Shown here: positions 1 to 19,819 of the stretch, one piece after another
How positions within the stretch are numbered: position 1 is the stretch's first letter
Layout: each line of letters begins with the position of its first letter
Virus genome (UHGV): UHGV-0254309
Reading direction: 5' to 3' (one strand)
Length of the DNA: 19,819 nucleotides
Source: a virus
Notes under the pieces: generated by a model
Told to the model about the DNA's origin: nothing
Seen by the model: only the letters and a program-made list of their open reading frames with translations
Database searches by the model: none
Program-made: the position numbers and the translations under genes

Positions 1-1818
<1,818 letters not shown>

Positions 1819-1819
<1 letters not shown>

Positions 1820-2313
1820 TACTCCTCCTGCTGTAATTCCTCCTCATCATCCGCACCTGCTTCAGTCACCCGCAGGGCTATCTGATCGCGCAGATCATCA
1901 ATAATGGACTGAACACGGCTCACAGCGGCAGGCTGCAGACCGCAGTCACGTTCCAGAATATCCGGTAATGTATCCAGCACCTGCACGACCGCTTTTGCCC
2001 AGATGGCAAACTCCCGTCTGACATCACTGGCCGGAATGAGTTGTGCCGTTTCCTGTTCGAACTTAAGACGCTCACGTTCAGACTGATACCAGGCTTTGCG
2101 CTCATGTGCGTCCATTTCGCCTTCTGCAACCGGCGGTGGTAATGCCAGAAATGCCGACACAATATCAACCACCCGATAAAGCTTGAGGTTGCTTTCATGC
2201 CCCCCTGCAACGGGTAGATTTTGCAGCCTTGCCGCAGCAGTCTGGCGATGTACACCTGACAGTGCCGCCAATTGACTGATATTCAGCGTCAGATTTTTTA
2301 ACTCTCGATCCAT
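1819..2313 (-). CDS. Terminase small subunit, Nu1-like
   Basis: 164 aa ORF immediately upstream of and overlapping the large terminase gene. N-terminal helix-turn-helix-like segment (NISQLAALSGVHRQTAAARL) and acidic C-terminus, typical of Nu1-type small terminases. Confidence 0.65.
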
Positions 2314-2865
2314 ACCCGCTCCAGAATGTTTTAAACATGCATCTTGCGAACGACTTTAGGCAAACGGTGTTAGTGATGAACAAAAAACAATCAAAATCGA
2401 CACCACAAAAATAAATATACTGTAATATCAATCTATTACAGTAGTGGTGATGACGGATGAAATTTCAAAAACTAGCCTTTTTCCGCGACGCTCCCGCCCC
2501 GTGGCAGGGACCCCCACTGGGAGGACCCGACAGCCTGACAACCGTGACGAGCATCTGAAACAGAGCGTTACATAATGGCATGGGTATAATTCAGAAGGAC
2601 ATCACAGCATGCCCACACAAATTAGTGTGAGTGTCCTGTTTCTTACTACGCGCAGGACTGACGAGCATGAGGGGAAAATACGCGAACCGAAATGCCTTAT
2701 CTTCAGAAATGCAGCCGGCATCCGAACTGGACGATATTGTAAATTCACCTAAATACGAGGCATTGCTGTAGTTGAATTGCAGTACTGTATTAGCCTTACA
2801 GTGACAGAATACGATATTGACTCTGTCACTTGTGAAATGGTCAGAATGGTTAGCAGTTATGGTGA

Positions 2866-3072
2866 TCAGTCAACCACCAGGGAATAATCCTTCGTATTCT
2901 TATCGTGCTTTACTAACGCGGCCTCAATTGCCCTGAATGCTTCCAGAGATACTTGATGTTCTATACATGCAATTACAACATCCGGGTAACCCATCGAAAT
3001 GGTGCTATTAAGCATAGTTTTTACACGAACCTGCTCCTGGGAGGGGGCATCAGTGTATTGATCTTTATGCAT
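2866..3072 (-). CDS. Hypothetical small protein (68 aa)
   Basis: ATG start with GGAG about 8-11 nt upstream; lies in an AT-rich island between packaging and lysis genes. No recognisable domain. Confidence 0.4.
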
Positions 3073-3367
3073 TTTGTCGCTCCATTCGTTTGCTCTTCAC
3101 TTGCGGCTAAAAATATAACGTCAAATCACTCAGCATGAAAGTGTGAAAGTTTCAGCGCGTTTCCCTTACATAATCTGTCGTTTGTATTCTCTCCAGGCAT
3201 ACCGAAAAGACTAGGTATTGTCACACAACCAATACCACCGACTATCGAGATTTATATCTATTCGGTAATGTTTAAATATAACAAAACCCCGTAAAAACGA
3301 GGTTTATGGGTAAATTGTATTGTTGAATAGCATCTAACAAGAAATTGATGCTAATACTATAAACAGA

Positions 3368-3541
3368 CTAGATTAAATCAATCTTGATATCATAGCTTTC
3401 AAGACCAGTCATTTTTTCCCGTGCAGTAAACTGGATACTGGTAACTTCTTTCCCGGTCTTTTTCTTAAGCTCAATGATTTTTTTTGTTATATATTCAGAA
3501 ATATCTGCTTCTGTTTTTGTTTTTAACTCTTCAATGTTCAT
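3368..3541 (-). CDS. gnsB: GnsA/GnsB family small protein
   Basis: Internal ATG of the listed ORF gives a 57 aa product MNIEELKTK...FTAREKMTGLESYDIKIDLI matching the GnsA/GnsB family. AGAGGAA Shine-Dalgarno precedes the ATG. Confidence 0.75.
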   Translation of the reverse strand: MNIEELKTKTEADISEYITKKIIELKKKTGKEVTSIQFTAREKMTGLESYDIKIDLI

Positions 3542-3713
3542 CATTTCCTCTTTTAGTCTGTTATGACTTTCCTGGTACACAGTAGTGTCAATTATATGGA
3601 GCAAACTTATAAAAGATAAGATGAAACATCGCAATAATCAACATACGACGGTCTAAATTTCACACAAACAGATAAAGATGATTATCATTTATTATCAATG
3701 CATTAGAATCAAA

Positions 3714-3944
3714 TCAATTCAAGAGTCTCATTGCTGCTTCCAGAATTTCTTCTGAAGTTACATGTCGATCCGCTGCTACATAAATGACTTTATGATCTCC
3801 GGTCAGAGATGGAAACCCTGCAGCCATTACAGTGAGGTGTGTTGTTTCGCCATTTGGATATTCACGCATGATGGTGTTAACTCCGGTCATCACTGGCACT
3901 ACCATTGCTGGTTCAGAGTTAAAAAAAACTATTATTTTTTTCAT
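3714..3944 (-). CDS. Hypothetical small protein (about 76 aa from the internal ATG; the listed ORF begins at GTG 3983)
   Basis: Open frame directly downstream of a minus-strand terminator hairpin. Sits between gnsB and cspI, the position ynfN occupies in Qin-type prophages, but identity not confirmed. Confidence 0.4.
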   Translation of the reverse strand: MKKIIVFFNSEPAMVVPVMTGVNTIMREYPNGETTHLTVMAAGFPSLTGDHKVIYVAADRHVTSEEILEAAMRLLN

Positions 3945-3986
3945 AATGTTACCGTAATATGTGAGTATCCATCGACTAGACACTAA

Positions 3987-4010
3987 GCAAAAAAGCTCCC
4001 GAAGGAGCCT
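3987..4010 (-). terminator. Rho-independent terminator downstream of cspI
   Basis: On the minus strand a GC stem (GGCTCC / GGAGC) with TTCG loop is followed by TTTTTT. Confidence 0.45.
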
Positions 4011-4215
4011 TCATTTTCACTTTCTTAAATCTAACGACAGACGGCTAACATTTAAGTATTGTGAAATATTATCAAATGTAATCATCATTGATTTACAAAA
4101 GATACATTTTGCCCCGAAAGGATTCCTGTCAGAAACATCAAAAGATGATGTTCTATACTGAGAACCATGGCAACACGGGCATCTAAAGTGAATATGGTTT
4201 GTAATATTTTCTACC

Positions 4216-4431
4216 TCAAAGTGCCACAACATGAACAGCCGCGGGGCCTTTAGGTCCGTTCTCAATACCAAATTCGACTTCCTGATTCTCAGTTAACGTT
4301 TTGAAATCGTTGCTCTGAATAGCTGAGAAATGGACAAACACATCTTTGCTACCATCTTTCGGCGTGATGAAACCAAAACCTTTTTCAGGGTTAAACCATT
4401 TCACTAAACCAGTCATTTTGTTAGACATCAT
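4216..4431 (-). CDS. cspI: Cold-shock protein, CspA family (CspI-like)
   Basis: 70-71 aa, [38 protein letters not shown]..., with RNP1/RNP2 motifs of the cold-shock domain. Two tandem ATGs at the start. Confidence 0.85.
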
Positions 4432-4791
4432 TATTACCTTTTGAAGAAGTTAGCCCTTGGGCAGAATGGTCCGAAAAAAAATATCAGAGAGAAAAACCAA
4501 CAAGGAAATCTCAAGAGGTACAAATAATAAAATTATAACAATGACTGCTTCAGATAATTTTGTAACAAACCAGAACACCATTAACGCATGATTAACCAAC
4601 CATAGCAAGGATTACTTTTGTAAAGAAAAACACACGAATGAAACAATAGCTTTATTTATTAATAAAACGTGTCATTCTGTCTAATGACCTTTTATCTTAC
4701 CCTTAAGATTTCAAGGATTTTGACTCATGGAAGAGTCCTTTTTATTTAAATTTCACATTCAGCGCTAAAAATAATCCGATTTAATATTAAT

Positions 4792-5819
<1,028 letters not shown>

Positions 5820-5932
5820 GGATATTTATCAGGATTTATCGGCTTCAAATCCCCGGATATGTTAAATCTTACCTCACCAGTGATGGGCACTGGCGGGAGG
5901 AGGATGTCAATCTGATAAACACAGAGGTGATT

Positions 5933-6193
5933 ATGGATTACACAAATCTACCAAAACAAACTTTTGCTGATTTAATCGCACTCAGGCAAGCAGTCGTAGC
6001 TCTAATCAACTTGTTGCCGGAGAAGGAAAAGGAATTAGTTAAAGCGCTTCTTAACAGAACTGCCGCCGATTTTTCATCATATCCACTGACAGATGACCTT
6101 GCGGACCTTCCTGAATTAATTGCAGCGTCCGCCATTAAGCTTACTGAAGAGATTTACCCTCCTCAAAAATCTTCACAAAATTCCTGCGAGTAA
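5933..6193 (+). CDS. Hypothetical small protein (about 86 aa), opposite strand to the lysis cassette
   Basis: ATG at 5933 with GAGGTGA Shine-Dalgarno 5 nt upstream; stop followed about 22 nt later by a hairpin plus T-run. 3' end overlaps the 3' end of the convergent minus-strand ORF by about 50 nt. Confidence 0.5.
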   Translation: MDYTNLPKQTFADLIALRQAVVALINLLPEKEKELVKALLNRTAADFSSYPLTDDLADLPELIAASAIKLTEEIYPPQKSSQNSCE

Positions 6194-6692
6194 CTTCAAT
6201 GCAATAATCGTAAAACGCCGCAAACTGCTCATCGCGGCGTTTTTTTTCATCTTCAGAAGGAATCAGCACCAACAATTTTTTATTCAGATCAGCGACGCTG
6301 CTCTCCAGTTTTTCAATGGGCGATTCAATATCATCTTTTTCTGACCGCAATGCCGTCGGTGGCGTCTTCAGAGAACCAGTAATTCTTCCCGGTAGCTTTC
6401 CTTTGTAGGTTATCCACACATTCTGCGCCTCTAAAATTACCGGGCGCTTTTCCGGCGACAGCTCATCCCCTTCACATAACCCGGCAGCAACATCCAGGAA
6501 GAACTGTCTGATGCTCCTTCTCGCTGCTGCCTCATAAAACTCCAGCGCGGCACCTTCAACACGGTCCAGCGAGATGTCCAGGTCAAAAATTTCACCGTCA
6601 AAGCGTTTTTTGTCCCGTAAGGCTACAGTTACCGCCACTTTATTCTCAAAATTGCGGACTCCTTTCACAACCAGTTCATAGTCTTGTGTCAT
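6141..6692 (-). CDS. Hypothetical phage protein between holin and endolysin (ydfR-like position)
   Basis: Listed ORF starts at TTG 6713; ATG at 6692 lies 4 nt after the holin stop with a purine-rich stretch upstream, giving about 183 aa. No recognisable catalytic motif. Confidence 0.55.
   Translation of the reverse strand: MTQDYELVVKGVRNFENKVAVTVALRDKKRFDGEIFDLDISLDRVEGAALEFYEAAARRSIRQFFLDVAAGLCEGDELSPEKRPVILEAQNVWITYKGKLPGRITGSLKTPPTALRSEKDDIESPIEKLESSVADLNKKLLVLIPSEDEKKRRDEQFAAFYDYCIEVTRRNFVKIFEEGKSLQ
6215..6248 (+). terminator. Rho-independent terminator after the 86 aa plus-strand gene
   Basis: Stem ACGCCGC / GCGGCGT with 12-nt loop followed by TTTTTTTT. It lies inside the C-terminal coding region of the convergent ORF 6141-6692. 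Confidence 0.45.
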
Positions 6693-6696
6693 TGGA

Positions 6697-6912
6697 TTAC
6701 TCTCTTCTCGCAACCTTACGCCTGTCTTCTTTAATCTTGAAATAAAGGTTTGTCAGATACGTCAGCAGGCCAAAAACCAGACTACCCAGCACACCGATTG
6801 CAGCCCACTGTGACGGAGTTACTTTATCGAGTAACTGCAATGCCCAGAAACCAGCATTACCAGCCGATGTGCCATAGGCGATACCTGTTGTTAACTTATC
6901 CATTGATTTCAT
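6697..6912 (-). CDS. essQ: Holin (EssQ/EssD-like)
   Basis: 71 aa, [28 protein letters not shown]...[17 protein letters not shown], with two hydrophobic segments and a basic C-terminus. GAGGA Shine-Dalgarno; first gene of the lysis cassette. Confidence 0.8.
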
Positions 6913-7130
6913 ATCCTCACCCCGATGTACACAGATGGTGCAATATGTTTGAAAAGATCGGAGTCTATGGGTTAGTTTTTATAGCAAACGTTGTTCTCAA
7001 CGGCGCTAAAAAACAGACACATTAAAAATGTGGGTAATTATTTTAAAAGAAAATCATATATTAAATAATAATACGAGATATGTTTTCATATTTAGTGTAC
7101 TGTATACGGCTATTTATACAGGAAAAGCCT

Positions 7131-7301
7131 ATGTCAGAACGTAAAGACTCAAAATCACGCCGTAATTATCTCGTTAAATGTTCCTGCCCAAACTGCACCC
7201 AAGAGTCAGAACACAGTTTTTCAAGAGTACAAAAAGGTGCCCTTTTGATCTGCCCTCATTGCAACAAAGTATTCCAGACAAATCTTAAAGCTGTAGCTTG
7301 A
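7131..7301 (+). CDS. Small zinc-ribbon protein (56 aa)
   Basis: MSERKDSKSRRNYLVKCSCPNCTQ...CPHCNK carries two CxxC pairs. AGGA Shine-Dalgarno 7-8 nt upstream of the ATG; hairpin terminator about 60 nt downstream. Confidence 0.5.
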   Translation: MSERKDSKSRRNYLVKCSCPNCTQESEHSFSRVQKGALLICPHCNKVFQTNLKAVA

Positions 7302-7360
7302 TTGATTTTATTCGTAACAAGTATTTTTTATATTTTAATAACATATTTAAAGCAGATAAT

Positions 7361-7385
7361 AAAAAACCCGCCTGAGCGGGTTTAA
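7361..7385 (-). terminator. Rho-independent terminator, strongest on the minus strand
   Basis: Stem CCCGC / GCGGG with 4-nt loop, flanked by an A-run on plus (T-run on minus); only a short T-run on the plus side. Confidence 0.45.
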
Positions 7386-7664
7386 TATTGTGGTGCTTTT
7401 TGTGGGAGTCATCCACTTACGCACTTTGTTTTGCTATGCCAGCAGTTAGCTTCTGCTGTAAAACTATTCATGCAGCAAACCTGCACTTCACCACAATGGT
7501 TAGCATACTTTTCCTGATTAAGTTATTGCCAAATATGCTGGCCATTGTTTCATGTATTGGACCTCCTTACTATTTATTAAAGAGATCCAATATTCACCAC
7601 TCTGTCTGTATCTCCACTCAGGCATCAGCCTTCTTCGTTATCGTATACAGACAAACTATGAATT

Positions 7665-7880
7665 TTAATCAGTAATTATGACATTTGCTGCTGCAGGACC
7701 TTTAGCACCACTCTCTACAGAGAAGGTAACCTTTTGACCTTCAAATAAGGTTCGAAAATTATCATTCTGAATCGCAGAAAAATGCACAAACACATCTTTA
7801 CTACCATCAACAGGAGAAATAAAGCCAAAACCTTTATCAGCGTTAAACCATTTTACTAAACCAGTCATTTTATTTGACAT
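7665..7880 (-). CDS. cspB: Cold-shock protein, CspA family (CspB-like)
   Basis: 71 aa, [45 protein letters not shown]..., full cold-shock domain; long upstream leader typical of cold-shock genes. Confidence 0.85.
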
Positions 7881-8180
7881 TCTACATTCCTTAACTTGAG
7901 CCTTTCGGCATAAATGGCTTGTATAACAGAAACGACTTCGTACTTAATTGGAGAGACTCAAAGAAGGAATAAGTGAATAACACCTGAAATGAGAACTGCT
8001 TTAGTAAACTACTTCGTATATCGTCTGTTCTTCAAACCGACGCAATCATTAACGCATAGTTGAACATATGAAGCAATGTTTATTTTAGACATCCAGCCAT
8101 CTTCAACCCCATCAAAAAACTATAGCTTTCTTCAGGAAGGTGTGTATAGTGCGCCCAGTTATCAGTATTAAGGAATTTTT

Positions 8181-8393
8181 TTGTCCCGTAAAATGACAGG
8201 AATTGTCAAAACCTTTGACGGCAAAAGCGGCAAGGGTCTTATCACCCCATCCGATGGTCGTATCGATGTCCAGCTTCATGTTTCAGCGCTCAATCTCCGC
8301 GATGCAGAAGAAATTGCCACCGGATTACGCGTGGAATTTTGCCGGATAAATGGTCTGCGTGGCCCTTCAGCTGCCAATGTTTACCTTTCATGA
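8181..8393 (+). CDS. cspF: Cold-shock-domain protein of the CspF/CspH type
   Basis: 70 aa, [44 protein letters not shown]... First codon is TTG with AAGGAA 5 nt upstream; alternative ATG at 8193. Confidence 0.8.
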
Positions 8394-8685
8394 GCTATAT
8401 TAAAGCTTTAATTTCAGGCCCCATCGAATCAAACATGGAGAGTTTTCATGAATAACCCCGTCTGTCTTGATGACTGGTTGATTGGCTTTAAAAGCTTATG
8501 CTGTACTTTGACCGTAATAGCTCTGCTAATAATGTAATAAGCAGACTCATTGTATCTAGGGACATTGTACTGGAAGAAAACATTTTAAACATCAGGCAGA
8601 AAACAAAGTCACCCGATAAATAATAAGTAAACAAACATGAATCCCGAAATGAGATTCAACATCTCTATTACCCTATTTAAAGCAC

Positions 8686-8719
8686 AAAAACCCGCTCATC
8701 AGCGGGTTTTCTACTTTTT
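8686..8719. terminator. Bidirectional rho-independent terminator; tR'-like for the Q-controlled late promoter and terminator for cspF
   Basis: Stem CCCGCT / AGCGGG with 4-nt loop, A-run upstream and T-run downstream, so it reads as a terminator on both strands. Confidence 0.55.
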
Positions 8720-8755
8720 CTTAACGTCGGGTATACAAAGCCCATTGTTGAAAAA

Positions 8756-8784
8756 ATTTTATCCATATTTTTTGAAAAATGCAA
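8756..8784 (-). promoter_or_regulatory. Late promoter (PR'-like) just downstream of Q
   Basis: Minus strand reads TTGCAT, 17-bp spacer, TAAAAT, about 30 nt downstream of the Q stop and about 40-60 nt upstream of the terminator at 8686-8719. Confidence 0.5.
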
Positions 8785-8815
8785 GCATTACGTCGCCATC
8801 TTCGGCGAAAATCAT

Positions 8816-9568
8816 TTATCTCGTCACTTTTCTTAATTGCACCTCAGCATATGCTTCTTCCTGCCAGCACTTTGTAACCAGTTTATCAATGACATCTGCA
8901 TATCCTTTGTACCACTGATAATCAGTCAGGGCTGGTACCAGCTTCTGGACATGACACCGCGCCAGTGTCGTTGGTAAACGACTAAACCGGTTTCCATTGC
9001 AACGCCCACAAATCTTATAAACAGGCGCGCCATGAAGCCGGGTCCTTTTTTCATCCAGGACAATACCTTTACCCTTACACCCTCTGCACGCTGTGCTGAC
9101 TTCTCCCTTACCATGGCAATGCTGACATAGTTCCTTCACCCACTCTTCCTTGATAACAGATTCCCCGCTTCTGGAGTGTTTCACCACTTCGCGCAATACA
9201 TTATGAAATCCAGTACCTGCACAATGCTCACAGCGAGCCTTACTTGCCGCAGACCTGGAATAATCAGCAAAGGCAAAATTCACAAGGTAAGGGATGATCT
9301 GTAACCGGATTTCTTCACTCAATTTATTCAATGTCGGGTTATCCAGTGCCATCGCGTAATTGAGCAGACCTTCAATCGCAAACTGAGGATCCTGAACACC
9401 AACTTTTGCCAGGAATAAGGCAAAACCCAGTGGTGCTTTCGACTGCACCATCCCCTGCGCAGCCATCACATCCGTAATCGTTAAACCACCCGAGCCTGTC
9501 GCCGGTGCGTCATCACTCAATTTTGGAGATTTTGGGGAGTAATATTTTGGTAAGGCTTCAAGGTTCAT
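8816..9568 (-). CDS. quuQ: Late-gene antiterminator Q (Cys-rich type)
   Basis: Listed ORF starts at GTG 9610; ATG at 9568 with GGAGAA upstream gives 250 aa. Four CxxCxGxG repeats (CEHCAGTG, CQHCHGKG, CRGCKGKG, CGRCNGN). Position between nin region and late promoter. Confidence 0.75.
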   Translation of the reverse strand: MNLEALPKYYSPKSPKLSDDAPATGSGGLTITDVMAAQGMVQSKAPLGFALFLAKVGVQDPQFAIEGLLNYAMALDNPTLNKLSEEIRLQIIPYLVNFAFADYSRSAASKARCEHCAGTGFHNVLREVVKHSRSGESVIKEEWVKELCQHCHGKGEVSTACRGCKGKGIVLDEKRTRLHGAPVYKICGRCNGNRFSRLPTTLARCHVQKLVPALTDYQWYKGYADVIDKLVTKCWQEEAYAEVQLRKVTR

Positions 9569-9581
9569 GCTCGTTCTCCAC

Positions 9582-10577
9582 TTACGCCAGTACGCCTGTT
9601 GCCAGCGCACGATCGATAAAACGAAATATCAGCTCCAGCTGGGAGCCATACTTCTCTTCAAATGCCACGGTATCCGCATGCAGCTCGTCGTGATGCTTTC
9701 TGCACAAAGGCAACACAAAGAGGTCATGCGCTTTTGTTCCCATTCCACCCTGACCGTGACCTATCAGGTGGTGGGGATCATCAGCAGGCTTTCCACAACA
9801 TGCACACGGCTGTGTCTTAACCCAGCGCGTGTACTTTTCATTAACCCAGCGGCGACGTTTTGGGCGTAACATAAAAGACTCCGGCGACTCCGGATCCACT
9901 TTCAGCGCCAGCACCTTTTTTGCCTTATCCTGGATGATGCTGGTGGCAGGAACCGAAGGCACAAGGTCACTTTCCCGGGTGACAGACGGCACAACAGGCT
10001 TTGGTAATCTCAGTGCCTTACGGGCTGCACTTTCCGGTAAGGCATCCGCCAGGTCATTACGAATCAGCCACCAGCACAGTTCCGGCATTGTCACAACGTG
10101 ACTATCATCAAAACCGAGATCCCGACGCACGACAGATAACACCCAGTGGGCACAGTTATCCGTTGCCATTGATTCCAGCCGTTCCGTGAACTGATCACGC
10201 AACTGGTTATCGCAGTGCCAGCACAGACGGATTGCGCCCGGCGCGTGTCGCATTGTGGTCATGTTCTCGCTGTGCCAGTCGGAATGAGGCCACTGACAGC
10301 CCTTTTCACGAAGTAACCAGCTTTCAAGACATTCCACGCCACCAGCACGACGGATCACTGCCTCATTGCGGAACACGACCCGAACGGCAGGATCATCCGC
10401 CAGCGGTTGTGATGCCGCCGGAACGGCACCACTGGCGAAAGATGAATAACGTTCCGGCTCAGGCTCCAGCAGGACACGCCCCTGCATAAACAGGGGCATC
10501 AGCTCTGAACCTGGCCTGAACAATACGATCCCCATACGCGGGGCAATTTCAGGGGTCAGTAGTGCTCTCACGGTCAC
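9582..10577 (-). CDS. ydfU: DUF968-family phage protein (YdfU-like)
   Basis: 331 aa; C-terminal Cys/His cluster CACCGKPADDPHHLIGHG...LPLCRKHHDELH typical of DUF968. GTG start 1 nt after the KilA-N stop. Confidence 0.65.
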   Translation of the reverse strand: MTVRALLTPEIAPRMGIVLFRPGSELMPLFMQGRVLLEPEPERYSSFASGAVPAASQPLADDPAVRVVFRNEAVIRRAGGVECLESWLLREKGCQWPHSDWHSENMTTMRHAPGAIRLCWHCDNQLRDQFTERLESMATDNCAHWVLSVVRRDLGFDDSHVVTMPELCWWLIRNDLADALPESAARKALRLPKPVVPSVTRESDLVPSVPATSIIQDKAKKVLALKVDPESPESFMLRPKRRRWVNEKYTRWVKTQPCACCGKPADDPHHLIGHGQGGMGTKAHDLFVLPLCRKHHDELHADTVAFEEKYGSQLELIFRFIDRALATGVLA

Positions 10578-10578
10578 C

Positions 10579-11376
10579 TCAATGAACGGTATCGAGCAGC
10601 TTTAACAGCTCAGGGAATCGGGATTCGAAGAAATGCGGCTGCGTCTCGCGCGGATTTGCGGGACTGGTGATGTTCTTGCCGAACATGCAGCCTTTCGCTG
10701 TCAGCGACCAGAATTTTTTGATGTTGTTAATCGCGGTACGGCTGTATCGTTCGCGTTGTTCAACGATCCCCAGCTTCGCCATCTGGTGATATGCCTGATT
10801 AGCCGTAAGGCGGATACCATACTGTTTCAGCAGCGCACTCAGCGACAGCGTAGGGCGACTTGAGCCATCAGGCGCGTCAGCAGGAGCATCAATGGCATAG
10901 CGCGGTGCCAGATTCGGTAAGCCAACAGTCTCCTGGAGTTTCTGACAGGCACCAAGCACTGAAGAGTTAGACAGGTTTAACTCCCGGCGCATAAAGTCCA
11001 GCAGAATCACTCCAGCCTGCATCTTGTCAGCAGCCTGTCCGGATAATTTTTCCGGTGCGCTGGTTACCATGTCGAAAGTACGGATCACCTTCAGATGGAA
11101 TGACGGGCTTATCCACATTGCATAGGCATACACCAGTTCTTTGCAGACATACGTCCCCTGGTTATTTCCGCCACGAATAACGTTAACTGGCTCTATATTG
11201 ACCGAGTTGCAAATCTGCAACTCGCTTATTAAACGTTCAGTTTGCTCATTGCGGAGCCAAAATGCAGGCTTATGCTTATCCAGAGAACCGGCAGCCCTGT
11301 GTAGATCGTTCAGGCTGTAACGCCCATAAGCATCACGACGAACTTCAATACCATCAATGACCATCAGATTATTCAT
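10579..11376 (-). CDS. KilA-N domain protein (antirepressor-like)
   Basis: 265 aa; N-terminal MNNLMVIDGIEVRRDAYGRYSLNDLHRAAG matches the KilA-N fold. ATG preceded by GAGGAG. Confidence 0.7.
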   Translation of the reverse strand: MNNLMVIDGIEVRRDAYGRYSLNDLHRAAGSLDKHKPAFWLRNEQTERLISELQICNSVNIEPVNVIRGGNNQGTYVCKELVYAYAMWISPSFHLKVIRTFDMVTSAPEKLSGQAADKMQAGVILLDFMRRELNLSNSSVLGACQKLQETVGLPNLAPRYAIDAPADAPDGSSRPTLSLSALLKQYGIRLTANQAYHQMAKLGIVEQRERYSRTAINNIKKFWSLTAKGCMFGKNITSPANPRETQPHFFESRFPELLKLLDTVH

Positions 11377-11395
11377 ACTTCGTTTCTCCTCTTAA

Positions 11396-11785
11396 TCAGG
11401 CGGCTGCACCCGCCGTTTTCTCGTACTTACTGATAGTGATCTCGACCTTCCCTTTCGGGATAACCGGTCCCCACTCCACCAGCATTCTTTTCACCTGTCT
11501 GTCGTCTTCCCACACACCCGCGTGGGTCAGGGCGTCAAACAGCGCCTTGTTATAGTTGTCCAGATCGCGGATCCGGTTATCCGGAGGAAACAACACGATC
11601 TCCACTGAAGCAGGTGCCGACGTTGGTTTCGGCAGACGACGTAACTGCTCAACTATTGCTGCGCACGCCGCGCTCTGGAATTTGCGCCCCGCCGCGCTTA
11701 TCAGGCTTTTACCAGCAAACGCCCCTTTGTTAGGGTGTCGCCAGTACGTATTCACGCTGGGCGGGAAAGGCAGGATCAGTTTCAT
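11396..11785 (-). CDS. rusA: RusA-family Holliday-junction resolvase
   Basis: 129 aa; MKLILPFPPSVNTYWRH...DLDNYNKALFDALTHAGVWEDD carries the conserved RusA acidic motifs. Start overlaps the upstream stop (ATGA). Confidence 0.8.
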   Translation of the reverse strand: MKLILPFPPSVNTYWRHPNKGAFAGKSLISAAGRKFQSAACAAIVEQLRRLPKPTSAPASVEIVLFPPDNRIRDLDNYNKALFDALTHAGVWEDDRQVKRMLVEWGPVIPKGKVEITISKYEKTAGAAA

Positions 11786-12108
11786 ACTTTCAGGCCTCTC
11801 TCATGTAACCAGTGGGTTGCACGCAGCCTTGCGTTTTCCTCACCGGCAAGCAGTGAGCGGATAATCCCGACAGCCTCGCTGTCGTCGTCCTTCACCGCGG
11901 TATGAAGCGTTATCCCCCGGGCCACGCCACGCTTTATCGTGATGACGCCTTTTTTCTCCAGTGCGCGAAGATGCTCCACCGCTGCATTCACTGAACGGTA
12001 TCCCAGCATGGTTGCCACCTCCTGATTGGTTGGCGGGAAGCCACGTTCTTTCTGGTAAGAAATCAGCATATCCAGCACCTGCTGCTGGCATTGAGTTAAT
12101 GTCGTCAT
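11782..12108 (-). CDS. LexA-like winged-helix DNA-binding protein lacking the peptidase domain
   Basis: 108 aa; QQQVLDMLISYQKERGFPPTNQEVATMLGYRSVNAAVEHLRALEKKGVI parallels the LexA N-terminal domain, with no S24 Ser/Lys module. Start overlaps the methyltransferase stop (ATGA). Confidence 0.65.
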   Translation of the reverse strand: MTTLTQCQQQVLDMLISYQKERGFPPTNQEVATMLGYRSVNAAVEHLRALEKKGVITIKRGVARGITLHTAVKDDDSEAVGIIRSLLAGEENARLRATHWLHERGLKV

Positions 12109-12758
12109 GCCGCCATCTCCCTGACCAGTTTTTCCGCCTGCTGGCGAACCTGCGCCAGAAAGGCCTCACCACATGCCTCAAGTTCATCGCGCCCGATGTA
12201 GCTGATTGCCGGTCCCTTCCAGGTCTTGTCGAAAACAACAATAGCACCAGCGAAGAAAGCGCCTGTCGGCACCTGCTTCTCGTCCTTCGGTATAAACCAG
12301 GCAGGCAGTTCAAAACCAATACGCCCGCGAATAAAAGCAATATGATCTGCATCTTCCGGCCACCACACTTCGCTGGTGGCAGCTTTGATCAGGAAAACAT
12401 AGCGCCCGCCTTTATCACGCATGGCACTGGCATGTTTCATGATGTAACGCATGCCGGTGATGTATTGCCCCTCATGCTGACTGGCGCGGCTGTATGGGGG
12501 ATTACCAAAGGCAGCACCTTTAAGCTCCGCAAGACGTTCTGACCAGTCATGCGCCAGCGCGTTATCTTCCGCCGTGTAATACGCTGCACATTTGGCGTTA
12601 TCACCGTCAGTAAACAGATCCAGAACAAACGGGCCAAACAGGGTGTTAATTCCCCAAAAAATGTTGTCCGGTGTGCGCCACTGATCGCCCACTTCCTTCA
12701 GTTCATGGGCTGGTTTGTTCCGCAGTTCCACCAGCGCCTGGCAATATTTATTACTCAT
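12105..12758 (-). CDS. Phage orphan N6-adenine DNA methyltransferase (Dam-like)
   Basis: NPPY motif (GNPPYS) of amino-methyltransferases. Likely start is the ATG at 12758 in a TAATG overlap with the upstream stop (about 217 aa). No adjacent restriction endonuclease. Confidence 0.8.
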   Translation of the reverse strand: MSNKYCQALVELRNKPAHELKEVGDQWRTPDNIFWGINTLFGPFVLDLFTDGDNAKCAAYYTAEDNALAHDWSERLAELKGAAFGNPPYSRASQHEGQYITGMRYIMKHASAMRDKGGRYVFLIKAATSEVWWPEDADHIAFIRGRIGFELPAWFIPKDEKQVPTGAFFAGAIVVFDKTWKGPAISYIGRDELEACGEAFLAQVRQQAEKLVREMAA

Positions 12759-13246
12759 TAAGCCCCCACGTAATTCCCTGACAGATACCACTCTTCACCC
12801 GATGCAGCGCGCTTGCAGCTTTTCCGTAAGCACCGCTCACGACGCGTCAGAAAATTGTTTCGTTCTGGCTGGGAGTGGCTTTCACGGAATGCCGCCATCC
12901 ACACGGTTGCAGCACGACGGTATAAGCCCCTTGACTCCAGTTCTTCAGTCTGGCGGGTCAGGCACAAAATCACCCGGGGATCGTTAGTGCCGACATAGAA
13001 ATTGCGCACAGGTCTGGTTTCACGAACTGGTTGTGGTTCCGGCTCCTGCGCTCTCTCAGTCAGGCGTGGGAAATGTCTGCGTGTATCTCCTTCACAACGG
13101 TGAGCCACACGCCCACTCTGACGTAACTTGCTTGCTGACTGCAGAACGCGCTGCCGTGAGTAACCTGCAAAAGCATCCGCAATGTCTCCGGAAGTACACC
13201 CCGGATGGGCTTCAATGAATTTCTGAACTTCATTCAAAAGACTCAT
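12758..13246 (-). CDS. PerC-like transcriptional regulator with an extra N-terminal region
   Basis: Segment LESRGLYRRAATVWMAAF...RRERCL resembles the PerC/Pch family core. ATG at 13246 with GGGGGTG Shine-Dalgarno 2 nt after the O-like stop; listed ORF starts at GTG 13252. Confidence 0.5.
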   Translation of the reverse strand: MSLLNEVQKFIEAHPGCTSGDIADAFAGYSRQRVLQSASKLRQSGRVAHRCEGDTRRHFPRLTERAQEPEPQPVRETRPVRNFYVGTNDPRVILCLTRQTEELESRGLYRRAATVWMAAFRESHSQPERNNFLTRRERCLRKSCKRAASGEEWYLSGNYVGA

Positions 13247-13248
13247 GA

Positions 13249-14055
13249 TCACCCCCTGAATCCTGCCGGGATCTGGCTGTAGTCCACGTTGTCGTAACTG
13301 GCTTTGAAGTACGGGTCCTCACGTCTGGCTGCAGATACCGCAGGAACTTCCCAGGATTCTTCGAAATGACGATCCGGGCCAAAGAACGTGACAGCCTGTT
13401 TCACAAATTGTGTGCCGCTGTTACCCATCGCAGATACCCAGCCCGCGTAGCGTTTCACACCTTCCAGCATGGTTTCGGGGTTTACCCCCTCATTCAAACG
13501 GGCTTTCCAGGCTTTGAAGGCTGCAGATTTTGAATTGCCACCAGCACGTTTGGGATATACCAGCCATGCCTGCTCAAACTCCGGAGAGTATTCCGGTCGG
13601 TTTGAACGAACTCGCACGGACTCATCAACTGATGCACCAACAGCTATTGGTTCATTGACTGGTTCAAAAGAGTGACTGGTTCTGGGTGAATCTCCTGCAC
13701 TACCCCCTGGTGCAACTCCTGCACTACCTGGTGAATTTGCTGCACCAGATAGTGAATTATTTGCACTACCCCCTAGTGAATCTCCTGCACCATCAAGATG
13801 AAGGAGATAGATATTACTTGAGTTACCTTTTTCACCTTTCCGGGTGACTTTTTTTACCAGCCCGGACTCACAAAGGGCCGCAATATGATTCATCACAGAA
13901 CGTTTGCTAATCTCGCACTGGTCAGCAATATGCTGGTAGCTGGGCCAGCACTCACCCTGATCGCTGGCATTATCAGCCAGCTTGATCAGAACCAGTTTTC
14001 GCAATGGATTACCCACTCGAATTTTCATCGCTTTAACCATCAGCTCCATACTCAT
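13249..14055 (-). CDS. Replication initiator, lambda-O-like architecture (N-terminal wHTH, repeat-encoded linker, C-terminal domain)
   Basis: 268 aa; N-terminal winged HTH (LRKLVLIKLADNASDQGECWPSYQHIADQCEISKRSVMNHIAALCESGLV), low-complexity linker encoded by direct DNA repeats, distinct C-terminal domain. ATG overlaps upstream stop. Confidence 0.7.
   Translation of the reverse strand: MSMELMVKAMKIRVGNPLRKLVLIKLADNASDQGECWPSYQHIADQCEISKRSVMNHIAALCESGLVKKVTRKGEKGNSSNIYLLHLDGAGDSLGGSANNSLSGAANSPGSAGVAPGGSAGDSPRTSHSFEPVNEPIAVGASVDESVRVRSNRPEYSPEFEQAWLVYPKRAGGNSKSAAFKAWKARLNEGVNPETMLEGVKRYAGWVSAMGNSGTQFVKQAVTFFGPDRHFEESWEVPAVSAARREDPYFKASYDNVDYSQIPAGFRG
13685..13798. repeat. Iteron-like direct repeats inside the initiator gene (candidate phage replication origin)
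   Basis: About five 21-24 bp repeats with core (G/A)GTGAAT..CTGCAC (e.g. GGTGAATCTCCTGCACTACCCCCT, AGTGAATCTCCTGCACCATCAAG), flanked at 13800-13860 by an AT-rich stretch. Confidence 0.6.
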
Positions 14056-14276
14056 GCTGCACCTCCGAGATGCTTCATGTTTTTTCCGGAGCGAAAGGCT
14101 ATAAGCGGCATACTGACGCGGTAATTACGGCCCAGCGGTTCACAAATCACCTTCTGACATTCACGGTCAACCAGGCTAACACGTAGAACATGCCCTGCAG
14201 GTGTGGTATACCACTGACCCGGACGAGGACAACGGAAAGTCTGATTGGTAAACCGTTTGAAAATATTCCGGATCAT
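14052..14276 (-). CDS. Hypothetical small protein (74 aa)
   Basis: Tightly packed between the Rha-domain ORF and the initiator gene, with start/stop overlaps on both sides. No recognisable domain. Confidence 0.45.
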   Translation of the reverse strand: MIRNIFKRFTNQTFRCPRPGQWYTTPAGHVLRVSLVDRECQKVICEPLGRNYRVSMPLIAFRSGKNMKHLGGAA

Positions 14277-15421
14277 TTGCGCCCCCTTACCTCTGAAGGG
14301 TTCAGCGACAAATTTATGAGGCAGGCCAGCGCCGAAGCATCATTAATATAGTCATACAAGCTAACAGCCAGCGGAGATTCGGCTTTTGCCAACATAGGAT
14401 AAAGCTGCTGCAGCCAGACCTGATGAATTGATGAAATGTAGGAATAGAGAACGCTGGCGTTATGTGCAACGTCGCTCGGTACAGGGGGTTTTGAAAGCTG
14501 TTTCTCCATCTGGTTAAAGGCATTGATATATGCCTCTTTGAACTGGGCAGCACGTTTACCCGTGAAACCCATAGCAAGAAACGCAAAGCCGTCGCGGGTT
14601 ATTTGATAGCAAGGTAGTTTGCGGCCTGATGCGTCGATGTACTCACTGAGCTGAAAATTCAGCTCAGTAAATTCGGCAGAGCATTCAAGAGACGCAATTT
14701 TTTGAATGACATTTTTGTGTTGTTTGCCGAAATAACTAGCAACAGCCAGAGAAGAAGTAACAACTTTGTCTGCAATAATGCAAAGTTCAGGTTGTACTAA
14801 GGCAGGGATCGTAGCCATGATGGCAGCCTCCGTATGCAATGGATAACTTCCACCACCGGAAACGCCAATTTCGCTGGTGGTGAACTGAGCAGGGTTGGCG
14901 TAACCGGCGCATACGGAAACCGGCGCACCTTTCGGTGCCCCCACCCAGCCCACCATAATTTGGGTATAGCTGAGTTGTAGCAACAAAAAAGACGCTAACG
15001 CGCCAATTGTCGCCGTATGCAATTCCAGGACGCCAATCCCGGCACCCGCTTTATAAGGTGCCTGAACAGTGTAACGTCCCGGAATGGCAGAATCAATGTG
15101 CTGGTGGTCCTTCACACTCAACAAAATCACGCCTGAATTTCCACAAAGGACTAAAGCACTCATGCGGGTAGTCTTTGCGAAGATAGATAACGCGCTGTGT
15201 TTCTGGTTCCCAACGAATAACATGAACATAAAGCCCTCTTCCGTCACGAAACCAGCGGTTAAGTTCCTGCACAACTCGCCCCCCACAGTCAGGTAAAGTT
15301 CTCTGTGGTTACTTACAGCCAGGTGATTTGGTAATCTGCATTCATGCCGTAACAACAGGTGTTCAGAGACGCTGACCACCAGCTGTTGCGACAAACGGTT
15401 ATTTGCCGTTAAACTGTTCAT
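14273..15421 (-). CDS. Rha-family phage regulatory protein with a roughly 200 aa N-terminal extension of unknown function
   Basis: Residues about 215-300 (VTSSLAVASYFGKQHKNVIQKI...YQITRDGFAFLAMGFTGKRAAQFKEAYINAF) match the Rha domain. Long ORF starts at an ATG overlapping the upstream stop; an internal ATG at about 14818 with GGAGG upstream would give a 181 aa Rha-only product. Confidence 0.6.
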   Translation of the reverse strand: MNSLTANNRLSQQLVVSVSEHLLLRHECRLPNHLAVSNHRELYLTVGGELCRNLTAGFVTEEGFMFMLFVGNQKHSALSIFAKTTRMSALVLCGNSGVILLSVKDHQHIDSAIPGRYTVQAPYKAGAGIGVLELHTATIGALASFLLLQLSYTQIMVGWVGAPKGAPVSVCAGYANPAQFTTSEIGVSGGGSYPLHTEAAIMATIPALVQPELCIIADKVVTSSLAVASYFGKQHKNVIQKIASLECSAEFTELNFQLSEYIDASGRKLPCYQITRDGFAFLAMGFTGKRAAQFKEAYINAFNQMEKQLSKPPVPSDVAHNASVLYSYISSIHQVWLQQLYPMLAKAESPLAVSLYDYINDASALACLINLSLNPSEVRGRK

Positions 15422-15969
15422 GCGTTAGTTTCTCCACAGACACAAAACGCCACGACGCCCGGAGCTGCACACTCGCGGGCGTCACTCTTTTCTGGAGCGC
15501 AAAAGATTTTGTAGACCAGTGCTGCATGCTCCTGGAGCTTCGAAATTGACAGATACAACTCATCATTAATTGCTGTCTGCTCGTGTGGCTCCACTACCCC
15601 ATCTTCGATTGCCGAACGAATCTGTTTTGAGTAACTCCCGATCTGTTCGATGACTTCCAGCAGGCGCTGGTTTATATCGGCGTTCTCAACTTCCTCAATG
15701 TCAGGAAGCGATACAAACACCCCACCTGCAGACTGTGCGACAGCATCCGCAATGTAGTGAGTGCCAGCCGCGCGCTGTAAAATCATTGCCCATCCCAGCG
15801 GGAAAATCTGATCGCCATCTGCACGAAGGCGGTTGAATAAAGCGTTCTCTGTTACATCCAGCCACTCAGCAGCTTCAGCGTAACCCCCCGGCAACGCCGC
15901 GATAGTTTTTCTGACAGCTTTCACGTACCACTCAGGCTGTTTTTCCACTTTCCAGTGATGCTTACCCAC
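15418..15969 (-). CDS. Early regulatory protein in the cII position (function uncertain)
   Basis: 183 aa; GTG start preceded by a perfect AGGAGGT Shine-Dalgarno and overlapping the cro-like stop. Assigned by position only; no confident family match. Confidence 0.45.
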   Translation of the reverse strand: MGKHHWKVEKQPEWYVKAVRKTIAALPGGYAEAAEWLDVTENALFNRLRADGDQIFPLGWAMILQRAAGTHYIADAVAQSAGGVFVSLPDIEEVENADINQRLLEVIEQIGSYSKQIRSAIEDGVVEPHEQTAINDELYLSISKLQEHAALVYKIFCAPEKSDARECAAPGVVAFCVCGETNA

Positions 15970-16222
15970 GGCTTACCTCCTGTTCCTGTGGTTTAAACCC
16001 ATTCTGGTTTTGGCTAGATTGAAAACGTGCCGGATAAAGAATCTGCATTTCGCTGATTTCACCCTTAAAAAAATTGGCCAGACGCTCTGCAAGATCGATA
16101 GATGGAATTTGTTCCAGTCTCTCAATACGACTCAGCGTTGCTGGATTAACCTGAACGCCCGCAGCAACATGCTGCAAAGTAAACCCGTGCGCCTTACGCA
16201 CATTTCGTAATGGTGATTGCAT
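15962..16222 (-). CDS. Cro-like HTH (XRE family) regulator
   Basis: 86 aa with helix-turn-helix (HGFTLQHVAAGVQVNPATLSRIE). Divergent from the CI-like repressor across an operator-rich region; GGAGG Shine-Dalgarno. Confidence 0.75.
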   Translation of the reverse strand: MQSPLRNVRKAHGFTLQHVAAGVQVNPATLSRIERLEQIPSIDLAERLANFFKGEISEMQILYPARFQSSQNQNGFKPQEQEVSRG

Positions 16223-16319
16223 ATAACCTCCACATATTGCGTGATGAGCATATTATTTCACGCAAATATTTTGCGCAAGTTGATTTGCTTAACGCGCAAT
16301 AAAGAAATGTAATAAACGC
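16223..16319. promoter_or_regulatory. Immunity-region operator/promoter block (OR) with divergent PR-like and PRM-like promoters
   Basis: Operator-like sites: TTGCGTGA-N13-TCACGCAA (about 16237-16265), palindrome TTGCGCAA (16271-16278), TTGCTTAACGCGCAA (16285-16299). Minus strand: TTGCGC, 17 bp, TAATAT (PR-like). Plus strand: TTGCTT, 17 bp, TGTAAT ending about 6 nt before the cI ATG, with no Shine-Dalgarno. Confidence 0.6.
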
Positions 16320-17012
16320 ATGAACATAGGAAACCGAGTCAGACAACTTCGCCAGGCGAAGAACATGAAAATCGCCGATCTCGCTGAAGCAATAGGAGTG
16401 GATGCGGCGAATATCTCGCGCCTGGAAACAGGTAAGCAGAAACAATTCACTGAACAAGCCCTGAGTAATATTGCCAGGAGCTTAGGTGTTGATATTGCTG
16501 ATCTCTTTACCTCAGACGTCAAAAGTAATACTGTATGTAAAAACAGTATTAGTGAGGATGTTGCGCAGGTGAAGGATGTATTCCGTATTGAAATGCTGGA
16601 TGTCAGTGCCAGTGCGGGAAATGGCCTTATCCAGGGCGGTGATGTCATTGATGTGATTCATGCCATTGAATACAGAACTGATAATGCTGTATCGATGTTT
16701 GGCGGACGACCAGCCAATCACATTAAAGTTATCAACGTTCGTGGGGACAGTATGTGTCCAACCATTGAGCCAGGAGATCTCATCTTCGTTGATGTCAGTA
16801 TCAATCAGTTTGATGGAGATGGTATCTATGTATTTGGTTTTGATGATAAAATTTATGTCAAACGACTGCAAATGATACCTGACAAACTACTGGTGATATC
16901 TGATAACCAGATTTACCGTGAATGGGGAATTACCAGCGAAAATGAACACCGGTTTATGGTCTTTGGAAAGGTCTTAATCAGCCAGTCACAAACCCTTAAA
17001 CGACACAATTAA
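16320..17012 (+). CDS. CI-like prophage repressor (HTH plus S24 LexA-type autopeptidase domain)
   Basis: 230 aa; N-terminal XRE HTH (RVRQLRQAKNMKIADLAEAIGVDAANISRLETGK), Ala-Gly cleavage-site candidate (SASAGNG), catalytic Ser in GDSMCPT and Lys in VKRLQ. Confidence 0.85.
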   Translation: MNIGNRVRQLRQAKNMKIADLAEAIGVDAANISRLETGKQKQFTEQALSNIARSLGVDIADLFTSDVKSNTVCKNSISEDVAQVKDVFRIEMLDVSASAGNGLIQGGDVIDVIHAIEYRTDNAVSMFGGRPANHIKVINVRGDSMCPTIEPGDLIFVDVSINQFDGDGIYVFGFDDKIYVKRLQMIPDKLLVISDNQIYREWGITSENEHRFMVFGKVLISQSQTLKRHN

Positions 17013-17032
17013 CCCTTACTTCCTCATCAATT

Positions 17033-17056
17033 AGCCACCCGAAGGTGGCTTTTCAT
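17033..17056 (+). terminator. Rho-independent terminator downstream of cI
   Basis: Stem AGCCACC / GGTGGCT with CGAA loop followed by TTTTCATT, about 20 nt after the cI stop. Confidence 0.6.
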
Positions 17057-17067
17057 TACCCATCAAA

Positions 17068-17106
17068 TTGCATATCTCGCAATAAAAACACTTGCATAAT
17101 GCGCAA
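17068..17106 (+). promoter_or_regulatory. OL-like operator pair, presumed PL region
   Basis: Two 15-bp sites TTGCATATCTCGCAA and TTGCATAATGCGCAA share the TTGC-N7-GCAA pattern seen in OR. Promoter hexamers could not be placed with consensus spacing. Confidence 0.5.
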
Positions 17107-17531
17107 CTTCATTTTATCTTTCTTTCCAGACCAACAAACAAGGTACTAACAAAATTTGGTTGTAACACGGCGTATGGCACATGCGTCGTTAGCGGTCTGG
17201 GGACGTTAAAGGGGACAATCCACTCCTTGCTCGGGCAAACAAACCAGGTAGCCGGAATGTGCAAGTCAATGATGATGCTGATAAGACGCCTAACCAGCGC
17301 GGCGATCCGGTTTGACGCCTGGGAAGAGACCAGGGTGCAACGATGAGGGCATTTATGGAACCGCGACAAAGTGTGGTGCCGTAACTGGCTAAGTGCTCTC
17401 AGCGTTGTGGTAATCCGCGAAATGGCGCGGCGGTAAGTATGGCGGGGTTACTCTTTCCCCGTTGAGGACACCGGATTGTCAGGTTGACCATACGCCTGAG
17501 TGACAACCCCACCACAACAGCCACTGCTTTG

Positions 17532-17583
17532 GCGGTACCAGTTTGTACACTTGCTTCCGGCTGGTACCGCTCTTTTTACAAAA
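17532..17583 (+). terminator. Hairpin plus T-run in the PL leader, overlapping a boxA-like motif
   Basis: Perfect 10-bp inverted repeat GCGGTACCAG...CTGGTACCGC (19-nt loop) followed by TCTTTTTACAAAA; the CGCTCTTTTTACAAAA stretch resembles boxA. Confidence 0.4.
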
Positions 17584-17714
17584 CAGAGAAGAGCATCACC
17601 GGACGACGGGCTCATAACCCAATCCATCCGGGCGGCTGCCACCGCAGGTGTTCTTCTCTGTTTTGTGGAGAAACCAACCGGCCTTGCAGGGTCGATATGA
17701 TGAGGAGCAGCAAA

Positions 17715-18077
17715 ATGGCTAGCGAACGCAGTACTGATGTGCAGGCATTTATCGGGGAGCTGGACGGCGGCGTATTTGAAACCAAAATCGGCGCAGTTCT
17801 CAGTGAAGTCGCTTCCGGTGTGATGAACACGAAAACCAAAGGTAAGGTCTCGCTCAACCTGGAAATCGAACCGTTTGATGAGAACCGTGTGAAAATCAAG
17901 CACAAACTCTCATATGTTCGCCCGACTAACCGCGGGAAAATTTCCGAAGAAGACACCACCGAAACGCCGATGTATGTCAATCGCGGTGGTCGCCTGACTA
18001 TTCTGCAGGAAGACCAGGGACAATTACTGACTCTTGCCGGTGAACCTGACGGAAAACTCCGCGCAGCAGGTCATTAA
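17715..18077 (+). CDS. yfdP: YfdP-like prophage protein
   Basis: 120 aa from the ATG at 17715, which has GAGGAG 7 nt upstream (MASERSTDVQAFIGELDGGVFETKIG...). The longer listed frame includes the leader hairpin and is probably not translated. Confidence 0.7.
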   Translation: MASERSTDVQAFIGELDGGVFETKIGAVLSEVASGVMNTKTKGKVSLNLEIEPFDENRVKIKHKLSYVRPTNRGKISEEDTTETPMYVNRGGRLTILQEDQGQLLTLAGEPDGKLRAAGH

Positions 18078-18142
18078 TATCGTTCTTAATTAACTGATTA
18101 TTTATCTCATCACTGAATATCTTTATATAGTGAGGACTTATT

Positions 18143-18967
18143 ATGTCTCAGAACTTAGACGCAACCGCAATTAATCAAATCCATGCCCTTATTTCTGCTC
18201 AGGGTGTTAATGAAATTATCAGTAAGATTGGTGCCGATGCTGTGGCATTGCCTGAGAATTTCCGCATTCATGATCTGGAAAAATTTAATTTAAATCGCTT
18301 CCGTTTCCGTGGTGCGCTTTCCACTGCCAGCATCGATGACTTTACCCGTTATTCTAAAGATCTTGCAGATGAAGGCACCCGCTGCTTTATCGATGCTGAT
18401 AATATGCGTGCCGTCAGTGTACTTAACCTGGGTACTATTGATGAACCAGGTCACGCAGATAACACCGCCACTCTCAAACTGAAAAAGACAGCACCGTTCT
18501 CTGCCCTGTTGTCTGTTAACGGCGAGCGTAACTCCCAGAAGTCACTGGCAGAATGGATTGAAGACTGGGCCGACTACCTTGTGGGCTTTGATGCTAATGG
18601 TGACGCTATTCAGGCAACAAAAGCGGCTGCGGCAGTCCGTAAAATCACGATTGAAGCAAACCAGACCGCTGATTTTGAAGATAATGACTTCAGCGGCAAA
18701 CGCTCCCTGATGGAGTCTGTCGAAGCGAAGACCAAAGACATTATGCCAGTGGCATTTGAATTTAAATGCGTTCCGTTTGAAGGCCTTAAAGAACGTCCGT
18801 TTAAATTACGCCTCAACATTATCACTGGCGATCGTCCTGTACTGGTTCTGCGCATTATTCAGCTGGAAGCAGTGCAGGAAGAAATGGCTAACGAATTTCG
18901 TGATCTGCTTGTTGAGAAATTTAAAGACAGCAAAGTAGAAACCTTTATTGGTACTTTCACCGCCTGA
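18143..18967 (+). CDS. yfdQ: YfdQ-like protein (DUF2303)
   Basis: 274 aa ORF with GAGGA Shine-Dalgarno, [30 protein letters not shown]..., recognised as the YfdQ family. Confidence 0.8.
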
Positions 18968-19094
18968 TTTCATTACTGCAAATGCCCCTGCGGGGGCATT
19001 TATGGAAACATAATTTACTCAATAATCGCCGGATGGTGATGGCTTCCTTTTACCAGAATTCAGCGCGGTACAGCGCATATACGTGGAGAACAAT

Positions 19095-19631
19095 ATGTCA
19101 TTTATTAAAACTTTTTCCGGGAAGCATTTTTATTATGACAGGATAAATAAAGACGACATCGTTATTAACGATATCGCGGTTTCCCTTTCAAATATCTGTC
19201 GCTTTGCAGGACATCTTTCACACTTCTACAGCGTCGCCCAACATGCGGTGCTTTGCAGCCAGCTGGTACCGCAGGAATTTGCTTTTGAAGCGTTAATGCA
19301 TGATGCAACAGAAGCATATTGCCAGGACATCCCCGCACCACTGAAACGCCTTCTTCCTGACTATAAACGGATGGAAGAAAAAATAGGCGTCGTCATCCGT
19401 GAGAAATACGGATTACCCCCGGTTATGAGCACGCCCGTGAAATATGCCGATCTCATCATGCTGGCAACCGAACGCCGCGATCTCGGGCTTGATGATGGCT
19501 CTTTCTGGCCTGTACTGGAAGGTATCCCGGCGACAGAGATGTTCAAAGTTATTCCACTGTCACCAGGCCATGCCTACGGGATGTTTATGGAACGTTTTAA
19601 CGAGTTATCGGAGTTACGCAAATGCGCATGA
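19095..19631 (+). CDS. yfdR: YfdR-like HD-domain protein (5'-deoxynucleotidase family)
   Basis: 178 aa from the ATG at 19095 (GGAGAA 4 nt upstream); HD-type metal-binding residues (...SVAQHAVL...LMHDATEAY...). Listed ORF begins at an upstream GTG. Confidence 0.8.
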   Translation: MSFIKTFSGKHFYYDRINKDDIVINDIAVSLSNICRFAGHLSHFYSVAQHAVLCSQLVPQEFAFEALMHDATEAYCQDIPAPLKRLLPDYKRMEEKIGVVIREKYGLPPVMSTPVKYADLIMLATERRDLGLDDGSFWPVLEGIPATEMFKVIPLSPGHAYGMFMERFNELSELRKCA

Positions 19632-19819
19632 ATGTTTTCGAAATGGAAGGGTTTCTTCGCGGGAAATGTGTACCGCGAGATCTGAAAGTGAACGAAACAA
19701 ATGCTGAGTACCTGGTACGTAAATTCGATGCGCTTGAAGCTAAATGTGCGGCACTGGAAAACAAAATAATACCAGTGTCAGCTGAACTACCACCAGCAAA
19801 TGAAAGTGTTCTGTTATTT
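19622..19819 (+). CDS. yfdS: YfdS-like protein, 5' part only (runs off the window)
   Basis: Starts MRMNVFEMEGFLRGKCVPRDLKVNETNAEYLVRKFDALEAKCAALENKII..., overlapping the yfdR stop; open to the window end. Confidence 0.65.
   Translation, partial: MRMNVFEMEGFLRGKCVPRDLKVNETNAEYLVRKFDALEAKCAALENKIIPVSAELPPANESVLLF

What the first reader, a model, noticed from the sequence alone, without database searches (positions are those of the whole stretch)
5820..6250. Opposite-strand small gene with its own Shine-Dalgarno and terminator inserted inside the lysis cassette
Between the holin-proximal ORF and the endolysin, an 86 aa plus-strand ORF (5933-6193) has a near-ideal GAGGTGA Shine-Dalgarno and a hairpin/T8 terminator 22 nt after its stop. 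It is convergent with, and overlaps, the 3' end of the minus-strand ORF; the terminator lies within that ORF. An independently expressed gene antisense to late lysis transcription is unusual and could be a lysogeny-expressed moron or could modulate lysis timing through transcriptional interference.
Basis: seen in the sequence. Interest (0 to 1): 0.5.

Follow-up and report, generated by a model that had tools for sequence, protein, structure and literature searches.

The report
Antisense accessory gene in prophage lysis cassette
A small, real but uncharacterised gene with its own ribosome site and terminator sits backwards between the YdfR gene and the endolysin gene of an E. coli lambdoid prophage, in a spot where related phages carry other small backwards genes, so it is an ordinary phage "moron" in a previously undescribed variable slot.

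Summary
An 86-codon plus-strand ORF (5933-6193) has a GAGGTGA Shine-Dalgarno. A hairpin with a T8 tail follows its stop. The ORF overlaps the 3' end of the minus-strand gene, a long YdfR/DUF1327 form, by 53 nt.

It is a real gene. RefSeq calls it WP_001306174.1 (hypothetical) and PHROGs calls it family 2572 (unknown function). Relatives at 41-49% identity keep the reading frame, show a coding pattern by codon position and have only in-frame indels. K-12 Qin lacks it. About 5% of complete E. coli genomes and several cultured phages carry it.

Three comparative results favour an autonomous transcription unit (a moron):
- A 72-nt leader beside the endolysin start holds TTTATC-17 nt-TATGTT. The TATGTT is kept in 208 of 213 cassettes with a backwards gene and in 5 of 32 without one.
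- At least seven unrelated small backwards genes follow this same leader in related phages.
- The hairpin arises from a 15-nt in-frame insertion in ydfR that the cargo-free 296-aa form lacks.

The product is a predicted acidic three-helix cytoplasmic protein with no informative sequence or fold match. Expression in lysogens and any effect on lysis timing remain untested. Interest is moderate.

The parts
5824..5896 (+). Shared leader of about 72 nt beside the endolysin start codon. It begins with the 17-mer ATTTATCAGGATTTATC (5824-5840).
   Evidence: The 17-mer occurs exactly once in the window, against 0.01 expected. It was present in 146 of the 153 loci fetched up to that point. In an IMG/VR scan it lay directly beside the SAR-endolysin start in nearly all hits. 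The leader is shared by at least 7 unrelated backwards cargo genes.
5835..5863 (+). Candidate sigma-70-type promoter pointing away from the endolysin: -35-like TTTATC (5835-5840), a 17-nt spacer, and -10-like TATGTT (5858-5863). The transcript start is inferred near 5870.
   Evidence: It was not flagged by the consensus scan because it matches only 7 of 12 positions. The hexamers and the 17-nt spacing are invariant while the spacer sequence varies across cargo types and across relatives with 41-49% identical coding sequence. TATGTT is present in 208 of 213 cargo-bearing loci and in 5 of 32 cargo-less loci. This is an inference, with no transcript data.
5876..5892 (+). Small stem-loop in the leader: CCAGTG-atggg-CACTGG.
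   Evidence: The local fold is -17.2 kcal/mol, z = -2.9. The type-2 leader has a different hairpin at the same place. In two other leader types the fold is not significant. This is suggestive only.
5924..5930 (+). Shine-Dalgarno sequence GAGGTGA.
   Evidence: Read directly from the sequence. Relatives have GAGGTGA or GAGGCGA. Distant relatives have TAAGGAC.
5933..6193 (+). ORF86: an 86-aa acidic protein (pI 4.6, net charge -5.5, 9.5 kDa) predicted to form three helices. It is WP_001306174.1 and PHROG 2572.
   Evidence: Annotation and family. Relatives at 41-49% identity have in-frame indels. Nucleotide identity by codon position is 0.69-0.75 at position 2, 0.53-0.68 at position 1 and 0.49-0.56 at position 3. 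126 of 140 copies are intact. AlphaFold2 gives pLDDT 72.8 and 75.3 with helices 8-26, 30-48 and 56-74. Physical properties.
6212..6247 (.). Hairpin plus T8. It acts as an intrinsic terminator for ORF86 on the plus strand and is potentially bidirectional. It lies inside the coding sequence of the YdfR tail (residues KKRRDEQFAAF).
   Evidence: Folds. It sits 18-23 nt after the stop in three divergent lineages. One pair shows a compensatory change (G-C to A-U), with the encoded residues changing from RR..AA to RHH..GVA. It is created by a 15-nt in-frame insertion that the cargo-free 296-aa YdfR form lacks.
6141..6692 (-). Long YdfR-family gene (183 aa): a DUF1327 domain plus a C-terminal tail of about 70 aa. 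The last 18 codons overlap ORF86.
   Evidence: Pfam DUF1327, E = 1e-42. PHROG 2091 matches full length. PGAP marks the gene as a pseudogene 'missing C-terminus' even though the ORF is open and conserved.
5830..6486 (.). Segment that replaces 92 bp of K-12 Qin. The ORF86 module itself is smaller, roughly 5824-6250.
   Evidence: blastn of the window against K-12. The 211-aa YdfR form consists of another tail plus only the last 35 residues of this one, which places the module's right edge just past the hairpin.
5286..5819 (-). Flanking endolysin RrrQ (phage lysozyme). Its start codon is 4 nt from the 17-mer.
6697..6912 (-). Flanking P21-type holin EssQ.

Best explanation
ORF86 is a genuine protein-coding accessory gene of the moron type. 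It occupies a variable 'backwards-gene' slot between the YdfR-family gene and the SAR-endolysin gene of P21-type lysis cassettes in E. coli lambdoid phages.

The proposed working is as follows.
- Transcription starts at a weak sigma-70-like promoter in a conserved leader that abuts the endolysin start (TTTATC at 5835-5840, 17 nt, TATGTT at 5858-5863). It runs away from the endolysin. This step is inferred.
- The mRNA carries a strong Shine-Dalgarno and the 86-codon ORF. This step is shown.
- Transcription stops at a hairpin/T8 terminator that has been built into the reading frame of the convergent ydfR gene. The hairpin is shown in silico and its link to the backwards gene is shown by comparison.
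- Q-modified late transcription from the opposite direction is expected to read through this hairpin. This follows from established knowledge of lambdoid Q antitermination.
- Because the unit is antisense to the late operon and has its own signals, it is most likely expressed when late genes are silent, in the lysogen or early in infection, as lambda bor is. This step is inferred.
- The product is a small acidic three-helix cytoplasmic protein. It most likely acts by binding another protein. Its target is unknown.
For: 1. The gene is real.
- RefSeq and PHROG both record it.
- A full HMMER scan of 1.84 billion proteins found two true distant relatives.
- Those relatives show a coding pattern by codon position and only in-frame indels.
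- 126 of 140 copies are intact.

2. It is an addition.
- It is absent from K-12 Qin.
- It is present in 294 of 5426 complete E. coli genomes.
- Its G+C is lower than that of the flanks.

3. It is mobile across phage backbones.
- Qin-like and phage 2H10.
- Stx-like phages with NanS-p upstream.
- Cassettes with PsiE and PmrD upstream.
- In contig L092 it sits between Rz and the small terminase subunit, the position of lambda bor.

4. The terminator is tied to the backwards gene.
- The hairpin is stable.
- It is kept 18-23 nt after the stop in three lineages, with one compensatory pair.
- It is made by a 15-nt in-frame insertion that the cargo-free 296-aa YdfR lacks.

5. The promoter has comparative support.
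- The hexamers and the 17-nt spacing are conserved while the spacer varies.
- TATGTT is in 208 of 213 cargo-bearing cassettes and 5 of 32 cargo-less ones.
- At least 7 unrelated cargo ORFs, each with its own Shine-Dalgarno, follow the same leader in the same orientation.

6. Cultured, plaque-forming phages carry it, so it is compatible with lytic growth.
Against: - No transcript, protein or phenotype data exist in the searched literature.
- The promoter matches the consensus at only 7 of 12 positions and failed the consensus scan.
- The 17-mer is also present in cargo-less cassettes, so part of the leader may serve the endolysin or recombination instead.
- The loci compared are related by descent, so the 208/213 against 5/32 contrast overstates independent support.
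- Among close alleles the substitution pattern is near neutral: 9 synonymous, 14 non-synonymous and 1 stop, against 30% synonymous expected.
- Seven copies have ATG changed to ACG and two have a stop at codon 19.
- The commonest other cargo (type 2) has no recognisable terminator.
- In the L147/L095 lineage the hairpin has no U tract on the plus strand.
Confidence: 0.62

Rival explanations
1. ORF86 and the C-terminal tail of the long YdfR form are a functional pair. The backwards gene would encode a binding partner or antagonist of the late-expressed YdfR tail, made when late genes are off. This would resemble an immunity or antitoxin arrangement. YdfR itself may act on RNase E.
For: - In every ORF86-family locus the gene is convergent with a late-strand ORF and overlaps it by 53-59 nt. 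The ends of those late-strand ORFs are alignable..RRNFVKIFEEGKSLQ..VRNFQKLKSTQQG and ..TKFLQELKLSQQE.
- In L092 this partner is a free-standing 73-aa ORF that abuts the Rz gene (the two ORFs share base 1779), with a coding pattern against the window tail of 0.51/0.58/0.37 by codon position.
- The N-terminal 72 residues of K-12 YdfR bind the RNase E catalytic domain, and YdfR co-purifies with RNA (PMC13232886).
Against: - Physical overlap alone explains why the two travel together.
- The 211-aa YdfR form shows that only the last 35 residues (hairpin to stop) travel with ORF86.
- Other cargo types sit beside short (114-aa) or truncated (72-75-aa) YdfR forms that have no such tail.
- There are no PADLOC or toxin-antitoxin hits.
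Confidence: 0.13
2. The unit works mainly in cis at the RNA level. Convergent transcription and the two-way hairpin between ydfR and the endolysin gene would act as a safety lock. They would block or destabilise leaky late-strand transcripts before they reach the lethal endolysin and spanin genes. The protein would be secondary.
For: - The hairpin is more stable on the late strand (-18.7 kcal/mol) and is followed there by UUUUACGAUUAUU.
- It lies upstream of the endolysin gene.
- Its stem is kept by a compensatory change at the cost of amino-acid changes in the tail.
- Lambda OOP RNA, which overlaps the 3' end of cII by about 55 nt, is a precedent for convergent-overlap control. This is my own knowledge and was not tested here.
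Against: - ORF86 is conserved as a protein at 41-49% identity.
- The slot holds unrelated protein-coding cargos, each with a good Shine-Dalgarno.
- Most E. coli cassettes of this type do without any such unit.
- The U tracts on both strands vary between lineages.
Confidence: 0.1
3. ORF86 is expressed during the lytic cycle, early and before Q acts, as a counter-defence or host-takeover factor rather than as a lysogen-expressed gene.
For: - Small acidic helical phage proteins are often inhibitors of host proteins (my own knowledge).
- The gene is carried by plaque-forming phages.
- Very divergent alleles (41% identity) occupy the same site in otherwise similar phages, as expected for genes caught in arms races.
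Against: - The only structural hint, AcrIIC4 at E = 2.2, is noise.
- There is no timing information.
- The location inside the late region, in antisense orientation, is the classic place for lysogen-expressed morons such as bor.
Confidence: 0.12
4. The ORF is a chance open frame and the region is non-coding spacer or a decayed remnant of a longer YdfR gene.
For: - Close alleles show nearly neutral substitution.
- A few copies have lost the start codon or gained a stop.
- PGAP gives it no name.
Against: - Distant relatives keep the frame with a coding pattern by codon position.
- The minus strand of 5820-6140 has no similarity to the C-terminal domain of the 296-aa YdfR form.
- The chance of such an ORF is 1-3%.
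- The predicted fold is coherent.
Confidence: 0.03

Closest known systems
Phage morons as defined for HK97 and HK022 (reviewed in PMC3594210, 'The moron comes of age')
   Same: It is extra DNA relative to close relatives. Its G+C differs from that of its neighbours. It has its own terminator and a promoter-like element. It has spread between different phage backbones.
   Different: Expression from the repressed prophage is not shown. The terminator is embedded in the coding sequence of a convergent late gene, and the two genes overlap by 53 nt. The gene shares its leader with at least six other unrelated cargo genes at the same site.
Lambda bor (lysogen-expressed gene next to the lysis genes, transcribed against the late operon)
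   Same: It is a small gene in or beside the lysis cassette, in antisense orientation to late transcription. In contig L092 the ORF86 relative sits exactly in the bor position, between Rz and the terminase genes.
   Different: Bor is an outer-membrane lipoprotein with a signal peptide. ORF86 has no Bor match in Pfam and no hydrophobic leader, and it is acidic and probably cytoplasmic. There is no sequence or fold relationship.
Lambda OOP RNA and cII (convergent transcripts overlapping at their 3' ends)
   Same: A short transcript that ends at a hairpin and overlaps the 3' end of a convergent gene by about 55 nt.
   Different: OOP is a non-coding RNA. Here the transcript encodes a conserved protein. 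No regulatory effect has been shown.
Accessory-gene hotspots of temperate phages, for example the P2 and P4 defence hotspots (my own knowledge, not tested here)
   Same: A fixed position between conserved genes where unrelated small cargo genes replace one another.
   Different: None of the seven cargo families matches a known defence protein in PADLOC or any Pfam family. The slot lies inside the lysis cassette and the cargo is antisense to it.

Membership tests
Moron (independent accessory transcription unit in a phage genome; PMC3594210) | It is an obvious addition compared with closely related phages. | tested here: met
   In K-12 Qin, ydfR abuts rrrQ. Window 5830-6486 replaces 92 bp of K-12. 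Only 294 of 5426 genomes carry it, while 5149 have the cassette.
Moron (independent accessory transcription unit in a phage genome; PMC3594210) | Base composition differs from that of the surrounding genes. | tested here: met
   G+C is 0.405-0.42 across 5800-6300. It is 0.50-0.55 in rrrQ and 0.47-0.53 in the 5' part of ydfR. The difference is modest.
Moron (independent accessory transcription unit in a phage genome; PMC3594210) | It has its own promoter. | tested here: inconclusive
   The region has no consensus-grade site. The conserved TTTATC-17 nt-TATGTT tracks the presence of cargo (208/213 against 5/32) and is shared by seven cargo types. There is no transcript-start data.
Moron (independent accessory transcription unit in a phage genome; PMC3594210) | It has its own terminator. 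| tested here: met
   A hairpin (-14.6 kcal/mol) with T8 lies 18-22 nt after the stop. It is conserved in three lineages. It is absent from the cargo-free 296-aa YdfR form. This is in silico evidence only.
Moron (independent accessory transcription unit in a phage genome; PMC3594210) | It is expressed from the repressed prophage. | not testable with these tools
   No expression data are available here, and literature searches found none.
Bor/Iss family lipoproteins | A signal peptide with a lipobox, and similarity to the Bor family. | tested here: not met
   Pfam gave only a sub-threshold ABATE hit (E = 0.078, 14 bits against a cut-off of 24.4) and no Bor-family hit. The N-terminus MDYTNLPKQ is polar, and the most hydrophobic 19-residue stretch contains D13 and R18.
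Cis-antisense regulatory RNA (OOP-like) | The transcript is non-coding. | tested here: not met
   The coding pattern by codon position and the in-frame indels across 41-49% identical relatives show it encodes a protein.
Known anti-phage defence proteins or toxin-antitoxin components (PADLOC) | A profile match to a described defence protein. | tested here: not met
   There were no PADLOC hits for ORF86, its distant relatives, the YdfR forms or cargo2.
PHROG 2572 (phage protein family of unknown function) | A full-length profile match. | tested here: met
   E = 1.2e-53 over residues 1-86 of 86. The distant relatives P0140 and P0141 also match.
YdfR/DUF1327 family (the convergent partner gene) | A Pfam PF07041 domain. 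| tested here: met
   E = 1e-42, profile positions 1-92 of 93. Full-length match to PHROG 2091.

The most novel reading that the evidence does not exclude
The site between ydfR and the endolysin gene would be a dedicated, promoter-equipped exchange slot for a polymorphic set of small proteins expressed outside the late phase. ORF86 and at least six unrelated families would belong to it. These proteins would act on a common process, for example superinfection exclusion, anti-phage defence or counter-defence, or control of the YdfR/RNase E axis and hence of lysis-gene mRNA. ORF86 would then be one allele of a hidden arms-race locus inside the lysis cassette of E. coli lambdoid phages, including Stx-type phages.
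Probability: 0.15. Interest if true: 0.65.

Novelty: new member of a known kind. Interest (0 to 1): 0.36.

Why it matters
If ORF86 and its slot-mates are expressed from prophages, they form an uncharacterised set of accessory genes. They are carried by about 5% or more of E. coli genomes, including Stx-type phages, and lie in a place not usually searched for lysogenic-conversion or defence genes.

The locus also shows how a terminator can be written into a protein-coding gene by a 15-nt in-frame insertion.

It also exposes an annotation problem. PGAP marks the intact long YdfR forms as pseudogenes because of the overlap.

On its own, however, ORF86 is an ordinary small moron of unknown function.

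Tried and rejected
1. Decayed remnant of a longer YdfR gene. I tested whether 5820-6140 is what is left of the C-terminal domain of the 296-aa YdfR form, which would make ORF86 a chance antisense frame. tblastn found no similarity beyond residue 171, so this was rejected.

2. dN/dS among close alleles. The result was uninformative: 9 synonymous, 14 non-synonymous and 1 stop, close to the neutral expectation. Only the distant relatives settled the coding question.

3. Function by homology. All of the following were uninformative:
- Pfam gave only ABATE at E = 0.078, below threshold.
- The 'DUF1823' label in the PhiR12 phage records was not reproduced.
- NCBIfam and PADLOC gave nothing.

4. Repeat-protein hits P0142 and P0144 in the HMMER scan. 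These were judged to be composition or repeat noise, and P0143 to be a garbled frame.

5. My own earlier idea that the 17-mer is specific to cargo-bearing cassettes. The IMG/VR scan overturned this. The 17-mer sits beside the endolysin start with or without cargo. Only the -10-like hexamer tracks cargo.

6. Homology between ORF86 and other cargo families. hhalign found none.

7. Literature searches for the accessions, the phage names and DUF1327 found nothing on this gene.

8. A species-wide scan of 185,579 representative genomes found only one carrier, an E. coli.

Full report
**What is there**

The window is a Qin-like lambdoid prophage of E. coli. On the minus strand lie the holin essQ (6697-6912), a DUF1327/YdfR gene (6141-6692, or to 6713 from an upstream TTG), the lysozyme rrrQ (5286-5819) and the spanin gene rzpQ (4792-5289).

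Between ydfR and rrrQ, on the plus strand, is an 86-codon ORF (5933-6193).
- GAGGTGA lies 5 nt (from GAGG) before its ATG.
- After the stop there is a hairpin (arms 6212-6221 and 6234-6243) and T8 at 6240-6247.
- The hairpin folds at -14.6 kcal/mol on the plus strand and -18.7 kcal/mol on the minus strand. Both are beyond nearly all shuffles.
- The ORF overlaps the last 18 codons of ydfR, and the hairpin lies inside ydfR.

An ORF of this length arises by chance in only 1-3% of simulated sequences of the same composition.

**Is it a gene?**

RefSeq annotates it as hypothetical protein WP_001306174.1, and it is PHROG 2572 of unknown function.

Close alleles (90-100% identical) are found almost only in E. 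coli and its phages, plus a deleted remnant in Salmonella. Among these close alleles the substitution pattern is nearly neutral, and a few copies have lost the start codon or gained a stop. They do not settle the matter.

A full HMMER scan of 1.84 billion representative proteins found two true distant relatives of 89 and 93 aa.
- They are 41-49% identical to ORF86.
- Their indels are all in frame.
- Nucleotide identity is highest at codon position 2 (0.69-0.75) and lowest at position 3 (0.49-0.56).

That is the signature of a protein under selection.

The minus strand of 5820-6140 has no trace of the C-terminal domain of the 296-aa YdfR form. ORF86 is therefore not an accidental frame opposite a decayed gene.

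AlphaFold2 predicts three helices (pLDDT 73-75). The protein is acidic (pI 4.6) and has no convincing membrane segment.

**Is it an insertion?**

Yes. In K-12 Qin, ydfR (103 aa) runs straight into rrrQ, and window 5830-6486 replaces 92 bp of K-12. Of 5426 complete E. coli genomes, 5149 have this type of cassette and 294 carry the ORF86 segment. G+C falls to 0.41-0.42 in the segment, against 0.50-0.55 in the flanks.

The module occurs in several contexts:
- Qin-like prophages and phage 2H10;
- Stx-type phages;
- cassettes with other neighbours;
- one metagenomic contig (L092), where a distant relative sits between Rz and the small terminase gene, the position of lambda bor.

**The terminator belongs to the backwards gene**

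The hairpin is kept 18-23 nt after the stop in three divergent lineages. In one lineage a G-C pair has become A-U, with matching amino-acid changes in the overlapping ydfR frame (RR..AA to RHH..GVA).

I compared the tail with the 296-aa YdfR form, which fills the whole holin-endolysin gap and has no backwards gene. The ORF86-linked tail has a 15-nt in-frame insertion (AAAACGCCGCGATGA, residues KRRDE) and one base change. Together these create the complementary arms. The 296-aa form cannot form the hairpin.

The 211-aa YdfR form carries a different tail followed by only the last 35 residues of this one. The unit that moves with ORF86 therefore ends just past the hairpin.

**The promoter is inferred**

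The consensus scan finds nothing upstream. The sequence next to the endolysin start is nevertheless strikingly conserved, even in L092, where the coding sequences are only 48% identical.

In all but four chance hits the 17-mer abuts the SAR-endolysin start. Reading away from the endolysin, the conserved leader of about 72 nt is followed by at least seven unrelated ORFs, each with its own Shine-Dalgarno and all in the same orientation:
- the ORF86 family;
- five other small families of 90-104 aa (PHROGs 2411, 1853, 18136, 25324 and 10490);
- a 210-aa protein.

None of these has a Pfam match, and profile comparison shows no relation to ORF86.

Within the leader, TTTATC and TATGTT are separated by 17 nt of variable sequence. 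TATGTT is present in 208 of 213 loci with a backwards gene and in 5 of 32 without one. The loci are not independent, so this is supportive rather than proof.

The 17-mer itself is present with or without cargo, and its role is unexplained. It could serve endolysin translation, act as a recombination junction, or act as an upstream promoter element. Its reverse complement contains CGATAAAT, which matches 8 of 10 positions of the H-NS high-affinity motif TCGATAAATT (PMC2094087). I treat that only as a lead.

**How it most likely works**

The anatomy is that of a moron as defined in PMC3594210: added DNA with its own promoter and terminator, allowing expression while the prophage is repressed. 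I commit to that reading with confidence of about 0.6.

Transcription would start near 5870, the 86-aa protein would be made, and transcription would stop at 6247. Q-modified late transcription from the other side would read through. The protein most likely works by binding another protein.

What it does is unknown. Sequence and fold searches gave nothing.

**Rivals**

- A functional pair with the YdfR tail. This is attractive because the convergent overlap of 53-59 nt is conserved and because K-12 YdfR binds the RNase E catalytic domain (PMC13232886). It is weakened because other cargos sit beside tail-less YdfR forms.
- A purely cis-acting lock on leaky endolysin transcription. This is weakened by the conservation of the protein.
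- Early lytic expression as a counter-defence factor. This is untested.
- A chance ORF. This is essentially excluded.

**Verdict**

ORF86 is a new, uncharacterised member of a known kind, the phage moron.

The more interesting by-product is the variable backwards-gene slot and the terminator written into a coding sequence. I found no description of either in the searched literature.

Noticed in passing
window 5824-5896, and loci L154-L273: The interval between ydfR and the SAR-endolysin gene is a variable slot. At least seven unrelated backwards ORFs follow the same leader of about 72 nt in different phages (PHROGs 2572, 2411, 1853, 18136, 25324 and 10490, plus a 210-aa family). 32-36 of the loci examined are cargo-less.
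   Followed up: partly
L151 1140-2050 (E. coli O43 RM10042, Stx-like prophage): The same leader and the first four codons of ORF86 are followed by a different 210-aa gene (1278-1910). This gene has an AGGAG Shine-Dalgarno and a short stem followed by T7 after its stop; that stem-T7 region folds no better than shuffled sequence (z = -0.26). The ORF86-type hairpin comes after that. The gene is unannotated by PGAP but conserved in E. coli and Salmonella at 53-65% identity.
   Followed up: partly
window 6141-6692 (minus strand): PGAP annotates the long YdfR forms as pseudogenes 'missing C-terminus' in every genome checked. The 183-aa ORF is open, is conserved as PHROG 2091 and shows a coding pattern. 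YdfR comes in length classes of 103-116, 169-183, 211, 243, 268 and 296 aa, with exchangeable C-terminal modules.
   Followed up: partly
window 6282-6302: A 21-bp in-frame deletion in the ydfR tail, giving the 176-aa form, is seen in several relatives. In the unique sequences examined that carry ATG changed to ACG at the ORF86 start, this deletion is also present.
   Followed up: no
window 5824-5840: The invariant 17-mer with two ATTTATC repeats 10 nt apart abuts the endolysin start, with or without cargo. Its reverse complement resembles the H-NS high-affinity motif TCGATAAATT. Its function is unexplained.
   Followed up: partly
window 14873-15061 (minus strand): Rfam matches to C4 antisense RNA (80.7 bits) and the IsrK Hfq-binding sRNA (61.2 bits) lie side by side. 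This resembles the P1/P7-type antirepressor control region seen in other prophages.
   Followed up: no
window 4170-4586 and 7602-8041 (minus strand): Two cspA-type thermoregulator 5' leaders lie upstream of the cold-shock genes (cspI-like at 4216-4431 and cspB-like at 7665-7880) that flank the lysis cassette.
   Followed up: no
window 4842-5138 (minus strand): An embedded Rz1-type lipoprotein ORF (rzoQ-like, with the lipobox-like sequence LTSC) lies inside rzpQ in another frame, as annotated in K-12.
   Followed up: no
protein P0018 (Salmonella enterica): A Salmonella remnant keeps the leader and the first 25 codons of ORF86, joined directly to the sequence after the hairpin. This is a deletion derivative of the module in another genus.
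   Followed up: no
K-12 ydfR (literature, PMC13232886): A 2026 paper reports that YdfR residues 1-72 bind the catalytic half of RNase E and that tagged YdfR co-purifies with RNA. This may be relevant to why the gene sits in a lysis cassette.
   Followed up: partly

Follow-up and report, generated by a model that had tools for sequence, protein, structure and literature searches.

The locus described here raises a straightforward question: what does a phage do with the DNA-binding domain of LexA when the gene carries no protease domain through which the activated SOS response could switch it off? The initial annotation of the window (by which we mean the entire 19,819-nucleotide stretch of virus genome UHGV-0254309) had proposed an uncleavable LexA mimic, translationally coupled to an orphan Dam-type methyltransferase, and had regarded the pair as a host-manipulation or anti-defence module. 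The gene order on the minus strand is PerC-like, methyltransferase, LexA-like, RusA, KilA-N, of which four genes are central to the discussion:

12758-13252, minus strand: PerC-family (YfdN) gene (PF06069, E 1.1e-07).
12105-12758, minus strand: orphan N6-adenine DNA methyltransferase, 217 aa (PF05869 / TIGR01712).
11782-12108, minus strand: gene for a LexA-derived protein of 108 aa (open reading frame with an ATG start; SfV orf42 / phrog_362 family).
11396-11785, minus strand: RusA Holliday-junction resolvase gene (PF05866, E 1.3e-14).

These genes belong to an early-right (nin) operon of 12 co-directional minus-strand genes, which extends from cro to Q with overlaps of 1-8 nt or short gaps, and in which the LexA-like gene is situated between the replication genes and Q. 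The overlapping-stop junctions that had been claimed can be read directly in the sequence: TAATG at 12756-12760 connects the PerC-like stop to the methyltransferase start, ATGA at 12105-12108 the methyltransferase stop to the LexA-like start, and ATGA at 11782-11785 the LexA-like stop to the start of RusA, which does follow as described. A Shine-Dalgarno GGAG stands 8 nt before the LexA-like ATG. Although the overlaps are real, the translational coupling derived from them is not specific to the pair, as nearly every junction from cro to Q overlaps in the ATGA manner and gene overlaps characterise lambdoid nin regions in general (PMC8022706); being generic to the operon, they say nothing in particular about the methyltransferase and the LexA-like gene. 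A promoter scan of the window returned no consensus promoter before either of the two genes. The SfV record annotates a promoter within orf40, as an annotation only.

Within the 108-aa protein, three features can be distinguished:

11905-12108, minus strand: LexA-type winged helix-turn-helix, residues 1-68 (model, Foldseek and phmmer).
11953-11994, minus strand: recognition helix SVNAAVEHLRALEK, residues 39-52 (alignments).
11800-11892, minus strand: two family-specific alpha-helices (73-88 and 93-103), residues 73-103 (model and conservation).

The profile and structure comparisons that had been suggested as checks both agree with a LexA winged helix lacking its autoprotease. Residues 1-65 match the whole 65-position profile of PF01726 (LexA_DNA_bind) at E 2.9e-19, with 69 bits relative to a cut-off of 23.7 bits, and a profile search for Peptidase_S24 (PF00717) gave no match at E <= 0.01. 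TIGR00498 (lexA) is covered over profile positions 1-91 of 203 only, at 70.8 bits and thus under its 110.95 cut-off. In the AlphaFold2 model (pLDDT 82), helices at residues 6-22, 28-35 and 40-52 and strands at 56-58 and 66-68 are predicted; the best Foldseek match is the LexA-DNA complex 3jso, onto which the model fits with an rmsd of 1.0 Å over 68 columns (50% identity), followed by 1lea, which is likewise recovered by phmmer against the PDB (E 6.9e-16). Identity to E. coli LexA is 43% over residues 1-90. As the autoprotease domain is missing, the protein is incapable of self-cleavage, and the exclusion of RecA-stimulated cleavage in the initial annotation was correct.

Sequence comparison identifies the reading frame at 11782-12108 as a genuine, conserved lambdoid-phage gene and not a chance ORF, on account of full-length homologues that reach down to 38-47% identity and a dN/dS of approximately 0.2 (0.21 for the DNA-binding domain, calculated from 70 different alleles in a sister clade). 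The family is already catalogued as phrog_362, which is matched in full length (positions 1-106 of 106, E 1.1e-59); its members, among them SfV orf42 with 98% identity to the protein in the window, are 105-116 aa long and comprise the winged helix and a two-helix tail. A profile search of genome contigs with the family alignment recovered mainly host lexA genes, plus one Kosakonia locus. Of 5426 complete E. coli genomes, 2703 carry the family, which is also known from Stx2a, Stx2c, SfII, SfV, cdtI and mEp460 phages. E. coli K-12 is without the gene, its CPS-53 remnant being cut inside the methyltransferase gene, and this absence may be one reason why our literature search found no experimental study (expression, binding or phenotype) of SfV orf42 or phrog_362.

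The tail is under purifying selection to the same degree as the DNA-binding domain, with a dN/dS of 0.18-0.20 in the same 70 alleles. Both of its helices are modelled at a pLDDT of 86-87, and Ala97 and Leu101 are invariant between clades that are 38-96% identical. The two helices take the place of the LexA C-terminal domain and probably serve as a dimerisation element. Among the weaker Foldseek matches of the model (E about 0.01-0.05) are MntR and CymR, in which the winged helix is likewise followed by helices; in those proteins these helices form the dimer interface, a likeness that offers a weak hint of the same role here. Likeness to LexA itself runs on through the linker as far as Ala88-Gly89-Glu90, which aligns with LexA Ala84-Gly85-Glu86. 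There is no protease in cis. We considered this motif as a decoy or a site of cleavage in trans, and dropped the idea because the dipeptide is conserved in the E. coli clade only.

The methyltransferase matches PF05869 (Dam) at E 6.9e-46 and TIGR01712 (phage_N6A_met) at 253.8 bits relative to a curated cut-off of 97.05, and PADLOC MTase_II PDLC03263 is aligned over 217/217 residues, with the catalytic NPPY at residues 86-89 (12492-12503). Its length of 217 aa is counted from the ATG; the frame can be extended from a GTG to 12791, and RefSeq annotates the 654-nt version. The enzyme was rightly called an orphan, since no restriction-endonuclease domain is found in the genes flanking the pair (PerC-like, RusA and KilA-N) and a cognate endonuclease is therefore not adjacent. 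A DUF968 gene, three genes downstream of the pair and four from the methyltransferase, has a borderline HNHc_6 nuclease match, and DUF968 is also found in loci without a methyltransferase.

It is tempting to suppose that the LexA-like protein and the methyltransferase act jointly, for instance to damp an SOS response or damage signalling brought about by foreign methylation, or as an anti-defence device. A missing conserved linkage had been set in advance as refuting such a pairing, and the linkage proves to be facultative: 23 of 77 near-identical IMG/VR loci lack exactly the methyltransferase cassette, as do SfIV and 2H10, and in all of these PerC is joined directly to the LexA-like gene; neither mEp390 nor the P0130 contigs L165-L168, whose protein is 44% identical to that of the window, showed a methyltransferase gene in the vicinity of the LexA-like gene. 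What speaks for a joint role is recurrence. A methyltransferase is found upstream of the LexA-like gene in 54/77 loci of the close clade, 68/80 of the P0130-like and 12/34 of the P0138-like clade, as opposed to PF05869 genes in 13/68 RusA-type nin regions without the LexA-like gene, although loci inside one clade are not independent and these percentages overstate the association. Furthermore, the enzymes located directly or closely upstream in different clades represent at least four Pfam families (PF05869, MT-A70, D12 and C5), and in some clades nothing occupies their place. However, PF05869 is known from 591 phage records, most of which have no LexA-like gene (the near-identical module enzyme, at >=95%, is in 42 only), and Eeyore has methyltransferases in the equivalent slot and lacks both the LexA-like gene and RusA. 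Insertion at the replication/nin junction, a plausible slot, would explain the pattern with no functional tie. We consider joint action to be improbable. The methyltransferase is an independent, optional cassette and no obligate partner of the LexA-like gene; some weak functional tie between the two, or a shared insertion slot, may exist.

The steadiest neighbour of the LexA-like gene is RusA, which adjoins it in every assessable locus of two clades (78/78 and 77/77) and is also adjacent in mEp390, P0126, P0130 and P0162 contexts. As such, one might ask whether the protein is an accessory to RusA in recombination and junction processing, targeting or regulating the resolvase, or repressing ruvAB so as to give RusA access to junctions. 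The 4-nt overlap of the two genes is kept in both clades although these share only about 44% identity, both genes are missing together in Eeyore, and ruvAB is a member of the LexA regulon (PMC6590174). Against such a role, the partnership dissolves in other contexts: RusA is adjacent in 10/34 P0138-like loci and undetectable in the remaining 24/34, the LexA-like gene accompanies 0/68 of the DLP12/82-type RusA genes, and SfIV keeps it beside a frameshifted rusA. An accessory function of this kind seems to us very improbable.

The matter then turns on which DNA the protein would bind. Five base-contact residues are listed for LexA (PMC3091678), and at these positions (39/41/42/44/45) the phage protein has S/N/A/V/E where LexA has S/N/A/E/E, so that Ser39, Asn41, Ala42 and Glu45 are kept; His46 and Arg64-Gly65 are also retained. 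Glu44, in contrast, is substituted in all aligned family members (by Val, Ala, Phe, Thr, Tyr or Leu), Glu45 likewise in some clades, including L266, and positions 43-45 of the recognition helix differ by clade (AVE, AAE, AFE, ATD, VLL and VFI). Such replacements would be surprising if the whole family recognised the invariant SOS box of enterobacteria, and SOS-box specificity cannot be assumed. An uncleavable LexA mimic is nonetheless a reasonable reading: the four contacts and the fold of DNA-bound LexA support it, and what falls short is the assurance, with Glu44 replaced, that SOS boxes are the target. Titration of LexA, which had been offered as a second mode of action through heterodimerisation, is unlikely because LexA dimerises via the C-terminal domain that is missing from the phage protein.

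The same variability suits a phage transcription factor with an operator of its own, in which the LexA scaffold has been re-targeted to activate or repress a phage promoter and does not act directly on the SOS genes of the host. There is a precedent in gp6 of Bacillus phage GIL01, a truncated LexA homologue that binds DNA and activates the late promoter P3, and that binds a different palindrome from host LexA in spite of being 44% identical to its DNA-binding domain (PMC6182141); similarity in sequence evidently does not fix specificity. The loss of Glu44 in all aligned members speaks for such a factor, the clade-variable positions 43-45 would fit co-evolving operators, and short LexA-domain-only proteins are carried by many unrelated phages. 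Conversely, four of the five contacts remain in the clade of the window, late transcription in these phages is already served by the Q antiterminator, and BLASTP aligned gp6 with the window protein at no E <= 100, which points to two truncations that arose separately, from the LexA proteins of different hosts, and means that function is not transferable by homology. Nor did an operator come to light: a search of three clades for conserved palindromes near the gene (6-bp arms, spacers 2-12) yielded no operator-like non-SOS palindrome and none shared between clades, the sole operator-like conserved palindrome being the SOS box of the P0138-like clade. Variant half-sites CTAT, CTCT and CTTT with N8 spacing are absent from the window. 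An operator of the phage's own is, in our estimation, a possibility but a doubtful one.

As for SOS boxes, one site stands out:

16529-16548, no strand assigned: perfect 20-bp SOS box TACTGTATGTAAAAACAGTA in the cI-like repressor gene (pattern search).

This is the sole zero-mismatch TACTGT-N8-ACAGTA within the window; it is conserved in the cI of SfII and, but for a single mismatch in the core, in the cI of Eeyore, which is 72% identical. Host LexA could bind there, and perhaps the phage protein too. SfIV has SOS boxes adjoining the module. In the P0138-like clade, 19/34 loci have a DinI homologue a short way upstream of the LexA-like gene, and in 16 of these 19 a strong SOS box lies within the 250 bp preceding the DinI gene. 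In the P0130-like clade, on the other hand, 559 kb of sequence flanking the loci contained no strong SOS box. SOS boxes also occur in relatives without the LexA-like gene, such as Eeyore, and host LexA would suffice to explain the boxes in phages. A further palindrome of the window, at 2418-2443, has TACTGT/ACAGTA half-sites 14 bp apart. It was set aside as an operator of alternative spacing, being an element of the packaging module known from 13 IMG/VR contigs only, whose fetched loci ended before the LexA-like region.

Taken together, we tentatively favor, at somewhat short of an even chance, a LexA-derived repressor that is insensitive to RecA, is made after induction and binds LexA-type palindromes. 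A gammaproteobacterial LexA would have lost its S24 protease/dimerisation domain and gained the two-helix tail. From the position of the gene in the early-right (nin) operon, we infer that the protein is most likely made only after induction or infection, once RecA* has destroyed host LexA; dimerised by its tail, as proposed above, it would bind LexA-type (CTGT-containing) palindromes as a repressor immune to RecA*, and so return the SOS-box promoters of host, phage and co-resident elements to a repressed state during lytic growth. The adjacent RusA, the DinI homologue of one clade and the SOS boxes near the module and in cI place the gene among DNA-damage functions, which speaks for this reading. 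The PF05869 enzyme, where present, probably keeps the fast-replicating phage DNA methylated. Cleaved LexA has a lower affinity for DNA and its fragments are cleared by ClpXP/Lon (PMC6590174), so a stable domain-only phage protein could matter.

The broader proposal, that a RecA-proof LexA surrogate resides in about half of sequenced E. coli, including Stx2-phage lysogens, and re-silences the SOS regulon after induction, is speculative and on present indications rather unlikely. Were it true, the surrogate would silence LexA-controlled antirepressors, colicins, toxins and defence genes of competing elements, would lower RuvAB and let the co-translated RusA resolve junctions, and would feed back on the phage's own SOS boxes, such as the conserved box inside cI, and prophage content would set the duration and strength of a strain's SOS response. 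Phage proteins that rewire SOS alter antibiotic-induced mutagenesis, prophage cross-induction and Shiga-toxin release. If SOS boxes are bound, the protein would be a phage-encoded non-cleavable LexA surrogate, of which our literature search found none described; if an operator of its own is bound, it would be a second, independently evolved gp6-type strategy, in Gram-negative lambdoid phages.

It is instructive to compare the module with systems already known. DinI and PsiB are SOS-damping modulators from mobile elements or the SOS regulon; their target is the RecA filament rather than a DNA operator, and their fold is unrelated to that of the LexA-like protein. HP1 Dam and M.EcoVT2Dam are phage Dam enzymes that we take to belong to PF05869 (TIGR01712), and the window enzyme is likewise small, orphan and of the NPPY type; by analogy, GATC specificity is expected of it. 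M.EcoGII was considered as a further relative and rejected, its class beta family presumably differing from PF05869. References to HP1 Dam and M.EcoVT2Dam appear in PMC7556043 and PMC6602927, and M.EcoGII is placed among the class beta methyltransferases in PMC7544214.

Like the window protein, GIL01 gp6 is a LexA DNA-binding domain that a phage encodes without the protease and expresses as part of an early operon; gp6 controls transcription independently of RecA. In contrast, gp6 has 66 aa and no helical tail, belongs to a tectivirus of a Gram-positive host, and has an established operator and an established role as activator. The N-terminal domain of E. coli LexA (1lea / 3jso) has the same winged-helix fold, with the Arg64-Gly65 wing that the phage protein keeps. 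Unlike LexA, an autoregulated host gene, the phage protein is encoded in a phage operon; it is without the S24 domain, the Ser119/Lys156 dyad, autocleavage and the LexA-type dimer interface, and it has Val at 44 and two helices (73-103) that have no LexA counterpart. Closest in concept are the LexA(Ind-) mutants and the LexA 1-84 fragment, which are also LexA DNA-binding modules that RecA* cannot switch off and that would hold SOS promoters in repression. Those, however, are laboratory or transient host forms, whereas the phage protein differs at its C-terminus and possesses a conserved extra module.

Lacking the S24 domain by which a LexA is defined, the 108-aa protein counts as a derivative of LexA rather than as a LexA proper. 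It matches the LexA_DNA_bind profile (PF01726) end to end (E 2.9e-19), a Pfam profile search returned no S24 match, and the TIGR00498 lexA equivalog aligns only over its positions 1-91 of 203, with a score under the cut-off. Among solved structures, the protein is closest to the isolated DNA-binding domain of LexA (1lea, E 6.9e-16) and to full-length LexA, and BLASTP against LexA gives 43% identity over residues 1-90. In the AlphaFold2 model (pLDDT 82.4), three helices and a two-stranded wing are followed by a low-confidence linker and by helices at 73-88 and 93-103; Foldseek fits residues 1-68 to DNA-bound LexA (3jso) at 1.0 Å rmsd and 50% identity, and finds no counterpart in LexA for the two-helix tail. 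On these grounds the initial annotation was correct in describing a LexA winged helix without an autoprotease, but it overlooked 40 residues of conserved extra structure that replace the C-terminal domain.

A search of 1.84 billion representative proteins recovered relatives that match over the full length, measure 105-135 aa and are as little as about 40% identical (P0124, P0126, P0129, P0130, P0138, P0162, P0168, P0219 and P0242), and the tail is conserved across the family alignment, with Ala97 and Leu101 invariant. Among 70 distinct alleles of the clade around P0130, dN/dS is 0.21 in the DNA-binding domain and 0.20 in the linker and tail. MntR and CymR are weak Foldseek matches of the model, and in winged-helix repressors such as these the helices after the winged helix form the dimer interface. 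From this weak analogy and the conservation of the tail, we infer that the protein would dimerise through its two helices.

The gene belongs to a lambdoid E. coli prophage and lies in its early-right (nin) operon, within a run of 12 minus-strand genes that is divergent from a cI-like repressor gene:

16320-17012, divergent from the cro-Q run, cI-like HTH/S24 repressor
15962-16222, minus strand, cro-like gene, first of the run
15418-15969, minus strand, CII/CP76-like ymfL
14273-15421, minus strand, Rha/Ash
between Rha/Ash and the replication gene in transcription order, minus strand, 74-aa ORF
13249-14055, minus strand, HTH_36/DnaD-like replication gene
12758-13252, minus strand, PerC-like yfdN
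12105-12758, minus strand, PF05869 methyltransferase
11782-12108, minus strand, LexA-like gene, 108 aa
11396-11785, minus strand, RusA
10579-11376, minus strand, KilA-N
9582-10577, minus strand, DUF968
8816-9610, minus strand, antiterminator Q, last of the run

Read from the sequence, the junctions of the methyltransferase gene are as initially annotated, TAATG at 12756-12760 and ATGA at 12105-12108; another ATGA (11782-11785) leads from the LexA-like gene into RusA. The translational coupling of the LexA-like and methyltransferase genes is real, but it is not specific to that pair, since nearly all junctions of the run overlap by 1-8 nt or leave a short gap, and lambdoid nin regions in general show ATGA overlaps (PMC8022706). 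The LexA-like protein would be one of the delayed-early products of the PR operon; a promoter scan detected no separate promoter for its gene. A cold-shock-domain gene (PF00313, E 8e-32; 7665-7880, minus strand) occupies a typical moron position between Q and the holin, and the longest inverted repeat of the window, the perfect palindrome ACTGAGCTGAAAATTCAGCTCAGT with 11-bp arms (14645-14668), lies within the Rha/Ash gene.

The methyltransferase is a PF05869 member with NPPY at residues 86-89; it scores 253.8 bits against a cut-off of 97.05 for the TIGR01712 equivalog, and the 217-position PADLOC model 'MTase_II' (Type II methyltransferase) is matched over its full length. As no restriction gene is present in the neighbourhood, the enzyme is indeed an orphan, and GATC specificity is expected of it purely by precedent. 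PF05869 members occur in 591 varied phage records, and in only 42 is the enzyme near-identical (≥95%) to that of this module. RefSeq phage annotation labels this enzyme 'phosphoadenosine phosphosulfate reductase', a misannotation that probably stems from phrog_33262, a fusion profile.

Neighbouring genes were typed by phmmer and Pfam in three clades from IMG/VR and in single contexts for other lineages; because loci within a clade share ancestry, the resulting fractions should be read as description rather than as tests of an association. In the near-identical E. coli clade, 54 of 77 loci have a PF05869 methyltransferase upstream that overlaps by 4 nt; in the other 23 a PerC-like gene abuts the LexA-like gene and the upstream sequence is the same, so the cassette is a precise insertion or deletion, and it is likewise missing from SfIV and 2H10. 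PF05869 is never upstream in the P0130-like clade (44% identity, 68 distinct proteins), where some methyltransferase lies within 3 kb upstream in 68 of 80 loci, nearly always an MT-A70 enzyme about 900 bp away and then a 75-aa ORF. C5, D12, MT-A70 or PF05869 enzymes lie within 3 kb in 12 of the 34 loci of the P0138-like clade, and in other lineages C5-D12 fusions, or a PF05869 enzyme by itself or with a C5 enzyme, lie directly upstream; no methyltransferase gene was found near the LexA-like gene in mEp390 or the P0130-encoding contigs L165-L168. The relative Eeyore, with a cI of the same type, carries methyltransferases at this slot but has no LexA-like gene or RusA, and 13 of 68 control DLP12/82-type RusA loci without a LexA-like gene have PF05869 within 3 kb. 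The pairing of LexA-like and Dam-type genes described in the initial annotation is thus facultative, and the hypothesis of a paired module is weakened. The recurrence of several unrelated methyltransferase families just upstream of the LexA-like gene may reflect an insertion hot spot at the replication/nin junction or some weak functional tie; a true functional module of the two proteins is improbable.

The steadiest partner is RusA, which adjoins the LexA-like gene in 78/78 assessable loci of the near-identical clade and 77/77 of the P0130-like clade, and is detectable in only 10/34 P0138-like loci; a role as an accessory to RusA or recombination is also improbable. In the P0138-like clade a 67-aa ORF follows the LexA-like gene in 33 of 34 loci (28 match the common type). 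This conserved ORF (L254:3905-4108 and 27 similar loci) overlaps the LexA-like stop by 4 nt, the 75-aa ORF (L174:3277-3504 and 45 similar loci), conserved too, lies between the MT-A70 and LexA-like genes, and neither has a Pfam match.

LexA contacts DNA through Ser39, Asn41, Ala42, Glu44 and Glu45 (PMC3091678); in the window protein Val takes the place of Glu44, and the other four residues are kept. The family alignment shows no change at Ser39 and hardly any at Asn41 and His46; no aligned member has Glu at position 44, and position 45 is Glu in most clades and Asp, Gly, Leu or Ile elsewhere. The truncated LexA homologue gp6 of the Bacillus phage GIL01, with 44% identity to the host LexA domain, recognises a different palindrome (PMC6182141). 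Given these replacements and the gp6 precedent, SOS-box specificity is plausible, if unproven, in the window's clade, and doubtful across the whole family. A gp6-like regulator with its own operator is somewhat unlikely. Searches around the LexA-like gene turned up no other conserved palindrome.

The linker between HTH and S24 in the cI-like gene (codons about 70-76) contains a perfect SOS box of the E. coli type, 20 bp long (TACTGTATGTAAAAACAGTA, 16529-16548). SfII cI keeps this box, and the Eeyore cI, 72% identical, has it with a single mismatch in the core. The flanks there have diverged, a pattern that hints at selection on the DNA itself; the box might serve as a roadblock, an internal promoter or an antisense promoter. 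Further strong boxes occur in SfIV, where one (L083:7640-7659) separates a frameshifted rusA from the KilA-N gene, and in SfV (L082:10171-10190) and Eeyore (L290:9326-9345), where one lies at the beginning of a methyltransferase gene (N6_N4, PF01555) downstream of Q. A DinI homologue (PF06183, E 1e-21) lies upstream of the LexA-like gene in 19 P0138-like loci, 16 of them with a strong box ≤250 bp upstream of the DinI gene; the order at L266:2780-5674 and 18 other loci (SOS box, dinI-like gene, 101-aa ORF, LexA-like gene, 67-aa ORF, DUF968, Q) appears to place a LexA-controlled promoter directly upstream of a block ending in the late-gene antiterminator. Since Eeyore has no LexA-like gene, and 559 kb of the P0130-like clade contain no strong box, the phage boxes are explicable by host LexA alone. 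A perfect inverted repeat, TACTGTAATA-TCAATC-TATTACAGTA (2418-2443), is located some 105 bp upstream of the gene for the small terminase, with LexA half-sites TACTGT/ACAGTA spaced 14 bp, not 8; 13 IMG/VR contigs sharing this packaging module have an exact copy, and it could be a cos/packaging element or a regulatory site.

Tentatively, we favour a tail-dimerised LexA-like repressor that is proof against RecA*, the form triggering LexA self-cleavage. Its dimer would bind LexA-type palindromes without being inactivated by RecA*, and would restore repression at SOS-box promoters once host LexA is cleaved and its fragments degraded, the known fate of cleaved LexA (PMC6590174). The damage-themed neighbours (RusA, DinI, and antirepressor-like KilA-N/Rha genes with SOS boxes) fit such a mechanism without proving it.

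The window protein is SfV orf42, present too in SfII, SfIV, cdtI and mEp460, in 15 Stx2c phage records and in three Stx2a phage records from two phages. Of 5426 complete E. coli genomes, 2703 carry the 2-kb module, and the abundance of the gene in pathogenic E. coli makes it worth testing; we found no experimental work on the family in the literature. K-12 has neither the LexA-like gene nor this RusA copy, and in its CPS-53 (L304, NC_000913.3 2472112-2473246) yfdO, yfdN and yfdM are a remnant of the same operon, from a deletion that starts inside the methyltransferase gene, cutting yfdM to 91 codons and removing everything beyond.

Already catalogued as phrog_362 ('transcriptional repressor', a full-length match) and named 'LexA family transcriptional regulator' by NCBI, the family is very common, its regulatory function is a prediction, and nothing found here is categorically new. 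Phage proteins consisting of a LexA domain alone are widespread and have at least three architectures: bare domains of 66-80 aa, seen in many phages (BFVD matches), tandem doubles of about 160 aa, and the tail-bearing type. Five proteins of about 160-220 aa (P0153, P0156, P0159, P0163 and P0132) have two tandem LexA DNA-binding domains without S24, and would act as single-chain pseudo-dimers. Whereas LexA has an S24 domain, the LexA-like protein has a two-helix tail instead; its general plan is that of GIL01 gp6, yet no sequence similarity between them is detectable, and the two are independent truncations of different host LexA proteins.

Follow-up and report, generated by a model that had tools for sequence, protein, structure and literature searches.

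A lambdoid prophage sequence of 19,819 nucleotides (virus genome UHGV-0254309; the whole stretch is referred to here as the window) encodes, immediately after its replication initiator, a protein that resembles the PerC family of transcriptional regulators, and the locus raises the question of what a member of this family does in such a position. The preliminary description of this DNA noted that PerC homologues carried on prophages activate virulence regulators in attaching-and-effacing E. coli, and activation of ler is indeed documented for PchA-C (PMC5931665, PMC4764244), which activate it at least 4-fold, with less than 2-fold activation by PchE and none by PchD (PMC5931665). Activation of ler/LEE1 or relief of H-NS silencing has been established only for PerC and PchA-C (PMC5931665, PMC4764244); Pch relieves silencing by H-NS, StpA, Hha and YdgT, and H-NS binding at LEE1 is reduced both in vivo and in vitro (PMC4764244). 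PchE represses csgD/curli and adhesion genes (PMC6265319, PMC7369912), and EcCIMP1_025, a PerC-like protein from a phage-inducible island, represses LEE1 (PMC11773190). Since members of the PerC family differ in effect, neither the direction of regulation nor the targets can be transferred from one member to another.

Gene boundaries and translational coupling

The gene lies between a replication initiator gene and a gene for a DNA methyltransferase, all three on the minus strand.

13249..14055, minus strand: replication initiator gene, 268 aa (Pfam HTH_36 and DnaD_N; PHROG 270 'replication initiation protein', E 8e-88)
12758..13246, minus strand: yfdN-like coding sequence (PerC family transcriptional regulator), 162 aa plus stop, from the open reading frame list and the sequence
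12105..12758, minus strand: phage Dam methyltransferase gene (Pfam Dam, E 8e-46; TIGR01712, E 6e-76), boundaries as in RefSeq and the sequence

As read from the sequence, the ATG of yfdN is at 13246 and its TAA stop at 12758-12760; the limits given in the preliminary description, which left the strand unstated, are thus exact, stop codon included, and its placement of the gene right after the replication initiator holds as well. The mechanical open reading frame list starts the gene at a GTG at 13252, which yields 164 aa, the length used by RefSeq. However, MS(L) opens every homologue in the family alignment, down to approximately 25% identity, and the GTG is absent from loci whose upstream initiator ends in TAA, which together make the ATG at 13246 the conserved and better start.

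Only 2 nt separate the initiator TGA stop (13249-13251) from the yfdN ATG. The last two sense codons of the initiator (13252-13257) make up AGGGGG, the yfdN Shine-Dalgarno sequence; at the other end, the yfdN TAA overlaps the dam ATG (TAATG). Judging from these junctions, yfdN is translationally coupled to the initiator upstream and to dam downstream. A search for sigma-70-like promoters in 11700-14400 found none, and terminator-like sites in the same interval were no more frequent than in shuffled sequence.

Family identity and domain architecture

The gene is almost certainly yfdN, encoding a two-domain member of the PerC family. PF06069 (PerC) matches aa 98-148 with 32.4 bits (E 1.1e-7; gathering cut-off 22.6) in a Pfam search and is also matched by 25 of 26 diverse two-domain relatives, while PHROG 1324 'transcriptional activator' spans aa 1-161 (E 3.3e-76). 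NCBIfam gave sub-threshold matches only, to ANR and to the MarR-type regulator BilQ, with the ANR (AraC negative regulator) model NF033650 at 18.7 bits (E 0.0012), below its curated cut-off of 32. The preliminary description had based its assignment on resemblance of the LYRRAATVW segment to the PerC/Pch core and had proposed a profile search and an alignment with Pch proteins as checks, naming the lack of a significant PerC match, or a confident match to a replication-associated family, as outcomes that would speak against it. The profile search returned the significant PerC match and no replication family, and the alignments, run for PchA and PchE, likewise upheld the assignment. By BLASTP, with both proteins taken from the Sakai genome, PchA is 40% identical to YfdN over 43 aa (E 4e-7) and PchE 38% identical over 52 aa (E 3e-9), and LYRRAATVW aligns with GLYRRAAERW of PchA and GFYRRAAARW of PchE. 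Both core motifs, LE-x-x-GL[YFW]RRAA-x-x-W and RR-x-x-C-[LS]-RK, are present in YfdN, as ELESRGLYRRAATVW and RRERCLRK, aligned with PchA and PchE.

The identification of the gene is not new, since it is yfdN and is already annotated as PerC family. Genes named yfdN in RefSeq ('PerC family transcriptional regulator') are 95-99.8% identical to the window gene at the DNA level, and protein clusters at 97% identity carry the same name. YfdN of the K-12 cryptic prophage CPS-53/KpLE1 is the same gene, with equal length and domain order and 95-99.8% DNA identity in 2539 complete-genome records; apart from the start two codons earlier (GTG) in RefSeq, nothing of substance differs. In two E. coli genome loci in which YfdN is 96% identical, the upstream initiator is shortened to 122 aa, whereas it is intact in the window; we take these two loci to resemble the degenerate CPS-53 prophage of K-12.

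In the literature, yfdN was called 'the K12 unique PerC homologue' and was deleted as a precaution before ler-lacZ measurement (PMC5931665). It was also listed in a glycogen screen based on overexpression (PMC2853380), tabulated with expression data on the response to nitric oxide (PMC5320621) and placed in a predicted network of interactions. Our literature search returned only these four contexts and no experiment on YfdN itself.

The protein divides into the following parts.

13067..13246, minus strand: N-terminal winged helix-turn-helix domain (aa 1-60: H1, short strand, H2, H3, two-strand wing)
12983..13066, minus strand: Pro/Glu-rich linker of variable length (aa 61-88), indel-rich in alignments, pLDDT 45-58 in both structure models
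12809..12982, minus strand: PerC core, three helices (aa 90-105, 109-122 and 126-144; PF06069 at aa 98-148), pLDDT 97-98
12899..12925, minus strand: LYRRAATVW, the PerC/Pch signature (aa 108-116), read from the sequence
12761..12790, minus strand: C-terminal tail WYLSGNYVGA (aa 153-162), conserved to approximately 25% identity, pLDDT approximately 53

Structure was modeled with AlphaFold2 from a 26-sequence alignment, in addition to an earlier model. Mean pLDDT was 86.7, with 95-98 in both domains, and the pTM of 0.47 fits two domains placed independently; the linker is probably disordered, as predicted by its low model confidence. The N-terminal domain has the H1-strand-H2-H3-wing topology of MarR/ArsR/BlaI-like winged helix-turn-helix proteins and is structurally similar to solved winged helices. 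L103, R111, A112 and R136 are invariant across the family and C139 nearly so; by contrast, the residues of the winged-helix recognition helix vary. Residues 145-162 were modeled with low confidence (pLDDT approximately 53), yet they end in a conserved peptide with the family consensus [WC][YF]L[AS]Gx[YF]xG, which is also found in some short PerC-only proteins and is absent from PchA and PchE.

At 162 aa, YfdN is not the single-domain PerC protein of approximately 90-105 aa, and the added N-terminal winged helix and linker place it in a two-domain PerC branch that is untypical of Pch proteins. The preliminary description was thus right to call it longer than typical Pch proteins, which measure 104 aa for PchA and 90 aa for PchE, and to see a winged-helix-like N-terminus. 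While PerC (EPEC) and PchA/B/C (EHEC) share with YfdN the three-helix core with E-L-E-x-x-G-L-Y-R-R-A-A-x-x-W and R-R-x-x-C-L-R-K, PchA lacks the winged helix, the Pro/Glu linker and the YLSGNYVG tail, and pchA adjoins an IS element close to the Sp4 prophage lysis region instead of following a replication gene. PchE and PerC-like genes of phage-inducible chromosomal islands resemble YfdN in combining a PerC core with adjoining replication genes, but PchE has one domain and no conserved tail. Identity with PchE was ruled out, as PchE of Sakai prophage Sp7 has a single domain, is 90 aa long and is only 38% identical to YfdN over the core.

Of 1.84 billion representative proteins searched, just 158 were relatives at E <= 0.001. 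Both domains are retained in at least 25 clusters formed at 50% identity; by this conservation, the fusion of winged helix and PerC core is a stable sub-family and no one-off. Database proteins that fuse the PerC region to Dam, RusA or the initiator HTH_36 domain occur in one or two contigs each and look like frameshift or deletion products rather than a real architecture.

Distribution and selection

The preliminary description proposed to survey the distribution of the gene among prophages, and this distribution is wide. yfdN was found in 2668 of 5426 complete E. coli genomes (49%), nearly always between the same initiator and dam genes, and also in Stx2c, Stx2a and Stx2k converting phages, in mEp460, and in SfV (orf40), SfII and SfIV; Salmonella phage ST64B (sb43) carries a gene with 67% identity, a nearly identical copy is present in an O111:H8 genome, and relatives occur in Salmonella, Citrobacter, Hafnia and Leclercia. 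The window as a whole is a lambdoid prophage with a best match of 97% to prophages of strains S88 and APEC O1, which we take to be extraintestinal strains without the LEE. Across 55 E. coli alleles, median dN/dS was 0.17. As part of the early-right operon of a lambdoid prophage, yfdN is intact, functional and subject to purifying selection.

One database match falls outside this range; a 326-bp contig (JBLKRX010000125.1), listed under the Bacillus relative Fredinandcohnia humi, codes for the C-terminal 71 aa of YfdN with 93% identity and probably represents E. coli contamination of that assembly.

Pairing of yfdN with the replication initiator

Two features of the initiator gene matter for the relation between the two genes.

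13686..13790, no strand assigned: five iterons, GTGMAWYTNCTGCAC, inside the initiator gene, 15 nt each and spaced approximately 21-24 nt, from a repeat search
13252..13272, minus strand: initiator tail IPAGFRG, common to otherwise dissimilar initiators, its last two codons being the yfdN Shine-Dalgarno sequence

The iterons fall in the part of the initiator gene that encodes a Gly/Ser-rich linker, an arrangement that matches the lambda origin, where iterons lie inside gene O; by this analogy, 13686-13790 is probably the phage origin of replication. The C-terminal half of the initiator matches PHROG 1701 'DnaD-like helicase loader' as well as PHROGs of primosomal proteins.

Loci were collected for the E. 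coli type, for two divergent sub-families (35% and 30% identical to the window protein) and for single Shigella, Citrobacter and Leclercia loci; a scan of genome contigs for YfdN relatives contributed only 7 loci, and for protein P0187 no relatives turned up in viral contigs. In all 125 loci that have an upstream open reading frame, the gene at position -1 is an initiator homologue, and its stop overlaps or abuts the YfdN-like start. The downstream gene varies and may be Dam, a protein of 106-119 aa consisting of only a LexA DNA-binding domain, a Dam fusion of 397-409 aa, or others. In the reverse test, for which loci were picked via the mEp390-type initiator alone, a YfdN-like gene was directly downstream in 69 of 77 loci and missing in 8. 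Phage mEp390 has the LexA-domain gene directly after the initiator, without yfdN, and phage cdtI (NC_009514; locus position about 3111-3188) retains the first 26 yfdN codons only, immediately before dam, and provides a natural, almost total deletion of the gene from a genome that was deposited as complete. We take mEp390 and cdtI to be viable phages, also from their deposition as phage genomes. In Stx2a_WGPS2, yfdN is broken by an IS element.

YfdN that is 98% identical is found behind at least three initiator bodies, namely bodies of 268-285 aa (the window type), of 313 aa (30% identical) and of 330 aa (similarity undetectable), which have only their last 24-31 residues in common; near-identical YfdN behind different bodies means that YfdN does not co-vary with the initiator body. 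Every initiator ends in IPxGFRG plus 0-3 more residues, despite very different bodies (268-353 aa, some without detectable similarity). The IPxGFRG tail is also a mosaic junction, with nearly identical yfdN genes joined there to initiator types that share nothing but this end. Codons of the initiator tail vary synonymously (Arg as AGG, AGA, CGC or CGG; Pro as CCG, CCT or CCA; Gly too), as do those of the YfdN tail, including Leu and Tyr, across loci that keep the peptide; this synonymous variation indicates that both tails are kept at the protein level, beyond any role as ribosome-binding sites. Conservation of the tails solely as Shine-Dalgarno carriers was ruled out by these synonymous changes and by retention of the motif where extra residues follow it. 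The two short C-terminal peptides are similar in pattern. The initiator tail persists, however, in loci without a YfdN-like gene, which weakens the idea that it exists to bind YfdN.

What is newly noted here is modest: YfdN and the initiator form a near-obligate pair, each of the two proteins ends in a conserved peptide, and the N-terminal domain of YfdN is Ren-like, as described below.

A working model for YfdN and competing explanations

We consider it roughly an even matter whether YfdN is an accessory regulator whose winged helix targets DNA, whose PerC core acts there in a Pch-like manner and whose tail docks on a partner, a reading reached by analogy with the characterized Pch proteins. 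Under this model, YfdN would be made together with the initiator upon prophage induction or infection; its winged helix would direct the protein to specific DNA, and the PerC core would alter H-NS-type nucleoprotein complexes or transcription at the bound site, while the tail would serve as a docking peptide. YfdN would then be an accessory factor, neither an essential replication protein nor a helicase loader, and its targets more likely lie in the phage or in the general host genome than in the LEE. DNA binding by the winged helix is assumed in this model, as the recognition-helix residues are not conserved.

The explanation that competes most strongly with an accessory regulator gives YfdN an auxiliary or adaptor role in replication, functionally analogous to that of lambda P. 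It would cooperate with the GFRG-tail initiator at the origin, for instance in recruiting or passing on the host DnaB-DnaC complex or in removing nucleoid proteins from the origin, and its tail would dock on the host partner of the initiator tail. We regard this as unlikely but alive, kept so by the strict pairing with GFRG-tail initiators; adjacency to one initiator class in 125 of 125 and 69 of 77 loci goes beyond what a generic regulator would require, a hint that replication is involved. The gene occupies the P position, and the initiator is the only recognizable replication gene between cI (16320-17012) and Q (8816-9610), with no helicase or loader gene in that interval. All YfdN-like genes, down to approximately 25% identity, directly follow an IPxGFRG initiator with overlapping stop and start, while the downstream neighbor varies, and the short conserved peptides that close both proteins are alike in pattern and survive synonymous codon changes. 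Elsewhere, too, PerC-family genes lie next to replication genes, behind those for primase and SSB in the satellite-like element Sp7 and beside a primase gene in a phage-inducible island (PMC11773190). Against such a role, neither sequence nor profile comparison links YfdN to lambda P, DnaC/IstB, DnaT or other replication families, and it has no ATPase motifs. A YfdN-like gene is absent from mEp390, cdtI and 8 of the 77 loci picked via the initiator, all of which retain the initiator with its tail, so that the initiator does not need YfdN alongside it. The independence of nearly identical YfdN from at least three initiator bodies differs from the situation in lambda, in which the C-terminal domain of O and P go together. 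In addition, the initiator already bears a DnaD/DnaT-like C-terminal domain and may thus recruit host proteins alone, and the resemblance between the two tails may partly stem from the Shine-Dalgarno sequences contained in both 3' ends.

The preliminary description had further remarked that the gene occupies the slot in which a helicase loader would be expected. As a remark on position this is fair, given the P position and the lack of a loader gene between cI and Q, but YfdN itself bears no resemblance to a loader. Lambda P, DnaC/IstB and DnaT families gave no match to YfdN at E <= 0.1 in Pfam, PHROG and NCBIfam, nor did PADLOC, and hhalign of lambda P against the YfdN family profile gave a probability of 0.2% over 6 columns. 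Lambda P and DnaC-type loaders share with YfdN only the gene position directly after the initiator, and their fold differs from its winged helix plus three helices; with the gene also missing in mEp390 and cdtI, a helicase loader was ruled out.

A rather improbable alternative to the accessory regulator is that YfdN is a Ren-like or ANR-like protein-binding factor, in which the winged helix would serve protein interaction, as presumed for lambda Ren, and the PerC/ANR-like helices would either tie up H-NS or an AraC-family regulator of the host or counter an exclusion system, without sequence-specific DNA binding. The Ren alignment and the N-terminal domain of YfdN align from residue 1 (hhalign against the YfdN profile, probability 71%, E 3.7e-5, 17% identity), and a single Ren sequence aligned YfdN 1-64 with Ren 1-65 at 26.6% probability; PHROG 142 'Ren-like exclusion protein' matches the same domain at E 0.011, with secondary PHROG matches common to both. 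Variation of the recognition-helix residues and the weak ANR match would fit such a factor, as would gene position, since lambda ren, which encodes a small winged-helix protein, comes directly behind the replication genes of the early-right operon. This arrangement suggests that yfdN sits in the 'ren slot' of a module without a P gene. However, the similarity to Ren is weak and may be a generic winged-helix resemblance, the ANR score is far under its cut-off, and PADLOC returned nothing relevant. Ren, at 96 aa, also lacks a PerC domain, and its family is confined to close enterobacterial relatives; to our knowledge, the mechanism of lambda Ren is unknown.

One further observation concerns PHROG 1687 ('MarR family', 162 positions), in which lambda Ren (ren at 1681-1971 in its locus) matches positions 1-65 and the YfdN N-terminal domain (13067-13246) positions 70-121; with both matching, this family may hold tandem winged-helix proteins related to Ren and YfdN.

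Most doubtful among the explanations weighed is that YfdN, expressed from the prophage, regulates host virulence in the manner of PchA-C and PerC, activating ler/LEE1 or other horizontally acquired virulence genes. Membership in the PerC family with the core motif of PchA and PchE, near-identical copies in the Stx2c, Stx2a and Stx2k converting phages and in the O111:H8 genome, and the judgment that yfdN deletion was prudent before ler-lacZ measurement (PMC5931665) are in its favor, but the gene lies in a lytic early operon and not in a cargo (moron) position like pchA, its identity to PchA is just 40% over 43 aa, and the Pch proteins outside group 1 give no (PchD) or less than 2-fold (PchE) activation of ler (PMC5931665), with another PerC-like protein repressing LEE1 (PMC11773190). 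The presence of yfdN in about half of complete E. coli genomes and of relatives in other genera makes LEE regulation unlikely as its main function, and the closest matches to the whole window, the prophages of S88 and APEC O1, point the same way.

A component of anti-phage defense was ruled out, as PADLOC gave a spurious GajB match only (E 0.0099, no matched stretch).

A more specific proposal, which we hold to be improbable, is that YfdN-like proteins and IPxGFRG initiators form an undescribed two-gene replication module of enterobacterial temperate phages, in which the PerC-type protein would be a non-essential origin factor that clears H-NS-type nucleoprotein or docks, via its C-terminal peptide, on the host partner of the initiator tail. 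Were this so, the PerC fold would gain a function in DNA replication rather than in virulence regulation.

These questions matter as yfdN is among the commonest E. coli prophage genes and is carried by Shiga-toxin-converting and Shigella serotype-converting phages, while its annotation consists of a family label only. If YfdN were a DNA-targeted anti-silencing factor or a replication accessory, the role of the PerC fold in the everyday life of phages would come to light, and PerC and Pch, as virulence regulators, would then appear to be recruited offshoots of a phage early-gene family.

Neighboring genes

In prophage Sp7 of Sakai, a small capsid-encoding element (31104-32045 in its locus), PchE lies directly behind the primase and SSB genes, and phages and their satellites may generally place PerC-family genes beside those for replication.

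Several other genes in the window deserve mention. The gene at 11782-12108 (minus strand) encodes a 108-aa protein that is a LexA DNA-binding domain alone (PF01726, E 3e-19), without the S24 peptidase domain, and could, by this domain content, be a non-cleavable LexA mimic; it is conserved in most loci as the second gene downstream of yfdN, and in mEp390 and other loci without yfdN it follows the initiator directly. The Q antiterminator (PF03589) at 8816-9610 (minus strand) contains a DnaJ-type CXXCXGXG zinc-finger region with a score of 34.5 bits, above the cut-off of 32.7. Finally, the open reading frame at 14273-15421 (minus strand) encodes 382 aa with an Ash domain (aa 117-212) followed by a Rha domain (aa 222-307), its N-terminal 116 aa being unmatched; in related loci the same position holds proteins of 112, 278 or approximately 383 aa, which indicates that the early operon is highly mosaic at this point.

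Follow-up and report, generated by a model that had tools for sequence, protein, structure and literature searches.

A predicted lambda-like replication origin inside the HTH_36 initiator gene of a prophage type common in Escherichia coli

In bacteriophage lambda, the iterons of the replication origin are four 18-bp dyad sites, which occupy nt 349–433 of the 900-nt O gene at spacings of 20/24/23 bp. They sit just after the region encoding the DNA-binding domain, and an AT-rich tract (78% A+T; stability z = 3.0) lies on their 3' side. Iteron plasmids such as RK2, F, R6K and pPS10 carry direct initiator sites about 22 bp apart beside short repeats where the DNA opens, and the plasmid Rep protein also contacts these short repeats as single strands. 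The plasmid iterons are located outside the rep gene, the Rep proteins belong to other families of WH1-WH2 type, and DnaA boxes are normally present.

Lambdoid phages that possess only an O homolog form a recognized but unstudied class, comprising 34 of 314 phages (PMC12315714), and in the Eru6 region of Shiga-toxin phages a Rha/Ash gene followed by an HTH_36 gene is found downstream of cI, cro and cII (PMC8951638). Both studies sort the modules into classes and describe how they replicate as not understood, with iterons left unmentioned; the word 'iteron' is absent from the two Eru papers. Neither study contains the origin anatomy described here, and our literature search returned no published description of these iterons, although an earlier prediction of this origin may exist.

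The window, i.e., the whole stretch of viral DNA that was analyzed (19,819 nt of the UHGV virus genome UHGV-0254309), contains what sequence comparison predicts to be a lambda-like origin in another initiator family (HTH_36, Stx-phage type Eru6). As in lambda and in the lambdoid O-type origins of 933W and P27, the iterons are inside the initiator gene, directly behind the part for the N-terminal DNA-binding domain, and encode a flexible linker (PMC7466680). Further features shared with lambda are dyad-symmetric iterons, numbering four to six and spaced by about two helical turns (20/24/23 bp in lambda, 24/21/21/24 bp here), a modular initiator whose N-terminal half is specific for the origin and whose C-terminal half is specific for the partner, and a gene position behind cro and cII in the early rightward operon. 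Comparative evidence strongly supports the initial annotation, which had likened the locus to lambda, with iterons that lie in the initiator gene and encode its linker. There are also differences from lambda: the initiator belongs to HTH_36 and not to Phage_rep_O, the iteron core measures 15 bp compared with 18 bp, the 3' flank is a conserved stretch of 35 bp with 60% A+T while the weakest DNA lies 5', and no P gene follows the initiator. Compared with the iteron plasmids, the iterons are inside the initiator gene, and neither the WH1-WH2 Rep families nor DnaA boxes were found here.

The resemblance to the Eru6 region extends to the neighboring ORF 14273–15421, which carries Phage_pRha plus Phage_ASH, and to the initiator gene itself, whose DNA sequence is 97.3% identical to its counterpart in phage Stx2a_WGPS2 (AP012537), the Eru6 reference. 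Like the O-homolog-only lambdoid phages (PMC12315714), whose class it fits, the module has only an O-like, predicted origin-binding gene, without a phage helicase, loader or primase.

The initiator gene (13249–14055, minus strand) encodes 268 amino acids, arranged as an N-terminal HTH_36 winged helix, a repeat-encoded linker and a partner-specific C-terminal domain. Pfam matches HTH_36 at residues 17–67 (E = 1.7e-11), with DnaD_N matching below its cut-off; PHROG 270, 'replication initiation protein', is matched with E = 8e-88; and the gene shows 97–99% identity to what is annotated as 'replication protein' in SfV, mEp460, cdtI and Stx2c phages. Assignment to the lambda O family (Phage_rep_O, PF04492) was rejected, as the window protein matches HTH_36 and not PF04492. 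Lambda O matches PF04492 at E = 6e-36, and alignment of the N-domain profile with lambda O by hhalign gave a probability of 11%, i.e., no relationship. A PDB sequence search with the whole initiator produced just chance matches to the low-complexity linker, and an NCBIfam search produced HTH regulators below threshold only. The N-terminal DNA-binding domain (aa 1–88; 13792–14055, minus strand) is defined by the HTH_36 match and by covariation between helix and iterons, and its predicted recognition helix spans approximately aa 49–60 (ISKRSVMNHIAA).

Five iterons in the linker-coding region

The array consists of five direct repeats that start on the plus strand at 13686, 13710, 13731, 13752 and 13776, and is reported by TRF as 4.6 copies of period 24 at 13686–13790. 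It occupies nt 266–370 of the 807-nt gene, at the junction of the initiator's two domains, and encodes the Gly/Ser/Ala-rich peptide GAGDSLGGSANNSLSGAANSPGSAGVAPGGSAGDSP (aa 89–124) between the HTH_36 winged-helix domain and the C-terminal domain. About five direct repeats of 21–24 bp, located inside the initiator coding region and encoding a Gly/Ser/Ala-rich linker, had been claimed in the initial annotation, and the present data confirm each of these points. The common GTGAAT..CTGCAC core that it had reported is likewise found, and is more exactly a 15-bp partial palindrome, GTGMA-N5-TKCAC.

Each core is built from two 5-bp inverted arms (GTGCA / TTCAC or TGCAC) that flank a free 5-bp center. 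The arms are complementary at 4–5 of 5 positions in every iteron, and this internal dyad symmetry is expected of a dimeric binding site. Numbered in gene order and read on the gene strand, iteron 1 (13776–13790) is GTGCAGGAGATTCAC, iteron 2 (13752–13766) is GTGCAAATAATTCAC, iteron 3 (13731–13745) is GTGCAGCAAATTCAC and iteron 4 (13710–13724), in which the inverted arms are perfect, is GTGCAGGAGTTGCAC. Iteron 5 (13686–13700) is again GTGCAGGAGATTCAC, and a conserved junction element begins 17 nt after its first base.

The core pattern has five matches in the 19.8-kb window, every one in the array, compared with 0.12 ± 0.38 in dinucleotide shuffles, none of which (0/200) reaches five. No RNA family was found by Rfam in or near the array, and inspection by eye revealed neither a DnaA box nor any other known host-factor site. 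The five units have an arm identity of 0.96. When the peptide is kept and its codons are recoded synonymously, the value drops to 0.536 ± 0.053, and none of 20,000 recodings attains the observed one; pairwise mismatches among the units amount to 4/100 in the arms and 25/50 in the centers. This pattern in the DNA indicates that the iterons are under selection as DNA, not as peptide.

An array of 21–24-bp repeats at gene nt ~250–440 is present in every member of an initial set of nine initiator genes, one from the window and eight belonging to annotated phages, among which repeat units and encoded peptides differ. The initial annotation had made its proposal depend on the conservation of repeat position and number among homologs, and the proposal withstands this test; position is kept in 71 of 80 diverse homologs, sampled as species-level genome loci, and the number is usually 4–5 (range 0–7), these homolog counts being phylogenetically non-independent and the loci having been picked through conserved N-terminal peptides. 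Close relatives vary less, with five units in 78 of 80 and six in the other two, and phage cdtI has eight through a 66-bp duplication. Of approximately 100 arrays of period 15–30 in the 5-kb loci, 86 lie in the single 200-nt bin that covers this position. The motif GTGNA-N5-TNCAC occurs 292 times in the linker interval of the 80 species-diverse homologs and is absent from their other 391,669 nt. Spacings of 21–24 bp account for 239 of 251 cases and include 22 and 23 bp, which means that successive sites are read in different frames. The Aeromonas phage AsXd-1 has identical codons at 24 of 25 positions in the array and 11 of 11 in the junction, but at only 29 of 63 in the N-terminal and 30 of 67 in the C-terminal domain (Fisher p = 2e-9).

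The dyad design is also found, with other arm sequences, in the Vibrio, F451 and mEp021 subfamilies. Recognition helices of the type ..SVMNHI.. pair with GTGCA/TTCAC arms, those of the types ..SVMRHI.. (Erwinia, Izhakiella) and ..TAMRHI.. (Vibrio, Aliivibrio) with GTGAC/GTCAC arms, and those of the type ..TTAINHI.. with GTGTA/TACAC arms; the exchange of Asn56 for arginine (N56 -> R) accompanies the half-site change GTGCA -> GTGAC. This co-variation of half-site and recognition helix in separate lineages suggests that the repeats are bound by the N-terminal domain.

The two flanks of the array

The conserved junction element is a 35-bp stretch located 3' of the array (13649–13683; gene-strand sequence AGAACCAGTCACTCTTTTGAACCAGTCAATGAACC). 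Two copies of GAACCAGTCA lie in it, at 13673–13682 and 13656–13665, and these are the only occurrences of the 10-mer in the whole window. Of 80 genome loci, 71 carry the element, invariably 17 nt from where the last iteron starts, and in a set of 120 viral contigs it was found behind the HTH_36 N-domain in 114 of the 114 with upstream DNA available. Conservation at the nucleotide level, synonymous sites included, extends across Gammaproteobacteria. The element is a candidate unwinding, helicase-entry or cofactor site; its stability z within the gene is 1.6. By analogy, the GAACCAGTCA repeats might work like the short plasmid repeats that Rep proteins contact as single strands.

The AT-rich flank (13792–13831; 70% A+T) lies 5' of the array in the gene sense. 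A nearest-neighbor stability profile gives it the lowest stability of all 40-mers in the gene (z = 3.2), and window-wide it ranks only in the top 3.5% of unstable 40-mers. The wing of the DNA-binding domain is encoded here, and comparison with one distant homolog, Vibrio phage D67, shows codon differences at synonymous sites. The initial annotation had noted an AT-rich stretch next to the repeats, and this stretch is real. The nucleotide-conserved element is on the other side of the array, and the AT-rich stretch is without such constraint relative to D67, so that either flank may be the one that unwinds, with the AT-rich flank as the alternative candidate.

Neither flank resembles a classical unwinding element, and plasmid iterons also serve in control, both of which would fit a scheme in which the sites bind the initiator for regulation (autorepression, transcriptional roadblock, handcuffing or exclusion of related phages) and synthesis starts elsewhere. 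This scheme is improbable in view of the architecture, which agrees point for point with the experimentally defined lambda origin, and of the fixed-distance, nucleotide-conserved element beside the last iteron, which is hard to explain by regulation alone. Furthermore, a scan for GTGMA-N5-TKCAC detected no further iteron-like site in the 19.8-kb window outside the array, the promoter region included.

A different role for the 35-bp element, and perhaps for the array too, is suggested by the free recombination of the N- and C-terminal halves of the initiator, with the breakpoint in the array/junction region, and by the identity of the element in very different hosts. The element could be mainly a recombination junction for swapping initiator halves, with its conservation arising from repeated exchange. 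We consider this quite improbable. The major-allele frequency at third-codon positions is 0.89 in the element compared with 0.58 in an equally conserved N-terminal peptide, a constraint that spans hosts from Pseudomonas to Xenorhabdus; the register between the element and the last iteron is exactly 17 nt; and the element has an internal repeat of 10–12 bp that varies in copy number. Taken together, these properties point to a site read as DNA. A recombination role and an origin role of the element are mutually compatible.

A module without a phage-encoded loader

A tblastn search of the window and of 83 close relatives, for which lambda P and DnaC-like, DnaB-like and primase-helicase sequences served as queries, detected no such gene, which bears out, for the whole window, the earlier claim that a P-like or DnaC-like loader is absent. 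The place that P takes in lambda is held by a PerC-like gene of the yfdN type (12758–13252, minus strand; Pfam PerC, E = 1e-7), again as had been claimed. This gene is present in 84 of 84 SfV-type loci and is described as 'transcriptional activator' in PHROG and as 'yfdN: PerC family transcriptional regulator' in RefSeq; it is probably not a replication gene. The 74-aa ORF upstream of the initiator (14052–14276) was rejected as a hidden accessory factor: it accompanies the Rha/Ash gene, also in relatives that encode DnaC plus DnaB, and is consequently not specific to the loader-less state. In relatives that have partner genes, what comes after the initiator is a DnaC-like gene, a DnaC-like plus a DnaB-like gene, a lambda-P-like gene or a primase-helicase gene, which supports its role as an initiator.

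The missing partner genes, and the truncated initiator copies that are common in E. coli (2720 genomes with a match, of which only 897 near full-length, among 5426 complete genomes), could be taken to mean that the module is a defective remnant, which has lost its loader gene and leaves the prophage unable to replicate on its own. That is very unlikely, given that the gene is intact in 84 of 84 loci examined, that the gene order is identical in the deposited complete genomes of the isolated phages SfV, mEp460, Ayreon, cdtI and phiSTEC1575-Stx2k, and that O-homolog-only lambdoid phages are a recognized class (PMC12315714). Moreover, the complete genome of the viable phage SfV is without a loader or helicase gene and encodes no other replication protein in 37 kb. 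The loader-less layout of SfV and of the 83 close relatives implies that the module is not incomplete, and of the initial description as 'non-canonical or incomplete' only the first term is retained.

The C-terminal helical domain (approximately aa 150–245; 13321–13608, minus strand) has no Pfam family match, and a large protein search with this domain returned mostly fragments without a Pfam domain, from which a function is not transferable. Types of C-terminal domain partly track the type of partner gene, and the type present here is elsewhere paired with DnaC-like plus DnaB-like genes. We propose that it serves as the adaptor through which a helicase system of the DnaC/DnaB type is engaged.

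The last nine residues, SQIPAGFRG (13252–13278, minus strand), are identical at 8 of 9 positions to the end of E. coli DnaT, SQIPPGFRG, and the blastp match is at the extreme C-terminus of both proteins. A GFRG-type tail occurs in none of 36 initiators with a phage-encoded helicase or P-like loader, compared with 71 of 110 without. The tail likeness does not name a partner, as no function is stated for DnaT residues 154–179 in PMC4132743 and PMC13377028. Some phage records call the initiator DnaT or 'primosomal protein I'. Homology to DnaT was considered and rejected (hhalign probability 1.9% for the C-domain, no Pfam DnaT match, similarity confined to the last nine residues), and in the absence of homology beyond the tail, together with a different domain architecture and function, this name is a misnomer.

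Proposed origin

Judged from sequence and comparative data, the array is very probably the initiator-binding part of the prophage replication origin, located inside the initiator gene as in lambda. That the repeats are instead a slippage-prone low-complexity linker, similar in DNA through recent duplication and without function as DNA, is scarcely credible: a Gly/Ser/Ala-rich linker is indeed encoded and copy number does vary among close relatives and in cdtI, but the arms are near-invariant while centers and spacers vary, synonymous sites are conserved across genera, the 22- or 23-bp spacing in many homologs gives different frames and different peptides, position and the 21–24-bp period are kept between subfamilies with wholly different peptides, and half-sites co-vary with the recognition helix.

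In the proposed origin, dimers of the N-terminal domain would occupy all five sites from one face of the helix, assembling a complex like the lambda 'O-some'. This complex would destabilize one of the flanks, either the 35-bp 3' element (13649–13683) or the AT-rich 5' flank (13792–13831), and the C-terminal domain would then bring in a DnaB-type helicase. Since this phage type encodes neither loader nor helicase, host DnaB would serve as the helicase, together with host DnaC, and the DnaT-like C-terminal tail may take part in their recruitment. Transcripts that start at the early rightward promoter would cross the origin, as in lambda.

A tentative extension, which we regard as possible rather than likely, is that Gammaproteobacterial HTH_36 initiators have a fixed three-part origin, in which the 35-bp element serves for opening or helicase entry and a loader-less branch uses a DnaT-tail mimic. 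The three parts in that reading are specificity-determining dyad iterons, the 35-bp GAACCAGTCA element at its 17-nt register and an interchangeable partner domain. Strand opening or helicase entry would there take place at the 35-bp element instead of a generic AT-rich tract, and in the loader-less branch, i.e., that of E. coli, Shigella and Salmonella, the tail that mimics host DnaT would capture the host helicase system.

The analysis also accounts for breaks in short-read assemblies inside the initiator gene and for the misleading 'primosomal protein I' annotation. The prophage type is common in E. coli, with the initiator gene in approximately one-sixth of complete genomes, and the gene is also present in Eru6 Shiga-toxin phages, whose DNA replication drives toxin production. 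For such phages, whose replication has been called not understood (PMC8951638, PMC12315714), the analysis offers a testable origin map that comprises five predicted binding sites, one predicted specificity residue, a conserved neighbor element and a candidate host-recruitment motif.

Iterons within the initiator gene

The window covers part of a lambdoid prophage of E. coli. Its initiator gene, a 268-aa ORF on the minus strand (13249–14055), is 100% identical, among E. coli complete genomes, to a gene in an O111:H8 chromosome. Its product has an N-terminal HTH_36 winged-helix domain (aa 17–67, E = 1.7e-11), a linker rich in Gly/Ser/Ala (aa 89–124) and a C-terminal domain that matched no Pfam family; PHROGs assigns the protein to 'replication initiation protein' families. 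The linker is coded by five direct repeats starting at + strand positions 13686, 13710, 13731, 13752 and 13776, with the units reading, in order on the gene strand, GTGCAGGAGATTCAC, GTGCAAATAATTCAC, GTGCAGCAAATTCAC, GTGCAGGAGTTGCAC and GTGCAGGAGATTCAC. Each iteron is a 15-bp site in which two inverted 5-bp arms flank a variable 5-bp centre, and pairwise mismatches among the units amount to 25/50 in the centres versus 4/100 in the arms. The motif GTGMA-N5-TKCAC has five matches in the window, all within the array, compared with 0.12 in shuffled sequence. Arm identity between units is 96%, versus the 54 ± 5% expected if the peptide alone were constrained, and none of 20,000 synonymous recodings attains the observed value. 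The array of the initial annotation, i.e., repeats inside the initiator gene that encode its linker, is confirmed, and the reading as iterons inside this gene is supported.

Near-identical genes are present in SfV, mEp460, cdtI, Ayreon, Stx2c and Stx2a phages, and ST64B. Of the 80 IMG/VR loci whose N-terminal domain is identical, 78 carry five units and two carry six (L059 and L066), while in phage cdtI (L002, 4001–4885) a 66-bp duplication spanning three units brings the number to eight. An array with a period of 21–24 occupies the same gene position in 9/9 initiator genes (that of the window and those of eight annotated phages); between their subfamilies, units and encoded peptides are unrelated, as in Vibrio phage D67 (GTGAY-N5-GTCAC, peptide PSDRMSP), Stx2a_F451 (GGGCA-N5-TGCCC, peptide GGAGAA), mEp021 (GTGGC-N5-GCAAC) and Salmonella phage S135 (peptide STPVPPE).

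Scanning species-dereplicated genomes with the N-terminal domain yielded 80 loci from Enterobacter, Pseudomonas, Marinomonas, Shewanella, Aeromonas, Xenorhabdus, Proteus, Avibacterium and other host genera. The array begins 200–400 nt into the gene in 71 of them, and this 200-nt bin holds 86 of the about 100 period-15–30 arrays in these 5-kb loci. GTGNA-N5-TNCAC occurs 292 times in the array interval and not once in the other 391,669 nt. Successive spacings are 21–24 bp in 239 of 251 cases, and since 86 of the 239 are 22 or 23 bp, adjacent sites are read in different frames. The position and period of the motif are thus kept while frames and peptides differ, which identifies the DNA site as the repeated entity and the peptide repeat of the window as a by-product. 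The initial annotation had made its reading depend on conservation among homologs; position is kept in most of the diverse loci, and the number of units in most of the close ones.

Many database entries for the initiator protein are labelled 'partial' and have one end close to the linker; the array may interrupt short-read assemblies. Of 5426 E. coli complete genomes, 2720 match the gene at least in part but only 897 over nearly its full length, and E. coli chromosomes very often carry truncated remnants.

Recognition helix and junction element

Grouping the homologs by their iteron arms, with no correction for kinship, shows that the predicted recognition helix shifts with arm type. Helix ..SVMNHI.. 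pairs with arms GTGCA/TTCAC and ..TTAINHI.. with GTGTA/TACAC, while ..STVRKHI.. and its relatives pair with unrelated iterons. GTGAC/GTCAC arms occur in two separate lineages, both with Arg replacing Asn56: Erwinia and Izhakiella, where ISKRSVMRHI is otherwise equal to ISKRSVMNHI of the window, and Vibrio and Aliivibrio, with helix ..RTAMRHI. This covariation is comparative evidence suggesting that the initiator reads the iterons.

A 35-bp junction element (+ strand 13649–13683; AGAACCAGTCACTCTTTTGAACCAGTCAATGAACC in gene sense) adjoins the last iteron on its 3' side, relative to the gene, and lies outside the interval named in the initial annotation; it contains GAACCAGTCA twice. It codes for RTSHSFEPVNEP, yet its conservation is at the DNA level. 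Compared with phage D67 (49% protein identity), the same codon is used at 11/13 identical residues in the junction versus 35/103 in the two domains (p = 6e-4), and compared with Aeromonas phage AsXd-1 at 11/11 versus 59/130. Over 63 distinct genome loci, third codon positions show a major-allele frequency of 0.89 in the junction versus 0.58 at equally conserved N-terminal residues. Variable junction positions are Phe and Asn codons, in which all codon positions vary and the amino acid is altered. The element is present in 71 of the 80 genome loci, with its start invariably 17 nt past the first base of the final iteron; its synonymous-site conservation spans E. coli to Vibrio, Pseudomonas and Shewanella. 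A pattern search gave 120 viral contigs with the element, and the HTH_36 N-domain precedes it in all 114 that have enough upstream DNA, including 40 without upstream GTG-N9-CAC sites. A 12-bp unit beside the array, GAACCAGTCAAA, has up to three extra copies in close relatives; the window represents the shortest form (807-nt gene), found in 5/80 loci.

The AT-rich stretch noted beside the array in the initial annotation exists, as the weakest 40-mer of the initiator gene lies 5' of the array (13792–13831, 70% A+T, z = 3.2). It ranks only in the top 3.5% across the window, codes for the wing of the winged helix, and differs from D67 in its codons at synonymous sites, whereas the moderately weak 3' flank (z = 1.6) holds the conserved junction element. 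Several other subfamilies have their weakest DNA 3' of the array, and so does lambda gene O, where a tract of 78% A+T lies on the 3' side of the iterons (z = 3.0). Either flank may be the one that opens, the junction element being regarded as the likelier candidate for a functional partner of the iterons.

Gene order and the absent helicase loader

Minus-strand genes run from cro (15962–16222) through a cII-like gene (15418–15969), a Rha/Ash-domain gene (14273–15421), a 74-aa ORF (14052–14276) and the initiator to a PerC-like gene (12758–13252), followed by dam, LexA-like, rusA, KilA-N, DUF968/HNH and Q-like genes; a cI-like repressor gene is on the plus strand (16320–17012). At 13244–13259, the PerC-like start lies within a few bases of the initiator stop (GTG overlapping the stop, or ATG 3 nt beyond) and a purine-rich AGGGGG lies within the final initiator codons, which suggests translational coupling. 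Rfam matches above gathering score to C4 antisense RNA (14873–14960, minus; 80.7 bits) and the Hfq-binding sRNA isrK (14985–15061, minus; 61.2 bits) both fall within the 5' third of the Rha/Ash ORF (382 aa), so the true protein start is possibly further downstream; the region may provide antisense-RNA immunity or anti-repressor control. Two minus-strand cspA thermoregulator matches (7602–8041, 156 bits; 4170–4586, 110 bits) overlap 71-aa ORFs (7665–7880 and 4216–4431), and the prophage may thus carry two cold-shock-type genes with 5' leaders.

As initially annotated, no P-like or DnaC-like loader follows the initiator: tblastn with lambda P, a DnaC-like loader, a DnaB-like helicase and two primase-helicases found no match in the window, nor in SfV, cdtI, ST64B and the 80 IMG/VR loci, in all of which the PerC-like gene comes next. 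No further replication gene is listed in the complete genome of SfV. A 2025 survey found only an O homolog in 34 of 314 lambdoid phages and stated that their replication is not understood (PMC12315714), and the Eru6 region, a replication-region type of Stx phages, is the same region, its replication proteins being called uncharacterised (PMC8951638). The module belongs to both, the O-only class being recognised but unstudied; of the two descriptions first offered, it is therefore non-canonical, not incomplete.

The N-domain, iterons and junction occur joined to many different C-terminal domains. Outside the SfV group, the close relatives with loader-less order, the window-type domain is accompanied by DnaC-like and DnaB-like genes in 16/17 loci. 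AsXd-1 (L004, 3326–5583), with an initiator 67% identical to that of the window, and the genome loci L106, L114, L124 and L135, whose initiators share this type of C-terminal domain, all continue with a DnaC-like AAA+ loader and a DnaB-like helicase, and the loader-less E. coli/Shigella state is thus not general for this domain, which is probably an adaptor to a DnaC/DnaB-type system. The mEp021-like domains accompany a DnaB-like helicase alone, and S135-like and lambda O-like domains mostly P-like or DnaC-like loaders.

The initiator ends in ..DYSQIPAGFRG and E. coli DnaT in ..PDSQIPPGFRG, the final nine residues (SQIPAGFRG, 13252–13278) being 8/9 identical to the host protein; other family initiators end in ..PDNTVPPGFRG or ..PDSTIPAGFRG. 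Where a DnaT-like tail is present and downstream DNA extends for at least 1.5 kb, 28 initiators are followed by the PerC-like gene and 8 by a DnaC-like gene alone; a DnaB-like helicase, P-like loader or primase-helicase follows none of them, versus 71/110 with other tails. The rest of the protein is unrelated to DnaT. Published work (PMC4132743, PMC13377028) leaves the structure and function of DnaT residues 154–179 undefined and states that how DnaT recruits DnaB–DnaC is unknown. The tail serves as a lead rather than as an explanation.

Relation to known origins

The likeness to the lambda origin within gene O, proposed at the outset, holds for the anatomy in most respects, and by this comparison the region is predicted to work like that origin. 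By sequence the initiator falls outside the lambda O family, and the loader is absent. A literature search covering part of the likely sources found no published description of these iterons. The finding is very probably an uncharacterised example of an origin type that is well known, and the prophage carrying it is very common. Its interest lies less in the iterons than in the family-wide, nucleotide-conserved junction element, the clean covariation of helix and half-site, and the DnaT-like tail of loader-less initiators, which make an acknowledged gap directly testable.

Follow-up and report, generated by a model that had tools for sequence, protein, structure and literature searches.

IsrK- and C4-type RNAs within a long open frame ending in a Rha-family gene: a probable antisense cassette of the P4 immunity type in a lambdoid prophage

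Results

Gene content of the locus and the start of the Rha gene

The window analysed here is the whole 19,819-nucleotide stretch of virus genome UHGV-0254309. The locus is part of a lambdoid prophage of E. coli; within the early-right operon it is flanked by ymfL, which is cII-like, on one side and by replication genes on the other. Its features are as follows.

15418..15969, minus strand: ymfL, a CII/CP76-type regulator gene (ORF; Pfam PF06892, E 1.2e-14; RefSeq 'protein YmfL')
14273..15421, minus strand: long open frame, eta-like, 382 codons with an ATG start (ORF listing)
15273..15421, minus strand: leader segment (alignment with SfII and Klebsiella ymfM; substitution counts)
15093..15272, minus strand: DUF4222 gene, 59 aa, GTG start (PF13973, E 9.5e-14; phrog_1343, E 1e-36; RefSeq CDS)
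15068..15096, minus strand: putative internal promoter P_isrK (-35 TTGATT at 15096-15091, 17-nt spacer, -10 TACACT at 15073-15068)
14985..15061, minus strand: IsrK/seqA-type sRNA, 77 nt (Rfam RF01394, 61.2 bits against a gathering threshold of 50)
14954..14956, minus strand: AUG in phase with the long frame, at the 5' border of C4; counterpart of the first AUG of orf45 in Gifsy-1 (conserved ATTATGGTGGG context)
14873..14960, minus strand: C4/CI-type antisense RNA (Rfam RF01695, 80.7 bits against a gathering threshold of 45; all 87 model positions matched)
14827..14868, minus strand: C4 target sites a2/b2 (complementarity to C4; covariation; fold)
14273..14818, minus strand: Rha-family gene, 181 aa, placed where P4 has kil (PF09669, 113.9 bits against a gathering threshold of 29.9; third-position excess)
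14052..14276, minus strand: 74-aa ORF, its ATG overlapping the Rha stop as ATGA (phrog_1153, E 1e-45; RefSeq)
13249-14055: O-like replication gene, downstream of the 74-aa ORF

The start of the long frame and the end of ymfL overlap as ATGA (ATG at 15421-15419, TGA at 15420-15418), which confirms the 382-aa frame with a start on the preceding stop that an earlier note on this DNA had described. From there the frame passes through DUF4222, the promoter, IsrK, C4 and a2/b2, and its 3' end is the Rha gene. The earlier note had also placed a Rha domain late in the frame, from about residue 215; the late position holds, and the Pfam match covers aa 222-307 (E 1.5e-32). Its internal start was found as described, with ATG 14818-14816 following GGAGG at 14831-14827 after an 8-nt spacer and opening a 181-aa product, in which the Rha domain occupies aa 21-106 (14501-14758). 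Alignments with Rha homologues from many phages begin at residue 1-20 of this product, and substitutions in the Rha gene are in excess at the third position (for example, 33/23/67 at the three codon positions). A start at the in-frame AUG 14956 would yield a 227-aa orf45-Rha fusion; no clear Shine-Dalgarno sequence was seen upstream of this AUG by sequence inspection. Sequence searches of the PDB with residues 1-200 and with the 181-aa Rha protein returned nothing meaningful. The DNA of the ORF at 14273-15421 has matches in 1549 of 5426 complete E. coli genomes (about 29%). In RefSeq, Rha begins at 15163 (296 aa); in phage records of GenBank, the 382-385-aa ORF carries the name 'peptidase' or 'Ant'; and the RNAs and the internal start lack annotation. 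The assignments given here correct this common error in the start of Rha and in the ORF names.

A DUF4222 gene is selected in another frame of the extension

The DUF4222 gene (PF13973, 51.1 bits against a gathering threshold of 27) lies inside the long frame, the codons of which begin at DUF4222 codon position 2. When the DUF4222 protein was used to search for relatives, only near-identical loci were returned; diverse DUF4222 genes were taken singly from a phage collection for comparison. Counted by position in the long frame, substitutions in this segment were 3/14/3 and 6/29/8, and they are piled at the wobble position of DUF4222. From nt 149 to 329 of the ORF, the selected frame is that of DUF4222, not the long frame. 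In phages without the cassette, ymfM-type ORFs likewise stay open across DUF4222; the openness of this part of the long frame is therefore inherited and is no evidence for read-through of the RNAs. Upstream, in the leader at 15273-15421, the start context and the first ~13 codons are common to ymfM-type ORFs and the remainder is unconserved as protein, with 7/11/13 substitutions by codon position and a 6-nt indel relative to F1055. The YmfM family phrog_1170 matches only aa 47-98 (E about 1e-8), and the N-terminal region is unalignable past ~55 nt. Because aa 47-98 overlaps DUF4222, this match reflects shared DNA. A YmfM-type protein was considered for the long frame and rejected, as full-length similarity is absent. 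A further database family, phrog_821, covers aa 61-382 of the long frame as a protein.

The extension carries a putative promoter, IsrK, C4 and the C4 target sites

The putative promoter P_isrK is sigma-70-like, with a start near 15061, and the TGA of DUF4222 falls within its -35 hexamer. A generic promoter scan did not list P_isrK; its assignment draws on reading of the sequence and on conserved geometry, as an equal arrangement of -35, 17 nt and -10 precedes every IsrK match, including the PLE position of P4. IsrK ends in an intrinsic terminator, with its stem at 15004-14991 and its U run at 14990-14985, and also gives a weak match to the c4-a1b1 family RF03163, which, like the C4 family RF01695, is from Weinberg et al. 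(2010; PMC2864571). It contains the sites a1, TTGGCGT at 15036-15030, and b1, GCATACGG at 15020-15013. C4 carries a b' loop, UCCGUAUGC at 14917-14909, and an a' segment, ACGCCAA at 14901-14895. This loop and 3' segment are complementary both to the IsrK sites and to sites just 5' of ATG 14818, namely a2, TTGGCGT at 14868-14862, and b2, GCATACGGA at 14837-14829, which overlaps the Shine-Dalgarno GGAGG at 14831-14827. Hence GCATACGG(A) and TTGGCGT are each present upstream and downstream of C4 on the same strand. The three sets of sites co-vary through at least 11 b-site and at least 4 a-site specificities, P4 included. In the minimum-energy fold of the leader, the Shine-Dalgarno region is paired with the interior of C4 (z = -5.2). 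These results collectively demonstrate the RNA elements, the complementarity and covariation of C4 with its targets, and the internal start of the Rha gene.

On the same DNA as the Rfam matches to isrK and C4, Pfam reports Phage_ASH (aa 117-212), so the extension does give recognisable matches, contrary to what had been claimed; the Ash family in Pfam corresponds to two RNA genes in translation. The hydrophobic stretch GIGVLELHTATIGALASFLLLQL pointed out in the same claim is present as written, and it is the translated a1/b1 sites and terminator hairpin of IsrK. The extension is not a protein domain; it holds a small overlapping gene, a putative promoter, an sRNA that ends in its own terminator, and an antisense RNA.

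The long frame is kept open without protein-level constraint

Over the RNA segment, substitutions by long-frame position were 24/29/31, 28/32/37, 29/34/38 and 20/23/20, with no codon periodicity; outside Rha, the long frame is without protein-level constraint. Its openness is beyond chance, as had been supposed, with a probability of ~6e-5 for 201 open codons calculated from base composition. In shuffles, 15272-15421 stayed open in 5.9% of trials and 14819-15091 in 2.5%, and C4 in the window has no stops in any frame. Homologues that are 63-89% identical over the extension have no stops in the long frame, which is open in L002-L006, L216 and L217 and is intact in 79 of the 81 unique versions in the lineage of the window. 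Random substitutions would be expected to create 3.4-6.4 new stops in each of four diverged homologues, and none was seen (P = 0.0016-0.033 per homologue; the homologues are related, so these probabilities are not independent). The distances from IsrK to C4 are 98, 101, 104, 140, 146 and 185 nt, all 2 mod 3, and six spacer length classes would all be in phase by chance with a probability of ~0.004. Among unique IsrK-C4 regions, 62 of 68 are stop-free in the long frame, and the other frames have 0-6 stops. Furthermore, in-frame ATGs lie on the stops of upstream genes that are unrelated to one another in the lineages of the window and F1055, L018, L031, L099, L057, L124 and P4-like elements. These comparisons show that stops and frameshifts are selected against in the long frame. 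The possibility that the frame arose merely by chance across RNA genes was also considered and was dropped, since the diverged homologues all stay open. The refutation proposed in the earlier note, an upstream 600 nt that is non-conserved, interrupted by stops or free of coding constraint, came out divided: this DNA is conserved and is never interrupted by stops, and it is without coding constraint in the long frame.

Discussion

A model for the locus

Taken together, these results suggest that the locus is probably an antisense cassette of the P1-immI/P4-immunity type, placed in the early-right operon and nested like P4 eta/kil. On our best reading, it has two products, a 181-aa Rha protein repressed by C4 and an eta-like read-through form. 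In a lysogen, firing would be confined to the internal promoter (about 15068-15096). Most of its transcripts would end at the IsrK terminator as the 77-nt IsrK/seqA RNA, and those that read through would carry the C4/CI RNA, whose b' loop and a' segment would pair with a2 and b2. Because the Shine-Dalgarno sequence for ATG 14818 lies under b2, we propose that the 181-aa Rha protein would then not be made. The a1 and b1 sites in IsrK would serve as decoy copies of the C4 target sites. When the repressor is lost, transcripts would enter from upstream via cro and ymfL, and ribosomes ending ymfL would restart at the overlapping ATG 15421 and read the long frame; this translational coupling is suggested by the ATGA overlap. 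The path of such ribosomes would lead across DUF4222 (in the other frame) and the promoter and then through the terminator of IsrK, C4 and a2/b2, and their passage would block both terminator formation and antisense pairing. This would give a read-through form of 382 aa with Rha at its end and would leave the downstream replication genes free of polarity. The amino-acid sequence of the extension would be irrelevant, and openness alone would count. Homology with P4 is what leads us to infer that the long frame is translated and that its translation overrides termination.

Among the three options that the earlier note had left for the extension, the evidence favours dual-start expression, with ATG 14818 as a conserved antisense-controlled start, like that of P4 kil, and the long frame as the counterpart of P4 eta, whose translation is confined to transcripts from upstream. 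The word gene fusion applies loosely, to a ymfM-type leader joined in frame to an IsrK-C4-Rha cassette, and not beyond that. A novel N-terminal domain is unsupported, given the lack of codon periodicity, the selection of DUF4222 in the overlap, and the promoter and two Rfam RNAs that make up the rest.

How far the comparison with eta extends is more finely balanced. The chances seem to us about even that the long frame serves early-right transcripts as a 'ribosome track', translated but of unconstrained sequence, that runs through DUF4222 and over the promoter, terminator and immunity RNA and gives a long (possibly also a middle) Rha isoform beside the repressed short one. If so, the P4 eta principle would extend to a cassette present in about 29% of the complete genomes of E. 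coli, and the track would account for the Pfam Ash family and for many ORFs mis-named 'peptidase', 'Ant' or 'Rha'. If the eta-like reading is true, an immunity cassette with its own terminator could occupy an essential phage operon without blocking it, and the forms of a prophage regulator would differ between lysogeny and the period after induction. A point against the eta-like reading is that 180 nt would have to be translated in two frames, with DUF4222 selected in the other one. In the group of L021 and Gifsy-1 the cassette functions without a long frame, and the long frame is therefore not essential to it.

Alternative explanations

The features of the extension can be read in other ways. 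We regard it as rather unlikely that only the 181-aa Rha protein is functional, made from ATG 14818 under C4/IsrK control, with the long frame untranslated and its openness going back to the joining of an earlier ymfM-type ORF to an RNA cassette whose conserved sequence happened to be stop-free in that frame. Such an origin would fit the absence of codon periodicity in the long frame, the selection of the DUF4222 frame in the overlap, the lack of stops in every frame of C4 in the window, the openness of the ymfM-type frame over DUF4222 even without the cassette, and the existence of Gifsy-1 and the L021 group, which have no long frame. However, it leaves unexplained why changes in the IsrK-C4 spacer are always multiples of 3 in six classes (~0.004 by chance), why there are zero stops where 3-6 are expected per diverged homologue, and why in-frame ATGs sit on the stops of several unrelated upstream genes; in addition, the homologous P4 frame is, in the summary given in PMC10111431, reported to be translated and to have a regulatory effect. 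Even less probable, in our view, is control of the Gifsy-1 type, in which translation would start at AUG 14956 as a 227-aa fusion of orf45 to Rha and IsrK would be a trans-activator that opens an inactive mRNA fold. The precedent lies in Gifsy-1, where orf45 is translated, is activated by IsrK and is required for AnrP translation, and an orf45-anrP fusion in S. dysenteriae was reported by the same authors (PMC4825925). The ATTATGGTGGG context is conserved, and the frame in the window runs uninterrupted from 14956 into Rha. Nevertheless, openness and phase upstream of 14956, through IsrK back to ymfL, are not explained in this way, and the absence of a clear Shine-Dalgarno before 14956 is set against a GGAGG inside b2 at ATG 14818. 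Control of this type is also compatible with the nested cassette that we favour.

The length of the frame, its conserved openness and its database entries (phrog_821 over aa 61-382; 'peptidase' or 'Ant' in GenBank) could be taken as signs of a genuine 382-aa multidomain protein, the first 200 residues of which form a new folded or membrane-associated domain. This reading is largely refuted and we give it very little weight: amino acids are unconserved, whereas the DUF4222 frame and the RNA pairing are conserved; Phage_ASH, the sole Pfam match in the extension, coincides with the two RNA genes; the PDB searches gave no sequence relatives; and the hydrophobic stretch is the terminator region of IsrK. 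The P4-like cassette that we prefer is compared below with the known systems.

Comparison with known systems

ymfM-type ORFs (e14, SfII and related; phrog_1170) share with the window the ATGA at the end of ymfL, their first ~13 codons and an overlap with a DUF4222 gene. The N-terminal region of YmfM (VPGG...WAVGD) is absent from the window, and the ymfM stop is replaced by an in-frame run into the IsrK-C4-Rha cassette. The immI operon of phages P1 and P7 contains a c4 antisense RNA, icd and ant (Citron and Schuster, 1990). It resembles the window in having a C4-fold RNA with a'/b' elements, a1/b1 upstream and a2/b2 downstream on one transcript, with the ribosome-binding site of the next gene downstream lying under b2, and a payload in the antirepressor/Rha/Bro network. 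In contrast to immI, the window has no icd, its a1/b1 lie in a terminated sRNA (IsrK), and its cassette lies within a long open frame.

In Gifsy-1, as in the window, IsrK has its own promoter and terminator, and a regulator gene follows the downstream RNA (PMC4825925). The AUG of orf45 lies 30 nt after IsrK (PMC4825925), and STnc1160, a processed ~80-nt RNA, sits in the position of C4 with this AUG at its 5' edge, as in the window. In both, nucleotide sequence is conserved and amino-acid sequence is not. The orf45 stop overlaps the anrP AUG, whereas the frame in the window is fused to its Rha payload. Gifsy-1 has a stop directly 5' of orf45 and no long frame, its cassette follows antQ without coupling, and its IsrK-C4 spacing of 102 nt is 0 mod 3, unlike that of the window. 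AnrP (187 aa) was guessed from its length to be a Rha orthologue, and this was rejected when BLASTP gave no alignment.

The comparison with satellite phage P4 combines our direct analysis of its sequence layout with genetics taken from the summary in PMC10111431. In that summary's account of Forti et al. (1999), the nested genes eta and kil of P4 are accompanied by seqA, CI RNA and seqC; eta contains an internal constitutive promoter as well as CI and seqA, Kil is a truncated Eta, and Eta is coupled to the upstream gene; translation of Eta from upstream transcripts is described as preventing immunity termination (PMC10111431). We found that the P4 ORF at 8168-8812 spans an isrK match at 8615-8692 and a C4 match at 8420-8507, and that its starts, MMM, lie across the ORF88 stop. 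Thus P4 and the window have the same two Rfam RNAs in the same order within one long ORF, a long-ORF ATG on the stop of the upstream gene, a like promoter geometry before the first RNA, and a short gene directly after the downstream target site, in frame with the long ORF. The start context EAAIMAT is common to P4 kil and the Rha gene, and Phage_ASH covers aa 37-161 of P4 Eta as it covers aa 117-212 of the long frame. The payloads differ, being a 65-aa Kil in P4 and a 181-aa Rha-domain protein in the window; P4-like loci have MATTLTPSHPEFVF... The host element in the window is a lambdoid prophage, with the cassette between a cII-like gene and replication genes. The leader 5' of IsrK is 120 codons long, compared with about 25 in P4, and holds DUF4222 in another frame, and the IsrK-to-C4 spacing is 101 nt in the window and 185 nt in P4. 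The nested-gene layout itself is already known from P4, in eta and kil.

Organization of the long ORF and its surroundings

The ORF belongs to a lambdoid E. coli prophage and sits in its immunity/early region, where the gene order is cI-like repressor, cro-like gene, ymfL, long ORF, 74-aa ORF and O-like replication gene. DNA matching 14273-15421 was found in 1549 of 5426 complete E. coli genomes. The elements discussed below are:

16320-17012, plus strand: cI-like repressor gene
15962-16222, minus strand: cro-like gene
15418-15969, upstream of the long frame: ymfL (name from RefSeq), CII/CP76-type regulator gene
14273-15421, minus strand: long frame, 382 codons, ATG start
15093-15272, in a frame other than the long frame: DUF4222 gene (PF13973, E 9.5e-14; phrog_1343, E 1e-36; own RefSeq annotation)
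14985-15061: IsrK sRNA (Rfam isrK, 61.2 bits against a gathering score of 50), with a 3' hairpin and U run
14873-14960: C4 antisense RNA (Rfam C4, 80.7 bits against a gathering score of 45, whole model covered)

The long frame starts in an ATGA that also holds the TGA of ymfL, and the Pfam Rha match covers aa 222-307 of the 382-aa frame (E 1.5e-32). From the internal ATG at 14818, preceded by GGAGG, runs a 181-aa protein whose Rha domain spans aa 21-106, and it is within residues 1-20 of this form that alignment to the Rha homologues of distant phages begins. The earlier note described the ORF accurately, including its ATG/stop overlap, Rha domain and internal ATG after GGAGG. The openness of the frame exceeds chance (P ~6e-5 for 201 open codons, from base composition). 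Elsewhere in the window, the Rfam cspA thermoregulator matched twice, at 7602-8041(-) and 4170-4586(-) (156.5 and 109.8 bits), which points to two cold-shock-protein genes whose 5' leaders are structured.

The extension carries an RNA cassette and is not a protein domain

We aligned the window ORF to four diverged homologues and counted substitutions at each codon position of the long frame.

Table. Substitutions at long-frame codon positions 1/2/3
RNA segment: 24/29/31, 28/32/37, 29/34/38, 20/23/20; evenly spread, without a coding signal
DUF4222 overlap: 3/14/3 and 6/29/8; highest at the wobble position of DUF4222
Rha: 33/23/67 and similar; ordinary third-position excess

With residues 1-200, Pfam gave nothing beyond Phage_ASH, and a PDB sequence search gave no relatives. 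Given these results and the flat RNA segment, the extension (the ~200 codons upstream of ATG 14818) is not a protein domain, and the novel N-terminal domain proposed earlier is very unlikely. The PF10554 (Phage_ASH) match itself coincides exactly with translated IsrK/seqA, C4/CI and downstream targets, both in the window (14786-15073(-), aa 117-212) and in Eta of satellite phage P4 (L127 8330-8704(-)), and substitutions in the matching region lack codon periodicity. A hydrophobic stretch noticed earlier does exist, but it is the translated IsrK target sites and terminator.

The loop of the C4 hairpin, UCCGUAUGC, finds its complement as GCATACGG in IsrK and as GCATACGGA just 5' of ATG 14818, the downstream copy reaching the GGAGG; the C4 3' segment ACGCCAA complements TTGGCGT, which is found in IsrK and again downstream. 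A site resembling a promoter, with TTGATT and TACACT 17 nt apart, stops 6 nt short of the first IsrK base, and its geometry is kept 5' of IsrK in all lineages examined, the P4 PLE position included.

The antisense system is conserved with interchangeable payloads

We compared 120 viral contigs with a C4 core, together with annotated phages and P4. The C4 loop and 3' segment, the two sites in IsrK (a1/b1) and the two downstream, before the payload (a2/b2), co-vary across this set, a three-way pattern that is characteristic of the P1 c4 and P4 CI systems. At least 11 b sequences and 4 a sequences occur (sampled from C4 interiors and flanks of L002-L009, L016-L034, L049, L071 and L127), with b2 abutting the Shine-Dalgarno sequence in every case. 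Judged from this comparison, the antisense system is probably functional, and the site types look like distinct immunity specificities among E. coli/Salmonella prophages and P4-like satellites. Folding of the 262-nt leader, taken from the predicted start, gave z = -5.2, with the Shine-Dalgarno region paired to the C4 interior. Site covariation, the position of b2 and this fold argue that ATG 14818 is a conserved, antisense-controlled start.

Different genes can occupy the payload position directly behind a2/b2: Rha, a ~77-aa ORF (MTTLPTLARLNDEDL...), a Kil-like or an AnrP-like gene, or an ORF of ~400 aa (L004 2071-2334; L009; L016/L019; L021). A 74-aa ORF (window 14052-14276 type) often follows, whatever the payload. 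Though varying, the payload stays in frame with the long frame (Rha, 77-aa ORF, Kil and ~400-aa ORF).

The long frame is kept open

The extension frame is uninterrupted in all homologues 63-89% identical over it (Lys8385Vzw, phiSTEC1575-Stx2k, Stx2c_JNE082642, Stx1_14744, F1055, ST64B and Stx2_14744). The refuting test proposed in the earlier note came out split: the upstream 600 nt is conserved and free of stops, yet it carries no protein-coding constraint in that frame. Random substitution would have introduced 3.4-6.4 new stops in each of four of these homologues and none was seen (P = 0.0016-0.033 each, the lineages not being independent). Within the window lineage, the frame is intact in 79 of 81 unique extension versions; a single one, L076, is frameshifted, near the DUF4222 start, cutting the frame to 53 codons. 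IsrK-to-C4 distances in all lineages (98, 101, 104, 140, 146 and 185 nt) are all 2 mod 3 (P ~0.004 by chance), and 62 of 68 unique regions lack stops in the long frame, with 0-6 stops in the other two frames. An in-frame ATG overlaps the upstream stop even behind unrelated genes (ymfL; vis/alpA type; Bro/KilA-like, 243 and 298 aa; a 182-aa gene; a DUF4222-like 74-aa gene). These results collectively demonstrate that the long frame is under selection for openness.

The DUF4222 overlap would be stop-free in the long frame ~6% of the time, given the DUF4222 protein and local codon usage. In L031 and L099, a 74-aa gene 5' of IsrK is DUF4222-like by eye (...VTFYREGYQFQCVQPIERF...); its stop overlaps the long-frame ATG, so that it adjoins the leader and is not nested within. 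The ymfM-type ORFs (112 aa; SfII, mEp460_4F5, Klebsiella phages and Pantoea AH07) share the ATGA start and first ~13 codons with the window and likewise overlap a DUF4222 gene (L210 1022-1380, SfII; L208/L209, Klebsiella phages; L211; L212), but their conserved N-terminal region is absent from the window. Between SfII and Kp4871, substitutions fit the ymfM frame outside the overlap (14/16/28) and the DUF4222 frame within it (3/25/6). Since the e14 ymfM filamentation assay used the entire cloned ymfM ORF, the product of either overlapping frame may be the active one.

Model and alternatives

The mechanism we consider most likely, with moderate confidence, is C4 repression of Rha in lysogeny and ribosome read-through of the long frame after induction. 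In lysogeny, the internal promoter would yield IsrK and, by read-through, C4, which would block the Rha ribosome-binding site via a2/b2. After induction, early-right transcripts would bring ribosomes out of ymfL into the long frame, disrupting the IsrK terminator and C4 pairing and giving a read-through Rha form and continued expression of downstream replication genes. The analysis itself shows the RNA elements, the complementarity of their targets, the internal start, the lack of constraint on the protein and selection for an open frame; that ribosomes translate the long frame, and that this counters termination, is proposed by analogy with P4.

The main rival, that the long frame is an untranslated legacy, would agree with the flat codon positions; the frame is kept open despite them, and we regard this rival as unlikely. 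A Gifsy-1-like start at 14956 may also operate, and could coexist with read-through or with an untranslated legacy.

Comparison with annotation and known systems

In RefSeq, the Rha gene begins at ATG 15163 (14273-15163(-), 296 aa) and shares 71 nt with DUF4222, and GenBank phage records label the ORF, there of 340-385 aa, 'peptidase' or 'antirepressor Ant'. Public annotations are inconsistent over L001 3259-4149, L002, L003, L005 and L006, and none of these records annotates the IsrK/C4 RNAs. The ST64B record already states similarity of its 385-aa ORF to 'P4 ORF199'. The locus is chiefly useful for correcting annotation and as a testable instance in which translation would override an immunity cassette embedded in the frame.

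In P4, ORF 8168-8812 runs through the isrK (8615-8692) and C4 (8420-8507) matches as the window ORF does, with Phage_ASH spanning aa 37-161; its three ATG codons overlap the ORF88 stop, and the start context of the short gene is EAAIMAT in both P4 and the window. In the account of Forti et al. (1999) given in PMC10111431, eta contains a constitutive promoter as well as CI and seqA, and Kil is a shortened Eta. Eta of full length comes solely from an upstream promoter, coupled to the upstream gene, and its translation stops termination.

In Gifsy-1, orf45 is translated from an AUG at the 5' edge of the C4-like RNA and is required for downstream gene expression; its nucleotides are conserved but not its amino acids, and in S. 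dysenteriae it is fused to the downstream gene (PMC4825925). The counterpart of this AUG in the window is 14956, in frame with Rha. The Gifsy-1 cassette (L218 34076-34349(-)) follows antQ without start/stop coupling, its IsrK-to-C4 spacing is 102 nt (0 mod 3), and orf45 terminates at the payload AUG. AnrP, the Gifsy-1 payload, showed no BLASTP similarity to the window Rha. Unlike the window, Gifsy-1 has a stop immediately 5' of orf45 and no long frame, and the Gifsy-1-like L021 group has a stop within IsrK; the cassette as such therefore does not require the long frame, which occurs where the cassette sits embedded behind a translated gene. Taken together, the locus is of a known kind, belonging with P4 eta/kil, P1 c4 and Gifsy-1 IsrK; new here are the Rha payload, the lambdoid early-operon location and the DUF4222 gene nested in the leader.

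Follow-up and report, generated by a model that had tools for sequence, protein, structure and literature searches.

A probable lambda-like immunity switch with TTGC-N7-GCAA dyads on both sides of a predicted leaderless cI gene

The divergent cI and cro genes of phage lambda lie around a three-site operator (OR), and a second cluster of sites lies beyond cI over PL, a promoter on the cI strand; the repressor joins a helix-turn-helix (HTH) domain to an S24 domain, and the -10 element of PRM ends 6 nt before the ATG of cI (TAGATT-TAACGT-ATG). The operators of phage 434 are 14 bp long (ACAA-N6-TTGT), and lambda CII recognises TTGC repeats. In E. coli K-12, transcription of the repressor genes ymfK, racR, and dicA starts at, or at most 3 nt from, the first base of the start codon (PMC4681348), and for ymfK the start site has been mapped to that base itself, giving a leader length of 0 and a leaderless mRNA (PMC4681348, Table S3). 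The ymfK (cohE) repressor gene belongs to the e14 prophage, together with the cro gene ymfT and with ymfL, and both e14 and phage cdtI share their flanking genes and regulatory layout with the locus described here.

We analysed a 19,819 nt stretch of viral DNA (UHGV virus genome UHGV-0254309; the window), for which an earlier note had proposed a lambda-like layout with a shared TTGC-N7-GCAA motif on both sides of an apparently leaderless cI. In our reading the locus, which belongs to an E. coli prophage, is probably a lambdoid immunity cassette with dyads for CI and Cro, a three-site OR, a two-site OL, and a leaderless cI, made up of the following predicted features:

15962-16222, minus strand: cro, 86 aa, HTH_3 domain, with the Shine-Dalgarno sequence GGAGG at 16231-16227
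16237-16251, unstranded: OR1, TTGCGTGATGAGCAT, spanning the PR start region and the last bases of the PR -10
16250-16255, minus strand: PR -10, TAATAT, with TA...T kept in all relatives
16264-16278, unstranded: OR2, AAATATTTTGCGCAA, its right half within the TTGCGCAA box
16273-16278, minus strand: PR -35, TTGCGC, 17 nt from the -10; on the minus strand these bases are the right half of OR2
16285-16299, unstranded: OR3, TTGCTTAACGCGCAA, its first six bases being the PRM -35
16308-16313, plus strand: PRM -10, TGTAAT, 17 nt after TTGCTT and 6 nt before the ATG
16320-17012, plus strand: cI, 230 aa, HTH_3 and Peptidase_S24 domains
17033-17054, plus strand: intrinsic terminator of cI, a 7-bp GC-rich stem and a T-run
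17068-17082, unstranded: OL1, TTGCATATCTCGCAA, 5' of the PL -35
17092-17106, unstranded: OL2, TTGCATAATGCGCAA, its first six bases being the PL -35
17115-17120, plus strand: PL -10, TATCTT, 17 nt after TTGCAT
15998-17147, unstranded: exchangeable immunity cassette holding most of cro, OR, cI, the terminator, OL, and PL, bounded by flanks shared with phage cdtI

A motif search across the whole window, as the earlier note had suggested, returned three clustered exact copies of TTGC-N7-GCAA and one elsewhere. The clustered 15-mers, which are exactly as that note had quoted them, lie near cI at 16285-16299, 17068-17082, and 17092-17106 and span 822 nt. The fourth, at 1995-2009, is inside a packaging gene and has C and G in place of the R and Y of the family consensus. 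Shuffled sequences give an expectation of 0.81 matches per whole window, and at least three matches within 900 nt arose in none of 2500 first-order Markov sequences, which places the clustering beyond chance. A further copy with one mismatch, TTGCGTGATGAGCAT, is found at 16237-16251. Because copies with one mismatch are not enriched over the whole window (17 versus 14.6 expected), the operator signal resides in position and conservation and not in loose matches.

One-genome-per-species contigs yielded 23 related loci, and the comparison covers 22 distinct immunity regions from about 15 genera of Enterobacterales. The 97 nt gap between the divergent cro and cI genes holds three predicted sites that are conserved in the 22 distinct relatives, at -83, -56, and -35 from the cI ATG and with no indel. 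The half-site columns reach a mean pairwise identity of 0.97, against 0.52 for the N7 interiors and 0.47 for the stretches that separate the sites. The sites share a dyad consensus, TTGCR-N5-YGCAW, in which positions that had not been selected for are also symmetric (R at 5, Y at 11, and W at the centre) and the last base is A or T. The same dyad occurs in OR and past the cI terminator even where the cI proteins of relatives are only 54-70% identical; a hairpin equivalent to the terminator is present in relatives and is annotated as such in phage SfII. At OR1 (offset -83), TTGC is kept in all 22 distinct relatives and GCAT in 21, the final T standing in place of A because the PR -10 overlaps there and forces a T. 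OR2 has a fully degenerate left half in the window, but in about half of the relatives this half comes within one mismatch of the consensus. The comparison supports three sites in OR, which refines the earlier picture of one site plus loose palindromes. Of the related palindromes in that picture, the TTGCGCAA box (16271-16278) is real, being exact in 19 of 22 relatives with its GCAA half present in all 22, and the long palindrome TTGCGTGA-N13-TCACGCAA is not kept as a unit. The latter was rejected as an operator, as neither SfII nor remoter relatives preserve its arms outside TTGCG, and so was a middle OR site in a 24-bp phase (16261-16275), as the relatives place that site at -56, ending at the GCAA of TTGCGCAA.

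OL comprises two sites. In 18 of 24 loci compared, the TTGCNN of the last site is followed, at a spacing of exactly 17 nt, by a TAnnnT hexamer, and a complete OL/PL is absent in six relatives. From the spacing to their -10 elements, PL would start near 17127 and PR near 16243, the latter giving cro a leader of about 21 nt. At each of PR, PRM, and PL, the -35 hexamer coincides with an operator half-site, and the fact that three of the five sites begin with such a hexamer (OR2 on the minus strand, OR3, and OL2) would suit a reading in which the repeats are promoter elements only, the TTGC of TTGNNN -35s with an AT-rich remainder, and the repressor binds elsewhere. We consider this extremely improbable, since OR1 and OL1 keep both half-sites although they are not at -35 positions, the GCAW half is about 97% conserved within promoter spacers that are normally free to vary, positions 5, 8, and 11 are symmetric, and the motif changes with the repressor cassette. 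We instead take the repeats on both sides of cI to be, very probably, CI binding sites.

That exchange of motif and cassette is seen in phage cdtI, whose flanks are 97.7% (15300 to 15997) and 99.1% identical to the window and whose repressor is of the e14 type, with another dyad (GTAC-type) at both OR and OL. The comparison amounts to a natural swap experiment in which the operators are replaced together with the repressor, and, along with the fixed positions in relatives, it bears out the proposed lambda-like arrangement of sites on both sides of the repressor gene. The e14 ymfK product was rejected as the same repressor, being a different protein with different sites.

Both proteins of the switch match Pfam HTH_3 (cI 41.8 bits, Cro 39.5 bits, cut-off 23), and cI also matches Peptidase S24 (PF00717; 68.2 bits, cut-off 23.3). 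The cI translation contains Ala99-Gly100 and Ser144 (in GDSM), and its Lys181 (in VKRL) aligns with LexA Lys156. The S24-domain repressor of the earlier note is thus upheld by a Pfam match above cut-off, a Ser/Lys dyad, and an Ala-Gly site, with cleavage as a prediction. Against solved structures, the cI DNA-binding domain yields weak, generic HTH matches (best ClgR, E 1.7e-4), the single match derived from a phage repressor being the designed 434 repressor domain dh434 (E 2e-4). All relatives keep the cI recognition helix, (A/G/S)(N/S)(I/V)SR(L/V)ETGKQK, and the similar helix of Cro, NPATLSRIE, suggests that Cro very probably binds the same dyads.

The likeness of the two helices, together with the fact that a site cannot be attributed to a protein from its sequence, also leaves room for the dyads being bound not by CI and by another regulator instead, such as Cro alone, a host factor, or a YmfL/CII-like protein, TTGC being the half-site of lambda CII too. 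Nevertheless, we regard this as very unlikely. A lambda CII-type site would be a direct repeat, TTGC-N6-TTGC, on either side of the -35 of a promoter that points to cI or int, whereas the repeats here are inverted with 7-nt spacing, and they overlap PR, PRM, and PL and do not occupy a PRE-like position. The portion of the cII-like gene covered by the comparison (window 15418-15969) sits inside the 97.7% identical cdtI flank; because cdtI keeps this flank while carrying a different motif, the motif does not follow cII. Moreover, every relative that keeps the motif also keeps the CI recognition helix. CI thus remains our preferred occupant of the dyads.

The start of cI reads TGTAAT (16308-16313), AAACGC (16314-16319), ATG (16320-16322), so that the PRM-like -10 does end 6 nt before the ATG, and the lack of a Shine-Dalgarno sequence was also as described: the 20 nt 5' of the ATG (TAAAGAAATGTAATAAACGC) contain no GGAG-like or GAGG-like stretch. 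The ORF list holds no earlier in-frame start codon for cI. The hexamer, the 6 nt, and the ATG are kept in 18 of the 22 distinct relatives while the 6 nt vary in sequence, and all 20 unleadered distinct relatives start with ATG. Leadered variants are found among the relatives in Rosenbergiella only, in two loci that have a GTG start after a GA-rich, Shine-Dalgarno-like stretch and a leader of about 45 nt. The conserved spacing, which together with the 17 nt between -35 and -10 recurs in lambda PRM and e14 ymfK, supports the reading that cI is very probably transcribed without a leader, with a predicted start at the A of the ATG (16320) judging from the -10 spacing and the ymfK start site.

We would like to note that PRM is an unusual promoter. 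Its -10 is T-K-W-A-A-T in every relative, and the normally near-essential A at position 2 is never present, so that PRM must be very weak, depend on an activator, or be read in a different register. An extended -10 (TGnAATAAA) was considered and rejected as it is not conserved in relatives. PR, PRM, and PL all match the consensus poorly (7-8 of 12 positions), and a consensus promoter scan reported none of the three, giving instead TCCACA-16-TATTAT on the plus strand at 16229-16256. That proposal, the missing A, and the Rosenbergiella leaders would fit a cI that is not leaderless, transcribed from a promoter lying farther 5', or from one within cro that depends on cII, and translated from an internal AUG lacking a Shine-Dalgarno sequence; TGTAAT would then owe its conservation to something else. 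This alternative appears unlikely to us: the 6-nt gap is fixed though its sequence varies, the start codon is ATG wherever no leader is present, e14 has the same unusual type of hexamer and spacing with its transcription start mapped at the A of AUG, and the -35 of the scan's promoter is the complement of the cro Shine-Dalgarno sequence and is not conserved as a hexamer. Leaderless transcription from PRM therefore remains the reading that we carry forward. The predicted OR2 and OR3 are centred near -49 and -28 relative to the cI start, and because these centres differ from those of lambda, lambda-style activation of PRM from OR2 is not to be assumed.

In the switch as we infer it, including the protein bound and the order of site filling, a dimeric CI with a 434-like HTH and a LexA-type self-cleaving domain would bind the 15-bp TTGCR-N5-YGCAW dyads. 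OR1 would cover the -10 and start of PR, OR2 the PR -35, and OR3 the PRM -35, and OL2 would cover the PL -35 with OL1 directly 5' of it; CI at OR1/OR2 and OL1/OL2 would then turn off PR and PL, and CI or Cro at OR3 would turn off cI. In a lysogen, cI would be read from TTGCTT-17 nt-TGTAAT into an RNA whose 5' end is the A of the AUG, and translation would therefore be leaderless. Repression would be relieved when CI, stimulated by RecA, cleaves itself at Ala99-Gly100. Phage SfII has a cI protein 97% identical to the one here, and the module shares 97-98% DNA identity with the deposited phages mEp460 and PhiR63_1, whereas the large terminase ORF of the window covers 201 of 294 positions of a nuclease-domain profile; these figures agree with the suggestion that the switch looks functional beside a degraded packaging end.

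Nothing in this switch departs from the lambdoid pattern, and it is an ordinary lambda-style switch. The PL leader is about 600 nt long, untranslated, and begins just outside the immunity cassette; it contains an RNA supported by covariation (17150-17412), gave no match in Rfam or ARAGORN searches, and is followed by a terminator-like hairpin at 17532-17572. Further copies of the RNA are present in the C1-controlled ban operon of P1/P7/D6, in epsilon15-like phages beside tRNA-Arg, and in mEp390 downstream of a different cI. Its role could be that of a cis-acting device, for example in antitermination past the 17532-17572 hairpin, which would complete early-left control in a prophage lacking N, and if so it would represent an undescribed class of phage RNA. 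The switch may also lack positive autoregulation, given that each promoter's -35 is an operator half-site, that the PRM -35 is covered by OR3, a perfect site, and that A is always missing from position 2 of the PRM -10. The joint reading, in which such a switch is combined with the PL-leader RNA as an N-independent cis-acting device, is a tentative one that we hold possible but doubtful.

The immunity type is common: of 5426 complete E. coli genomes, 1040 carry most of the 1.3-kb module, and Stx2a-converting phages and Shigella serotype-converting phages have it too. In strains UTI89 and APEC O1 the module is 98.6% identical. We did not find the operator sequence of this type described in the literature searched: the exact 15-mers gave no match in a literature search, and no description of the operator was found in literature on ymfK, the SfV cro/repressor, or mEp460. 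The layout of the switch is itself known, and the understanding of how such switches work is unchanged by these results. With the operator consensus and the promoter map, superinfection immunity groups should become predictable from sequence, reporter and induction assays can be designed, and further repressor targets can be sought. Among prophage repressors translated from leaderless mRNAs, the locus also provides a further example with comparatively good support.

Set against lambda, the locus shares the gene arrangement, repressor architecture, and PRM spacing given at the outset, and its neighbouring sites are 21-27 bp apart in the same manner. It differs in that the operator is an unrelated 15-bp sequence (17 bp in lambda), OL has two sites and not three, every -35 hexamer is an operator half-site, no rexAB lies between cI and OL, and an N gene is not evident downstream of PL; the distance of OR2 and OR3 from the cI start also exceeds that in lambda by about 7-10 bp, so that positive control from OR2 is not implied. 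With e14 and cdtI it further shares a homologous cII (YmfL family) gene and homologous parts of the PL leader. The PRM of e14, TTGTAC-17-TTTAAT-6-ATG, likewise has its -35 supplied by the operator, but immunity specificity differs: the e14-type dyads are TGTACC-N5-GGTACA, and the repressors are about 38% identical over 39 residues of the S24 domain only. Phage 434 resembles the locus in that its operators are short dyads whose outer quartets are conserved and whose centre varies, and in the similar recognition helices of its CI and Cro, although sequence similarity is marginal and the repressor here is known from sequence only. Finally, with its predicted start, the cI mRNA would be of the same kind as the leaderless repressor mRNAs of ymfK, racR, dicA, and lambda cI.

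The window comes from a lambdoid Escherichia coli prophage, and its stretch 11416-19819 shares 99.9% identity with the prophage adjoining yjjG in E. coli O111:H8 SF4-1. Left of about 9500, the window is not collinear with that otherwise 99.9% identical prophage. For the 1.3-kb cro-cI module, identity to the modules of phages PhiR63_1, mEp460, Stx2a_WGPS2, 1720a-02, and SfII is 91-98%, and out of 5426 complete E. coli genomes, 1040 carry most of it. The features of the region are as follows, with OR and OL being predicted clusters of repressor sites and PR, PRM, and PL the putative promoters toward cro, cI (maintenance), and the early-left genes.

14273-15421, minus strand: Rha/Ash-type gene, 382 aa
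15418-15969, minus strand: cII-like gene, YmfL/CP76-type
15962-16222, minus strand: cro, 86 aa, HTH_3
16237-16251: predicted OR1
16264-16278: predicted OR2, of which the right half alone matches in the window
16285-16299: predicted OR3
16278..16273 (TTGCGC), 17 nt, 16255..16250 (TAATAT), minus strand: putative PR
Start of OR3 (TTGCTT), 17 nt, 16308-16313 (TGTAAT), plus strand: putative PRM
16320-17012, plus strand: cI, 230 aa, HTH_3 and Peptidase_S24
17033-17054: cI terminator
17068-17082: predicted OL1, past the cI terminator
17092-17106: predicted OL2, past the cI terminator
Start of OL2 (TTGCAT), 17 nt, 17115-17120 (TATCTT), plus strand: putative PL
Far side of cI, plus strand: yfdP, yfdQ, yfdR

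An earlier note had quoted three 15-mers of the form TTGC-N7-GCAA as shared operators. All three are exact, starting at 16285, 17068, and 17092, and the whole-window search which that note proposed places the exact copies at OR and OL, with a single further one within a packaging gene. Shuffles give an expectation of 0.81 matches per window, and three matches never fell inside 900 nt in 2500 simulated first-order Markov sequences. With one mismatch allowed, the motif is not enriched across the window (17 against 14.6 expected), so the case for operators rests on position and conservation.

Both were assessed using a one-genome-per-species scan, which yielded 23 loci encoding cI relatives of 39-97% identity from Shigella, Citrobacter, Kluyvera, Pseudescherichia, Klebsiella, Buttiauxella, Trabulsiella, Pantoea, Mixta, Dryocola, Rosenbergiella, Proteus, Serratia, and Phaseolibacter; phage Eeyore (68%) was added. 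The 22 distinct upstream regions, anchored on the cI ATG and aligned without gaps, carry sites at constant offsets of -83 (TTGC-N7-GCAT), -56, and -35 (TTGC-N7-GCAA). The site at -56 ends in a TTGCGCAA box that is exact in 19 of the 22, with its GCAA half present in all 22, and roughly half of the relatives carry, at the OR2 position, a complete site with at most one mismatch. The "related palindromes" of the earlier note are thus real as regards the TTGCGCAA box, which is the end of the -56 site, while its picture of OR is refined to three sites. Half-site columns average a pairwise identity of 0.97, compared with 0.52 in the N7 interiors and 0.47 between sites; likewise, between the window and SfII, the closest diverged pair, all substitutions in OR1, OR3, OL1, and OL2 fall within N7 interiors. 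Positions that were not used in picking the sites are also symmetric (purine at 5, pyrimidine at 11, A/T at the centre), which points to a dyad consensus of TTGCR-N5-YGCAW, as would be expected of a dimeric HTH protein.

Conserved geometry underlies the promoter assignments, in which every -35 hexamer of PR, PRM, and PL would be an operator half-site. A simple promoter scan reported none of the three, all of which match the consensus poorly. The TA...T of the PR -10 hexamer is conserved across all relatives, and OR1 always ends in T, not A, because it overlaps the last two bases of that hexamer. On the other side of cI, OL1 and OL2 are spaced 22-24 bp apart, and TAnnnT lies exactly 17 nt beyond the hexamer of the last site in 18 of 24 relatives.

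The cI recognition helix, (A/G/S)(N/S)(I/V)SR(L/V)ETGKQK, is conserved in all these relatives, and the Cro helix (T/N)LSRIER resembles it, which fits sites common to both proteins. A further dyad, GTGCGCCTTACGCAC, lies at 16187-16201 inside cro codons 8-12, with its outer bases altered symmetrically in the window. About 11 relatives have a full-consensus site at this position, such as TTGCGATTTTCGCAA in phage Eeyore, encoding L-R-K-S-Q, with Leu always TTG and Ser always TCG; this hints at a candidate fourth operator.

A natural exchange bears on which protein binds these sites. Phage cdtI matches the window at 97.7% identity as far as 15997 and again, at 99.1%, from 17148 on; in between it has an e14-type repressor and cro. 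The repeated dyad in cdtI and e14 takes the form TGTACC-N5-GGTACA and is found in OR, over the PRM -35, and just beyond the cI terminator. A change of repressor therefore brings a change of motif at both OR and OL, with constant flanks that include the compared portion of the cII-like gene; this speaks against binding by a cII-type or host factor. The flank boundaries delimit an exchangeable cassette at 15998-17147, and the window's module is a variant of the e14/cdtI-type early region that differs in immunity. The lambda-like layout claimed earlier, with sites on either side of cI, is thus borne out by constant OR offsets across relatives and by OL dyads replaced along with the repressor in cdtI.

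The start of cI reads exactly as had been described, TGTAAT-AAACGC-ATG, with the hexamer at 16308-16313 and the start codon at 16320. The 20 nt before it lack any Shine-Dalgarno-like sequence, and no in-frame start codon occurs farther upstream. The order of hexamer, 6 nt, and ATG is conserved in 18 of 22 distinct relatives (one has 7 nt), with varying gap sequences (AAACGC, GGACGC, AGGCGC, GAGCTT, TGGCCT, and others). The sole clear exceptions are two Rosenbergiella loci (L019 and L020, ~1420-1510), which retain OR1-3 and a TTTAAT hexamer and have an inserted leader of ~45 nt with a GA-rich stretch and a GTG start, a leadered version of cI. Leaderless translation needs a 5' AUG, and the ATG start of every unleadered relative is what this need predicts. 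The spacing is identical in lambda PRM (TAGATT-TAACGT-ATG), and the e14 counterpart is TTGTAC-17-TTTAAT-TTCGTT-ATG. Romero et al. mapped the ymfK start to the first base of the start codon (leader length 0), also examining it by RLM-RT-PCR (their Fig. S1), and found racR (leader 0) and dicA (leader 3) likewise leaderless (PMC4681348). By analogy, 16320 is the most probable start of the window's cI RNA. In all 22 relatives and in e14 (L003, ~6941-6946), the PRM -10 reads T-(G/T)-(T/A)-A-A-T, and A occurs at its second position in none of them. In a sigma-70 -10 element no base is normally more critical than that A, and so PRM should be intrinsically weak or need help.

The cI protein is 97% identical to that of SfII. 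Its S24 domain is intact (Pfam, 68 bits) and looks to be of the cleavable type proposed earlier, with Ser144 in GDSM and Ala99-Gly100 read directly in the sequence and Lys181 aligning with LexA Lys156. For a 108-aa ORF at 11782-12108 (minus strand), the SF4-1 counterpart bears the annotation "LexA family transcriptional regulator"; this ORF would add a second, short protein of S24 type to the PR operon. Within 14873-15061 (minus strand), Rfam matches C4 antisense RNA at 80.7 bits and isrK at 61.2 bits; both hits are inside the 382-aa ORF 14273-15421, in a stretch scored "Ash" by Pfam. The 5' end of this ORF may therefore be an over-call, and an RNA-controlled antirepressor module, like the one in P1/P7, may occupy the region. 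The damaged packaging end noted previously agrees with the large terminase ORF (137-1819, minus strand, 560 aa), which ends at position 201 of the 294 in the profile of the GpA nuclease domain. The cspA thermoregulator 5' UTR is matched over its full length twice, at 4170-4586 and 7602-8041 (minus strand; 110 and 157 bits), which indicates two cold-shock-protein-type genes in the late region.

From PL to yfdP, ~600 nt are untranslated, with 1-nt indels relative to Citrobacter. Just beyond the cassette, 17150-17412 (plus strand) is a conserved structured RNA element whose core has an invariant GGAATGTGCAAG, GGCGAT..GGTGTGAC, and a GAAGAG hairpin loop. In P1/P7/D6 the same element is part of the C1-controlled ban operon, with tRNA-Ile on one side and ban on the other; in epsilon15-like phages it lies immediately upstream of tRNA-Arg(UCU); in mEp390 it follows another cI; and at least 60 IMG/VR contigs have it, with a flanking tRNA in ~35 of 58. 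Across 31 non-redundant sequences, the 22 predicted pairs in five helices are 97.9% paired, with compensatory changes in 12 pairs; shuffles reach 86% (0/500 attaining the observed value) and slid controls 29-46%. No Rfam family matched at E up to 1, and the core 12-mer was not found in the papers searched. The element may be a candidate early-left control element, e.g., for antitermination in an N-less phage. On its 3' side (17343-17409, plus strand), the strands CAACGATGAGGGCATT ... AGTGCTCTCAGCGTTG pair in a long-range helix around a variable insert, which in some phages contains a tRNA T-arm-like GGTTCGATTCC; by eye, the helix covaries in other phages (e.g., CAACCAAAAGAGCGC / GTGCTCTTTTTGTTG). 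A second non-coding module at 17404-17526 (plus strand) has matches of 85-90% identity in other phages (Evi, HannyBb, PPompW prophages, and an Actinobacillus phage), which it shares independently of the first. The stretch 17532-17672 (plus strand; folding z = -5.7) has a terminator-like hairpin with an 11-bp stem (GCGGTACCAG...), variable loop, and T-run, and then a 25-bp hairpin, which lies ~40 nt before yfdP. The stems are invariant and the loop variable in SfII, Citrobacter, and e14, where the counterpart lies inside annotated ymfH (protein YmfH).

The operator sequences were absent, as exact sequences, from the openly available papers searched. Against solved structures, the DNA-binding domain gave weak generic HTH matches, best to ClgR (E 1.7e-4), and the sole match derived from a phage repressor was a designed 434 repressor domain (E 2e-4). 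The reading of these sites as the operators of a repressor switch is very probably correct, and ordinary, as each feature open to sequence comparison is of the lambda type. The differences from lambda lie in the sequence and the length (15 bp) of its operators, in having two OL sites rather than three, in the embedding of all -35 hexamers in operators, and in the placement of OR2 and OR3 relative to PRM.

Follow-up and report, generated by a model that had tools for sequence, protein, structure and literature searches.

A putative noncoding-RNA array at the head of the early-left operon of an N-less lambdoid prophage of Escherichia coli

The window analysed here, 19,819 nucleotides in its full length, is an E. 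coli lambdoid prophage of the SfV/SfII/mEp460/cdtI type, in which a 608-nt interval (17107-17714) separates the operators beside the repressor gene from the start codon of yfdP. This interval is a mosaic whose stretches recur independently in unrelated phages (BLAST against phage genomes), and it carries a series of structured modules on the + strand, in the order A, A', B, a DicF-like hairpin and C, with homologues at other loci and with a position equivalent to that of the dicF locus in the Qin prophage of K-12. We consider it somewhat better than an even prospect that the interval constitutes a co-transcribed and processed array of noncoding RNAs heading the PL operon of a prophage that lacks N, yfdP being expressed by read-through. 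Support for reading the interval as an array comes from the finding that module B and the hairpin occupy exactly the places of the pre-dicF element and dicF in Qin and in phage Tritos, and from the recurrence of each module alone in other phages. Counting against it are a promoter that falls outside the consensus and a DicF score below the Rfam threshold.

In lambda-type phages the first gene of the PL operon is N, which encodes an Arg-rich protein and lies close to the promoter. The earlier note on this DNA had drawn attention to a gap of about 600 nt in the corresponding place, and this gap is real. The cI-like repressor gene (16320-17012, + strand) has a terminator at its end (17033-17050) and is followed by the operators TTGCATATCTCGCAA (17068-17082) and TTGCATAATGCGCAA (17092-17106), which flank or overlap the inferred early-left promoter. 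The operator motif, TTGC-N7-GCAA, is also found at 16285-16299 in the cI/cro intergenic region; the window holds four copies against 0.8 expected, and three of the four lie within the immunity region. A promoter scan of the window returned no consensus promoter at the operators, and the early-left promoter is placed here by position alone, with a -10-like CATAAT at 17095-17100. At the other end of the interval, a small hairpin that can be read from the sequence (17679-17683 / 17690-17694, + strand) precedes the ribosome-binding site GAGGAG (17702-17707) and the ATG of yfdP at 17715 (+ strand), to which the RefSeq start corresponds. RefSeq annotates nothing in 17107-17714, neither here nor in the further E. 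coli genomes among the listed matches. As the earlier note had stated, the leader contains no Arg-rich, N-like ORF as a first PL gene, and the four longest ORFs of the interval gave nothing in Pfam. N is absent in yfdP-type phages, and specialists have guessed at an RNA mechanism for their early-left operons (PMC12315714).

Another way to account for the interval is that it encodes small proteins, the candidates being ORFs of 84 aa (+ strand) and 86 aa (- strand) over module A, an ORF of 66 aa (+ strand) and an antisense ORF of 151 aa (17448-17903). The 151-aa ORF matches phrog_3651 (320 bits) and the 66-aa ORF phrog_33599, both PHROGs families of unknown function; the mEp460 and SfII records annotate such ORFs, and the 151-aa ORF in particular is often called by phage annotators. 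Against this, no frame is kept open across the diverged homologues of the interval, where module lengths vary in all three classes modulo 3 and variable hairpins alter the length out of frame; the PHROGs-matched ORFs, which overlap the RNAs, are themselves not conserved in diverged homologues, Pfam and the RefSeq gene calls are empty, and the substitution pattern is that of compensatory base pairing. An in-frame upstream extension of yfdP is likewise closed in the Kosakonia and Phytobacter homologues. The conserved protein-coding ORF that the earlier note had named as evidence against an RNA element was thus not detected in the interval, and we regard a coding function as very improbable. Several of the 'hypothetical protein' calls and PHROG families that lie over these RNAs are probably spurious.

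The suggestion that the interval carries RNA structure was borne out both by folding and by comparison. Structure prediction yielded an unusually stable fold for the + strand (z = -5.25 against shuffled sequence; z = -2.9 for the - strand), and compensatory base changes were present in the homologues of A, B, the hairpin and C. An Rfam scan, which had also been proposed, returned nothing at gathering score, and its outcome was confined to a sub-threshold DicF alignment at the hairpin.

Module A (17152-17344, + strand) is a conserved structured RNA of roughly 190 nt built from five helices, one of them a pseudoknot. Helix H1 (17168-17176 / 17180-17188) is followed by P2 (17196-17200 / 17244-17248), which encloses a variable hairpin, by the invariant stretch GGUAGCCGGAAUGUGCAAG (17247-17265), by P4 (17286-17290 / 17296-17300) and by P5 (17318-17322 / 17330-17334); the pseudoknot joins the P4 loop (17292-17295) to 17309-17312, by pairing of a loop UCACC or UAACC with a downstream GGUG or GGUU. 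Among 22 diverse sequences, 94.5% of the cells of this structure are paired as against 28-48% in slid controls, and 12 pairs show compensatory changes; the observed values were reached by none of 500 shuffles. These statistics cover the five helices named, and the covariation controls for this module, as for module C, leave some phylogenetic signal in. The conserved U-G and G-U pairs place module A on the + strand, as a genuine structured RNA that also contains unpaired invariant nucleotides. No reading frame within it is conserved across homologues, whose lengths vary out of frame, and it has no match in Rfam, whether scanned at gathering score or at E <= 10. Two further pairings were considered and set aside, namely a closing helix GUUGUA / UGCAAC, which other subtypes do not have, and the long-range GCACAU / AUGUGC proposed by RNAalifold, which involves invariant columns only and to which the covarying local H1 hairpin was preferred. 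Module A, lying about 300 nt upstream of the hairpin singled out in the earlier note, is the most conserved and most structured part of the interval.

The distribution of module A is wide within enterobacteria and their phages. An exact 22-mer of its invariant core matched at least 120 viral contigs, and a 19-mer was found at 24 loci in GTDB (one genome per species), all but two of them in Enterobacteriaceae or Erwiniaceae, corresponding to 22 enterobacterial species genomes; the two outside these families are a chance match and a probable contaminant. Of 5426 complete E. coli genomes, 1376 (about 25%) carry the module, which also occurs at 256 plasmid places, and it is annotated in none of those 1376. 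Neighbouring tRNA genes are frequent, and always on the same strand: in 29 of about 126 occurrences a tRNA-Arg(UCU) begins about 168 nt past the module A motif, and in 26 of about 126 a tRNA(CAU) ends about 91 nt before it. P1 and P7 carry a homologue directly 3' of trnI and 5' of ban, which in P1 is the trnI-ban spacer 71010-71194. Epsilon15-like phages of the phiV10, TL-2011b and SPN1S types have module A in a small + strand island, often immediately 5' of tRNA-Arg, and in mEp390 it is again located 3' of the prophage repressor. In several promoter contexts module A is the very first transcribed element, and the PL transcript of two Kosakonia prophages enters it at about +1 to +5. Literature searches brought up no earlier account of module A or the trnI-ban spacer of P1, and the EHEC Hfq-CLIP paper makes no mention of module A or its companion RNAs. 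The Pas sRNAs (Storz lab preprint) are located in the late region and are unrelated.

Downstream of A lie two modules whose frames are constant and whose contents are exchanged. Module A' (17338-17407, + strand) is a hairpin whose pairing can be read directly from the sequences, CAACG (17338-17342) and GAGGGCA (17345-17351) pairing with TGCTCTC (17394-17400) and CGTTG (17403-17407). Its distal part is variable, and what is exchanged from locus to locus is the interior, between flanks GATGAGrGCAyT ... AGTGCTCTynnCGTTG that stay constant. Module B (17404-17518, + strand) consists of three hairpins in a cloverleaf-like arrangement, closed by the helix GTTGTGGT (17404-17411) / ACCACAAC (17511-17518), and is about 89% identical to the stretch of roughly 125 nt immediately 5' of dicF in Qin of K-12 and in phage Tritos. 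Compensatory changes in four pairs lend its consensus structure modest covariation support. The slot occupied by module B opens with GUUGUGG and closes with CCACAAC, and its contents differ between phages: in phiV10-like phages it is filled by a real tRNA-Arg starting at the same GTGG, and in Phytobacter by a tRNA-like element with a canonical T-arm, while ARAGORN detected no tRNA or tmRNA genes in the window. The annotated 'dicF-like region' of P1 is related to module B.

Immediately 3' of module B is the hairpin that the earlier note had described. The perfect 10-bp stem exists as stated, formed by GCGGTACCAG (17532-17541) and CTGGTACCGC (17561-17570) around a loop of 19 nt, and compensatory changes maintain it in other genera. 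The sequence directly 3' of it is UCUUUUUAC, with a tail TCTTTTTAC (17571-17579) in which the U-run, UCUUUUU, spans 17571-17577; the segment 17519-17578, with the hairpin inside, has a fold energy of -21.5 kcal/mol. Taken together, 17527-17577 on the + strand, UUUGGCGGUACCAGUUU...CUGGUACCGCUCUUUUU, has the form of an intrinsic-terminator hairpin and U-run and aligns with DicF (UUUGGCGGUAUCAGUUU) in the same place 3' of module B. The element has in common with DicF 16 of the 17 nt of its 5' arm, and the Rfam DicF model aligns to 17528-17572 in the same helix register (model positions 12-52). Formal membership in the DicF family (RF00039) was not obtained: the score of 11.8 bits, with E = 2.1 in a 101-nt search, falls short of the gathering threshold of 48. 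The similarity is limited to the 17-nt 5' arm plus shape, with neither the ftsZ-pairing loop of DicF nor its first 11 nt retained; in a crude duplex-energy comparison with ftsZ, which is a weak test, the element gave z = 0.2 against shuffled sequence and DicF itself z = -1.3. Its location, as judged by the Qin and Tritos alignments, is that of a DicF locus, i.e. an untranslated early-operon stretch 3' of the pre-dicF element that ends in a Rho-independent terminator. Position and shape thus make the hairpin a relative of DicF, and Rfam's criterion places it outside the family.

The hairpin with its U-run, together with module C, is kept in phages of E. coli, Kosakonia, Phytobacter, Klebsiella and Salmonella; the distal stem covaries between genera (UACCAG/CUGGUA, UUAUCC/GGAUAA, CAUCC/GGAUG, CGUC/GGCG, CACC/GGUG), the U-run is always 3' of the stem, and some variants retain the CCGUGA loop of DicF. 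Module C (17573-17671, + strand) is a continuous 25-bp helix (17573-17597 / 17647-17671) capped by two small hairpins, in which the terminator U-run is paired with GGAGA. Among 13 sequences, 96.3% of its cells are paired as against 42-53% in slid controls, with compensatory changes in seven pairs and numerous U-G pairs. The first ORF that follows the unit of DicF-like element and C differs from phage to phage, which argues that this unit is not a leader specific to yfdP.

The comparison with the Qin dicBF operon (ydfC-dicF-dicB) is the closest that we can offer. Both are early-left-type operons 3' of a repressor gene; in Qin, as in the window, the element that follows the pre-dicF stretch starts with UUUGGCGGUAyCAGUUU and consists of a stem-loop and U-run, and directly after the dicF terminator a 13-bp helix, GAATTTTGTGATG...CATCACAAAATTC, precedes the first downstream ORF. 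The window differs from Qin in that other sequence stands in place of the DicF 5' end UUUCUGGUGAC and the ftsZ-pairing loop, in that module C and the downstream gene (yfdP rather than dicB) are unrelated in sequence, and in that the array has its start right at the promoter and includes module A, for which Qin has no counterpart. Together, the DicF-like element, B and C represent a new form of the known dicBF-type untranslated region. DicF biogenesis involves termination as well as processing by RNase E, and RNase III cleaves dicBF transcripts that read through, yielding a DicF species of 72 nt (PMC9438474, PMC5069750).

By analogy with this system we propose the following course of events. 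Transcription from the repressor-controlled promoter would first produce module A, a pseudoknotted RNA of about 190 nt belonging to an undescribed family, then hairpin A' and the cloverleaf-like module B, which is the pre-dicF element in Qin, and then the DicF-like RNA, the stem-loop and U-run of which would act as an intrinsic terminator. Some transcripts may end at this terminator and be trimmed to small stable RNAs. In those that read through, the U-run would instead become one strand of the 25-bp helix of module C, which is probably open to RNase III, and cleavage there would release the array from the downstream yfdP-yfdQ-yfdR mRNA. The comparisons establish the modules, their structures and strand, and their homology and equivalent position to the dicF locus; that the interval is transcribed from PL, that termination is partial, that the RNases act as described and that the DicF-like RNA and module A have a role in trans is what we infer.

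Among the possibilities raised in the earlier note, an unannotated small RNA and a plain attenuator both sit well with a DicF-like terminator hairpin in the dicF slot. Taken in its narrow form, the second would make the hairpin a mere leaky terminator that sets the expression of the yfdP operon, with the upstream modules serving as a structured 5' UTR that would provide stability or Rho resistance and have no action in trans. A terminator-like hairpin with a U-run is indeed conserved directly 5' of the first ORF, and the G-richness and extensive structure of the untranslated region would make it a poor loading site for Rho. What speaks against such an attenuator is that no alternative antiterminator pairing upstream that would compete for the 5' arm of the terminator was identified, that module C can form only once the terminator has been passed, and that A and B are found in unrelated operons, beside tRNAs or dicF and before different genes, which would be unexpected of a gene-specific leader. 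We therefore judge the narrow form rather unlikely, and favour the processed array.

The remaining possibilities raised for the hairpin fared less well. They hold that the hairpin with CGCTCTTT is a nut-like site for an N encoded elsewhere, or an RNA of the put family, both named in the earlier note. CGCTCTT does agree with 7 of the 8 bases of lambda boxA, and sibling PL leaders carry a canonical boxA (CGCTCTTTAACAA), although in a different place from the hairpin of the window, after a further module, E. The boxA-like CGCTCTTT lies at 17568-17575, with bases 17568-17570 inside the terminator stem; it is one of 11 sequences in the window that match YGCTCTTWA with one mismatch, where chance would give 15 +/- 3.8, and the 13-mer rrn-type boxA has no match within three mismatches. 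In homologues the same place reads CCGTCC, CCGCCC, CCGACC or GCCGCAAT, and even in the functional phage SfV it is not conserved, the bases there being CCGTCC (CCGTCCTTTTT). A conserved, single-stranded copy of the boxA consensus CGCUCUUA / UGCUCUUUAACA was thus not found at 17568-17576. The leader shares with lambda nut and rrn boxA the early PL position and the string CGCTCTT, and is unlike these sites in that N and a boxB partner are missing and the string is partly base-paired.

For put, we built a covariance model (R1) from six sites, namely HK022 putL and putR, the annotated HK639 putL-like RNA and three further homologues, with a consensus of about 70 nt in two stem-loops (GAACGGCGCG...CCAUGCGUCGG...GGCGGGyUCAGGAuGArCGGCAAU). 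The model scored HK022 putL at 98 bits, HK639 putL at 91 and HK022 putR at 55, and with filters off it gave no match at E <= 10 in 17100-17715 or in modules A and E of related loci. With the put model silent, no Arg-rich N-like ORF in the leader and a boxA-like string that occurs at chance frequency, we consider it highly unlikely that the hairpin is a nut-like or put-like site.

A different question is whether module A, rather than the hairpin, acts on the polymerase. For this module the expression 'array of RNA genes' describes its anatomy and not its role: its standing as the first transcribed element fits a cis-acting role on polymerase equally well, and it could be either a cargo ncRNA or an N-independent antiterminator. 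HK022 put suppresses termination via the beta' zinc-binding domain. As an alternative to the array, module A may be an N-independent, cis-acting processive antiterminator RNA outside the put (HK022) and EAR (Bacillus) families, such that nascent A would modify RNA polymerase and allow read-through of the DicF-like and later early-left terminators; this is a possibility that we hold open at considerably less than even weight. It would suit a phage without N, for which an RNA mechanism has been guessed (PMC12315714), and it would suit the location of A, which is promoter-proximal in the window, in mEp390 and in the epsilon15-like islands and lies at about +1 to +5 in Kosakonia. Of three contexts, the window and an epsilon15-like island have a conserved intrinsic terminator 3' of A and ahead of the first ORF; in the island this is a strong terminator about 430 nt past module A, just 5' of the ORF. 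The invariant unpaired nucleotides and the pseudoknot would also be in keeping with such a role. A shared ACGGCG...CAUGCGUCG in H1 and put stem I has been counted in its favour, but this identity of 9 nt has a chance probability of about 0.04 and we judge it not significant.

Comparison with put and with P1 shows where this interpretation is strained. Module A resembles the put RNAs of HK022 and HK639 in being a structured RNA near the start of the PL transcript of N-less lambdoid phages, but differs from them in its size and architecture (five helices and a pseudoknot in 160-190 nt, where put has two stems in about 70 nt), in the silence of the put model on it, and in being also found inside the P1 ban operon and beside tRNAs. 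HK022 has one put site per early operon and HK639 a single putL; module A is promoter-proximal in the window and is present there in a single copy, with no second copy for the rightward operon. In P1, an A homologue and a B homologue lie in the repressor-controlled early ban operon, as in the window, and the RNA cluster is annotated as 'dicF-like region', trnA, trnT and trnI, the trnI-ban spacer being unannotated. The order differs, the B-like element coming first, then tRNAs and tci genes, and then A, and ban is not preceded by a DicF-like terminator or module C; A is found about 2.4 kb from Pban, after trnI, and with no terminator between it and ban.

Sibling leaders bear on the same question. 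In a set of 80 E. coli viral contigs encoding an identical YfdP, 43 leaders have A only, 31 have module E only, one has both and five have neither, so that A-only and E-only leaders are almost mutually exclusive, which counts in favour of the antiterminator reading. Module E is an RNA of 65 nt, ACAGGCAGGACGCCCACGAAGUAGCCGCC...GGAUGAUUCG, with two stem-loops, the second of which covaries; it begins about 10-20 nt past the promoters of several immunity types and is often followed by a hairpin and canonical boxA CGCUCUUUAACAA, and SfV- and ST64B-type leaders have module E plus boxA. It gave no covariance-model match as a put. In Kosakonia, Phytobacter and Pseudescherichia, however, E and A occur together, with E first, which argues that the two are not simple substitutes. 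Modules A and E are conserved structured RNAs of which no description was found in Rfam 15, in genome annotation or in the searchable literature. An extension of the antiterminator idea, which we put forward as tentative, is that A is the founding member of an undescribed phage RNA class (about 160-190 nt, GGUAGCCGGAAUGUGCAAG) that acts on RNA polymerase as an N-independent antiterminator, was borrowed by P1 and epsilon15-like phages, and shares its task with at least one interchangeable RNA, E plus boxA, among the N-less lambdoid phages of Enterobacteriaceae.

Whichever role module A has, the N-less lambdoid phages include SfV, SfII, ST64B, mEp460, cdtI and several Stx2-converting phages (e.g. 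Stx2c and Stx2k), and the literature has guessed at a put-like RNA in them. That their PL leaders are defined, conserved RNA modules provides concrete candidates for how early-left expression is achieved. The leader also ties together the K-12 dicF locus, the P1 ban operon and the tRNA islands of epsilon15-like phages, and its module A constitutes a strongly covarying RNA, absent from Rfam, that about a quarter of complete E. coli genomes carry without annotation.

GOLLD and ROOL are large phage-associated structured RNAs of several hundred nt that are found near tRNA genes and are ornate, with variable domains. The RNAs of the window resemble them in these structural traits, in their phage and prophage location and in their frequent adjacency to tRNAs, and differ in having no Rfam match to either and in having Enterobacteriaceae as hosts. 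Unlike GOLLD and ROOL, the modules described here recombine independently of one another, and the unit is probably the array rather than one large RNA.

The PL leaders of some sibling phages that lack N carry a strongly conserved RNA of about 65 nt, which we term module E and which folds into two stem-loops with the pattern ACAGGCAGGACGCCCACGAAGUAGCCGCC..GGCAUAUGAAG..GGAUGAUUCG. In SfV (L137) it occupies positions 696-762, and other carriers include L139, L154, ST64B (L135), L136, L005 and many of the loci L167-L246. It starts approximately 10-20 nt 3' of PL-type promoters belonging to several immunity types, stem 2 shows covariation, and a hairpin with a canonical boxA (CGCTCTTTAACAA) often follows on the 3' side. 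Module E is a candidate N-independent antitermination site. It was not detected by the covariance model built from six put sequences, antiterminator RNAs of HK022, HK639 and further homologues, and it is absent from the window. A BLAST check of phage records found it either unannotated or overlaid by an ORF for a hypothetical protein.

H1, the first hairpin of the pseudoknotted RNA module A, shares a 9-nt identity with put stem I (window 17166-17188; ACGGCG ... CAUGCGUCG), and the same CGGCG/CGUCG pairing is formed in H1 and in stem I of HK022 putL (L133 4300-4275, minus strand) and HK639 putL (L163). From sequence comparison, this could reflect chance (p ~0.04) or a common 5' hairpin. An H1-like hairpin stands alone 5' of module E in SfII and in some contigs (L002, L174). 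Module A in epsilon15-like islands follows a TTGACA-N17-TACCTT sequence (L144 ~5950-5990; also L155, L158, L162 and L128). The palindrome ATTACCTTTTAGGTAAT overlaps this sequence and resembles an operator, which suggests repressor control of the RNA island.

Swappable RNA cassettes are bordered by repeated junctions, AGUGCUCUynnCGUUGUGG(U/C) and CCACAAC, located in the window at 17394-17411 and 17511-17518 and recurring in L162, L144, L141 and L154, sometimes twice per array. In phiV10-like phages a tRNA-Arg starts with the same GUGG. The first junction resembles the boxA core (UGCUCUUU in some loci), yet is base-paired; it may serve as a signal for processing or mark a recombination boundary. 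In P1, the spacer 3' of module A (L007 3190-3215) holds UUUCUGGUGA, identical to DicF nt 1-10, whereas this segment is missing from the DicF-like element of the window. ORFs of two PHROG families without assigned function, phrog_3651 and phrog_33599 (window 17448-17903, minus strand, and 17500-17700, plus strand), overlap module C, the DicF-like hairpin and the yfdP antisense strand; these families are probably annotation artefacts arising from conserved RNA-coding DNA.

Elsewhere in the window, Rfam matches above the gathering score were obtained for C4 antisense RNA (14873-14960, minus strand; 80.7 bits) and IsrK (14985-15061, minus strand; 61.2 bits). Both lie within a 382-aa ORF (14273-15421) called in RefSeq as a Rha-family regulator, which suggests an antirepressor control module of the P1/P7 c4-ant (immI-like) type and perhaps a CDS that was called too long. 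The cspA thermoregulator family was matched twice at full length (7602-8041 and 4170-4586, both minus strand; 156.5 and 109.8 bits), which indicates that the prophage carries two predicted cold-shock-protein-type genes together with their structured 5' UTRs.

Follow-up and report, generated by a model that had tools for sequence, protein, structure and literature searches.

The genes at positions 17715-19819 of the window (the whole stretch of DNA that was analysed, 19,819 nt in length) are, by sequence comparison, orthologues of yfdP, yfdQ, yfdR and yfdS of the CPS-53 (KplE1) element of Escherichia coli K-12, and they occupy the early-left operon of a lambdoid prophage of the mEp460/S88 type. 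The gene identities, the early-left position and the hypothesis of replication inhibition have already been published, and the finding is an ordinary one, since near-identical K-12 genes are found here in a position described for many lambda-like phages. The sole unexpected feature is an unannotated, conserved structured RNA that lies between the repressor gene and yfdP (Table 1).

Table 1. Coordinates of the features described in the text, in window positions.
Feature	Position	Strand	Description
CII-like gene (ymfL)	15418-15969	-	ORF list and family searches
cro-like HTH gene	15962-16222	-	Pfam HTH_3, E 6e-10; Cro by PhiR40_1 annotation; first early-right gene
OR-like operator region	16237-16299	.	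Between cro and cI; repeat family D1/D4, inverted repeat I1, pattern search
cI-type repressor gene	16320-17012	+	230 aa; HTH and S24 autopeptidase
Intrinsic terminator-like hairpin	17033-17055	+	Ends cI transcript; terminator scan; dG -11.8 kcal/mol, z -4.6
OL-like operators	17068-17106	.	Exact TTGC-N7-GCAA at 17068-17082 and 17092-17106, 24 bp apart
Inferred PL-like promoter	17092-17120	+	-35 TTGCAT (17092-17097), 17-nt spacer, -10 TATCTT (17115-17120); operator overlaps
Conserved structured RNA candidate	17167-17412	+	~245 nt, 8 helices, 49 pairs, variable insert; nhmmer match
Terminator-like hairpin	17531-17577	+	13-bp stem GCGGUACCAGUUU.../...GGCUGGUACCGC, then UCUUUUU; inverted repeat I14
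Long, nearly perfect hairpin	17574-17670	+	Just upstream of yfdP; inverted repeat I2; dG -49.7 kcal/mol, z -6.9
yfdP	17715-18077	+	120 aa; Shine-Dalgarno GAGGAG 7 nt upstream; PHROG 204
yfdQ	18143-18967	+	274 aa; DUF2303
GC-rich hairpin	18981-19000	+	AAUGCCCC-UGCG-GGGGCAUU; yfdQ-yfdR gap; weakly terminator-like; fold of 18968-19094
yfdR	19095-19631	+	178 aa; alternative GTG start 19083; HD-domain protein
yfdS	19622-19819	+	First 66 of 120 codons, cut by window end; PHROG 583

Alignment to CPS-53 of K-12 MG1655, which the sequence-only reading had proposed as a check, upheld its assignment of these open reading frames to yfdPQRS, with 97.2% DNA identity from position 17696 to the end of the window. 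YfdP is identical to its K-12 counterpart (b2359) at 119 of 120 residues (99.2%), YfdQ at 271 of 274 (98.9%) and YfdR, which is equal in genomic position and six substitutions apart, at 172 of 178 (96.6%); residues 1-66 of YfdS match at 66 of 66 (100%). The K-12 gene order (yfdP-yfdT), the spacing and the overlap of the yfdS start with the yfdR stop (10 nt here) are the same, with protein identities of 97-100%. In E. coli SF4-1 the stretch is 100% identical and carries the RefSeq annotation yfdP, yfdQ, yfdR and yfdS; yfdS is complete both there and in S88. The YfdP family corresponds to PF27127, as precomputed on the database homologues of YfdP, and YfdQ matched Pfam PF10065 (DUF2303) over residues 7-272 (E 4e-92; 308.6 bits against a cut-off of 26.6). 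YfdQ also matched a relative of solved structure, PDB entry 9o7m (‘YfdQ Protein’, 36 chains, E 3e-44), for which a literature search found no paper mentioning the entry, and searches with YfdP and YfdQ of fold libraries that did not include 9o7m yielded no functional hint. The full-length YfdS homologue of S88 scored 21.0 bits against a DUF551 cut-off of 22, the window itself holding residues 1-66 only. PADLOC returned no matches for YfdP, YfdQ, YfdR, YfdS or DUF551, and no NCBIfam model matched the proteins of the cluster, YfdR included.

The segment 15900-19819, comprising cro, cI, the leader and yfdP-yfdS, was recovered at 97-98% identity over 94-100% of its length from the sequenced phages mEp460, PhiR40_1/PhiR47_1/PhiR55_1, phiSTEC1575-Stx2k and Stx2a_1447/WGPS2, in which the gene order is by annotation the same. 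Among 5426 complete E. coli genomes, 885 contained this block, immunity region included, at approximately 98% identity, and closely related prophage copies were integrated beside yjjG. Whereas the window represents a prophage copy, mEp460 and the others are sequenced phages. The native regulatory context in which the sequence-only reading would study the module is no novelty, as the arrangement already exists in mEp460, PhiR40_1 and the Stx2 phages. Cultivable phages with the same arrangement are available for experiments.

The genes are the first to code for proteins downstream of cI on its strand, in an operon that, in the window and the complete relatives S88 and SF4-1 taken together, ends at int. 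In the two complete copies the operon proceeds from yfdS through a DUF551 gene and a variable cargo gene to int, with neither N nor a recombination module, and PMC12315714 describes phages of this same type. The early-left placement given in the sequence-only reading, where lambda has N and its recombination genes, is correct. The cargo beyond yfdS differs between relatives, being ea22, an exonuclease and xis in mEp460, but a DUF551 gene with either a hypothetical gene or a dCTP deaminase in the chromosomal copies. In related records the replication module is annotated with an O-like protein, and yfdN comes immediately after it; neither a helicase nor a loader is annotated.

The cI/cro/cII immunity region looks intact. 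The repressor matched Pfam Peptidase_S24 (E 6e-19) and HTH_3 (E 1e-10) as well as PHROG 4 (CI-like repressor), and its translation shows the Ala-Gly and GDSM...K motifs. The yfd module had been described as attached to this region; the region itself stands, but the two do not directly adjoin, since the interval from the cI stop to yfdP (17013-17714) spans approximately 700 bp that is non-coding and highly structured and bears terminator-like hairpins. No N-type antiterminator gene or nut site was recognised in this interval: RefSeq has no gene there in SF4-1 or S88, and the only open reading frames that the phage records annotate in it are minus-strand hypotheticals.

A pattern search of the 19.8-kb window placed three of its four exact TTGC-N7-GCAA sites in the two regions that flank cI. 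The OR-like region holds an exact site at 16285-16299 and another with one mismatch at 16237-16251, whilst the other two of the three exact sites form the OL-like pair, the second of which overlaps a putative PL-like promoter. This promoter was read from the sequence and is weak, with 3/6 and 4/6 matches to the consensus hexamers; it falls under the threshold of the consensus promoter scan, which called no promoter-like site in 17013-17714. At two related loci (L015 and L045) a homologous operator is followed by the same TATCTT hexamer, and the L015 repressor is a close relative. The operator-like sites make repressor control of yfdP-yfdS plausible. That the yfd genes are driven from the repressor-controlled promoter is only inferred, because approximately 700 bp of structured, terminator-like DNA intervenes; from the promoter to yfdP, a transcript would span approximately 590 untranslated bases with terminator-like hairpins.

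The hairpin at 17531-17577 has a predicted folding energy of -21.2 kcal/mol (z -4.1), with a loop that exceeds the limit of the consensus terminator scan. BLAST searches found the block 17530-17714 at 96-99% identity in SfV, SfIV and mEp460_4F5, and the block 17572-17682 at 84-90% identity in ST64B and LLS. Thus SfV, whose orf29-32 encode YfdQRST homologues, and mEp460_4F5 have the yfdP-proximal block of the leader in common with the window, which in mEp460_4F5 is the only part so shared, and LLS and ST64B have only the long-hairpin part. LLS and ST64B carry homologues of the yfdP/Q/R type within their early left operons, and SfV has such homologues as well. K-12 differs in having lost cI, cro, cII and the whole leader, such that yfdO lies directly upstream of yfdP; homology to K-12 begins just 19 bp before the ATG of yfdP, and the K-12 genes are therefore without an adjacent immunity region.

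Retention of the genes by K-12 without any immunity region, together with the terminator-like hairpin upstream of yfdP, would fit a cluster that the prophage expresses from a promoter of its own, with the leader terminator shielding it from PL, and that serves host stress tolerance and not lytic growth. Deletion of yfdQ or yfdS in K-12 has been associated with greater sensitivity to H2O2 or MMS (Wang 2010 and Rooney 2009, as cited in PMC4776307), although the K-12 phenotypes are weak. We consider such a benefit to the lysogen quite unlikely, given that the promoter scan of the interval was negative, that the approximately 140 bp between the hairpin and yfdP is nearly filled by the long hairpin, and that position and orientation are those of the early-left operon of many inducible phages.

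The structured RNA was supported by a sequence alignment (A3) folded with RNAalifold, in which 96.6% of cells were paired, compared with 30-42% in slid controls. Covariation was strong, with 17 pairs showing compensatory change against 2-5 in the slid controls. A protein-coding leader was considered and rejected, as no reading frame was kept across 17 homologues and the substitutions within helices were compensatory. The RNA had no match in Rfam 15 at gathering scores, a search of 16900-18200 against Rfam 15 with E values up to 5 returned nothing beyond two chance matches, and neither a tRNA nor a tmRNA was found. Its invariant sequence gave only one chance 12-mer match in the literature, in an unrelated paper.

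This RNA, which is unannotated, is present in one third of the complete E. coli genomes; a profile search showed that the K-12 locus has none, and the window holds a single copy. Copies of it also lie immediately after several unrelated repressor genes; those of other immunity types start within approximately 10 nt of a -10 hexamer, and the one described here approximately 40 nt past the inferred start of PL. In P1/P7 and epsilon15-like phages, further matches adjoin tRNA genes. In P1/P7 the 5' domain occurs without the 3' domain, beside rare-codon tRNA genes, which would suggest a broader part in RNA processing or in the early transcription of phages.

In the window the RNA takes the place expected for N/nutL or putL, and a put-like antiterminator role may be entertained as speculation. 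In its fullest form, the RNA would be an undescribed class that marks early-left 5' ends in N-less lambdoid prophages, acts in cis like HK022 put, takes RNA polymerase through the hairpins at 17531-17577 and 18981-19000, and is thereby the real gate for yfdPQRS. This proposal, drawn by analogy, we regard as improbable; should the RNA indeed control early transcription, it would represent a second way in which RNA achieves antitermination independently of N.

YfdR matched PHROG 318 (E 3e-108), annotated as ‘deoxyribonucleoside 5' monophosphate phosphatase’, its gene is named 5'-deoxynucleotidase by RefSeq, and it aligned with the HD protein Atu1052 (PDB 2gz4; E 3e-12). The segment ‘LMHDATEAYCQDIP’ aligns with ‘MYHDASEVLTGDLP’ of YfbR, conserving the H...HD...E...D metal-binding/catalytic motif. 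The motif bears out the proposal of an HD protein of the 5'-deoxynucleotidase type, but the YfbR-like Pfam score (PF12917) was 22.3 bits, below its gathering cut-off of 25.9, and that for HD_3 was 16.3 against 22.5. The conserved motif and these database names would suit a module in which YfdR acts mainly as a 5'-deoxynucleotidase, reshaping dNMP/dNTP pools for replication or against nucleotide-targeting defences, with DnaA binding incidental; a few genes further downstream, the related prophage of SF4-1 encodes an anti-phage dCTP deaminase, which suggests nucleotide metabolism as a common thread of the locus. We nevertheless find a nucleotide-pool function unlikely. Besides the Pfam score and the lack of an NCBIfam match, identity to YfbR is 33% over 40 residues only, YfdR has far weaker affinity for nucleotides than YfbR has (Zimmerman 2008, as cited in PMC4776307), and the need for YfdQ and for YfdS or YfdT would be left unexplained.

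That need arises from the K-12 proteins, whose literature was given correctly in the sequence-only reading. K-12 YfdR binds DnaA domain I via Phe46, the site of DiaA and DnaB, and competes with both for DnaA (Noguchi and Katayama 2016, PMC4776307). When present in multicopy, yfdQRS or yfdQRT inhibits initiation at oriC, and inhibition in vivo requires yfdQ together with yfdS or yfdT, whilst deletion of yfdQRST gave no replication phenotype, YfdP was not included in the suppressor set, and an overexpression artefact could not be excluded by the authors themselves (PMC4776307). The YfdR described here is, on sequence grounds, an orthologue of this DnaA-binding HD protein; DnaA binding itself is known for the K-12 protein and would extend to the present one by analogy.

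The account that we favour, albeit tentatively and with its chances put slightly short of even, joins these yfd orthologues and a repressor-controlled PL to the throttling of host initiation. In the lysogen, the cI-type repressor would occupy the two OL-like operators and silence the weak PL-like promoter. Upon SOS-triggered autocleavage of the repressor, transcription would pass through the approximately 590-nt leader, with its structured RNA, terminator-like hairpin and long hairpin, and then reach yfdP-yfdQ-yfdR-yfdS. As judged from the 97-99% identical K-12 proteins, YfdR would bind DnaA domain I at Phe46 and, with YfdQ and YfdS (or YfdT), lower initiation at oriC, such that host initiation would be throttled during lytic growth. 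The weak phosphohydrolase activity of YfdR on dNMPs may play a secondary part. As these phages have an O-like initiator and no annotated helicase or helicase-loader gene, DnaB might be freed for the phage origin, which is speculation. YfdR targets the DnaA patch that recruits DnaB, and in a phage type with no annotated loader this may hint at the means of helicase acquisition, a matter explicitly listed as not understood for such phages (PMC12315714).

The co-oriented genes, the good Shine-Dalgarno sequence of yfdP, the S24 repressor and the operator-like sites beside cI support this account. Against it count the weakness of the promoter, the lack of a replication phenotype on deletion of yfdQRST, the strong terminator-like hairpin of the leader and the weaker one in the yfdQ-yfdR gap, both between promoter and yfdR, and the derivation of all functional data from multicopy expression in K-12.

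Among known systems, there is a likeness with the ‘no Rec module’ phages LLS and ST64B, which carry homologues of yfdP, yfdQ and the HD phosphatase in the early-left operon, with no N or Rec genes and with an O-like gene alone as replication module (Genome Res 2025, PMC12315714). LLS differs in repressor specificity, its CI being closest (89%) to that of mEp460_4F5. The location of the cluster in the Rec-module place of a phage type devoid of such a module could be taken to mean that it is a cryptic recombination or DNA-transaction module in place of lambda exo/bet/gam. This is highly improbable, and is largely refuted by PMC12315714, where the cluster is concluded to be unlikely to encode recombination proteins; the cluster is also carried by phages, ArgO145 among them, whose four-function Rec module is complete (PMC12315714), and models of YfdQ and YfdP are unlike annealases, exonucleases or Gam-like folds.

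The leader RNA resembles HK022 put in its position within an N-less lambdoid phage, putL likewise lying just downstream of PL. However, put is approximately 70 nt in length, forms two stem-loops and is present in both early operons, whereas the leader RNA is over three times as long, with eight helices and a single copy, and a putL/putR-like pair is consequently not seen. The PL/PR region of HK022 (24000-33000) gave no match to the leader-RNA profile, and the RNA was rejected as a put antiterminator RNA on size, stem-loops, copy number and sequence.

As mobile-element or developmental proteins that bind DnaA and thereby block oriC initiation, lambda P and Bacillus subtilis SirA are functional analogues of YfdR (PMC4776307). 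YfdR is an HD-domain protein with no sequence relationship to either, and lambda P differs further in that it binds domain III and is itself a helicase loader. SirA and YfdR, by contrast, both depend on the Phe46/Phe49 patch of DnaA domain I (PMC4776307).

The sequence-only reading had placed yfdP-yfdQ-yfdR-yfdS homologues in the early-left position of this lambdoid prophage, and both gene identities and positions were borne out by alignment to the annotated CPS-53 region of K-12 MG1655, the reference for the residue identities tabulated below. DNA identity to CPS-53 was 97.2% from window position 17696 onward, and RefSeq uses the names yfdP, yfdQ, yfdR and yfdS for the genes of the stretch that E. 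coli O111:H8 SF4-1 has at 100% identity.

Features of the repressor-yfdPQRS segment of the window, and positions of the leader RNA module in other loci
Feature	Position	Strand	Remarks
cI-type repressor	16320-17012	+	230 aa, HTH + Peptidase_S24; same strand, upstream of yfdPQRS
Terminator-like hairpin after cI	17033-17050 + U run		terminator scan, fold
OL-like sites, exact TTGC-N7-GCAA	17068-17082, 17092-17106		two, right after cI hairpin
Weak PL-like promoter pair TTGCAT-17-TATCTT	17092-17120		overlaps second operator-like site; read from sequence
Leader RNA candidate	17167-17412	+	about 245 nt, 8 helices, strong covariation; start of early-left leader
13-bp hairpin then UCUUUUU	17531-17577	+	dG -21 kcal/mol, z -4.1
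97-nt nearly perfect hairpin	17574-17670	+	dG -49.7 kcal/mol, z -6.9; immediately upstream of yfdP ribosome-binding site
yfdP ORF	17715-18077	+	119/120 residues identical to K-12 YfdP
yfdQ ORF	18143-18967	+	271/274 residues identical to K-12 YfdQ
yfdR ORF	19095-19631	+	172/178 residues identical to K-12 YfdR
yfdS ORF	19622-19819	+	first 66 residues, 66/66 identical to K-12 YfdS; truncated by window end
Leader RNA module, L005 (P1)	621-709, 815-943, 1118-1204, 2514-2689
Leader RNA module, L007 (P7)	96-224, 1514-1687
Leader RNA module, further loci (L006, L008, L025, L100)

YfdQ matched DUF2303 over its full length (E 4e-92), and a recent Pfam family, PF27127, is assigned to YfdP homologues; the functions of both proteins are not known (PMC12315714). 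No module protein had a match in PADLOC or NCBIfam, and structural neighbours of the AlphaFold models of YfdQ (pLDDT 76) and YfdP (pLDDT 69) were uninformative. The PDB entry 9o7m, ‘YfdQ Protein’ (E 3e-44 to the window YfdQ), contains 36 identical chains of 274 residues and hence suggests a large homo-oligomeric assembly; a literature search found no paper on this entry. In YfdR, assigned to the 5'-deoxynucleotidase-type HD proteins, the HD..E..D motif is retained, and matches were obtained to PHROG 318 ‘deoxyribonucleoside 5' monophosphate phosphatase’ (E 3e-108) and the HD protein Atu1052 (PDB 2gz4, E 3e-12), but the score against Pfam YfbR-like (22.3) fell under the gathering score of 25.9 and no NCBIfam model matched. 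A rival reading, in which the module supplies a nucleotide-pool enzyme, is to be set beside these matches and beside the nucleotide affinities of YfdR, which are far below YfbR's (PMC4776307).

The literature background given for YfdR and for replication inhibition by the yfdQRST cluster proved accurate. Noguchi and Katayama obtained yfdQRST in a multicopy suppressor screen of hda-185, and reported that oriC initiation was inhibited by yfdQRS or yfdQRT in several backgrounds, as was initiation in vitro by extracts containing YfdQRST (PMC4776307). Deletion gave no replication phenotype and an overexpression artefact was considered possible by the authors, who also noted that the homologous orf29-31 of SfV may have served phage growth (PMC4776307). 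Since that study reports both the YfdQRST effect and a possible role in phage growth, the host-replication hypothesis for the module is already in print. In the best-supported account, the module genes would be early-left genes, derepressed once the S24 repressor is cleaved in the SOS response; YfdR would bind DnaA domain I at its Phe46 patch and, with YfdQ and YfdS/T, lower initiation at oriC. Blocking of the DnaA-DnaB contact could in addition, we infer, steer DnaB towards the phage origin; this phage type has an O-like initiator and neither a helicase nor a loader is annotated in it.

The replication module (13249-14055 on the minus strand, and neighbours) seemingly consists of one O-like HTH protein, with yfdN (PerC-like) coming directly after it, and no helicase or helicase loader is annotated in that module. 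It matches the ‘O only’ class of lambdoid phages, whose replication ‘is not yet understood’ (PMC12315714). Rfam C4 antisense RNA (14873-14960, minus strand, 80.7 bits) and isrK (14985-15061, minus strand, 61.2 bits) fall in the 5' third of a 382-codon ORF (14273-15421) annotated as ‘Rha family phage regulatory protein’; given these internal matches, the N-terminal part of this ORF is probably a non-coding leader, resembling P1 immI or Gifsy IsrK, that controls a Rha/antirepressor gene. Going by how the related S88 prophage is annotated, two Rfam cspA thermoregulator matches (4170-4586 and 7602-8041, minus strand, 110 and 157 bits) represent cold-shock genes of the cspI/cspB type that the prophage carries in its lysis/late region.

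The arrangement of the module beside an immunity region is already known. Positions 15900-19819 were 97-98% identical over 94-100% of their length in mEp460, PhiR40_1/47_1/55_1, phiSTEC1575-Stx2k and the Stx2a phages 1447/WGPS2, and at least 80% of 15500-19819 was present in 885 of 5426 complete E. coli genomes. Homology to K-12 starts just 19 bp ahead of the yfdP ATG, so the immunity region has been lost in K-12. Related complete prophages in S88, APEC O1 and SF4-1, integrated beside yjjG, have after yfdS a DUF551 gene, then a cargo gene that varies and lastly int, with neither an N gene nor recombination genes. The cargo, downstream of the window, differs between these relatives: an anti-phage dCTP deaminase in SF4-1 (L001 23840-25435; PADLOC dCTPase, E 3e-164) and an unrelated 331-aa hypothetical protein without a family match in S88 (L009 27407-28402). 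That the module is instead a cryptic recombination module is essentially excluded by the published occurrence of YfdP/YfdQ-type clusters alongside a complete Rec module in some phages (PMC12315714).

A cro-like gene and the CII-like gene ymfL diverge from the cI-type repressor. Besides the two OL-like sites, TTGC-N7-GCAA had just two exact matches in the 19.8-kb window, one between cro and cI (16285-16299) and one at 1995, the latter presumably by chance, and a one-mismatch copy lies at 16237; this placement is the pattern expected of early-left (OL) and cro-cI (OR) operators. A consensus promoter scan from the cI stop to yfdP returned no promoter-like sites, the PL-like pair falling under threshold, a result that also counts against the rival proposal of lysogen stress-tolerance genes with their own promoter. 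Two other loci, L015 and L045, have a homologous operator with the TATCTT hexamer likewise coming after it, and the repressor of L015 is closely similar to that of the window. From the operator-like sites, promoter-like pair and counterpart loci, repressor control of the leftward operon is inferred to be likely. Overall, the observation was confirmed and its interpretation partly supported.

Some 590 untranslated bases separate the putative transcript start (about 17127) from the yfdP ATG, and this leader, a mosaic of conserved non-coding blocks, folds far better than shuffles (z -4.8). The long hairpin occupies almost all of the final 140 bp ahead of yfdP and is absent from K-12; the block around it (17530-17714) was 96-99% identical in SfV, SfIV and mEp460_4F5, and 17572-17682 was 84-90% identical in ST64B and LLS. 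Another GC-rich hairpin lies between yfdQ and yfdR. A further non-coding block (17404-17526, plus strand) shares about 90% identity with phages Evi, PPompW and Tritos, with a fold z of -1.0 (not significant); ACCACAAC at its 3' end (17511-17518) is able to pair with the leader RNA's terminal GUUGUGGU, as an alternative to the closing helices of the latter.

Only the leader RNA candidate, which is unannotated, merits follow-up in its own right. Retrieval by its invariant 19-mer, GGTAGCCGGAATGTGCAAG, yielded no fewer than 120 viral contigs, representing 41 clusters at 95% identity, and 24 species-representative genomes from many Enterobacterales genera; the block occurred in 1832 of 5426 complete E. 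coli genomes, annotated as its own feature in none. For an alignment of 17 diverse copies, the RNAalifold consensus comprised 8 helices and 49 pairs, with standard pairs in 96.6% of cells, as against 30-42% when 3' partners were slid by 1-3 columns, and compensatory double changes at 17 pairs against 2-5 in slid controls; none of 500 shuffles attained the observed values. Invariant G-U pairs set the orientation to the plus strand. A protein-coding role was ruled out, no reading frame being conserved. Searches of the element against Rfam (E up to 5) and for tRNAs gave no match, and a literature search for the invariant sequence gave no meaningful one.

In lambdoid contigs the leader RNA has the same orientation as repressor genes of at least five sequence types (four HTH + S24, two short HTH-only) and lies 90-250 nt downstream of them; what comes after it varies (a ParB-like gene, an excisionase, unknown genes or yfdP). 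Loci L036 and L116 have a TTGACA-18-TACATT promoter whose end is 6 nt ahead of the first hairpin, and other groups have a -10-like hexamer 3-13 nt upstream, so that, judging by these motifs, the RNA appears to begin at +1 of the early-left transcript or close to it; the window copy begins about 40 nt downstream of the predicted start. The element is modular, with 100 full-length matches, 28 with the 5' 155-nt domain only and 23 with the 3' domain only. In P1 and P7 the 5' domain alone lies between ban and a tRNA gene (annotated tRNA-Ile in P7; tRNA-Met (CAU) according to ARAGORN), and 3'-domain-only copies lie close to other tRNA genes. The complete element of epsilon15-like phages adjoins a tRNA-Arg(UCU) gene, and the four bases with which that gene begins (GUGG) overlap the terminal GUUGUGG of the element.

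A put-like cis-antiterminator is attractive because, in phages that lack N, PL transcripts begin with the RNA and terminator-like hairpins lie downstream of it, yet we consider this role unlikely; the P1 and epsilon15 contexts, where the element sits beside tRNA genes, fit at least as well with a stable RNA that is processed and connected with the expression of phage tRNAs. A put-type RNA was suggested speculatively for LLS, none being identified (PMC12315714). No copy was found in K-12 CPS-53 or in the region of HK022 searched (24000-33000), HK022 being the paradigm of RNA-mediated N-independent antitermination, and the window holds a single copy. Membership of the put family was ruled out on these grounds and on size and structure, as put RNAs have two stem-loops in about 70 nt, whereas the window element spans about 245 nt and forms 8 helices.
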